IMG/VR virus record: IMGVR_UViG_2558860288_000006
Strand: one strand, 5' to 3'
Length of the DNA: 47,388 nucleotides
From: a virus
Lineage: Duplodnaviria > Heunggongvirae > Uroviricota > Caudoviricetes
The notes beneath the pieces were generated by a model. The model made no database searches. It was not told where the DNA came from and saw nothing but the letters and a program-made list of their open reading frames with translations. Every line of letters begins with the position of its first letter. The stretch's first letter is position 1. This document shows, piece by piece, positions 1 to 47,388 of the stretch. Position numbers and translations under genes: made by a program.

Positions 1-954
1 ATGACTAGCCGCCGCATTGCCTATGCTTATTTCGATCCTGTATGGGATAAAAGCATACACAGTACAGCACAGTTAGTTCGTACAAGTGTTGGACCATTAG
101 AATATCAAGAAGAAATGAAAGATCATCTCATTTGTCCCCAATGTTATGAGCCACTTAATCGTATACCATCAGAGTCAAGTATAACGATTATGACTGACGG
201 GCGAGAAGCTCTCTTCCGCCACTACCCAAATCCAAATGCTCCTTTTTGTTTGTTGAGAAGCGGAGCTATTATCGGGAAACGCTATTCTAGTGAAGAAGAA
301 GCCCAAAAAGCTGTTAGCGACAATGATGTCATTATCATATCCGGATTCATGCAGGAACGACCAGAACTTGTATATCGTGATAATACAGATTCTTCCGCCA
401 CTCGAACGGAAATGTACTTTGAAAGTAAAAATGGGGTATTTGTTGAAATTCCCATCTCTCGTCATCAAGGTGAAACATTCAATCTGCCCAGTAAGATAAC
501 AAGCGTGCAAGCTCTATGTACTAACTTTCAAGAAAACTACTATAAAGAGATATTTATCACCACTGGCACTAGTCTCGCTCGCAGTTATATTTTTTGCGAT
601 GCATTAAAAAGTATTTCTGATATCCGCTCTGAACAAGAAGAACCGGGGTTTTATTTTGGTGAAATAAGTTCAATAGAACAACATACTAATCATTCAACCG
701 TATGGTTAAAATTAAAAGGTTCTTGTTATTATCCTGATTTCAGAGTGCGAATAGAAAATAACACTGCAATTTCTCGTGGTATAACGGACGAAAATGCAAA
801 AAATAGAATTATTATTTTTTACACTCCAATATCATCTGTCGGCATGGGATACTGGACACATATTTTGAAATGGGGGGAAGTAGGTTTACTGGCTGAAAAA
901 CACAAAGATTTTTTACTTGACGATTATAACAAGAAACACACTAGTAACTGTTGA
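1..954 (+). CDS. Hypothetical protein (317 aa), orphan cargo gene at the tail-fibre end
   Basis: ATG-initiated 317-aa ORF, visibly AT-richer than neighbours, convergent with the minus-strand fibre assembly gene; no motif I can assign (single CPQC pair only). Confidence 0.5.
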   Translation: MTSRRIAYAYFDPVWDKSIHSTAQLVRTSVGPLEYQEEMKDHLICPQCYEPLNRIPSESSITIMTDGREALFRHYPNPNAPFCLLRSGAIIGKRYSSEEEAQKAVSDNDVIIISGFMQERPELVYRDNTDSSATRTEMYFESKNGVFVEIPISRHQGETFNLPSKITSVQALCTNFQENYYKEIFITTGTSLARSYIFCDALKSISDIRSEQEEPGFYFGEISSIEQHTNHSTVWLKLKGSCYYPDFRVRIENNTAISRGITDENAKNRIIIFYTPISSVGMGYWTHILKWGEVGLLAEKHKDFLLDDYNKKHTSNC

Positions 955-1042
955 AATCATTAAAATATAATTTTCTTGGGCTAATGGCACACAATTCTTC
1001 GTTGCGAATGTGTAACAAAAGCCCAAAATCACCCGTAAATTA

Positions 1043-1606
1043 CTAGTTAATTGCCAGCTTTCTGATTGAGCTCAGATCCTTCAGTGTATTTAACGCTTCT
1101 TTCATCTCTCGCTGACGGCGATAAATTTCATCATTGCGATCAACCTGCGCCTGAACCATTGCAGTAAGTAGCTCATCCAGTTGTTGCATTGACAACTTTA
1201 CCTGCTGATTTTCCGCATCGCCCCACGTCATGACGTCCCGTGCTGTGTCGGATTTCGATGCCATCGCCACCGGATAAAGACGGGCCATAGAATCCGGCCC
1301 CCCGTTCCAGCTATGACCGTTCCATTCAAAAATGAATGGCTGCGCCTCCTGCTCTGTACGCCATGCTTCAATTTCCCGGCGTTTGGCTGCTTTTGCTGCT
1401 TCCAGCATCTCTGGCGTGACGGTGAACGGCGTTATTTCTCCCCATCTCCCGCTTTGCAGCTCCTGCCAGACTCGCTGCCCTGTCTCTGCTGTATCCGTGG
1501 CAGTTGCCGTATACGGAACCGGTTCATCCATGCCATCAAACAACACCCCGCAGTCAATCGCGCCATTTTCAAGATAACGCGCATTTTCGATGCGTTTTAT
1601 TTCCAT
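1043..1606 (-). CDS. Tail fibre assembly protein (Tfa-like chaperone)
   Basis: 187 aa from ATG at 1606 (MEIKRIENARYLENG...), immediately downstream of a fibre gene; the track ORF start at 1639 is an upstream extension. Confidence 0.6.
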   Translation of the reverse strand: MEIKRIENARYLENGAIDCGVLFDGMDEPVPYTATATDTAETGQRVWQELQSGRWGEITPFTVTPEMLEAAKAAKRREIEAWRTEQEAQPFIFEWNGHSWNGGPDSMARLYPVAMASKSDTARDVMTWGDAENQQVKLSMQQLDELLTAMVQAQVDRNDEIYRRQREMKEALNTLKDLSSIRKLAIN

Positions 1607-1613
1607 AAAACAC

Positions 1614-3038
1614 CTACGCAATACGTATGAACAAACCAATCATGACACTGGCTGACCCGGCAGACCCGAGCCCATCACCTGACAGTGCCCGATATGACCC
1701 CGGCATACCACCACCAGAACCCCGCACATATACGGAAACGCTGCCGTTATATCCAACCCCGCTACCGGTCGTGCCGTGACACATAAATTCAACCGCGCTC
1801 AGGCGTGACCCCGGATAGCTGTAACCGCGTTTTATCCGGCGGTCGGTGTCTGCGTCTCCCTTACCGTTATAAGCCGCCAGTACAAGACTGCCTGCACCGT
1901 ACCAGCCGTCCGTGGTACCGGGAGCAATACCGGACAGAAGAGAGATAATGTCCTGTGAGGTAATCTTCAGATTTTCCCAGCCAGTCAGATAACCATTACC
2001 TGTTGTCCAGTAGCGGTTGTAATAAACATCGCCATTAATACCGTAGAAAATAATGGCCTTTGCTGTATATCGCGGCTCCGGTGGATTATTGCGTGCCTCA
2101 ACCCACCGGATGCGGACCATCCCGTTAAACAACACACCTCCGGATATGATTTTACTGTCACCCTCAACAAAATATTCACCCGGCGTCGCATTCCTTACCC
2201 AGGACAGAAAATCATCCTCTGTGTTAAAACGGATACGCTCTGCGGGCAAAAAAATATGCCCAAAACCAAATGCGCCAGGTGTCGCCAGACGCCCTTCAGT
2301 CCGGTCACGAATGTCGCTCTGTGGCGTCATTGTGGCAGCGCTTTTCAGTCCAAGATTAGCACGGGATTCCTGCTGAGCCTCTTCACCTTCATCAGCCAGC
2401 TCTGATAAACGATTCGCCGTTTTCAGTGTCGCAGATAACGCAGTATCAATATCTGCTCTGGCCTGCTCTGCACCGGATGCGGCCTTTTTCGCGGCTTCAG
2501 CATCCTGCCTGACCTCCGCGGCGGTATCCTCAACCCGTGAGGCCAGATTTTCGGCCTGTTGTTTACCCTCCGCAACCGCGTCGGCGTTCTGCTGAACACC
2601 TTCCGCCAGTTTTTTTACCTCTTCTTTTGCACGGGCGGCAGCGTCTGCATGTTGCCCTGCCTGTCGTTCGCTTTCTGTTGCAGTTTCCGCGCTCTGCTGC
2701 GCCTGCGCCACCATTTCCTCAAAACGTTTCACCACGTCGGGTTTGAGGTCACCTTCATCGATGGCTGTCAGAAAATCATTCAGCGTGCCGGGCTTTGAGT
2801 CATCGTATACAGCAATATCGCCAACACAGTACTCGTCGCGCCAGTCCTGTTTCAGATATACGCAATATTTTCCGGTCTGCGCCTTAAAAGAGTACTCGCC
2901 ACAGTTTCCTGTCACCACGTCGGCAACTGTGCGCATCACCACCTCTGAGGTGTTTACCCGGGATTTCAGAATAATGTGGCATCCGGACATGGGGATGCCT
3001 GCGCCATCAATCAGCGCACCTGATATCACTACAGACAT
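1614..3038 (-). CDS. Tail fibre protein (second fibre)
   Basis: 474 aa; long Ala/Glu/Gln-rich predicted coiled-coil segment and Gly-rich C-terminus (GSGGGMPGSYRALSGDGLGSAGSAS) typical of fibre distal domains; followed by a Tfa-like gene. Confidence 0.65.
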   Translation of the reverse strand: MSVVISGALIDGAGIPMSGCHIILKSRVNTSEVVMRTVADVVTGNCGEYSFKAQTGKYCVYLKQDWRDEYCVGDIAVYDDSKPGTLNDFLTAIDEGDLKPDVVKRFEEMVAQAQQSAETATESERQAGQHADAAARAKEEVKKLAEGVQQNADAVAEGKQQAENLASRVEDTAAEVRQDAEAAKKAASGAEQARADIDTALSATLKTANRLSELADEGEEAQQESRANLGLKSAATMTPQSDIRDRTEGRLATPGAFGFGHIFLPAERIRFNTEDDFLSWVRNATPGEYFVEGDSKIISGGVLFNGMVRIRWVEARNNPPEPRYTAKAIIFYGINGDVYYNRYWTTGNGYLTGWENLKITSQDIISLLSGIAPGTTDGWYGAGSLVLAAYNGKGDADTDRRIKRGYSYPGSRLSAVEFMCHGTTGSGVGYNGSVSVYVRGSGGGMPGSYRALSGDGLGSAGSASVMIGLFIRIA

Positions 3039-3061
3039 AGTTTTTCTCGCGATAAATTAAA

Positions 3062-3607
3062 TCAGGAAGAGGCTTCCGGAGAGACGGGCCATTCAATGGC
3101 GTTATATGAGGTTTTATCAGCGATGGTGCTGAAATCCATCGCCTGCAGCGATTTCGCGTAAATGCGGTACGCTTTCAGCTTCTCCCTGTCTTCATCACTG
3201 ATTAATCCCAGCAGCAGGTCTTTTTCCCATTCGCTGGTCATGATGCTGACCCGTTGTAACAGGGCATCGCGCTCATCTTCCGCTTTAAGTTTGTAGTCGA
3301 AGACAAATTTATCGTCGCGGTAAAACCAGTAACCAGGCACGGTAATACGGCGGTTAGCGGTAATATCAGGAACTTCAATAACACTGGCGTTACGGGGTTC
3401 AATGCCTGTCACATCCTTACCGACCCACACCACGCGCCCGTCTCCGGTGTAAACCATTTTTATGGTGTCACTGGCAAAATTTTTCAGCTCTTCATACCAG
3501 TTTTTGTCATCTTCCGAAAAAAGCCAGGTGATACCATGTTGTTTTGTCATCTGATATTGTTCTGCGGTTTTCGGATTGCCTGCAGTAATATTTTTTAAAT
3601 GCAACAT
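3062..3607 (-). CDS. Tail fibre assembly/chaperone protein (first cassette)
   Basis: 181 aa ORF directly downstream of the first fibre gene; sequence differs from the second Tfa, so assignment is by position. Confidence 0.5.
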   Translation of the reverse strand: MLHLKNITAGNPKTAEQYQMTKQHGITWLFSEDDKNWYEELKNFASDTIKMVYTGDGRVVWVGKDVTGIEPRNASVIEVPDITANRRITVPGYWFYRDDKFVFDYKLKAEDERDALLQRVSIMTSEWEKDLLLGLISDEDREKLKAYRIYAKSLQAMDFSTIADKTSYNAIEWPVSPEASS

Positions 3608-3609
3608 TG

Positions 3610-4995
3610 TTAAACACTCGCCACGTTATACCAGGTGCCGTTAATCAGTTTCTGAAGCGGTCGGTAATACACGCCGTTGACGTTATCCGCTGAATTTTTA
3701 CCAGTATCCGATATCGATATCCCTGACAATCCGTGTCCCGCAGGAGCGTGATATGTCCAGGAGATTACATTGCTGCCAGGGTTGTAATACATTTCGGAAC
3801 CATAGCGCACATCCTGCACTCCCTCTGTTCGCTGCTTATACCTTGCATCAAAGTTTCCGTAGTCTGACGGTGTTACCCTACCAGAAATGTTCATGGACCT
3901 GTTGCTTTGTAGCGTCCCGTTCTGAAAACGGAATATATGCTGGCCATTGGCATAAATATCCAGCAGGCCGTCGCCATTCTGCTTTATACCCGTATCGTTA
4001 TCCCCGAAAGCAATTGAGTTTCCGCCCAGCGCGTTCTGAACGCCGATACCCAGCGCACCATTGACCTGCGAACCACCGCCAACAGACACTTTATGCGACA
4101 TGGATATTTCGCCCGTCCGCAGATTAATAGTGAACGGGCGAAGTGGACCAATATCGCCGTTTTCGCCCTGATTTTCCCTGGTAGGAATGAGATGCAGGCA
4201 CTCTTCCGAACGACGAAAAATCAGACCAAAGGCTTCGTTGAAAATCCTCAGCGCATTAACACCACGGATTTTCAGCTCCCCGGTCATCAAATCACCAGAT
4301 TTTTTTACATATCGCAGATCAAAATCTGAATAGATATTGCCGGGGTTTATCACACTGAAATAGCTTTTCTCGCTATCAAGAAGGCAAATCAAAGGAATAC
4401 CCTTAATGATATCATTCGCTACCAGCTCGGACTTGTTCCCCTTATAAAGTGGGAACGAACCAAGAACCTTTCCGCCTAGTGTTAATTGAAGCGTCGCGGC
4501 GTTGGTATTGTTCTGAACGGGGAAAACGATAATCGGAGTTCGTAGCGTCCAATCTGTACCTCCATTAACAAAAAACGTCGAGGGAACTTCCAGCGTCAGT
4601 GCGTTTGCAGTGCCGCCAGCAACACCCGCAATATAATGACCGCTCTGAAGCTGCGCTATCTGTACGAAATAGTTTTCCGAACCACGCGTGGCAAAGTTAG
4701 CCACAACATCATTAAGGGACCAACCTTTCGCGGTTGTTCCTTCCTGCCCACGAATGACTTTCAACACATCACCGCTTACCGATACCAAATGACAAATCTC
4801 AAATGCAGACTCTTTATTATCGGTAAGCGTAATTTTTGCATAGACGCGTTGCCCGTTCGATTTATTTTCAAAATCGGCAGAAAGCAATTTTGCAAATTTA
4901 GCTCCCGTGCCCGGCATCACCGGAATATCAGTCTGAATCGTCGTAATATCACCAGCCAGTGCTGAAACAACGTTATTTCCGAATCCAAGAATCAT
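3610..4995 (-). CDS. Tail fibre protein (first fibre)
   Basis: 461 aa, follows baseplate J/I-like genes, Gly/Asn/Ser-rich beta-type composition; gene order as in P2 V-W-J-I-H-G. Confidence 0.6.
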   Translation of the reverse strand: MILGFGNNVVSALAGDITTIQTDIPVMPGTGAKFAKLLSADFENKSNGQRVYAKITLTDNKESAFEICHLVSVSGDVLKVIRGQEGTTAKGWSLNDVVANFATRGSENYFVQIAQLQSGHYIAGVAGGTANALTLEVPSTFFVNGGTDWTLRTPIIVFPVQNNTNAATLQLTLGGKVLGSFPLYKGNKSELVANDIIKGIPLICLLDSEKSYFSVINPGNIYSDFDLRYVKKSGDLMTGELKIRGVNALRIFNEAFGLIFRRSEECLHLIPTRENQGENGDIGPLRPFTINLRTGEISMSHKVSVGGGSQVNGALGIGVQNALGGNSIAFGDNDTGIKQNGDGLLDIYANGQHIFRFQNGTLQSNRSMNISGRVTPSDYGNFDARYKQRTEGVQDVRYGSEMYYNPGSNVISWTYHAPAGHGLSGISISDTGKNSADNVNGVYYRPLQKLINGTWYNVASV

Positions 4996-5618
4996 TTTTG
5001 AATCACCGTTGTTGCATAGGAATAAATAAAAGGGAGTTTTACATATTTCTGGTCAATGGCATCTTTCAGAAAATAGCCTATACCATCACCATATTCTGGT
5101 ATCTGAATAGAAAAAACACTGTCCGATACAGTCACGCTCACATCAAAAGTGTGCTGCAACGGCGGGTCTATTCCGTTTTTCCCATGAATGAACCGTGCCA
5201 CACGGCGCTTTAACCAGTCAATGCAGAAATGCGAACCGTCAGCCTTATAAAAATTCCAAGTTAATATTCGCTTGAAATAATCATCCGGAACATACGATGC
5301 CTGCCCCGGAACATAATTCCGCATTGCCGCATAAGGGATTGTATTGTATTCAATGGTATCGTATGCGCCGCGTGCAATAGCCTCCTCGGAAACCTGTAGT
5401 AAAGGCCTTTCAACGCCATAAATCCCGAGAGCAATCCAGTCCAGCAATTGCCCGGTTATTGATTCCGATGTCCAGCATGGCAATGCCAGATTGTTGAGTG
5501 AATCGAGGTATTCCTGAGCAATTTCATTGTATGCATCAAAGAACGCAACAACATTCGGATCATCTCTGTACTGCACAAACGGATAAGCAGGGAGAATTTT
5601 TTCAGTCAGATATTGCAT
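4992..5618 (-). CDS. Baseplate/tail protein (gpI-like position)
   Basis: ORF downstream of the J-like gene; ATG at 5618 (MQYLTEKILP...) chosen over longer in-frame extensions that would overlap the upstream gene by more than 100 nt. Confidence 0.45.
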   Translation of the reverse strand: MQYLTEKILPAYPFVQYRDDPNVVAFFDAYNEIAQEYLDSLNNLALPCWTSESITGQLLDWIALGIYGVERPLLQVSEEAIARGAYDTIEYNTIPYAAMRNYVPGQASYVPDDYFKRILTWNFYKADGSHFCIDWLKRRVARFIHGKNGIDPPLQHTFDVSVTVSDSVFSIQIPEYGDGIGYFLKDAIDQKYVKLPFIYSYATTVIQK

Positions 5619-6828
5619 ACTTGTTAACTTGAACCTGTGATACCACCGTCGAAAAATAGGAATAGGTATCGCCATAAACCAGGCTTGTGTCTTTTGCCGG
5701 AGGAACAATATGGCCATTAATGCCAATGCTCACACTGATTGTTGAGATCAACGTCGCATCAACCAACAATCTGACGGAACTGGTAAAAATATCCTGGATT
5801 CGCAGCAGATTTATCGGGTGTCCGACTTCAATAGAATTGATGTAATCAGCAACGTTTTGCTGCACAGCCATAGCAATACCCGCCGGATCAACATAATCAT
5901 CAGATACAGTGTTCCAGGTGATTAGCACCATGACGTTTTGTGATGACGGGATAACGAACGGCACCTGATAAACATCTGGCGAAACGGTTATTGAAACCGT
6001 GCGTTTTTCCACTGCCGCACCAGATGGATTGCTAACATCGTTGGTCAGTTTCGAAATATCCGGTACAGATTTGTAAATAGCATAAGCCACATCATACGGA
6101 TCACCGCCACCAACAACCGCAACCCATTTCCCCAGCGACGACTGCCGGAAAGAAATCAGGTTTTCTCGCACACCGCTTACTGATTTGAGCATCGCTTTAA
6201 AGCAATCCGGTGTTCCCTGCACACCAAACATGCCGGACTCCATGACTTCGGCGCGGTAAGATGCCCACGTTTGCGCCTCCTGACCTGGCATCCCTGCGGT
6301 AAGGTTCGTGCATTTTACAGGCTGATCTTTGGGTACCGATGTAATGACCTGCGTTACGGTTCCTTCCGGTACAGCCCATGAGCCTGACGTTGTGGCCACA
6401 CAGTAGACTGGCTCAGTCTGCCCGCTTTCCGGCACCACCGTATCGCGGGAAACTGCATACTGGTAGTTGCCGTCACCGACAACAAATCCTTTAGGGATAC
6501 CAAACCCCGGCAACGCCTCAAACACCACGTATACCGCCGTATTTGTACTTAATCCCTTCTGTGCTCCATAAATGTTTCCGAGTTGCATCAGTAACGGAAT
6601 ATTTGCGCCGTATGGGCTTACGGAGTTAATAAGGTCCACCCGCGCCTGGTCTATTAATGCCAGCGCCCCGACAGCCGTGCTGGCAAGGTCTGTAATAAGC
6701 CCCGCCGGAAGGTTGGCTGTATATCCAGGTACTTTTTCGGCAACTCTGGTGATAAGATTCGCGAGCAAATCATTGGGTGGCGTAGGCTGCGCCCCCGCAC
6801 TGGTCATAGTAATTGGTATTTCTGACAT
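5602..6828 (-). CDS. Baseplate J-like protein
   Basis: 408 aa; size and position between W-like and I-like genes in a contractile-tail baseplate cluster. Confidence 0.55.
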   Translation of the reverse strand: MSEIPITMTSAGAQPTPPNDLLANLITRVAEKVPGYTANLPAGLITDLASTAVGALALIDQARVDLINSVSPYGANIPLLMQLGNIYGAQKGLSTNTAVYVVFEALPGFGIPKGFVVGDGNYQYAVSRDTVVPESGQTEPVYCVATTSGSWAVPEGTVTQVITSVPKDQPVKCTNLTAGMPGQEAQTWASYRAEVMESGMFGVQGTPDCFKAMLKSVSGVRENLISFRQSSLGKWVAVVGGGDPYDVAYAIYKSVPDISKLTNDVSNPSGAAVEKRTVSITVSPDVYQVPFVIPSSQNVMVLITWNTVSDDYVDPAGIAMAVQQNVADYINSIEVGHPINLLRIQDIFTSSVRLLVDATLISTISVSIGINGHIVPPAKDTSLVYGDTYSYFSTVVSQVQVNKYAISD

Positions 6829-6840
6829 ATTTACTCCATT

Positions 6841-6866
6841 AAAAAACCCGCTTTCGCGGGTTTTTT
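6841..6866. terminator. Intrinsic terminator hairpin (palindromic, usable on either strand)
   Basis: aaaaaacccgc-tttc-gcgggtttttt: GC stem with 4-nt loop flanked by A6 and T6, 2 nt after the stop of the nuclease-domain gene. Confidence 0.55.
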
Positions 6867-6868
6867 AC

Positions 6869-8029
6869 TTATTCAACCTCTTCTAAACTGCTCACTCTGG
6901 ACCCTCGGCGGAAATTATCATCATTTTTAACATACTCGTATGAATCCAGAATCAAACCAGATATGCGAAGTATATCTTCCGGATTAGTTATATGTATCCT
7001 TTTACCATCCGTATCAAGTCGAGCTCGTCTTATTTCATTCAACTGAACTTCACTAAGCGAAATAGGTAATGTTATAAATGAAGATTTTTTATCATAAAAT
7101 CTTAACAGCCATCTATTAGTTTTACCATTCAATAGTACACCAAAATATGACTCAGTATCTTTATATTCTATATTATCTTCTGTTTGTATGATTTGTTTTA
7201 CCCTTTCAAATAGTTCCAATTCTTTGGCTGTGGTTATTATGTTGGGGTTTTCTTCATCAACAATGGCGTTATTAACTTGTGTATCCGTTGCATCATTTTC
7301 TTTAGTTTGCTCTACCGGTTGTGTAGATAGCCCGGAAACCACCATTGCGCTAACAGCGCGCTCAACGGCCTGTTTAACTAATGGAGTCACGAACTCAAGA
7401 AATCTCTGATTAAGTTGTCTCTCAATATTTGAACGACTAGCAACATATCGAACAAACTCCAGATCAACTTCACGAAGACTAGAACTGATTGTTTTAGTAA
7501 ATGAATTCAAATAAACACTTTCTTCAGCCAGTGTCCGCAAAGCCTCTGGTTTGAATTTATCATAACGAAAACGAAATAATTGTGTAATATCGGAGTGAGT
7601 TAGAGAATCCATTCTTATTTTTAAAAACGGCGTTGAATCCATTATGTTTTTTTGTTTCAAATCCGTAAAAAAACGCCATTCAACACCATTTGTAATGGCT
7701 GATATAGTAACTTCCGGTGTTGAATTAAAATATCTTGATAGCTGTGGGCAGTGATTATCAATTTGTTCTGAAAACGATTTCGCCTCAATGAACATCACAG
7801 GAACATCATGACAAAATAAAGCGTAATCAACCCGTTCATTAGCCTTAACCCCGGGGAAGTCAGCACTATACTCAGCTTTGACTTTTCTTGGATCATACGG
7901 AGTAAAACCAAGAATATCTAGAAATGGCATAATGAGTGCTTGTTTTGTCGTTTCTTCAGTTGTACAAAACACCCCCATTTTTGCAACATGCTCTGTGTGT
8001 ATTTTTAACTTATTTGCAAAATTTTCCAT
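6869..8029 (-). CDS. PD-(D/E)xK nuclease-domain protein (type I restriction HsdR N-terminal / Mrr-like fold) with uncharacterised C-terminal region
   Basis: Motif block ...TKQALIMPFLDILGF...ERVDYALFCHDVPVMFIEAKS (Asp73, Glu87-x-Lys89 in track numbering); AT-rich; inserted between baseplate W-like and J-like genes; ATG at 8029 has a GGAGG SD, alternative ATG at 8044. Confidence 0.6.
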   Translation of the reverse strand: MENFANKLKIHTEHVAKMGVFCTTEETTKQALIMPFLDILGFTPYDPRKVKAEYSADFPGVKANERVDYALFCHDVPVMFIEAKSFSEQIDNHCPQLSRYFNSTPEVTISAITNGVEWRFFTDLKQKNIMDSTPFLKIRMDSLTHSDITQLFRFRYDKFKPEALRTLAEESVYLNSFTKTISSSLREVDLEFVRYVASRSNIERQLNQRFLEFVTPLVKQAVERAVSAMVVSGLSTQPVEQTKENDATDTQVNNAIVDEENPNIITTAKELELFERVKQIIQTEDNIEYKDTESYFGVLLNGKTNRWLLRFYDKKSSFITLPISLSEVQLNEIRRARLDTDGKRIHITNPEDILRISGLILDSYEYVKNDDNFRRGSRVSSLEEVE

Positions 8030-8179
8030 GCTTGTCTCCTCCATGGTAACAATATGTATTTTGCAAATCCGAAATAATATATGTCAATATGCTCCAGCTT
8101 AGAAAATTACTCGCCCCCCCTAAAATATCTCTCTACAGCACTCCAAACCAAGGTAAAAGTTTTATCATAAAACTGTGAT

Positions 8180-8527
8180 TCATACCGGCACCTGCGTCCG
8201 GTAACTGGTCCCATTAAAAAACACAACATCGATGTTATAGGTGGGGTTATCTGCTCCATCTACCTTTGAAATTGCCAGTGATGCAAAATACCCAGCAAAC
8301 TGTTGCTGAACCATGTTCACATAGTAGTCTGGGTAAATCTGCTGCACGATGCACTGCTGTGCAGGAATACCGTAATTCGCGTAAAACGGCGACTCCCCCA
8401 ATCCCAGCTTTAACGTCTGAATGAGCGTCGTCAGCCAGCCGTAGGAGAAATCACCGTTGGCGTCAGATTCTACTGCAACCCATTTTTTGTTGCCGTTCGC
8501 GTCGGTGACGCGGCCCCATGTTCTCAT
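8180..8527 (-). CDS. Baseplate wedge protein (gpW/gp25-like)
   Basis: 115 aa, same length as P2 gpW by my recollection, sits between V-like and J-like genes. Confidence 0.45.
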   Translation of the reverse strand: MRTWGRVTDANGNKKWVAVESDANGDFSYGWLTTLIQTLKLGLGESPFYANYGIPAQQCIVQQIYPDYYVNMVQQQFAGYFASLAISKVDGADNPTYNIDVVFFNGTSYRTQVPV

Positions 8528-8712
8528 CGTGCCCCCATCACTTTAACTAACTCTGTCAGTACTGGTGAAAAGGCAAATGCTAAAGCTACGAGTGCAGCGG
8601 TGTAATACATGCGTCGTAAGGTATTGCTTTTTGCCACTAATTTTAAGGCTTTCACAATCCAGTCTCCTCCGCTAAAATTAATCACGGAAGACCTCCAAAC
8701 ATACGTAATCAT
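8524..8712 (-). CDS. Small hypothetical protein, possibly membrane-associated
   Basis: 62 aa from ATG at 8712; C-terminal hydrophobic stretch YYTAALVALAFAFSPVL; stop overlaps the start of the W-like gene (ATGA); weak SD. Confidence 0.25.
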   Translation of the reverse strand: MITYVWRSSVINFSGGDWIVKALKLVAKSNTLRRMYYTAALVALAFAFSPVLTELVKVMGAR

Positions 8713-8742
8713 CCCTTGCGTATTCAAGGTGAGAAACAGAAA

Positions 8743-8777
8743 CCCCCGACTGGGCCAACAGTCGGGGGTTTCGTTTT
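8743..8777. terminator. Hairpin with flanking T/A-rich tracts (putative terminator/attenuator inside the tail operon)
   Basis: cccccgact-gggccaac-agtcggggg, 9-bp stem, followed by tttcgtttt on the plus strand and preceded by gaaacagaaa. Confidence 0.4.
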
Positions 8778-8809
8778 ATGGTTAGAATTTAAAGTGAAAT
8801 GAACCGGTA

Positions 8810-18345: not shown

Positions 18346-19374
18346 TTATGCGTATTTGGCAGACAACAGGGTGATCCCCTCAGGGCGGAAGTTCCAGCCC
18401 GGCGTCGCGCGCATGGTATACAACGTGGTCAGGCCGCCATCCGGCATAGGGGACGGAATTTCCGTCGGCGCTGCCATATCACAGAACATCACGTTGACGG
18501 CCTGCTGGTTAGGTACCAGCGTGGAGAAAATATTGGTGTTAATGGTGTGACGCGCTTCCGGAACCTCAATCGTCGGGTTCGTAACGATGATCAGGTCATT
18601 ACCACCAGCGCCTTTACCGATCAGCGTGTCGTCCTGGCAGAAAATGATGTCGTCGCCTGTCGCCTTATCGGCGACGTCTTTAACCATCGTTCCCACCGTT
18701 CCGGTACCACCACCAGGACGCTGGTAACTGGTCAGCTCAACAATTCCTGTCCACTCCAGCGCCTTCATGAATCGCTGTGGGCTCAGAATAACAGTCGTTA
18801 ATGGCTGCCCCAGCAGCAACATGCGGGTTTTCTGGTCAGCAATCAGGCCAAGCATAAATTTAGCCATCTCACCGGAATCCCAGGTGGTATATGAATCATT
18901 CCCTTTGCTGTCGTTGCCCAGATTCAGCGTCACTGCGTTCGGGGAGTTGGTGATCCCCTCGTTATTAGCTGCATTCACGCCATACAGCAGCATATTACGC
19001 AACATTTGAGCGTGTCCCTGACGGTTAGCCAGGCGCAGGCCTTCAATCAGAGAATAGCCCCAGCGATCTGCTGCATCAGTATCGAGATAGCTGTATTGCG
19101 AGCGGGAAGAAATTCGGTAAGTCATCATTCCGTCATAGCCGCCAGAGATACTGGAAGACGGTAACTGACCCGGCAGAGACTGGCTGACCTGCGCCTGCGA
19201 GGTCATGCGCAGATATTTCTGATAGACCATCAAATCACTGGAACTGATTTTTACCGCTGGAGCACCACCAGCCAGGACTTCAAACGCCCCGGAAGCCATG
19301 CTCTGTTGCACGATCATTTCCGGCAGCACCATTGACGGCGACACAATAGTAGTCGCAGGAGTAAATGCGCTCAT
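18346..19374 (-). CDS. Major capsid protein (lambda gpE-like size)
   Basis: 342 aa ORF following scaffold and decoration-like genes; hairpin terminator immediately downstream. Confidence 0.6.
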   Translation of the reverse strand: MSAFTPATTIVSPSMVLPEMIVQQSMASGAFEVLAGGAPAVKISSSDLMVYQKYLRMTSQAQVSQSLPGQLPSSSISGGYDGMMTYRISSRSQYSYLDTDAADRWGYSLIEGLRLANRQGHAQMLRNMLLYGVNAANNEGITNSPNAVTLNLGNDSKGNDSYTTWDSGEMAKFMLGLIADQKTRMLLLGQPLTTVILSPQRFMKALEWTGIVELTSYQRPGGGTGTVGTMVKDVADKATGDDIIFCQDDTLIGKGAGGNDLIIVTNPTIEVPEARHTINTNIFSTLVPNQQAVNVMFCDMAAPTEIPSPMPDGGLTTLYTMRATPGWNFRPEGITLLSAKYA

Positions 19375-19388
19375 TAATTAATATCCCC

Positions 19389-20006
19389 TTAAATTAAAAA
19401 CAGGCCGCACGGTTTGCCGATTTCCCAGACAACGTTACCGCCATCCTCTTTTTTCACCGTCAGGTTTCCGTCAACTGAAACCATCAGCAGCTTAATATCC
19501 ACTTTCGGATTAGCGCCGGGTGATCCCGAATAAACATCAACCATGTTTTTCGTCAGATCCCACACAAAACCACTGGCAGCAACGGTGTTATTTCCATCAG
19601 CCAGCGCAACAACTTCTGCACTGACAGGGAGAGGAATACGGGCACCTGAGCCAACGCGGTAATAGTGAACAAAGCCACCCGCGAGATATAACGGCACCGG
19701 ATTATCCGGCGTGGTAATGCCATGAAATGCCTGATTAAAGACAGTAAAGGCGTTACAGGCGTCCTTCGTGGCTTGTTTAATTACCGCACCGTTAACGCTG
19801 TCTTTCGCGGGAGCAATGCACTCCATAACTCCAACTCCACCCCATACCGGTTCAGTGATTTTGCTGTCCAGTCGACCGGAGCAAAGTTGCAGACGAATTG
19901 CCGGATCATCCTGCGCATCCCCCTGCATCAGCCCACGGGATTCGACGTTAAAAAGGCCACCAAATGCTCCACGGTTTTTAAACGGATGAAAGTTAATATC
20001 AGCCAT
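19389..20006 (-). CDS. Head decoration / accessory capsid protein
   Basis: 205 aa ORF directly upstream of the major capsid gene (gpD-like position). Confidence 0.35.
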   Translation of the reverse strand: MADINFHPFKNRGAFGGLFNVESRGLMQGDAQDDPAIRLQLCSGRLDSKITEPVWGGVGVMECIAPAKDSVNGAVIKQATKDACNAFTVFNQAFHGITTPDNPVPLYLAGGFVHYYRVGSGARIPLPVSAEVVALADGNNTVAASGFVWDLTKNMVDVYSGSPGANPKVDIKLLMVSVDGNLTVKKEDGGNVVWEIGKPCGLFLI

Positions 20007-21321
20007 TGTTCAGGCTCCCTTGAGTGTTAATTTTTGCCAGACGACGCCCCGGAATTTTGAAAGCACTCAGCCAGACGTTCGGATCGCCCTGATATTCAGT
20101 AATGCGACGTCCGGCTTCATCGTTGCGGATACGTTTATGCAGTTGCCCCTGCGTACTCATCATTTCTTTTTCGATGGACTGACGGGCGGCACTGAAAATT
20201 GCGTCCTCAAGCACAGCCAGCGTTGCAGAATCCGCAATCGCGCGAATATTGACGTCCTTATGTGCCGGAGAGTGTTTCTGCATAGCGATTAGCGCACGCT
20301 TGCGGTAGTCCAGCGCATTTTCACCAGAAAACGGTGCTGGCGCGTTTTTACCGCAGGCACTGAATGCGGAGTCGGCTTTTGCCTGTGCTTCTGCCAGGGC
20401 AGAGTCATTGCGTTCTTTTTCTGCCTCCTCGTCAGCCTTACGCTGTTCTTCCGCTTCGGAATCAGCCTTTGCTTTCTCCTCAGCGTCTTTAGCTGCCGCC
20501 TCGTCAGCTTTGGCTTTTTCTTCCGCCTCCTTTGCCGCAGCTTCATCAGCTTTACGCTGTTCCTCTGTTGCTTCATCGGCTTTGGCCTTTTCTTCGGCCT
20601 CTTTTTTCGCCTGAGCTTCGGCGTCCGCCCGCGCTTTGTCCCGCTGTTCCAGTGAGTCCATGCGCGTAACGACACCATCGATTTTCTGATTAATGCCTTG
20701 CAGGGCATCGCTCACAACCCCCTGTAACAGGGCCTGGAGTTCTTCTTTTTCCATCTCGATTTCACCTGTGCTTGTCACTTCAACCCCTGCGGGGATCCGG
20801 TCTTTATCCCACACGCCCAGCGAGCCGTGGTCTTTCGTCACCAGGGCGATGTGATCAACAAGGAAAGGAACGCCTTCGATTAAAAAATTGGTGTCACCTT
20901 CCTGTACTTCCACATTTCCTGATGTGCTGTTGAACACCACCGACGGGCTTGTCGAAACATCCCCCTCAGCGATTTCTTCAACAATGCTCTGGAGGTAAAC
21001 GCGGCACACCGCCCATACCTCATCACCCCGGATATACGGCAGCATGACGCTACCGACGATCCGCGATTTAAAATCCTCCTCCGTCAGAACTGCGTCGTCA
21101 GGATGGTTTGTGATAACCGGAAGGCCATTGCATCGCCTTAAAAACTCCTCGTTCAGATAGAGCTTTGGATCACGCCAGACGTGCTCTTTCAGCCCGGCGC
21201 GATAGGCAAGCCCGGTTCCGGTTATGCGCAAATTCACCAACCACATGTTGGAGAATTTCACCGGAGACGGTACGGTTCCGTCCCTGATGCGTTCTGCCAC
21301 TTCAAGCTCGGTTAAACTCAC
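19999..21321 (-). CDS. Prohead protease / scaffolding protein (gpC-like)
   Basis: 440 aa; central Lys/Ala/Glu-rich tandem repeats (AEEKAKADEAAAK...) typical of scaffold coiled coils; GTG start at 21321 with a GGAGAAGGG SD. Confidence 0.45.
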   Translation of the reverse strand: MSLTELEVAERIRDGTVPSPVKFSNMWLVNLRITGTGLAYRAGLKEHVWRDPKLYLNEEFLRRCNGLPVITNHPDDAVLTEEDFKSRIVGSVMLPYIRGDEVWAVCRVYLQSIVEEIAEGDVSTSPSVVFNSTSGNVEVQEGDTNFLIEGVPFLVDHIALVTKDHGSLGVWDKDRIPAGVEVTSTGEIEMEKEELQALLQGVVSDALQGINQKIDGVVTRMDSLEQRDKARADAEAQAKKEAEEKAKADEATEEQRKADEAAAKEAEEKAKADEAAAKDAEEKAKADSEAEEQRKADEEAEKERNDSALAEAQAKADSAFSACGKNAPAPFSGENALDYRKRALIAMQKHSPAHKDVNIRAIADSATLAVLEDAIFSAARQSIEKEMMSTQGQLHKRIRNDEAGRRITEYQGDPNVWLSAFKIPGRRLAKINTQGSLNNG

Positions 21322-22135
21322 GTTTGCCCTTCTCCGTTAAAAATTCGTCGGGTAGTTTCTGAGGGGCGTAGATCGGCAGAGCATCGCAACTGCAATAAAC
21401 CTCCTCCCCGGCAGCAGTGATTTCGTCATAAAAACCATATACGGGCTTAATAAGCCCCTGCTCCAGCGCCCACGAATCGCGGAGGAGATAAATTTTCTCG
21501 TCGCGCTCTTTGTGGTCCTGTCGGTATTTGTAGCCCGGACGCCGCCAGTTAGAATGCCAGCGCAGAGCAATCGCACCACTCTGAACAGCCAGCAGATACT
21601 TAACGTTGCTCGCCAGCTTATGTCCCTGGTCAATTGCCACCCGGCGACTGATAAAATCCATATCCTTCACGGACTTCTGAAAACCGGACTTCACTTCCCG
21701 GCGATCAATTTCGCTCACCCCGTCAGGCGGAATGGACGTAACCCATCCCTGAAAACGCTGTATGGTTTTCTCGATAGCCTGTTCGCGGTTGAGTTTTATC
21801 AGGTTGGCACTGGCGAAAATTCGCCTGTCGAGTTCCTTACGAAACTCAGGTTTCAGTTTTTCAACAGTGATTTTTTTAGGGCCATCAGGAGGCTGATCCC
21901 GTAATGCCCCGCCGTCGATGACAAGACGGCTGTAGATAGCGGTGAGATGTTTTCTGGCTACGGTATCATCAGGGGTTTCTCGCTGAGCGGCTACACGGAG
22001 TTTCCGGCACCATTCGAGCAATGATTTTTCGCTATCCCACCCGTGATTTACGTAGTAGTTAACGGCATCCGTCAGAACCTCATACAGCGTCCTGATCCGT
22101 TTCTTCTTCCTCACCGCCCGGCTGGAAATTGCCAT
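21302..22135 (-). CDS. Head morphogenesis protein (minor head, F-like position)
   Basis: 277 aa from ATG at 22135 with an AGGAG SD; lies between portal and scaffold genes; overlaps the portal 3' end by 56 nt. Confidence 0.4.
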   Translation of the reverse strand: MAISSRAVRKKKRIRTLYEVLTDAVNYYVNHGWDSEKSLLEWCRKLRVAAQRETPDDTVARKHLTAIYSRLVIDGGALRDQPPDGPKKITVEKLKPEFRKELDRRIFASANLIKLNREQAIEKTIQRFQGWVTSIPPDGVSEIDRREVKSGFQKSVKDMDFISRRVAIDQGHKLASNVKYLLAVQSGAIALRWHSNWRRPGYKYRQDHKERDEKIYLLRDSWALEQGLIKPVYGFYDEITAAGEEVYCSCDALPIYAPQKLPDEFLTEKGKREFNRA

Positions 22136-23516
22136 CAGGCGTCTCCTGCTTCGGTGGTTCATAATTCGCCAGCGCGTCCACATCAATGATGAGTGGAGCT
22201 TCGCCATAGGTTTGCGTGGCATTAACAAGGCTTGCCAGCCATTCAGTGACGGCGGCACGGTTTTCAGGATCAACCTGTGGCGACACGGCAGAGAAAAGTG
22301 CTATCGCCTGTTGAATCACTTTACTGTCGCTTTCCCGGCGTTTGTCCGGCGACTCCTCCACCAGCTCCTGCCATGTCGCGGTAAATTCACGTCGCCACTG
22401 GTAAAACGTGGTTTTATAGTCATCAGTTATGATGTCCGGGTAATCATTTTTCAGCGACTGATAAAATTCCTCGTTCCAGGCGATGTACTGCACCAGGCGT
22501 TCGAAATAATCCATCACAGGTTCAATCTGCTGGCGTACACCATCGATATACTGGCTGATAGCTTTCGAATCCTCAGTTCCTTCACCGAAACCATTCGAGA
22601 AAGCCTCCTCCTTGATGAGAATCGCGGGAACATCGCTACCTGATGCAATATCAGAAATAATGTTGTCGCGGGCGGCATTTAGCGCGCCATCGATGTTTTG
22701 TAAATTCAGCGAGGTAACGTCCTCATCCTTCCCGATACTAAGCACACCTTTATTTTTTGCCTCTTTGACATTTTCCCTTTTTCGTCCCGTGGCGGCAGCC
22801 ATGATCCCGTCAAGTTTCGAACCATACTGCACAACTTTAGCCACCAGTACGCCTGCCTTCTGGCTGACGAGATCATTCGCCTCCATCGTATTGATATAGG
22901 ATTTCAGGGAATAAAGAACACGCTGAAACACGCTTCGCCCGGTGAATCCGAACGATGAACTCTGAAACTCCAGATAAATCGGTGTGCCATTGAAAATTTT
23001 CAGTGTGCGTGACGGATGCCAGTCTTTTCCGCCAATCTTCAGCTTTTTATTGGCTTCCTGGAAAAACGGGCTGTTTGGGTTCTGGTCAGTCACCATCGAA
23101 CCAGAAGCGTTCAACGGGTCCCACGCGTTGATATACACATCATCTTCTGTCAGTCCGAATGTCGGAAGCGGCTCACGACATGGAACACTGTCGGTGCCCA
23201 CGCCGATCGCTGCGGCACCGTAGCAACGAGACAGAAAAAACAGATTTTTAATCTTCTCGTTAACCTTCATACGTTCCCATACCTCCTGGAAACGCCGCAC
23301 AACCCGCTCGTCAGGGTCTGTCTCCACGTTGTACTGACGCGGCTTACACATCGCCATAAGTATGGGTTTTTCGACAAGTTTTCCGCCCAGAGGATGGAAT
23401 TGCCACAGCAGCTTACACAATTCATAGCCAATATCGGTTCCCGGCTGAATTTCTTCAGCCTCAAGAATACGCATCAGTGCTGAACCGAGGCCGCCAGTAA
23501 TCTCGATCTCTGCCAT
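22080..23516 (-). CDS. Portal protein
   Basis: 478 aa ORF immediately downstream of the large terminase gene; acidic C-terminus; ATG at 23516 (the track start at 23519 is a TTG codon). Confidence 0.55.
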   Translation of the reverse strand: MAEIEITGGLGSALMRILEAEEIQPGTDIGYELCKLLWQFHPLGGKLVEKPILMAMCKPRQYNVETDPDERVVRRFQEVWERMKVNEKIKNLFFLSRCYGAAAIGVGTDSVPCREPLPTFGLTEDDVYINAWDPLNASGSMVTDQNPNSPFFQEANKKLKIGGKDWHPSRTLKIFNGTPIYLEFQSSSFGFTGRSVFQRVLYSLKSYINTMEANDLVSQKAGVLVAKVVQYGSKLDGIMAAATGRKRENVKEAKNKGVLSIGKDEDVTSLNLQNIDGALNAARDNIISDIASGSDVPAILIKEEAFSNGFGEGTEDSKAISQYIDGVRQQIEPVMDYFERLVQYIAWNEEFYQSLKNDYPDIITDDYKTTFYQWRREFTATWQELVEESPDKRRESDSKVIQQAIALFSAVSPQVDPENRAAVTEWLASLVNATQTYGEAPLIIDVDALANYEPPKQETPDGNFQPGGEEEETDQDAV

Positions 23517-23534
23517 CAAAAATATCCTGATTTT

Positions 23535-24863
23535 TTACAACGCCGCGTAATTACCGTGCGCGATGATCAACCCATAGGTGTAACAATCGAAAAGGTCATC
23601 AGCACGTTTATGCGCGTTTTTATCCGCCAGGTGGAATCCGGCGATTTGTTTTATGAGGTGGTTTGCGGTGGTACGTTTGAATGAAACGGTCTTGTCGTAA
23701 GCCTCCCGGACGATTTTGCACATCCCCTGATAGTGGTAGCTGGATGCCATCACCGCCCGTTCGTCTTTACCTTTGCTGGTTAGTGCCGATTTAATCGGCG
23801 TCATATCCCAGCCTTCGGTTTCCGCCTTCTGGTTGAGGATTGCCCCCATCGCGGCGTCTTCCATAAAAATGCCCTGGCAGCCCAGACGCGGACGGCATAA
23901 TTTCGCGAGGCGCTCGAGGTTGTCATAAACGCCGGGGATATATTCAGGAAGCAATGACGCTTTAATTTGCGTCACATCCCAGTCAATAATCGTCAGTTTT
24001 GGCTCGTCCGAATACGTTGACTCATAAGCGAAATACACCACGCCAGTACCATCATTTTCGGTCCCGCCTTTCAGCGCCGTATCCATCACTGCGAAAATCA
24101 TGTCGCAGTACGGCGGCATCTCAATCGGCTGACCGTCCACCAGCAGCTTATCGACATCGAGTAACGCGTCTTTGGACCAGTCCACGAACTCTGCAAGATA
24201 TTCCTGCTGCCAGACGCGCGGATCGGATTTCTTCTCCGTTTCCTCCAGTTCTTCTTTCGGAATATACGGATTCGATGAAGTTGGCGCATGGTGCATGACA
24301 AATCCCAGGGATTCATCGTGGCATATCGCGTAGAAAAAATTGCTCTCGTCGATACCGTTTGGTGTGGAAAATACCCACGCACAGCCGCGGTAATCGACAA
24401 GCGTCGGGCGTATAGCTCGGGGCCAGATTTCCTCGAGCATTTCCGGCGATTTAGTGAATGCTGCCTCATCAATCAGCACAGCGTGATATTTACGCCCACG
24501 CCCGGCCAGTTTGTTATTGTCCGTTACCCAAAAGTCGATGCGCCCCCCATTACGGAGAATAATGCGCTTTTCATTTTTTGACTGGCTGAGGATCAGCGGT
24601 TGCAGAACGGCGCTAATTTCATCCCAGATTTCCTGGTACTGGCGGTATTGTGCGGTAAAAATCCCCACCCTACCCGCGATAAGTTGCCCGGTGGTAGGAA
24701 CGGCAAATTTCCGCGTAGCGAAACTGGTAGCGATGTTTACCAGCATCACCGTTTTACCCCAGCGACGACCACAGCATACCGCGTGGAAGCGTTCCTCTAT
24801 TGCCGCCGTCCATGCAGCTATTTGCCCCTCATGAGGTTTTGGGAGGTAGATTTCAATCGACAT
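23535..24863 (-). CDS. Terminase large subunit
   Basis: Walker A CGRRWGKT near the N-terminus, Walker B-like VLIDEAA, acidic nuclease-domain residues; 442 aa. Confidence 0.8.
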   Translation of the reverse strand: MSIEIYLPKPHEGQIAAWTAAIEERFHAVCCGRRWGKTVMLVNIATSFATRKFAVPTTGQLIAGRVGIFTAQYRQYQEIWDEISAVLQPLILSQSKNEKRIILRNGGRIDFWVTDNNKLAGRGRKYHAVLIDEAAFTKSPEMLEEIWPRAIRPTLVDYRGCAWVFSTPNGIDESNFFYAICHDESLGFVMHHAPTSSNPYIPKEELEETEKKSDPRVWQQEYLAEFVDWSKDALLDVDKLLVDGQPIEMPPYCDMIFAVMDTALKGGTENDGTGVVYFAYESTYSDEPKLTIIDWDVTQIKASLLPEYIPGVYDNLERLAKLCRPRLGCQGIFMEDAAMGAILNQKAETEGWDMTPIKSALTSKGKDERAVMASSYHYQGMCKIVREAYDKTVSFKRTTANHLIKQIAGFHLADKNAHKRADDLFDCYTYGLIIAHGNYAAL

Positions 24864-25944
24864 TATCCACTCCCGGCATCGGCAGAGAGTTGTGGATAAT
24901 TATTTCGTTATTCTCACCACCCACGCCTTTTTTGAGGTTTTCAATCTCAGTGCGCAGCTTTTCGTTGCGAAGCCTCAGTCCTTCAAGCTCCAGATCATTG
25001 CGACTGTCAGTTGCACCACCAGCAGAACTTCCTTTCGTCGCCATTATCAGCTTGATAAGTTCGCGCCGGGCGGCAGCCTTATCCTCCAGCAGGATCTCAA
25101 CACCAAATTTCCCGAGCTTTGCCCCTGCATATAATTGTCGCGCATCCCCATCAAGCAGAGTGGTATCAGCCATATAAAGCTGTCCCGTTCCCTCACCGCA
25201 GCACTTCGGACAATCCGGATTGGGTATGGCGTTATCAACAAAGCCGAGGCCTCCATATTCCGGCTCGGGTTTGCCATCTCTGGAGGCCTGTGCCGCTGCC
25301 TTATCGAATTCTGCAATATCACGCCACTGGTAGAGATGATTCTCGCCCCAGCAATAACGGCAGTTAACACGGCGAAATTGTGCCAACTGATTGGGGTCGG
25401 CCTGGACAATAGCCATCAACTGACTCACCAGTAAATCCAGGTCTGCGGTATAGCGTTTCTGATACTGATTGCGGAAGTAGCTGATAGCACGATAAACCCT
25501 GGCATTTCTAAGCATACGGCTGGCGTTGCTGTTAGCTGTCGCACCTTGCCCCTCATAACCAGCCAGTCGGTATGCCTCTGTCGGCTTTTTCCCCTGAGCA
25601 ACAAGCATCGCAAACTTAGCCTGCTGGTCAGAAATGCCGAATTCATCGGGGCAGAACGAAAATTCCTCCGCGTCGCCCTCATTCAGGCACGCATCGGATA
25701 CTGGCTTTTTTTTCTGAGATTTTCCGTTCCGCTTTTGCGCAGTCTGCGCAGATTTTTTCTGCGCACTTTGTTGCGCAGTTTTGCGCATTTCTGTCTGCGC
25801 ATTTTTCGGAGGTTTTTTGATGTAACGACGGGCTGTTGCGTAATTCAGTCCCCTTGCCTCACACCATGCCACCGGAGATACACCGGAGCGGGTGTATTCA
25901 GCAATATATTCCTGCTGCAACGCCCCCCAGTCCGGTCTGCTCAT
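24853..25944 (-). CDS. Terminase small subunit (DNA-binding)
   Basis: 363 aa ORF directly upstream of and overlapping the large terminase gene; N-terminal HTH-like segment GVSPVAWCEARGLNYATARRYI; basic linker. Confidence 0.5.
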   Translation of the reverse strand: MSRPDWGALQQEYIAEYTRSGVSPVAWCEARGLNYATARRYIKKPPKNAQTEMRKTAQQSAQKKSAQTAQKRNGKSQKKKPVSDACLNEGDAEEFSFCPDEFGISDQQAKFAMLVAQGKKPTEAYRLAGYEGQGATANSNASRMLRNARVYRAISYFRNQYQKRYTADLDLLVSQLMAIVQADPNQLAQFRRVNCRYCWGENHLYQWRDIAEFDKAAAQASRDGKPEPEYGGLGFVDNAIPNPDCPKCCGEGTGQLYMADTTLLDGDARQLYAGAKLGKFGVEILLEDKAAARRELIKLIMATKGSSAGGATDSRNDLELEGLRLRNEKLRTEIENLKKGVGGENNEIIIHNSLPMPGVDNVD

Positions 25945-25947
25945 CAG

Positions 25948-26199
25948 TTAGTCCTGATTTTTATCCACCCTGAGTAGTTCACGCAGGGCAAAGGCATCCC
26001 CTTTTCTGGCAAGCTTAAACAATGCCGCCCGTAGTTCGGCTTCACCTTTCGCTCTGCCCTTACGGATGGATGCGTAAAAATCTGTCATTGCTTCCCGATT
26101 TTCTTTCAGTCGGTTCAGATCAACATCCAGAACGTCAGCGATTTGTTGTGCAGTCATCCGGCACGCTGCCAGAGACTCGACTTTCGAATACGGAATCAT
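25948..26199 (-). CDS. Small HTH-like DNA-binding protein
   Basis: 83 aa with SD before the ATG at 26199; segment MTAQQIADVLDVDLNRL resembles an HTH; 4 nt upstream of the small terminase gene. Confidence 0.4.
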   Translation of the reverse strand: MIPYSKVESLAACRMTAQQIADVLDVDLNRLKENREAMTDFYASIRKGRAKGEAELRAALFKLARKGDAFALRELLRVDKNQD

Positions 26200-27067
26200 T
26201 TGTCACCCCCATTGATATGCAGGGTGTCTTCTTCCTGTATTTTTCGTGAAGGATTTTTACTGCAGCGTTGTTCCAGGTGACCTGATGGTGAATGCGTTTA
26301 TGGCTGGCCCCCATCAGTGAGATTTTTACGCACGAGGGCGCATACATGACGGAGTAAAAACTTTTAACGTAGGTTCCGGAATCCAGATACAGCTCGGTCA
26401 TTCCGCCGCTGTTTTTCTGCGTCTGTTTCTGCCCTAACTGGACAGCACCGATCGTCATAAACAATTCACCACAGCGACCGAGATTCGTGTACGTATTCAC
26501 ATCCTCGTTAATGCGCCCCATGAATGAGAACGGTCGATCAACCGAACAGATAAAGCTGTTCATTGCCTTGCGTTTCACCCACGAAGCATGGCCGCCATTG
26601 TCACCAAGAAAATCCCCGCCCTGCGACATAGCGATGGAAAGCGCAGGTATTGATTCGTAGTACGCCAGCATTTCAGAAAGGATCGCATCCAGTTTTCTTA
26701 TCGGGAAATAGGCCTGGTCATAGTTGCGATCCACCCGAAACTGGAACTCGTGATAATCATCATCGAGCTGAATGAAGTATTTACACCCGACCAGTTTTGC
26801 CAGGTCGAAACAGGCATTACGGGCGTAAAAAATTGAGCGGCGATCACCGAAATTATCGGCTTCGTCAAAACGACTGGCTATATCGGCTTTGGAAAACACC
26901 AGCACCTGTTCACCAAATTCAGCTATGTACTGATGCCGTGTCTTATCTTCATCATCAACAACGATAAAAACTTTTCCGGTATAGCCAGCACGACGCAACG
27001 TCCGGTAAGTCAGAACTTTGTCCGGGCGCCCGTGAGTCAGAATAAAGGCGCAAAAATCATCACGCAT
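26135..27067 (-). CDS. DxD-motif protein, possibly GT-A-like glycosyltransferase
   Basis: N-terminal strand-helix-strand pattern FILTHGRPDKV...KVFIVVDDED and later FIQLDDDYHEF (DxD-type acidic motif); ATG at 27067 preceded by a GGAGGAGGAGG SD. Confidence 0.35.
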   Translation of the reverse strand: MRDDFCAFILTHGRPDKVLTYRTLRRAGYTGKVFIVVDDEDKTRHQYIAEFGEQVLVFSKADIASRFDEADNFGDRRSIFYARNACFDLAKLVGCKYFIQLDDDYHEFQFRVDRNYDQAYFPIRKLDAILSEMLAYYESIPALSIAMSQGGDFLGDNGGHASWVKRKAMNSFICSVDRPFSFMGRINEDVNTYTNLGRCGELFMTIGAVQLGQKQTQKNSGGMTELYLDSGTYVKSFYSVMYAPSCVKISLMGASHKRIHHQVTWNNAAVKILHEKYRKKTPCISMGVTNDSVFESRVSGSVPDDCTTNR

Positions 27068-27851
27068 ATTCCTCCTCCTCCCCGCCATGCATGATCTCCA
27101 CCATGCGCTGCGTCATCCGGACAAATCCATTTTCAATAGCCTGCTGATAATCAATGATCACCAGCGCCGACTCCTCAAAAAGGTTCTGAATTTCAGCGGG
27201 GGCGTGAGCGTAATAGTCCGCAATTCTGCTGAAATTAAACACCGTGTGACGTTCTGCCGCGCACAGGAGGAATTTTTCGATATCAGGCTCAAGGGACGCC
27301 GAACGTATCCGGCTGACCAGCTCCTGAGTTTTCGTATCGTCGCACAGTTCACTGATATCCGGTTTATCGCCTGACGGCTCATAAACAGGCGTATCAATTT
27401 TCGTCGTGTACGGCTCCTCCTCATTTCCTGTACCTGGCAAAACATCCGTCAACAATTCATCAATTTCTGTTGGGCTGAATCCTGTCAGGGAGACATCAAA
27501 ATCAGCATTGATTAGGTCCGACAGCTCCATCCGTAACAGATCTTCATCCCAGCCAGCATTCATCGGCAGGCGATTATCTGCCAGGCGGTACGCCTTTTTT
27601 TGGTCATCCGTCAGACCAGACAGAACAATGACCGGAACCGAATCCATTTTGAGCACTTCAGCCGCCATAACACGACCGTGACCCGCAATAATTTCGCCCT
27701 TTTCATCAATCAGCACTGGATTAGTCCAGCCGAATTGCTTAATGCTTTCTACCAGTTGTGCCACCTGCTCAGGGCTGTGTGTCCTGGCATTGTGTGCATA
27801 CGGAGATAGTTCTTGTAACGGGCGATAGACGATCTTCAATTTCTCGCTCAT
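27060..27851 (-). CDS. ParB-like nuclease-domain protein
   Basis: N-terminal ParB/sulfiredoxin-type block ...YRPLQELSPYAHNARTHS...WTNPVLIDEKGEIIAGHGRVMAA...; 263 aa. Confidence 0.65.
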   Translation of the reverse strand: MSEKLKIVYRPLQELSPYAHNARTHSPEQVAQLVESIKQFGWTNPVLIDEKGEIIAGHGRVMAAEVLKMDSVPVIVLSGLTDDQKKAYRLADNRLPMNAGWDEDLLRMELSDLINADFDVSLTGFSPTEIDELLTDVLPGTGNEEEPYTTKIDTPVYEPSGDKPDISELCDDTKTQELVSRIRSASLEPDIEKFLLCAAERHTVFNFSRIADYYAHAPAEIQNLFEESALVIIDYQQAIENGFVRMTQRMVEIMHGGEEEEYA

Positions 27852-28451
27852 ACAGCCTCGCTTTATGAATAAAAAAGCCCACTATCGGCCAGTGCGCTGG
27901 GTGCGCGGCGGGTGCTGATAACGAGCTTTGACATTATCGCAGCCCCTCACACTGAAGGGCTGCTGTAATGCCTGTTACTCACAAATCAAACGAGCATGCT
28001 GACCACTCATTTCAATGCGTAAGTATTGTGGCTTGCCGTCAATCAACGCGGTGATTAACTTGTCACCTGTAGGTGTCCACATAATTTTCTCCTGTTTTAA
28101 TGCCCCTTGCCGCCAGGCAGTTGATCAAAGTTCATCTTGATTCGGCAAGATTTAGAATGAATAAGATAAAATTGGCACACGCAGCAGAATTTCATACTTT
28201 CCGGACGCTGACGCACCCTTCATTTTTCAGCAAAATATTCTGCTATTACAGGCGATCAGTTCTGCATACACTGCCGAACACCGTCGACAATTTCACAAAC
28301 CTGAGAAGATGTATCGAAAAGCTGGCGCGCCTTATCCAGACTGACGCATCCCGCCAGAAAAAAGGCACCAGTATCGCTACCAGTGCCCATTTCGCCGCCG
28401 TTCGCGGCATTCTGTGTGTCCAGTGTTTTCTGCTCATAACACACCTGGTTA

Positions 28452-28829
28452 TCAGCGTTTCAACTGAAAGTGAGGCCCGTCTTTCAGTGTTTTCCAGTCC
28501 CCGCCCCATTCGATGGCAGTTCCCAGCTCTGCGGCAGCCTGCTTAAATGCCTGCGCGATTTTCTCGTACAGAGGCCAGTCCCATGACACCTGGCTGCCAA
28601 CCCAGGCAACAACATCCACCGCATCACCGGTCAGGTGGCGGCTGTTCATGGTCTGGCTTTTCCCTTCCGCGACCAGCTGTTTCTGGCGTTCTTTCGTGCG
28701 CAGCCCTTCCGTAATACCGAAATCAACCTCCGTCAGCTCCAGCGCACGGCGAACGACAGCAACCAGCTGTGGTTTAACGCCCTCCAGATTTTTTTCACTG
28801 CGACGGCTGAATCTGAATTTACCCGACAT
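28452..28829 (-). CDS. Endolysin, peptidase M15-type (L-alanyl-D-glutamate endopeptidase family)
   Basis: Zn-peptidase motifs NSRHLTGDAVDVV and GGDWKTLKDGPHFQL; ATG at 28829 follows a GAGGTG SD (the track start at 28835 is GTG). Confidence 0.65.
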   Translation of the reverse strand: MSGKFRFSRRSEKNLEGVKPQLVAVVRRALELTEVDFGITEGLRTKERQKQLVAEGKSQTMNSRHLTGDAVDVVAWVGSQVSWDWPLYEKIAQAFKQAAAELGTAIEWGGDWKTLKDGPHFQLKR

Positions 28830-28831
28830 AT

Positions 28832-29107
28832 TCACCTCAACAATGGAAAGATTTTTGTGACGTTCCCGCGTGCGCGTATCACCAGCACGCAGAACAGCAG
28901 GTTAAAAAACACTTCCAGCCAGCCCGTTGCTAACGGGCGACCACACAGATAGCTGAGGGGCGCAAAGGCATACAGCAGCATCAGCAGCCACGCCAGCCAT
29001 GACATCAGCGGTTTATGTCTGGAATCACGGCGACGATAAAAAAAGAGCGTCAGCACGATAACCGTGCATAACGCTACATTCAGCAATCCGGGAATGTTAC
29101 TTAACAT
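28832..29107 (-). CDS. Small membrane protein of the lysis cassette (holin/antiholin-like)
   Basis: 91 aa from ATG at 29107 with a GGAGGAGG SD; hydrophobic segments LLNVALCTVIVLTLFF and LMSWLAWLLMLLYAFAPL; between holin-like and endolysin genes. Confidence 0.4.
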   Translation of the reverse strand: MLSNIPGLLNVALCTVIVLTLFFYRRRDSRHKPLMSWLAWLLMLLYAFAPLSYLCGRPLATGWLEVFFNLLFCVLVIRARGNVTKIFPLLR

Positions 29108-29489
29108 TGCCGCCTCCTCCACCCCGCAGACGGGAGAACAGGCCGGACACCAGTGATGCAATATCCTGCTGGTGGATGAACGAGAGAATCTTCACCGACA
29201 CCACTGACACCAGCACTGCACACAGTGCGTCGACAGGCGCACCGTCAAACCCTGTATGCTTTACCAGCCAGGATGCCAGAACCTCTGCGCCCAGCACGCC
29301 GATAATGAACGACACCAGAAAATGCGCCGCCACACGCCAGGCTGAAAGCGCCTGCGGCATCGTTGCCACAAATAACGCCCCGGCGAACGCACCAAACACA
29401 ATCCCGAAATCCGTTCCGGTAAACAGCCCGAATACCGTCGCCCCGCCGAGCGCCGCAGCCGTACCGGAACCGGATAAGGGTTCAGACAT
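29097..29489 (-). CDS. Holin-like membrane protein
   Basis: 130 aa from ATG at 29489 with a GGGAGG SD; several Gly/Ala-rich hydrophobic helices; first gene of the lysis cassette. Confidence 0.45.
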   Translation of the reverse strand: MSEPLSGSGTAAALGGATVFGLFTGTDFGIVFGAFAGALFVATMPQALSAWRVAAHFLVSFIIGVLGAEVLASWLVKHTGFDGAPVDALCAVLVSVVSVKILSFIHQQDIASLVSGLFSRLRGGGGGNVK

Positions 29490-29664
29490 GCTTTTTCCTC
29501 CCACAAATAAAAAAGGGCCTCCAGCGGCCCGTAAAAACACCCTGTCAAAGGCACCCGCAGATGCCTTTTGTGTGGTGTTATCTGATGTGATGTGCGCCGG
29601 GCGCGGCGCGGATATGAAAAAGGCCCGCCGCAGCGAGCCTGTTTTCAATGAGTGCAAAATTCAA

Positions 29665-30408
29665 TTATTCTTGAGTAACACTTAAACTCATCTCATTGAA
29701 TGCAGCCATCCTGTAACCTGCCGGTGTAACACCAAAATAACTCCTGAATACGCTGATAAAATAAGATGTAAAATTATAGCCGCACTGAGCAGCGATTCTG
29801 TTGATGGCGCAACGAGATTGACTCAACAGCATTGCTGCCATTCTCATTCTCTCTGTAAGCAACAACTCACTGAAACAGGTGCCTTCTTCTTTCAGTCTTT
29901 TTTTTAACAAACTTTCACTGATACATAACCGCGAAGATACATCTCTCAGAGTCCAGTTTGCTGCAATGTCCGTACGAAACAATGCACTAAGCCTGTCACT
30001 AATATTGCTAATACACGCGGTCAGAAACGACGAAAACATTTTCTCTGATGAGAAAAACGCCAGACACGAAAAGGAAAGCATTTCCGCTAAATTGTCCGTA
30101 TGAATCTTTTCCTCACAAAGATAATCAATCAGGATGCCCATCAATTCTGCCTTGGGAAAACTCACGCAAAGATATCGTGGTATTTGCCGGACTAAAACTA
30201 CATCCTGTTTTTCGTCTCCACACAACAGGTAACGGCTAATTGTCGATTCACTGAGACTTATTCGCCGAAAACATTCCGAAAAGGGCAATAACGATCCAGC
30301 CCCCCCCCTGACAAGAAGTGCACTACCACTTTCAAGAGAGAGCTCTTTTCCTTCAAAGAGCACAACAAACGGGGAATGAACAAAAACAACAGAACAGGCT
30401 TCATTCAT
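29665..30408 (-). CDS. AraC-family transcriptional regulator (AppY-like cargo gene)
   Basis: C-terminal dual-HTH signature ...WTLRDVSSRLCISESLLKKRLKEEGTCFSELL...AAQCGYNFTSYFISVFRSYFGVTPAGY; AT-rich; ATG at 30408, because the track TTG start at 30561 lies inside the terminator. Confidence 0.7.
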   Translation of the reverse strand: MNEACSVVFVHSPFVVLFEGKELSLESGSALLVRGGAGSLLPFSECFRRISLSESTISRYLLCGDEKQDVVLVRQIPRYLCVSFPKAELMGILIDYLCEEKIHTDNLAEMLSFSCLAFFSSEKMFSSFLTACISNISDRLSALFRTDIAANWTLRDVSSRLCISESLLKKRLKEEGTCFSELLLTERMRMAAMLLSQSRCAINRIAAQCGYNFTSYFISVFRSYFGVTPAGYRMAAFNEMSLSVTQE

Positions 30409-30530
30409 ATCAATTGCCCTGACATTACTGGTCACAAGATAAGTATATATCGATTTACAAAAATACAAGCCGAAAGACCAGTATTCGCAACCACCAGCAC
30501 GTTTTATGTTCTCTGCCGTTTTTCGGACAT

Positions 30531-30553
30531 AAAAAACCCGCTCAATGGCGGGT
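30531..30553 (-). terminator. Intrinsic terminator downstream of the Q-like gene (tR'-like position)
   Basis: On the minus-strand mRNA: ACCCGC-CAUUGA-GCGGGU followed by UUUUU, about 85 nt after the Q-like stop. Confidence 0.5.
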
Positions 30554-30637
30554 TGTATCAAAGTTCATGCGCTTGGTTCGCCTCGCGATACAGCTTTGCG
30601 AAGCATAGCAAAATTGAAGCAGTTTATACGTAAGAAA

Positions 30638-31180
30638 TCAAGCCATTTTCTCAGCAAATGATTCACGCATGTGAATATATAGGGCATACTCAGCAACAGC
30701 TAACCAATTAGCAATCCGTTTTTCGCATGTGCTAAAACACCACTCTGGGTGTGCATCATTTAGCAATTCAGCCATTTTGCGTTTGGTCATCCCCCGCCCC
30801 TCATACCGTTGACGAAGGACGCTAATCAATCCTGGATGCTCTGCCAGCACCTCACTTATGACCCGATCAATACATAACGCCTCTGCATCAGTACAATGCG
30901 CCAGCCAGCTCTTTTGCTTACCGTTAATCATATCCCGCAAAAAAGCCTCAAGTTCAGGTTTGTCCAGACCTGCTTTTTTCATCCTCCGGAGCGCCTCGTT
31001 AATTGCCGTTTTTGTCAGCTTTTTAGAGGTCAGCAACTGGTTGAACATATTTCCCGTCTTACCGCCGCCAATATACGACCAGCGCCCCCACATGCGCAGT
31101 TTTCCCTGAATCCAGACACTTTCCAGCGTGGTGAGACGAAGGTGTTCCCCGCTTTTGCCTGTATTTGTTGGGTAAATCAT
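30638..31180 (-). CDS. Late-gene antiterminator, Q-like (putative)
   Basis: 180 aa from ATG at 31180 (ATGA overlap with the upstream gene); position between nin-type genes and the lysis cassette, with a terminator just downstream. Confidence 0.45.
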   Translation of the reverse strand: MIYPTNTGKSGEHLRLTTLESVWIQGKLRMWGRWSYIGGGKTGNMFNQLLTSKKLTKTAINEALRRMKKAGLDKPELEAFLRDMINGKQKSWLAHCTDAEALCIDRVISEVLAEHPGLISVLRQRYEGRGMTKRKMAELLNDAHPEWCFSTCEKRIANWLAVAEYALYIHMRESFAEKMA

Positions 31181-31467
31181 AAATAACCTTCCTTTCTCCA
31201 GATTTCTTGTGTGCGAAAAACACCTTCTGCATGCATCAGGCGTAATTCTTCTTTGGTGTAATCGCTGGTTTTTACCCGCCCGTCGATTAAATCGTGGCAT
31301 GAGCTACAGGCAATCGCTGCCTGCATATCGTGTGGTTTTGTCGCTGTTCCGCACGTCCCCGCCAGCCTGTAATGCGCCAGCACAGAAGTTTCGGGATTGT
31401 GATTGCAGTAGCCAGGAATTCTGACGGTGCACATCTGCCCCCGCGCCGCTTTACGTAAATCCACCAT
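31177..31467 (-). CDS. nin-region protein, Cys-rich (DUF1364/YbcO-like by recollection)
   Basis: 96 aa; Cys pairs (CTVRIPGYCNH ... CSSCHDL); directly upstream of the Q-like gene as in lambdoid nin regions. Confidence 0.4.
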   Translation of the reverse strand: MVDLRKAARGQMCTVRIPGYCNHNPETSVLAHYRLAGTCGTATKPHDMQAAIACSSCHDLIDGRVKTSDYTKEELRLMHAEGVFRTQEIWRKEGYL

Positions 31468-32066
31468 TACGCAAACTCCAGTAACTGCGCGGCCACATTT
31501 TCGACTTCCTCCGGAGAGGAAAATTTACGGAACAGGATCCAGTTCCACAGCACATTCAGTACAGATTTATAAACCTGCTGAAACTCGGTTTCGTCCATGT
31601 TCGCAAATGCGATAGATTTTGCCCTGCGCCCACGACTACCGTCCGGATAAAAATGTTCGGTGTAAAATCCGGCCTGAATGGTTACCCATTCGCGAAAAGC
31701 GTCAAATGACTTGAGTAAGGCCGTATCCCGGGTTCTGCAAGTCGCAACGGTGTTAAGGTATTGCTCTGCGGCATCACTCAGGGCTGGCGTATGTTCCCGG
31801 CCTACTGATTCACACAGATAATCAACGAAACCGGACACCAGTTTTCGTTCGCGAGGAGTGCTCGCCCCACCGACCGGAGTCCAGTAATCGAATCCGAGTT
31901 GCAGAAGTTTGAAAAAACGCTTGTGGAATGCGTAGTTACGCACACGCTTAAAGTCTGCGTGTATCCACTCACCTATTTTGATTTGATGCAGAAAATCGCA
32001 ACTCTCCGGCGTCGCCGGGAGAAGTAAACCAGAAGAGGTTTGTTTGACCAGTTGTATATGCGCCAT
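31467..32066 (-). CDS. nin-region protein (DUF1367-like by recollection)
   Basis: 199 aa ORF upstream of the Cys-rich protein and Q-like gene. Confidence 0.4.
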   Translation of the reverse strand: MAHIQLVKQTSSGLLLPATPESCDFLHQIKIGEWIHADFKRVRNYAFHKRFFKLLQLGFDYWTPVGGASTPRERKLVSGFVDYLCESVGREHTPALSDAAEQYLNTVATCRTRDTALLKSFDAFREWVTIQAGFYTEHFYPDGSRGRRAKSIAFANMDETEFQQVYKSVLNVLWNWILFRKFSSPEEVENVAAQLLEFA

Positions 32067-32339
32067 TTCTCAATCTCTCGATGGCGCAGTGCAGCAGATG
32101 ACAGTTGTTCAGGCTGACGTATAAAGTATAAATAAACTGATTCCAGTGTAAAGCCCCCACATTGATGGAATAAAAACCAAACAACAGATTGCTGGGATAA
32201 AAACAACGCTTATTATTAAAAGCGGTTAAACAAATTAAATTTTAATGTTATGCAAATCTGCCAAATCACCATAATATCTCATTTGAAAACCGCTGAAATA
32301 ACAACCCTATCAGGATTAATCATATTAAGGTGAGTAAAT

Positions 32340-32426
32340 ATGGAAAACAACAAATCTGCACATTACGTTCCTTTTTTATCTGTAATACTTTTTGTTTTAT
32401 GCTGTGCGTGGGCATTATTTTTATAA
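32340..32426 (+). CDS. Small hydrophobic peptide (28 aa), candidate membrane peptide/toxin
   Basis: Not in the ORF track (too short): AAGGTGAG SD, 5-nt spacer, ATG at 32340; MENNKSAHYVPFLSVILFVLCCAWALFL, polar N-terminus then one hydrophobic helix; convergent with hok. Confidence 0.3.
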   Translation: MENNKSAHYVPFLSVILFVLCCAWALFL

Positions 32427-32534
32427 AAATATTCACAAATAAAATATACCCGCCAAAGCTGGTTAAGTGCGGGTGCGTTGAGGATGCCTGACTCATCAGA
32501 GGTGGCGGGAGATTTCTCTCCCGCCTGGTCACTC

Positions 32535-32690
32535 TTACTCTCTAGATTCGTAGTCTACGAAGACAGCGACCTCCGTCTGGCCGGTTCGGATTCGTACCTC
32601 GCAGAGGTCTTTCCTCGTTACCAGTGCCGTCACTATGACGGTTAAACAGATGACGATCAGGGCGATTAACATCGCCTTTTGCTGCTTCAT
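32535..32690 (-). CDS. hok: Hok/Gef-family type I toxin (HokD/RelF-like)
   Basis: 51 aa from ATG at 32690: MKQQKAMLIALIVICLTVIVTALVTRKDLCEVRIRTGQTEVAVF..., near-identical to my recollection of E. coli HokD; single TM helix plus periplasmic Cys. Confidence 0.8.
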   Translation of the reverse strand: MKQQKAMLIALIVICLTVIVTALVTRKDLCEVRIRTGQTEVAVFVDYESRE

Positions 32691-32895
32691 AGCCTGCTTC
32701 TCCTTGCCTTGCGGCACGTAAGAGGCTAACCTACATTTGTGAGACATAGATTGGGCCTCAGATTAATGTTAAGCGTCTTGCAGGACGCGTAATGTTAACT
32801 GGGGCTTTTCTCTATCTGCCGCTGGTGTTCATGCCCGAGGCAAATAGCCTCAAGCACCCGCAGTAATTTTACTTAACTCCAGCTACCTCGCCAAT
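32691..32895 (-). promoter_or_regulatory. hok leader / mok-sok-type control region (approximate)
   Basis: Hok loci carry a long structured 5' leader with an overlapping upstream reading frame and an antisense RNA gene; here an in-frame upstream extension reaches 32747; exact sok position not determined. Confidence 0.3.
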
Positions 32896-32952
32896 ATGAA
32901 ATCAATCAGAAAGGCGATCCATAAGAACAATAGACAGATAAAGGATAGTCAG

Positions 32953-34314
32953 ATGCAAACAGCAGAGATGTTTCGAAATTTTTTGAACAATTTGAAAATT
33001 TCAGACGAACGTATGCAGGCAATTGCAACACATTATAAAAATGCCACAAGAAGACTTAACATCGAGTTTCGGGGGGTAGCGAATGGATTCAACAATCGAT
33101 TGAAAGTCGGTTCAGCAGGTCGCCGAACAGCGGTTAGCAAAACATCAGACTTGGATATGCTGTATATTATGCCCGCGAGATTGTGGGGAGATTACCAATC
33201 CGGTGTTAATCCACAGCGCCGTTTGCTTCGCGATGTAAAAGAAGCATTAAAACTATCTTTTACCCAGCAAGAGATCAAGGTTGATAGATTAGTTGTACAA
33301 ATCATTTTTGACTCTTTTCATATAGAGGTGCAACCAGTTTTTGAGACTGATGAAGGGCATTTTAAATATCCTGATACTAAGGCCAACGATGGTAATGGAG
33401 GGTGGCGAGTAACTAAACCTCGGATGGAAATTACCGAAATGAGAAATTTCCGTAATAACAAAAGTAGTAATCTTCATAATCTTTGCCGCATGTTAAGAGC
33501 CTGGAAAAATAGAAACACCGTTGATATGGGGGGGCTTCTCATTGACACATTGGCTTGGAGATTTCTGAAACAAACAGATGATTATGATAATACCGGAATG
33601 GTCAGTTATGGGCTTATGTGTCGAGACTTCTTTGACTTTTTGCATCAAGAAGATGTCCATGAACATTATGCAGCGATAGGAAGTGTGCAGAGAGTTAAGG
33701 TCTATAGAAATTTTCAGCGGCAAGCAAAACGAGCCTTTAAATTATGCACAAAAGCGATTGAAGCTTATGAGAATGGCTCGACAAAGAAATGCCACGAACA
33801 CTGGCGAGAAGTTTTTGGGCTAACTTTCCCTAAAGCAGTTGTAGAAATGCGTGACTCTCAGGGGTTAGAGTCAGCTAATTTCATCAATGAGTCCTATACG
33901 GCTCAGACGTGGCGCAATACGGAAGAGTTTACAGATGAAAAGTTTGATGATGTTGATATAAGATACCCCCTCGAAGTTAACTGCATTGTCAAAGAAAACG
34001 GGTATAGGGACCGTGCAATTAGGGCTTACCTGTCGGATATGGCTCGTTATTGGTTACCACCGAATAGAACTTTATCATTTTCGATCAACCAAGCAAGTTT
34101 GGATATCATTCCTGAGCCTTATGATATTTACTGGAAAGTACTGAATAGAGGTTTAGAAGCTGAGCAGCGTGATGAAGTTCGAGGTCAAATAGTTTTAGGT
34201 CAAGTAACTCACACTGAACATACAAAATTTAGAGGTGATCACAAGGTTTGGTGTTACATAGTTAAGAACCATATAGTAATTGCCCAAAACGTTATCGACA
34301 TACCAATCGAGTAA
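32953..34314 (+). CDS. Nucleotidyltransferase, Pol-beta superfamily (CD-NTase/SMODS-like signalling enzyme candidate)
   Basis: Active-site pattern ...KVGSAGRRTAVSKTSDLDMLYIMP... (GS, DxD) and a later acidic strand ...VVQIIFDSFHIE...; ATG at 32953 has an AAGGA SD (alternative ATG at 32896 gives 472 aa); AT-rich, plus strand. Confidence 0.65.
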   Translation: MQTAEMFRNFLNNLKISDERMQAIATHYKNATRRLNIEFRGVANGFNNRLKVGSAGRRTAVSKTSDLDMLYIMPARLWGDYQSGVNPQRRLLRDVKEALKLSFTQQEIKVDRLVVQIIFDSFHIEVQPVFETDEGHFKYPDTKANDGNGGWRVTKPRMEITEMRNFRNNKSSNLHNLCRMLRAWKNRNTVDMGGLLIDTLAWRFLKQTDDYDNTGMVSYGLMCRDFFDFLHQEDVHEHYAAIGSVQRVKVYRNFQRQAKRAFKLCTKAIEAYENGSTKKCHEHWREVFGLTFPKAVVEMRDSQGLESANFINESYTAQTWRNTEEFTDEKFDDVDIRYPLEVNCIVKENGYRDRAIRAYLSDMARYWLPPNRTLSFSINQASLDIIPEPYDIYWKVLNRGLEAEQRDEVRGQIVLGQVTHTEHTKFRGDHKVWCYIVKNHIVIAQNVIDIPIE

Positions 34315-34319
34315 TTATC

Positions 34320-34901
34320 ATGCAAAAAAATGACTTATTATCTCAGATTGCCTCTGCCGGATATAATGTTGGATTTGGCGCTAAGAAAAATTTTGCTACA
34401 TTTGATATTGTTAGCAAACTCCCTGGCTGGATTGGTATTATATCACTAGCAGTCTCTATTTTAGGCCTTTATATGGATGAAATGAGTTCTAAGAATATTG
34501 CAGCCATTTTTATCATTTTAAGCATTGGCAGTTTGTACATCAATTTCTATGATGGTGATAAAAATAAATATGAAGAGGCTGGAAAGAAGCAAACAGCAAT
34601 CTTTAGAAAGATTGAAAGATTGTATTACGATGCAAAATCAGAAAGCGAACCGGATTCTGTTAAATATATTGGGCAACTTGACATTCTGTTAAAAGAATTT
34701 GATGAAACCACTATCACCAAACAAATTTGTGGAAGCAATTGGTATGCTCATTATAAATTCTTTAGTGAAATGGAAAAAAGGTGGCTTGAAGATCAGTTGT
34801 CATTGACTTTCTGGAAGGATAAAGTCCCTAACACTTTGAAATTTCTCATTCTGATAGTTTTCTGCGTCGTTTTGCTTTCGATAATTTATAGGTGTGGTTG
34901 A
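34320..34901 (+). CDS. Small membrane protein with three predicted TM helices (candidate effector)
   Basis: 193 aa; hydrophobic helices WIGIISLAVSILGLYM, IAAIFIILSIGSLYINF and C-terminal FLILIVFCVVLLSIIY; start 5 nt after the NTase stop (operon). Confidence 0.6.
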   Translation: MQKNDLLSQIASAGYNVGFGAKKNFATFDIVSKLPGWIGIISLAVSILGLYMDEMSSKNIAAIFIILSIGSLYINFYDGDKNKYEEAGKKQTAIFRKIERLYYDAKSESEPDSVKYIGQLDILLKEFDETTITKQICGSNWYAHYKFFSEMEKRWLEDQLSLTFWKDKVPNTLKFLILIVFCVVLLSIIYRCG

Positions 34902-34908
34902 TTGTCAT

Positions 34909-34933
34909 GATAGAGGAGTTACACTCCTCTATC
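34909..34933 (+). other. Perfect 11-bp-stem hairpin downstream of the NTase/membrane-protein operon (no U-tract)
   Basis: gatagaggagt-tac-actcctctatc beginning 8 nt after the effector stop codon. Confidence 0.45.
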
Positions 34934-35142
34934 CTCTCTAGGAGGTATTGGTTCTGCTTTGCCCACATCAGGTAATATACTGTACGTTTTCAACTTCCGC
35001 TTTTGGCACAAAGCTGACAACCAGACTAGTTATGGTCCTATGCCATAAAAGTGTCAATTAATATCTGAATTAATACTCTTTAATTTCGTTCACCGTGGCG
35101 ATGCACGAATTTTTTCCTTATAAAATGCCAAAATCCACTGCA

Positions 35143-35511
35143 TTACTTCGCTCTCCAAGCACTCTCTACAAACGATGTTATTACGCCTGTCGTAACGACG
35201 TATTTCTCCATCAGGTAATGACAGATAAGGTCCGGATCAACCACAGATGGTTTCTTCAGCTTTGCCCTTGAGAGTTTTTTGCGGGCCTTTATCCAGTCCT
35301 TACGTGCCTGTTCAGACGGAAATAACCCGTAGCCGGAGTTGTATAAATCGCCACTGGCAACCAGCTCTCTGGCAAGAACACTCATCAGATATCTTGTCGC
35401 ACCTGTCTTAGCTTCCAGTTGTCGTAACGTCTCGCGCCCACTCTGGCGCACGAGCTCAACAACCTTCCCCTTAATTTTTTCCCGCTCTTCTTGTGTAAAT
35501 ACTTTTGCCAT
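35143..35511 (-). CDS. Hypothetical protein (122 aa), early region
   Basis: ATG at 35511 with a GGAGG SD; basic helical protein (…KARKKLSRAKLKK…); downstream of the replication genes. Confidence 0.45.
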   Translation of the reverse strand: MAKVFTQEEREKIKGKVVELVRQSGRETLRQLEAKTGATRYLMSVLARELVASGDLYNSGYGLFPSEQARKDWIKARKKLSRAKLKKPSVVDPDLICHYLMEKYVVTTGVITSFVESAWRAK

Positions 35512-35526
35512 AAGCGCCTCCGGCAA

Positions 35527-36288
35527 TCACTTTTCCGACACAATACGACTGGAGGAATCAACAATCTGTCGAACAATATCCCGGTGCTTATTCAGCTCCC
35601 GCAGCGCGGCGCAGACACGCTCCCACTTCTGGACATGACTTTTCGCCCGACGCAGTTCGCGATTTGCCATATGCAGCGATGGTAAAACCAGGTCATCCGC
35701 TTGCGTTTCGGTGAACGGTGGCAACGACTGCACAATGTCCGCCACAGTTTCTGTTTTAATATCTTCCTGTGTTGCAGCCTCCTGTACTGGTAACGCAACA
35801 CCTGCTAGTTGAGGAAAGGCTTTACCATCAGTTTCCGTTACCGATACAGCTTTCGGCTCTGCTGGTAAATCATCGCCCGGCATGCAGTAACGAAATTTAC
35901 CGTTCTGATTAACGCGAATCAGACGGCCTTTGCTGATTGCCATTGCCAGCGTTGAAGCCACTTTGCGTGATGTGGTGCCGAAAAACGTAGCCAGTTCATC
36001 CGCCGTTTGTGGGCCACGTTGTTCAATCGTCGCGGTTAAATCGCACTCTGAGATTTTCGCTACTGTTGCCGTGGTGGTTTCTTCCGGCAGTTCTGCCTGC
36101 TCTGCCTGTTCCTGCTGAACGTTGTTATCAGCCACACGCCAGGTGTATACGCTTTTATCAACGAAGCCAGCCTTTTTAAGTTCCCACAGCTCGTTCAACA
36201 CTTCTTCACGACTGATATCAAGTCGCGCAGCCAGTTCTACCGACGTGGCTTTTCCCATTGCTTTCAGTGCGTCAAAAACAGTCTCCAT
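35527..36288 (-). CDS. Winged-helix DNA-binding domain protein
   Basis: ATG at 36288 with a GGGAGG SD; N-terminal ...[30 protein letters not shown]... wHTH-like; a second similar segment in the middle (...[20 protein letters not shown]...). Confidence 0.45.
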
Positions 36289-36310
36289 TAAAATTTCCTC
36301 CCGGTAAAAA

Positions 36311-37057
36311 TCACTTCGCAATTCCTGGCTGGACGACATTCGGACGCCAGCTCTCCCAGTTAAAATTCACCCATCGCCCGCCGTTCATGGTCATGCGATC
36401 CATAATCCTCTCGCCGAGCAATGTTTTCATGGCCTCATAGTTCAGGTTTGTCAGCATCCCCACGCTGCGCATCGACGCTGTCCGGCGATCAACAATCTGA
36501 TGCAGCACCACCTGCTCGTTTTTTGTCTCACGCTGAATGCCAATTTCATCAAGAACCAGCAGATCCACTTCGCACAGTTCCCGCAAAAATTTTTCGCCTG
36601 ATTTCCCGTCGTCATAGCTGGCGTGTAGAGCACTCATGACATCAGCCACGGTAACCACAATCACTGTCTGGCCATCTTTCAGCAGGCGATTCCCGATTGC
36701 CGCCGCCAGATGGTTTTTTCCGGTACCAGGTTTTCCGCTGAACGCAAAATTTGTACACCCGGTCATCAGTTCATCAGCGATAGATTTCGCCTGGCTCAAC
36801 GCGTATCGCTGGCCGTCGTTCTGCACCAGGTAATTCGCAAACGAGCATTTGCGGTGCAACGGCTGGATGCCGGAGCGATTCAGGATTTTTTCCACCCGCA
36901 ACTGACGATTCTGACGGTTGATCTCCTCACAACGTTTCTGGCCTTCTGCAAGTTGCCACTCGCGCCACTCAGCCACCGTCCTGAATGGCGCGGTTACATG
37001 TGGCGGGGCCAGTCTGCGGATACGTTCCAGAACGCCGCCTGTCGCAATATTTTTCAT
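36311..37057 (-). CDS. ydaV: DnaC-like helicase loader (IstB-type AAA+ ATPase)
   Basis: Walker [16 protein letters not shown] and Walker [10 protein letters not shown]; 248 aa; downstream of the replication initiator as in Rac ydaU-ydaV. Confidence 0.75.
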
Positions 37058-37063
37058 GGTCAG

Positions 37064-37921
37064 TTACCCCCTGAAGCCTGGCGGGATCGCACTATCCGGT
37101 AACGAGACGGTGTTAACCTGTCGGAGTAACGTCTCAGGTCGAACACCTTTCGGCGCGAACAAGCCCTGGTATTCATTGGCGATGCTGTGTCGAATCACCT
37201 GCTCAGGTGAAAAACCCTGCTGGCGGAATTTTTCCAGCTCCCGTATCGCCCCGTTAGCGCCCTGCTCCGTTCGAATCGGTTTTCGCAATGCCTGGCGAAA
37301 TTCAACCCACTCACGCCAAAGCGAGACAGAAATCCAGTTCGGCAAAGCAATATCCAGAGGGTCAAACTTTTTGACACCTCGATTCCCCCGGGGGGGATTT
37401 AGGGGGGGAGCTGTTTTTAGATCTTTATCTGTATCTTTATTAGTTGCCTTTGTGTTGACATCATGTTCAAACACCACTTCAACATCTGTTTGAACACCTG
37501 TTAAATTTCTCTCTTGTTTTGTTTGAACATCTGCTTCCTTTCTGCTTCTTCTGGCCTGAACCGATGCTTTTCCTGCGGCTGATTTTTTGGTTAATTTTTC
37601 CCTGACTGATGCCAGATCTTCCTCAATCCGAAGATGCACCCATTCCTCGCCGTTATCGCAAAAAAACTCCCGCAAGGATGGTTCAACATCAGCCCATCGC
37701 TCGTTAGTCAGACGGGCAATTTTTGCCAGCCTGTTTTTAGGTATTGGCTTTCCTGTTTGCCAGTAATTGAACATCAGCAACAAATACGCACCATGCTCCT
37801 CTGCTGACAAATGCATGGTGTCAGCCAGGTAATCAGCTATGTACAGTTGCATGTATGGTAATGCGGCCATAATTGCCCCGTATGATGCTGCCCGGTGGCT
37901 TAGAATAAGCACAAACAGCAT
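37064..37921 (-). CDS. ydaU: Replication initiation protein (YdaU-like)
   Basis: 285 aa (matches my recollection of Rac YdaU length); directly upstream of the DnaC-like gene; alternative ATG at 37870. Confidence 0.5.
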   Translation of the reverse strand: MLFVLILSHRAASYGAIMAALPYMQLYIADYLADTMHLSAEEHGAYLLLMFNYWQTGKPIPKNRLAKIARLTNERWADVEPSLREFFCDNGEEWVHLRIEEDLASVREKLTKKSAAGKASVQARRSRKEADVQTKQERNLTGVQTDVEVVFEHDVNTKATNKDTDKDLKTAPPLNPPRGNRGVKKFDPLDIALPNWISVSLWREWVEFRQALRKPIRTEQGANGAIRELEKFRQQGFSPEQVIRHSIANEYQGLFAPKGVRPETLLRQVNTVSLPDSAIPPGFRG

Positions 37922-37933
37922 GGAAACTTTTGC

Positions 37934-38356
37934 TTAATGAACAATGACAGAATTGTCGGAAGACCCGCCGCCGCTGAAATGCGCTTTCTGGTAAACGGCC
38001 TGGACTGCATCATCATGCGCATCAATTGCCGTACTCAACGCTTCCTGCGCCGCCAGTAATGCACGGCGTTCCAGGGTATCGAAGATGCAGAGTCGGTGAC
38101 GCAGCTCGCGCGGAAGAATTGCCAGAACCGCAGGGATCAGTTTCTGAATTTTTTCCCTTTGCGCTTTCGTTTCACCTTTCAACCAACGGTGATAGATATT
38201 CTGCTGATTGTTCCAGTCCTTGCCTGGTACCAGGGGCAATTCGCCGCCCCCCTGGCGCAGATATTCTTCAGTAATTGCATTGGCTACCCATGCCTGCCCT
38301 TTTTCGGCTGCCAGGGCAAACAACACTGATTCGATGTGCTCATGCTTGATTTTCAT
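37934..38356 (-). CDS. ydaT: YdaT-like early protein
   Basis: 140 aa ORF between the Cro-like and replication genes, same order and length as Rac ydaS-ydaT-ydaU. Confidence 0.45.
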   Translation of the reverse strand: MKIKHEHIESVLFALAAEKGQAWVANAITEEYLRQGGGELPLVPGKDWNNQQNIYHRWLKGETKAQREKIQKLIPAVLAILPRELRHRLCIFDTLERRALLAAQEALSTAIDAHDDAVQAVYQKAHFSGGGSSDNSVIVH

Positions 38357-38378
38357 GAATCATTTGCCTCTTGATGTT

Positions 38379-38675
38379 TCAGGTATGATCAAATGAGGAT
38401 TTGTTACTGTCATTTAGTTGCTTCACTGACATATTCTGCGAACAACATGCCGAACGTCGTAAATATGACCAGTCAATATCAGGACGAAGTTCTTCGCACA
38501 GCACCTCACCTCTTGTTGCACGTTCAATTGCTGGACATCTCTCGGCAGGCAATTGACGTACCCCTTTGATCCATTGATTTACGCTTGGAGGTGATACACC
38601 TAAAAGCCTAGCCATTGCTGTTTGCCCACCGACAACAGCACAAGCTTGCTTGAATGAATAGTTCTCTTTTTTCAT
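38379..38675 (-). CDS. ydaS: Cro-like HTH regulator (YdaS-like)
   Basis: 98 aa; HTH segment ...FKQACAVVGGQTAMARLLGVSPPSVNQWIKG...; divergent from the repressor gene across an operator-rich intergenic region. Confidence 0.6.
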   Translation of the reverse strand: MKKENYSFKQACAVVGGQTAMARLLGVSPPSVNQWIKGVRQLPAERCPAIERATRGEVLCEELRPDIDWSYLRRSACCSQNMSVKQLNDSNKSSFDHT

Positions 38676-38701
38676 CGAATGAACTCCAAAAACACACAGA
38701 G

Positions 38702-38779
38702 ATATTAGGCGACGCCTAATACAAATGTCAATAGGCTATGCCTAATACAATGAGAGTAGGGATTGCCTAATGCAATGAG
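38702..38779. promoter_or_regulatory. Divergent early promoter/operator region (left operator cluster)
   Basis: Palindrome ATTAGGC-gac-GCCTAAT (38704-38720); three direct copies of GCCTAAT(A/G)CAA(A)TG; leftward -35 TTGACA (plus tgtcaa 38726-38731) and -10 TAATAT (38702-38707). Confidence 0.5.
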
Positions 38780-38798
38780 CATAGGAGAATATTAAGCA

Positions 38799-39275
38799 AT
38801 GCTTAGTGGTAAAGACTTAGGCCGAGCGATAGAGCAGGCCATTAACAAAAAAATCGCATCGGGATCCGTCAAATCAAAGGCGGAGGTCGCACGCCACTTC
38901 AAAGTCCAACCACCATCAATCTATGACTGGATTAAGAAAGGCTCCATAAGTAAAGATAAACTTCCAGAATTATGGCGTTTCTTTGCTGATGTTGTTGGTC
39001 CAGAGCATTGGGGGCTTAACGAATACCCCATACCAACCCCCACCAATCCAGATACAAAAAGTGAACTTTTAGATATAAACAACCTTTATCAAGCAGCCTC
39101 TGATGAAATAAGAGCGATTGTAGCTTTCCTGTTATCTGGAAATGCTACAGAACCAGATTGGGTTGACCACGATGTTCGCGCCTACATAGCAGCGATGGAA
39201 ATGAAAGTGGGTAAGTATCTGAAAGCTCTAGAATCTGAACGGAAAAGCCAGAACATCACAAAAACTGGAACTTAA
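38799..39275 (+). CDS. racR: Prophage repressor (CI-like, RacR-like)
   Basis: 158 aa (matches recollected RacR length); HTH-like segment ...SKAEVARHFKVQPPSIYDWIKKG...; flanked on both sides by the same operator sequences. Confidence 0.55.
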   Translation: MLSGKDLGRAIEQAINKKIASGSVKSKAEVARHFKVQPPSIYDWIKKGSISKDKLPELWRFFADVVGPEHWGLNEYPIPTPTNPDTKSELLDINNLYQAASDEIRAIVAFLLSGNATEPDWVDHDVRAYIAAMEMKVGKYLKALESERKSQNITKTGT

Positions 39276-39371
39276 ACTTATATGGTCTGACGGAAAACTC
39301 CTGGATTCCGTTATTTAACCCCCCCCATCACTTTCTCCAGTCGCCATCACCTATTAGGTTACGATCAAAAC

Positions 39372-39415
39372 ATTAGGCATAGCCTATTGACAATCAATTA
39401 GGCATTACCTATAGT
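39372..39415 (+). promoter_or_regulatory. Rightward early promoter with overlapping operators (right operator cluster)
   Basis: -35 TTGACA (39387-39392), 17-nt spacer, -10 TATAGT (39410-39415); ATTAGGC operator half-sites at 39372-39378 and 39397-39403; 21-bp perfect inverted copy of 38726-38746. Confidence 0.5.
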
Positions 39416-39593
39416 TCCAGCATACCACCCACCCCGCCCCACAGAACGCCAGGCAATACTTCGAGTTACCAGGCAGTGGTCAGGGGTTAAGTAGCCAGCC
39501 CGAGGCGTATGAACATGACGGCGGGATTCAAATTTTGCAGTGCAGCAGTTAGTTCCGCCACCCGGCGTTAAGGGAAAAGATTTGAGGTGATGT

Positions 39594-39944
39594 ATGACGG
39601 GAGTGAAAATAGCGCCTATCGAACTTACCATAGACGCTACAGAAGTAACGGAACACTTTAGTGCGATACATGGGTTATTTAAACTTCCACCCGCTGCCTT
39701 TGAGGGTGTTCCGGAGCATGTCATTGACTTGTTTCTGAACTACATTTTTTCCTTGCTTAATAACATCGTCCTTAGTGATTTCTCGACCACATTCGGCACA
39801 ACTAACGCCAACGAAATTAGTGTCAAAGTCAAAATCATCGGGCCGCTTGAGCATCTCACTGCCGCAATCAGGGCAGGCAACCTTCAAGGTCTGATTTTCG
39901 AGCATAGAAAAATCCTTCCATCTGTTGGGGGATATTCAGATTAA
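39594..39944 (+). CDS. Hypothetical protein (116 aa); fully overlapped by a minus-strand ORF, one of the two is probably spurious
   Basis: ATG with a GAGGTG SD; same orientation as the downstream early genes and the promoter at 39387-39415. Confidence 0.3.
   Translation: MTGVKIAPIELTIDATEVTEHFSAIHGLFKLPPAAFEGVPEHVIDLFLNYIFSLLNNIVLSDFSTTFGTTNANEISVKVKIIGPLEHLTAAIRAGNLQGLIFEHRKILPSVGGYSD
39675..39905 (-). CDS. Zinc-ribbon-like small protein (76 aa); antisense to the 116-aa ORF
   Basis: C-x2-C ... C-x2-C (CPDCGSE ... CAECGRE); ATG at 39905 preceded by GGAAGGA. Confidence 0.35.
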   Translation of the reverse strand: MLENQTLKVACPDCGSEMLKRPDDFDFDTNFVGVSCAECGREITKDDVIKQGKNVVQKQVNDMLRNTLKGSGWKFK

Positions 39945-40346
39945 CCTAATTTTCGCTGTTGGGGAATAACGAAAACCACCGAAGCCCGGAGGTGGTGAAA
40001 TAAAACCGGGCACAACACGAAGGCGCATTTCCGATATCCATAAAGAGTCGGTCTTGTCTGTTAAATTTAAATGGTGGGAGTGCGCCTCCGGTTGTGAATA
40101 ACGACATTGCTGTGTGTAGTCTTTGGCGGCATCGGTTTTTTCTTGAAGTTCGACTGATGCCCGCCCTTTTTAAAGTGAATTTTGTGATGCGGTGAATGCG
40201 GCTAAGCGCACGCGGCACAGTTAAAAGTCATGTTAGTCCTTATTGGTTTGGGTGGGAAAGCCGACTGTAATTGTTAACTGGTTGCAGTCACCTGGAGGCA
40301 CCAGGCACCGCATCAACAAAGTTCATTTGTAAAAATGGAGATAATT

Positions 40347-40568
40347 ATGATTGCACATCACTTCGGAACTGATGAAATACCACGTCAGTGTGTGACTCCT
40401 GGCGATTATGTTCTTCATGAAGGCCGGACATATATTGCCTCGGCAAACAATATTAAAAAGCGAAAACTTTATATTCGTAACCTGACCACAAAAACATGCA
40501 TTACTGACTGCATGATTAAAGTCTTCCTCGGTCGTGATGGTTTACCTGTAAAGGCGGAGTCATGGTGA
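40347..40568 (+). CDS. kilR: KilR-like small protein (cell-division inhibitor family by position and length)
   Basis: 73 aa from ATG at 40347 with a GGAGA SD, same length and position as Rac kilR as I recall it. Confidence 0.45.
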
Positions 40569-40738
40569 TGACTAAGAAAATAAAATGTGCTTACCACCTT
40601 TGCAATAAAGAAGTTGAAAAAAGCAAAAGCATTACAAAACCACTTCATTTCATGCGTGGAGTTATCCCAACGACGGAAATGAAAAAATATTGTAGTGAAA
40701 TATGTGCCGAAAAAGACCAGATGGCACACGAACTTTAA
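40568..40738 (+). CDS. ydaE: Small Cys-rich zinc-binding-like protein (YdaE-like)
   Basis: 56 aa; ATG overlaps the stop of the previous gene; Cys pairs KCAYHLC ... CSEIC; length and position match Rac ydaE. Confidence 0.4.
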   Translation: MTKKIKCAYHLCNKEVEKSKSITKPLHFMRGVIPTTEMKKYCSEICAEKDQMAHEL

Positions 40739-40812
40739 TTAACTGACTATTCGAAACTGAATTTATGCCAGCAATGGCAGGGATTCGCTCAACCTTAATT
40801 AAGGAGAAAAAC

Positions 40813-41088
40813 ATGATTACCAATTATGAAGCCACTGTTGTAACTACCGATGACATTGTTCACGAGGTTAATCTGGAAGGAAAGCGTATTGGCTACGTGA
40901 TTAAAACAGAAAATAAAGAAACCCCATTCACTGTGGTTGATATCGACGGTCCATCAGGCAACGTAAAAACACTTGATGAAGGTGTCACAAAAATGTGCCT
41001 GGTTCACATCGGAAAGAATCTGCCCGCAGAAAAAAAAGCCGGATTTCTGGCAACTCTGATTGCAATGAAATTAAACGGTGAAATCTGA
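40813..41088 (+). CDS. racC: RacC-like small protein
   Basis: 91 aa from ATG at 40813 with an AAGGAG SD; position upstream of the RecE-like gene. Confidence 0.4.
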   Translation: MITNYEATVVTTDDIVHEVNLEGKRIGYVIKTENKETPFTVVDIDGPSGNVKTLDEGVTKMCLVHIGKNLPAEKKAGFLATLIAMKLNGEI

Positions 41089-41189
41089 AAGAAATAGCCT
41101 GCGTATGGCGCAGGCTATGAACAGTGTGTATCCGGCAAGATCATTCACTGAACAAAACGAATTTTAATCTGAGTTGAGGTTAAAAAACA

Positions 41190-44100
41190 ATGAGCACAAA
41201 ACCACTCTTCCTGTTACGGAAAGCGAAAAAATCATCCGGTGAACCTGACGTCGTCCTGTGGGCAAGCGACGATTTTGAATCGACCTGTGCCACTCTGGAC
41301 TACCTGATCGTTAAGTCAGGTAAAAAACTGAGCAGTTATTTTAAAGCTGTTGCCACGAATTTTCCTGTCGTTAATGACCTTCCCCCTGAAGGTGAGATCG
41401 ATTTTACCTGGAGTGAACGCTATCAACTCAGCAAAGACTCCATGACCTGGGAACTAAAACCGGGAGCAGCGCCAGACGACGTTCACCACCATGATAATGC
41501 TCAGGAAACCAAAGAACTGGCGGGGGGCCAGGAAGAAAACGCGCAGGCAGACGCCCACGGGGATTGCCAGGATTGCGAAGTCTCTGTAGCCACTTTGCGG
41601 TTCACACAGCGTCTTCTGCACATTTTTACGTATGCGGCCGGGGATCGGAAATACCTGCATCATGCCACCCGTGAACAACGCGAACACATCACTGCTCTTG
41701 AGATGGATCAGGAAAACAGCTATGTCCAGAATCTGCTGTTGGCCATACGCGGCATGGCAGAACCGACAACTCTGGATAATGCCGCCCTGCTCCGCCTGAC
41801 TGATGCAATTAAGGCAGTTTTCTCTATCACGAAAAAACATCAGCCCTATGAATTTAAGAATTTCATTTCAGCCTGGCTGGATACCGAACACATTGATCGC
41901 GGTCTTCTGACAAAAGAATGGCGAAAAGGGAATCGTGTTTCACGCATCACTCGCACGGCTTCCGGTGCTAATGCTGGCGGCGGGAACCTCACCGATCGCG
42001 GCGAAGGTTTCGTCCACGATCTGACGTCACTGGCGCGCGATGTAGCCACTGGCGTACTGGCCCGTTCAATGGACGTGGACATCTATAACCTTCATCCGGC
42101 ACACGCTAAACGCATTGAGGAAATTATCGCTGAAAATAAACCGCCCTTTTCTGTTTTCCGCGACAAATTCATCACCATGCCTGGCGGGCTGGATTATTCC
42201 CGCGCCATCGTGGTTGCGTCCGTGAAAGAAGCACCAATTGGGATCGAGGTCATCCCCGCGCACGTCACTGAATATCTGAACAAAGTACTGACTGAAACCG
42301 ATCATGCCAACCCTGATCCGGAAATCGTGGATATTGCCTGCGGTCGCTCCTCTGCCCCGATGCCGCAGCGTGTAACAGAAGAAGAAAAACAGGATGATGA
42401 AGAAAAACCGCAACCATCTTGCGCAATGGCAGATGAACAGGCAACGGCTGAAACAGTGGAACCGGATGCAACTGAACATCATCATGACACGCAGCCGCTG
42501 GATGCTCAGTCACAGGTAAATTCTGTTGATGCGAAATATCAGAAACTGCGGGCAGAACTCCATGAAGCCCGGAAAAACATTCCGCCCAAAAATCCTGTCG
42601 ATGCAGACAAATTACTGGCTGCCTATCGCGGAGAATTTGTTGAAGGGATTAGCGCCCCGAATGATCCGAAATGGGTTAAGGGGATCCAGACCCGCGATTC
42701 TGTGTACCAGCATCAGCCAAAAACGGAACAGAACGACCGAAAATCGGAACAAAACGGCCAAAATGCGCGACAAAATGAACCAGAAGCGCAACAGGAACCG
42801 GAAAAAGTCTGCGCCGCCTGCGGTCAGACTGACGGGGATAACTGCCCTGACTGTGGTGCGGTAATGGGCGACGCAACATACCAGGAAACATTCGATGAAG
42901 AGAATCAGGTTGAAGCTAAGGAAAATGATCCGGAGGAAATGGAAGGCGCTGAACATCCGCACAAGGAGAACGCTGGCAGCAATCCGCATTGCGATTGCAG
43001 TGATGAAGCTGGTGAAGCGACAGCACCTGTAGAAACTGAAATCATGTGGCCGTCATATTTCGAGCCAGGCCGCTATGAAAACCTCCCGAACGAGGTTTAT
43101 CACTCCGCCAACGGAATAAGCAGCACAATGCTGAAGGATGCCCGCATCAGCCTGATGTATTACCACGGACGGCACATTGCCGGAACTATTCCGGGCGAGG
43201 AAAGTGATGCATTGCTGCGTGGGCGGATTATTCACAGCTATGTTCTGGAAACGGATAAATTCGCTGATGAGTATGCCATTCCGGTACCGGTTCCTGAATA
43301 TGTGGTTACTACTTCTAACGAACTGATCGCCATCATTAAAAAACACAATGCCAGTCTGCCAGCACCGATGACACCAGAGCAGATGAAAGAGTGGATCGAA
43401 AGCTACAACAGCACTCTTATACAGCCACTGTCGGTAAGTGCCGGGGCCGAAGAAACAGGCATCCTTTACTGTTCGCTTCCGGAGGAATTCCGGCGTATTC
43501 CTGAGGGGGAAAAACACACAGCATCAGCAATGAAAGCCTGTATTAAAGAATACAACGCAAACCTCCCTCCTCTGTTGAAAACCAGTGGATCACGGGAGCA
43601 ACTTCTGGAGCAAATTGAAACTGTAGATCCAGAACTGGCAAAAAAAGAACGTGCTAAATCTTTGCCTTACAACATCAGTGGCACAAAAGAGCAATTAACC
43701 GAAATCGCACGGAAAATTCGCCCGGAACTGGTGACACTGGAAGACTGGCAAAAACGCCAGCAAGAAGAAAACGCCGGGAAAACGTTTATCAGTCCGGATA
43801 TGTATGAACAGGCAAAAAATATTCACGCTGCACTGCAAAACAATACCGATGCAGCAAGGCTACTCAACCACCCGGATCGCAAATCTGAAATCAGCTATTT
43901 CGGGTTTGATGAAGAAACCGGGCTGGAAATCAGGGTCCGTCCTGATATCGAAATCCGGCTGCCATACGAAAGCATTTGCGCCGACGTGAAGTCAGTCAGC
44001 CTCGGTTATGTGCGACAGGAACGACTGAAAGATCGCCTGCACCGTGAAATTATTGAGCGTGATTATCACCTCAGCGCAGCAATGTATTGCGATGTGGCAA

Positions 44101-44333
44101 ACCTGGACAAATTTTTCTGGATCTTCGTCAACAAAGATGCTGGCTATCACTGGGTGGCCGTCGTGGAAGCCTCGCAGGAACTCCTGGAACTTGGTCGACA
44201 GGAATATCGCCGGACGCTACGACAGATAAATGAAGCTCTGGAGACAAACAACTGGCCAGCACCGATTACCGAAAGTTATACCGACGAATTAAACGACTTT
44301 GATCTTCGTCGTCTTGAAGCACTGAGCATCTGA
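41190..44333 (+). CDS. recE: RecE-like exonuclease (exonuclease VIII family) with long acidic N-terminal extension
   Basis: 1047 aa; C-terminal PD-(D/E)xK-type block ...[23 protein letters not shown]...; followed by a RecT-like gene as in Rac recE-recT. Confidence 0.55.
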
Positions 44334-44344
44334 GGAAGGACACA

Positions 44345-45397
44345 ATGAACGAATTAACTCAACAAGAAAATATTAACTCTAATGTTGCGGTTTTCAGCCC
44401 TCAGTCCCTGGCTGCAATTCAGACATTTTCTCAGGTAATGGCTTCCGGCATGGCTACTGTACCGGAACACCTCCGGGGAAATCCATCAGACTGCATGGCC
44501 ATCACCATGCAGGCGATGCAGTGGCAAATGAACCCTTACGCAGTAGCTCAGAAAACTTTCGTTGTGAATGGTGTGCTCGGATATGAAGCGCAACTGGTTA
44601 ATGCCGTAATCAGTACTCGTGGGCCGCTAACCGGGCGTATTGAATATGACTGGTTCGGGCCGTGGGAAAAAATTATCGGGAAATTTGAAATCAGGAAGAA
44701 CGACAAGGGGAAAGAATATCGTGTACCTGGCTGGAAGCTGGCCGATGAAAACGGGATCGGTGTTCGCGTCCAGGCAACACTACGCGGAGAGAGCAAGCCA
44801 CGCGTACTGGAGTTACTTCTGGCGCAGGCCAGAACACGTAACTCAACGTTATGGGCCGATGATCCTCGCCAGCAGCTTGCCTATCTGGCTCTGAAACGCT
44901 GGGCGCGCCTTTATTGCCCTGAAGTGATTCTTGGAGTGTACACCCGGGACGAACTGGACGAACCACAGGAAAAAATCATTAATCCGGTTCAGGAACATAA
45001 AAACACATCCGCCTGCCGTGCGGAACGTGAAACAACAATTATTGAGCAGGATGCCGGGGAAAACTGGATCAGTGCTTTCCGTGAACGTATTGAGCAGGCA
45101 CAAAGCACCGGAGAAACAACAGCACTTCGCCAGGAAGTGGAAGATCATAAAAATACACTTGGCGCTCTCTACACAGAACTTAAAGGCAAAGTGGTTCAGC
45201 GTCATCACCGTCTCAATGCTATTGCCCGTATTGAGAAGATGATAAATGACCTACCTTCTTCAGGTGATCCAGAAGCAGAACAAAAATTTACTGCTCTGGA
45301 AAATACGCTGAATGCTGCCCGGCCACATCTGGGTGAATTATATGAGGCGTATAAAACGACACTGACAGATATGAAACCAGAATATATCGGCTCCTGA
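44345..45397 (+). CDS. RecT-family single-strand annealing protein (putative)
   Basis: 350 aa; N-terminal half follows the RecT-like pattern (...SDCMAITMQAMQWQMNPY...GVLGYEAQLVNAVISTRGPLTG...); partner position after recE. Confidence 0.45.
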   Translation: MNELTQQENINSNVAVFSPQSLAAIQTFSQVMASGMATVPEHLRGNPSDCMAITMQAMQWQMNPYAVAQKTFVVNGVLGYEAQLVNAVISTRGPLTGRIEYDWFGPWEKIIGKFEIRKNDKGKEYRVPGWKLADENGIGVRVQATLRGESKPRVLELLLAQARTRNSTLWADDPRQQLAYLALKRWARLYCPEVILGVYTRDELDEPQEKIINPVQEHKNTSACRAERETTIIEQDAGENWISAFRERIEQAQSTGETTALRQEVEDHKNTLGALYTELKGKVVQRHHRLNAIARIEKMINDLPSSGDPEAEQKFTALENTLNAARPHLGELYEAYKTTLTDMKPEYIGS

Positions 45398-45460
45398 TAT
45401 TGACTTTGGCGGTGTAGCCTCACCGCCATCACAAAATTTTATTTTATGAGAGAAAAGACA

Positions 45461-45655
45461 ATGCGGTATGAAAAAGTCAAACCATGCCCTTTTTGTGGTT
45501 GTCCATCAGTAACGGTGAAAGCCATTTCAGGATATTACCGCGCGAAGTGTAACGGATGCGAATCCCGAACCGGCTATGGTGGAAGTGAAAAAGAAGCACT
45601 CGAACGATGGAATAAACGAACCACTGGAAATAATAATGGAGGTGTTCATGTATAA
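45461..45655 (+). CDS. ralR: Restriction alleviation protein Lar/RalR-like
   Basis: 64 aa from ATG at 45461; Cys-rich (KPCPFCGCP ... KCNGCESRTGYGGSEKEALERWNKR) as in the Lar family; position before xis/int. Confidence 0.55.
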   Translation: MRYEKVKPCPFCGCPSVTVKAISGYYRAKCNGCESRTGYGGSEKEALERWNKRTTGNNNGGVHV

Positions 45656-45836
45656 AATTACCGCCACTATTGAAAAGGAAGGTGGCACTCCTACTAACTG
45701 GACAAGGTACTCAAAAACAAAATTAACCAAATCAGAATGCGAAAAAATGCTCTCAGGTAAAAAAGAAGCAGGCGTTTCCAGAGAGCAGAAAGTAAAACTG
45801 ATAAATTTTAATTGCGAGCAACTTCAGTCCTCGTGA
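45648..45836 (+). CDS. Small hypothetical protein (YdaC-like position)
   Basis: 62 aa from ATG at 45648 with a GGAGGTG SD; overlaps the lar stop by 8 nt. Confidence 0.4.
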   Translation: MYKITATIEKEGGTPTNWTRYSKTKLTKSECEKMLSGKKEAGVSREQKVKLINFNCEQLQSS

Positions 45837-45935
45837 ATTGCATTGTATTCAAATTAAAACTTCATAGCTGATTATTAATAATCAACATCGGGCGTCAATT
45901 TCAGTCTAACATTGGCGCCTGCCAGAGGTGATGCG

Positions 45936-46151
45936 ATGGCACAAGTAATCTTTAATGAAGAGTGGATGGTTGAATACGGCCTGATGCTTCGCACTGGTCT
46001 GGGGGCCAGACAAATTGAAGCATACCGCCAGAACTGTTGGGTGGAGGGCTTCCACTTCAAACGAGTATCTCCTTTAGGTAAGCCAGACAGCAAACGAGGG
46101 ATTATCTGGTACAACTATCCAAAGATAAATCAGTTTATCAAAGACTCATGA
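45936..46151 (+). CDS. xisR: Excisionase (Xis)
   Basis: 71 aa from ATG at 45936 with a GAGGTG SD; stop 1 nt before the integrase start; the track start at 45912 is TTG. Confidence 0.5.
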
Positions 46152-46152
46152 T

Positions 46153-47388
46153 ATGTCTAAATTACCAACAGGTGTCGAGATTAGAGGTAGAAACATTCGC
46201 ATCTGGTTCATGTTTCGAGGAAAACGATGTCGGGAAACATTAAAAGGCTGGGAGATTACAAACAGTAATATTAAAAAGGCCGGAAATTTAAGAGCGCTGA
46301 TAGTTCATGAAATAAACTCCGGTGAATTTGAGTATTTAAGACGTTTTCCCCAGTCCAGCACTGGGGCAAAAATGGTGACAACGAGAGTCATAAAAACGTT
46401 CGGGGAGCTTTGTGATATCTGGACAAAAATTAAAGAGACAGAGTTAACAACAAACACAATGAAGAAAACGAAATCACAATTAAAAACACTCAGAATAATA
46501 ATTTGTGAAAGTACCCCGATATCATATATTCGTTATAGCGATATCTTAAACTACCGGAATGAACTGCTGCATGGAGAAACGCTTTACCTGGATAATCCAA
46601 GATCCAACAAAAAAGGAAGAACCGTGCGCACAGTTGATAACTATATCGCCCTGCTCTGTTCGCTGTTACGTTTTGCGTATCAGTCGGGATTTATATCAAC
46701 CAAACCATTTGAAGGAGTAAAAAAATTACAGCGAAACAGAATAAAGCCTGACCCGTTATCTAAAACAGAATTCAATGCATTAATGGAAAGTGAAAAAGGA
46801 CAGAGCCAAAACTTGTGGAAATTTGCCGTTTACTCCGGGCTTCGTCACGGGGAACTGGCAGCTCTGGCGTGGGAGGATGTGGATTTCGAGAAGGGAATTG
46901 TGAATGTCAGAAGAAACCTGACGATACTTGATATGTTCGGTCCCCCAAAAACAAATGCCGGGATCCGGACGGTAACATTACTACAGCCAGCTCTTGAAGC
47001 ACTGAAGGAGCAATACAAACTGACCGGGCATCATCGCAAAAGCGAAATCACTTTTTATCATCGGGAGTACGGCAGAACCGAAAAGCAAAAACTGCATTTT
47101 GTTTTCATGCCCAGGATGTGTAACGGAAAACAGAAACCTTATTACTCGGTAAGCAGTTTGGGTGCGAGATGGAATGCAGCAGTAAAACGTGCTGGTATTC
47201 GCCGCCGTAATCCGTACCATACGCGACATACTTTTGCCTGCTGGCTGTTGACGGCAGGAGCGAACCCGGCATTTATAGCCAGCCAGATGGGGCATGAAAC
47301 TGCGCAGATGGTGTATGAAATTTACGGTATGTGGATTGATGACATGAACGACGAACAGGTAGCTATATTGAATGCGCGGTTATCGTAG
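46153..47388 (+). CDS. intR: Tyrosine-type site-specific integrase
   Basis: 411 aa; catalytic-domain signatures ...NPYHTRHTFACWLL...IASQMGHETAQMVYEIYGMW (R/H-x-x-R/H ... Y); terminal gene of the window. Confidence 0.85.
   Translation: MSKLPTGVEIRGRNIRIWFMFRGKRCRETLKGWEITNSNIKKAGNLRALIVHEINSGEFEYLRRFPQSSTGAKMVTTRVIKTFGELCDIWTKIKETELTTNTMKKTKSQLKTLRIIICESTPISYIRYSDILNYRNELLHGETLYLDNPRSNKKGRTVRTVDNYIALLCSLLRFAYQSGFISTKPFEGVKKLQRNRIKPDPLSKTEFNALMESEKGQSQNLWKFAVYSGLRHGELAALAWEDVDFEKGIVNVRRNLTILDMFGPPKTNAGIRTVTLLQPALEALKEQYKLTGHHRKSEITFYHREYGRTEKQKLHFVFMPRMCNGKQKPYYSVSSLGARWNAAVKRAGIRRRNPYHTRHTFACWLLTAGANPAFIASQMGHETAQMVYEIYGMWIDDMNDEQVAILNARLS

Follow-up and report, generated by a model that had tools for sequence, protein, structure and literature searches.

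The region described here lies in a 47,388-nt stretch of viral DNA (hereafter the window) and contains the leftward genes ydaS and ydaT, the rightward gene racR and, further to the right, a group of early-left genes (Table 1). Positions 38300-39700 were 99.8% identical to E. coli strain R1 and positions 38300-39581 were 97.8% identical to K-12 MG1655, which makes the window a variant of Rac; the matching stretch is annotated as ydaT, ydaS and racR in both R1 and K-12. The RacR proteins of K-12 and the window differ by 2 substitutions in 158 residues. On the agreement of sequence identity, gene order and domain matches, we identify the 158-aa protein as RacR and the region as the immunity switch of a Rac-type lambdoid prophage, the Rac prophage of E. 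coli.

Few transcription factors are essential in E. coli K-12, and RacR is one of them. In Pfam, the protein gave a weak HTH_17 match alone, and it had no match in a sequence search against solved structures or against the PHROG families. A domain search found no Peptidase_S24 self-cleavage domain, which places RacR outside the SOS-cleavable LexA/CI class. The hairpin just 3′ of the racR stop codon was not significant by single-sequence folding; the O166 locus, which is 87% identical, retains the stem with 1 bp more. On this weak evidence, it is possibly a weak terminator.

Table 1. Features of the Rac immunity region in the window. Promoter scan values are matched hexamer positions; bits refer to the half-site matrix described in the text.
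Feature	Position	Strand	Evidence or score
ydaT, CII-like, 140 aa, second gene of the leftward operon	37934..38356	-	Pfam YdaT_toxin; RefSeq near-identical loci
ydaS, Cro-like, 98 aa	38379..38675	-	Pfam YdaS_toxin 2.9e-31, P22_Cro 3.6e-9; PHROG 35 transcriptional repressor
PydaS, PR equivalent: -35 TTGACA 38731-38726, 18-nt spacer, -10 TAATAT 38707-38702	38702..38731	-	promoter scan 10/12
Left dyad O1, ATTAGGCGACGCCTAAT, perfect palindrome; over PydaS spacer and 4 bp of -10	38704..38720		22.8 bits
Left dyad O2, AATAGGCTATGCCTAAT; 2 bp of PydaS -35; inside left 21-bp arm	38730..38746		20.8 bits
Left dyad O3, AGTAGGGATTGCCTAAT	38755..38771		20.8 bits
Left dyad O4, ATTAAGCAATGCTTAGT, centred on racR ATG	38791..38807		19.5 bits
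racR, repressor, 158 aa	38799..39275	+	ORF; sequence match to annotated loci
Hairpin 3′ of racR stop, 8-bp stem then UAUUUAA	39288..39313	+	fold -11 kcal/mol, z -1.6
Right dyad OL1, ATTAGGCATAGCCTATT; last 2 bp are the first 2 of -35; inside right 21-bp arm	39372..39388		20.8 bits
Right dyad OL2, ATTAGGCATTACCTATA; over spacer and 4 bp of -10	39397..39413		14.7 bits
PL-like promoter (predicted): TTGACA 39387-39392, 17 nt, TATAGT 39410-39415	39387..39415	+	promoter scan 11/12
PL leader multi-segment hairpin, apical CAAUAC-N3-GAGUUA	39431..39487	+	shared fold; covariation
Mini-ORF: invariant GAGG, 9 nt, ATG 39515; MTAGFKFCSAAVSSATRR; ends TAA 39569-39571	39502..39571	+	
First ORF past the PL leader, 116 aa	39594..39944	+	phrog_29546 3.6e-6
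Zinc-ribbon ORF, 76 aa, overlaps the 116-aa ORF; the RefSeq-annotated one	39675-39905	-	phrog_4852 1.9e-9
Early-left genes kilR (40347-40568), ydaE, racC, recE (41190-44333)	40347..44333	+	ORFs, annotated relatives

The left half of the arrangement, including its mechanism, is already known (NAR 2022, PMC9638921; PMC5700373). In K-12, primer extension mapped a single start site for ydaS, with TTGACA as the -35 box and TAATAT as the -10 box, and mutation of the -10 box abolished PydaS activity (Wisniewska et al., PMC9638921). In DNase I protection assays, RacR covered the ydaS promoter at its lowest concentration and the racR promoter region, where O3 lies, at higher concentrations; the monomer motif was given as ATTAGGC and the operators as (T/A)TAGGC-N3-GCCTA(T/A), one of them spanning the racR ATG (PMC9638921). 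Three GCCTAA/TTAGGC repeats had been noted in the 123-bp racR-ydaS intergenic region (Krishnamurthi et al., mSphere 2017, PMC5700373), which yielded three RacR-DNA complexes by EMSA and was enriched in ChIP (PMC5700373). The K-12 papers covered here deal with this intergenic region only, and RacR octamers detected by gel filtration were assigned to its four dyads (PMC11014345). In vivo, the activity of PydaS is weak even when RacR is absent (PMC11879457), so YdaS, YdaT, OxyR and Rho also act on the region.

The published K-12 operators have the same dyads and PydaS hexamers as the window. Hence the leftward promoter of the Cro-like gene, which a sequence-only reading of this DNA had proposed to take its -35 box from a repeat arm, has the very hexamers mapped in K-12 (PMC9638921). 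O1, O2 and OL1 fit the published RacR operator consensus exactly, and O3, O4 and OL2 each deviate in one half-site. An extra half-site, TTAGGC, is found past O4 at 38817-38822.

That reading had started from a 21-bp perfect inverted repeat around the repressor gene, and the repeat proved exact at both coordinates: TGTCAATAGGCTATGCCTAAT at 38726-38746 recurs as its exact reverse complement at 39372-39392 (21 nt, 100% complementary). The arms are 625 nt apart, and racR is the only gene between them. In 100 dinucleotide shuffles of the window, there was no match to the repeat even with 3 mismatches allowed. The heptamer GCCTAAT/ATTAGGC was not enriched overall, as it occurs 7 times in the 47-kb window against 5.0 expected and 21 of the 100 shuffles reached 7. 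Six of the seven are nevertheless clustered, four in 38704-38771 and two in 39372-39403, where background expectations are ~0.007 and ~0.004, respectively. Each heptamer is one half of a 17-bp dyad; four such dyads lie to the left of the gene (starting at 38704, 38730, 38755 and 38791) and two to its right (39372 and 39397). Four left and two right heptamers, with a palindrome at 38704-38720, had been reported at just these coordinates. The figure of six half-sites was right as a heptamer count and too low as a full count of sites, given that each unit is a dyad and that the racR ATG is covered by a fourth one on the left.

A whole promoter/operator module of ~44 bp recurs in mirror image as an inverted duplication, and the 21-bp repeat is its best-preserved stretch. 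In K-12, the repeat matches at 20 of 21 positions, the left copy differing at the central spacer base of the dyad, which is presumably not contacted by RacR; the perfect 21/21 is strain-specific. The right 55-bp module (39366-39420) reached 99% identity or more in 555 E. coli genomes, and the window's version of the left module was found in just 76.

A half-site matrix trained solely on the four left dyads was scored across the window. OL1 ranked joint second in the window with 20.8 bits, and OL2 was the best remaining site, with 14.7 bits compared with 11.4 for the next. Shuffled windows had a mean maximum of 13.2 bits and an overall maximum of 17.9; OL2, whose inner half is degenerate (TATAGGTA), is not significant alone because its score falls inside this range. 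In a consensus promoter scan, PydaS and the PL-like site were the two best of the region, and the PL start is predicted at ~39419-39423. Read in the direction of transcription, the left module is ATTAGGCATAGCCTATTGACATTTGTATTAGGCGTCGCCTAATAT and the right module is ATTAGGCATAGCCTATTGACAATCAATTAGGCATTACCTATAGT. Their geometry is mirrored: the distal dyad ends in the TT that starts the -35 box, and the proximal dyad, 25 bp further on (26 bp on the left), takes up the spacer and extends through the first four positions of the -10 box. Repression would not rest on the -35 overlap alone, because the promoter-proximal dyads cover the spacer and 4 bp of the -10 box. Repressor sites had been suggested to overlap both -35 boxes; this overlap holds, and the overlap with the spacer and -10 box is at least as important.

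The use of the right arm as the -35 box of a rightward promoter with a 17-nt spacer and TATAGT, also part of the sequence-only reading, is supported by the promoter scan (11/12), by conservation of the cassette, by the immunity-cassette boundary at the predicted +1 and by published derepression of the early-left genes on RacR depletion. The same reading's OL/OR-like operator arrangement agrees with the finding that the left-trained matrix picks out the right dyads and with the published footprint of the left set (PMC9638921). At the level of sequence, a second operator set thus lies beyond the repressor gene on an outward promoter, as in lambdoid phages, and gene order and strand place the kil/recombination genes downstream of PL (kilR, ydaE, racC and recE, all on the + strand). 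These results support the right set as an ordinary, strongly conserved equivalent of OL/PL. The literature searched on RacR, which covers the intergenic region, makes no mention of sites or a promoter past racR, and a full-text search for the right-operator string (running text only) returned no relevant paper. The right dyads complete the map of a well-studied switch, which is a modest gain.

Homologues of RacR were found in Mixta, Morganella and Proteus (56-62% identity), Klebsiella, Pigmentiphaga and Achromobacter. In Pigmentiphaga and Achromobacter, the match is confined to the N-terminal 77 residues (74-75%), and a Peptidase_S24 domain makes up the C-terminal half. The cassette was present 3′ of the repressor gene in Mixta, Morganella, Proteus, Pigmentiphaga and Achromobacter, within otherwise unrelated sequence, and consisted of a dyad, TTGAC(A/T) and a second dyad ending in or before the -10 box (TAATAT, TATAGT or TACTAT). 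Right dyads occurred in 7 other loci, with OL2 always 25 bp from OL1; the locus of the Klebsiella homologue (L010) had no right set. The operator interpretation had been declared refutable by repeats that are not conserved in related prophages, and the cassette accompanied all homologues but that of Klebsiella. These comparisons show that the DNA-binding domain and the operator/promoter cassette stayed together while the C-terminal domain was exchanged. The repressor DNA-binding domain and the cassette have moved jointly between gamma- and betaproteobacterial phages, while in the C-terminal half an oligomerisation domain and an SOS-cleavable S24 domain replaced one another.

Heteroimmune prophages with HK022-like, LexA-family CI or DicA-like repressors share the flanks of the locus. 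In five heteroimmune loci, homology ended at 38362-38364 (the ydaT start) and resumed at 39418-39435, a few bases past the -10 box, and at the equivalent position each prophage had a TTGACA and surrounding dyads of its own. Since 38363-39417 is the part that these prophages lack although the flanks are common to all, repressor gene and operators travel together. The homology breaks therefore delimit ydaS, the left operators, racR, and the right operators with their promoter as one exchangeable immunity cassette, and exchange of such a single cassette is what distinguishes heteroimmune lambdoid phages. On these alignments, the predicted +1 of PL is the right edge of the cassette.

These results support the earlier interpretation of the repeats as repressor operators for both promoters, and we consider it very probable that RacR dimers on paired dyads occlude both outward promoters in the lysogen. 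In the proposed mechanism, RacR dimers would recognise 17-bp dyads with the consensus ATTAGGC-N3-GCCTAAT, and two strong outward sigma-70 promoters would flank racR. PydaS would read leftward into ydaS-ydaT and the replication genes, and the PL equivalent would read rightward into a conserved leader and then kilR-ydaE-racC-recE. Within each ~44-bp cassette, the distal dyad would give the TT of the -35 box, followed by GACA and 4-5 bases and then the proximal dyad; with dyad starts 25-26 bp apart, the proximal dyad would sit in the spacer and give the first four -10 bases. RacR on both dyads would keep RNA polymerase off both promoters in the lysogen. From the dyads and hexamers, we infer RacR binding on the right and a start near 39421.

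In published transcriptomes, depletion of RacR derepresses the genes of both arms, and these data bear on the right promoter. When the Csp231I C protein lowers racR, ydaC, kilR and ralA rise more than 70-fold and ydaF, ydaG, ydaE and racC rise ~40-fold (PMC6765115, PMC11014345). CRISPRi on racR at +3, +58 or +208 derepresses racC, recE, recT, kilR, ydaE and ydaG (bioRxiv 10.64898/2026.09.06.749655). Transcription of racR itself is lowered or roadblocked in these experiments; the downstream genes therefore need their own RacR-sensitive promoter beyond racR +208, and 39387-39415 is implied as the only strong candidate between racR and ydaG. A near-consensus right promoter for kilR and recET would directly explain the early-left derepression. 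Silencing of kilR has been ascribed to Rho-dependent termination of racR read-through, with no PL invoked (Shashni et al., PMC4150792). Such termination and a PL are compatible, and the right promoter offers an alternative to read-through plus Rho as a route to KilR toxicity.

If Rho or H-NS did most of the silencing of the early-left genes, the right copy might be a constitutive or otherwise controlled promoter whose sequence similarity goes back to an old inverted duplication, with only the left set operative. The documented Rho-dependent silencing of kilR (PMC4150792) and the low score of OL2 (14.7 bits) fit this account. We nevertheless regard it as unlikely, since it is the dyads, not the hexamers alone, that are kept at 25-bp spacing from Enterobacterales to Burkholderiales while the flanks are not, heteroimmune prophages substitute their own dyads at this position, and the early-left genes go up 40-70-fold as RacR falls (PMC6765115). 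A second proposal makes YdaS, alone or with RacR, the main ligand of the right dyads, which would shut off early-left transcription after induction. YdaS does autorepress (PMC9638921), and the sites protected by PaaR2 and by YdaS overlap in the related switch of CP-933P (PMC8630535). However, Rac YdaS does not repress racR (PMC9638921) and is without a defined consensus, and a contribution of YdaS would be compatible with occlusion by RacR; as the main explanation, it is quite improbable. That the 21-bp repeats are instead the ends of a mobile or invertible racR cassette (IS/MITE-like or a recombination substrate), as a perfect inverted repeat around a single gene might suggest, is extremely improbable, given that there is no transposase and racR is the sole gene between the arms, that the flanking pentamers (ACAAA and ATCAA) show no target duplication, that the cassette boundaries lie at 38362 and ~39418 and not at the repeat ends, and that the repeats are 20/21 in K-12 and coincide with footprinted operators; IS/MITE terminal inverted repeats were rejected on the absence of target duplication and transposase and on these boundaries.

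With occlusion of both promoters by RacR as the preferred explanation, two further dyads 640 bp away alter the stoichiometry argument that places all eight octamer subunits on the four intergenic dyads. In lambda, OL and OR are bridged by CI; by analogy, a RacR octamer may form a loop of ~640 bp between the two cassettes, whose centres are ~642 bp apart.

The finding as a whole is ordinary: the OR/OL arrangement is the textbook one of lambdoid phages, the prophage has been studied extensively, and one half of the arrangement has been shown experimentally. What is new is the right operator/promoter cassette, its deep conservation, the boundary at +1, the RacR/S24 domain swap and the PL leader. 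In phage lambda, too, the repressor gene lies between two sets of 17-bp-dyad operators on the outward promoters PR and PL, and a cro-like gene diverges from it; the repressor forms octamers, and its mRNA is leaderless or has a short leader. Unlike the lambda repressor, RacR has no S24 domain and a different C-terminal fold (PMC11014345). Rac carries four left and two right dyads, whereas lambda has 3 + 3, and OL and OR are ~640 bp apart in Rac compared with 2.3 kb in lambda. The lack of racR repression by YdaS (PMC9638921) is a further difference from lambda. The window also has no N gene and no boxA/boxB past PL, and a different conserved leader takes their place.

Other similar systems are Qin, with DicA and dicBp (PMC10448788), and CP-933P, with PaaR2 and PL933P (PMC8630535). 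Like Rac, both are cryptic lambdoid prophages with a non-SOS repressor that controls the cro-like promoter and a PL-type promoter of division-inhibitor genes. PL933P with its repeats (PMC8630535) and dicBp with its operators (PMC10448788) have been described. The operator sequences and repressor families of both are, however, unrelated to those of Rac, and the repressor gene of CP-933P is separated from PL by a toxin-antitoxin pair.

Downstream of PL, a leader from 39416/39421 to ~39590 is conserved across prophages of all these immunity types. It was present in 3454 of 5426 complete E. coli genomes (~64%), in 5869 copies with up to 6 per genome, and also in 12 phage records. Among 24 listed records, 18 had no annotated feature under the leader and the other 6 had protein annotations only, namely "hypothetical protein" or "Uncharacterized protein" (three records), "head-DNA stabilization protein D", which is misplaced (two records), and "hypothetical protein" once more (one E. 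coli record). A full-text search for the leader core string found no description in the running text of openly searchable papers. This leader, structured and rarely annotated, may matter more than the operators.

A viral contig scan followed by nhmmer gave 66 distinct versions of the leader. A ~57-nt hairpin was the minimum-energy fold in most of 18 representatives from lineages with differing arm sequences; in four representatives of the N-type lineage, the inner segments folded differently. RNAalifold on MAFFT alignments recovered the apical stem alone because the covarying arms were misaligned, and this was overcome by per-sequence folds and alignment with a covariance model. In the model-made alignment, which is fitted to structure and so favours pairing, 96.4% of cells were standard pairs compared with 82.0% in shuffles and 30-45% with slid partners, the slid controls carrying equal bias. 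Double changes were found in 116 cells, where 24 were expected, and covariation was seen in 10 of the 18 pairs. The window's leader taken singly was not significant by single-sequence folding (z -0.36). The covariance model found one copy per PL, including one in the window (39416-39525), and no match in the HK022 locus or on the ydaS side.

The 3′ part of the leader is nearly invariant (YUAAGUAGCCAGCCYGAGGCRUAYGAACAUGAMGGCA) and contains the GAGG (Shine-Dalgarno sequence), 9 nt and AUG of a mini-ORF. The mini-ORFs always open with M-T/K-A, and the remaining peptide is not conserved. Most are 6-24 codons long, some have 35 or 52, and an in-frame fusion to the next gene has 78. In the window, the mini-ORF stop abuts the AGGG of a purine-rich tract before the next ORF. 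In the N-type loci examined (L086), the leader is flanked by the repressor gene and an N-like arginine-rich protein, directly upstream of nutL; in this lineage the mini-ORF usually stops 5-10 nt before boxA (CGCTCTTTAACA), and several members have a boxB-like hairpin. Inspection of the regions upstream of the leader showed TTGACA at a roughly fixed distance, flanked by immunity-specific repeats. A strict hexamer score missed the -10 box in about half of these regions because the boxes there are non-canonical.

The closest known counterpart is HK022 putL, which is also a structured RNA starting a few nt from the PL start (PMC9378689), and one heteroimmune prophage with HK022-like operators has a Rac-type leader at the putL position. 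Whereas HK022 put comprises two stem-loops (~70 nt) with copies after PL and PR, the Rac-type leader is one long hairpin with a mini-ORF, was found at PL only with no copy at PR, and coexists with boxA/boxB in N-type phages. Identity with putL was rejected, as the PL-nun interval showed no convincing similarity beyond a short AUGA(A)CGGCA and no model match. AgvB, Pas and other prophage sRNAs were also rejected, being different RNAs at different map positions. As hypotheses only, the leader could protect the early-left transcript from Rho, or alter elongation or translation of the first gene. By analogy with HK022 putL, it would be a device at the +1 of PL, for example an anti-Rho or elongation-changing one. 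We put forward only tentatively, as a possibility somewhat short of even, that the leader is an undescribed cis-acting device setting the fate of the early-left transcript and that, separately, the RacR octamer forms the ~640-bp loop.

An Rfam 15 scan of 38000-41300 (E up to 1) gave no match at the operators or the leader (39416-39593). Upstream of kilR, sub-threshold DicF-, STnc100- and RprA-like matches were observed.

The transcript from PL, the predicted rightward promoter 3' of the repressor gene racR, begins with a conserved, structured leader for which an Rfam scan gave no match. The leader and the features around it are listed below.

Features between racR and the first open reading frames (ORFs) after the PL leader
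Feature	Position	Strand	Basis or remark
Hairpin, 8-bp stem followed by UAUUUAA	39288-39313		13 nt 3' of the racR stop codon
Structured leader, conserved	39416-39590	+	Sequence conservation; begins where transcription from the right promoter is predicted to start (+1)
Leader hairpin, covarying	39431-39487	+	Covariation
Leader GAGG (Shine-Dalgarno), invariant	39502-39505	+	
Leader mini-ORF, invariant SD/AUG	39515-39571	+	
ORF, 116 aa	39594-39944	+	Starts right after the leader; GAGGTG Shine-Dalgarno; weak PHROG match
ORF, 76 aa, zinc-ribbon, 'ECs_2282 family'	39675-39905	-	RefSeq annotation; weak PHROG match

The leader was found in 3454 of the 5426 complete Escherichia coli genomes, and its copies are almost always without annotation. 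Prophages of many immunity types carry it 3' of PL; in N-type phages, boxA/boxB and an N-like gene follow it. The Rac-like prophage of E. coli AR_0067 (L015, 2308-2435) has operators and a PL near-identical in design to those of phage HK022, with AAAGTACAT repeats and a TTTACA -35. HK022, however, carries the structured antiterminator RNA putL near the PL start site, whereas the AR_0067 prophage carries the Rac-type leader at that place. Directly after the leader, the two ORFs of opposite strands overlap fully, and PL would transcribe the 116-aa ORF.

The hairpin downstream of racR may be a weak terminator that insulates PL from racR read-through. The 87%-identical O166 locus retains the stem with one additional base pair, but the folding energy of the hairpin alone was not significant. 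An extra near half-site, ATTAGGT (39354-39360), is located 18 bp upstream of the right dyad OL1 and might be the remnant of a third right operator. At a similar place, the racR-homologue locus of Mixta has a TAGGC half-site.

In Pigmentiphaga (L012, 2501-3406) and Achromobacter (L013, 2501-3598), the N-terminal 77 residues of the repressor are 74-75% identical to RacR, and the same ATTAGGC-N3-GCCTAAT dyads flank the repressor gene on both sides at the sequence level. The C-terminal domain of both repressors is Peptidase_S24 (LexA/CI-like). Here a domain has been swapped between SOS-cleavable repressors and non-cleavable ones, and both kinds share one operator specificity.

Farther along the early-left arm, the Rfam scan gave sub-threshold matches to DicF (40111-40166; 37.2 bits, E 9e-6) and STnc100 (40168-40354; 37.4 bits, E 8e-6), both on the + strand; together they occupy the region immediately 5' of kilR and reach over its start. 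These matches suggest that, in this Rac variant, DicF/STnc100-like RNAs would form part of the early-left transcript. The recE ORF of the window (41190-44333) encodes 1047 aa, whereas in the near-identical locus of E. coli strain R1 the annotation shows a shorter RecE-family gene and, after it, gam and bet; thus, early-left arms vary among Rac variants.
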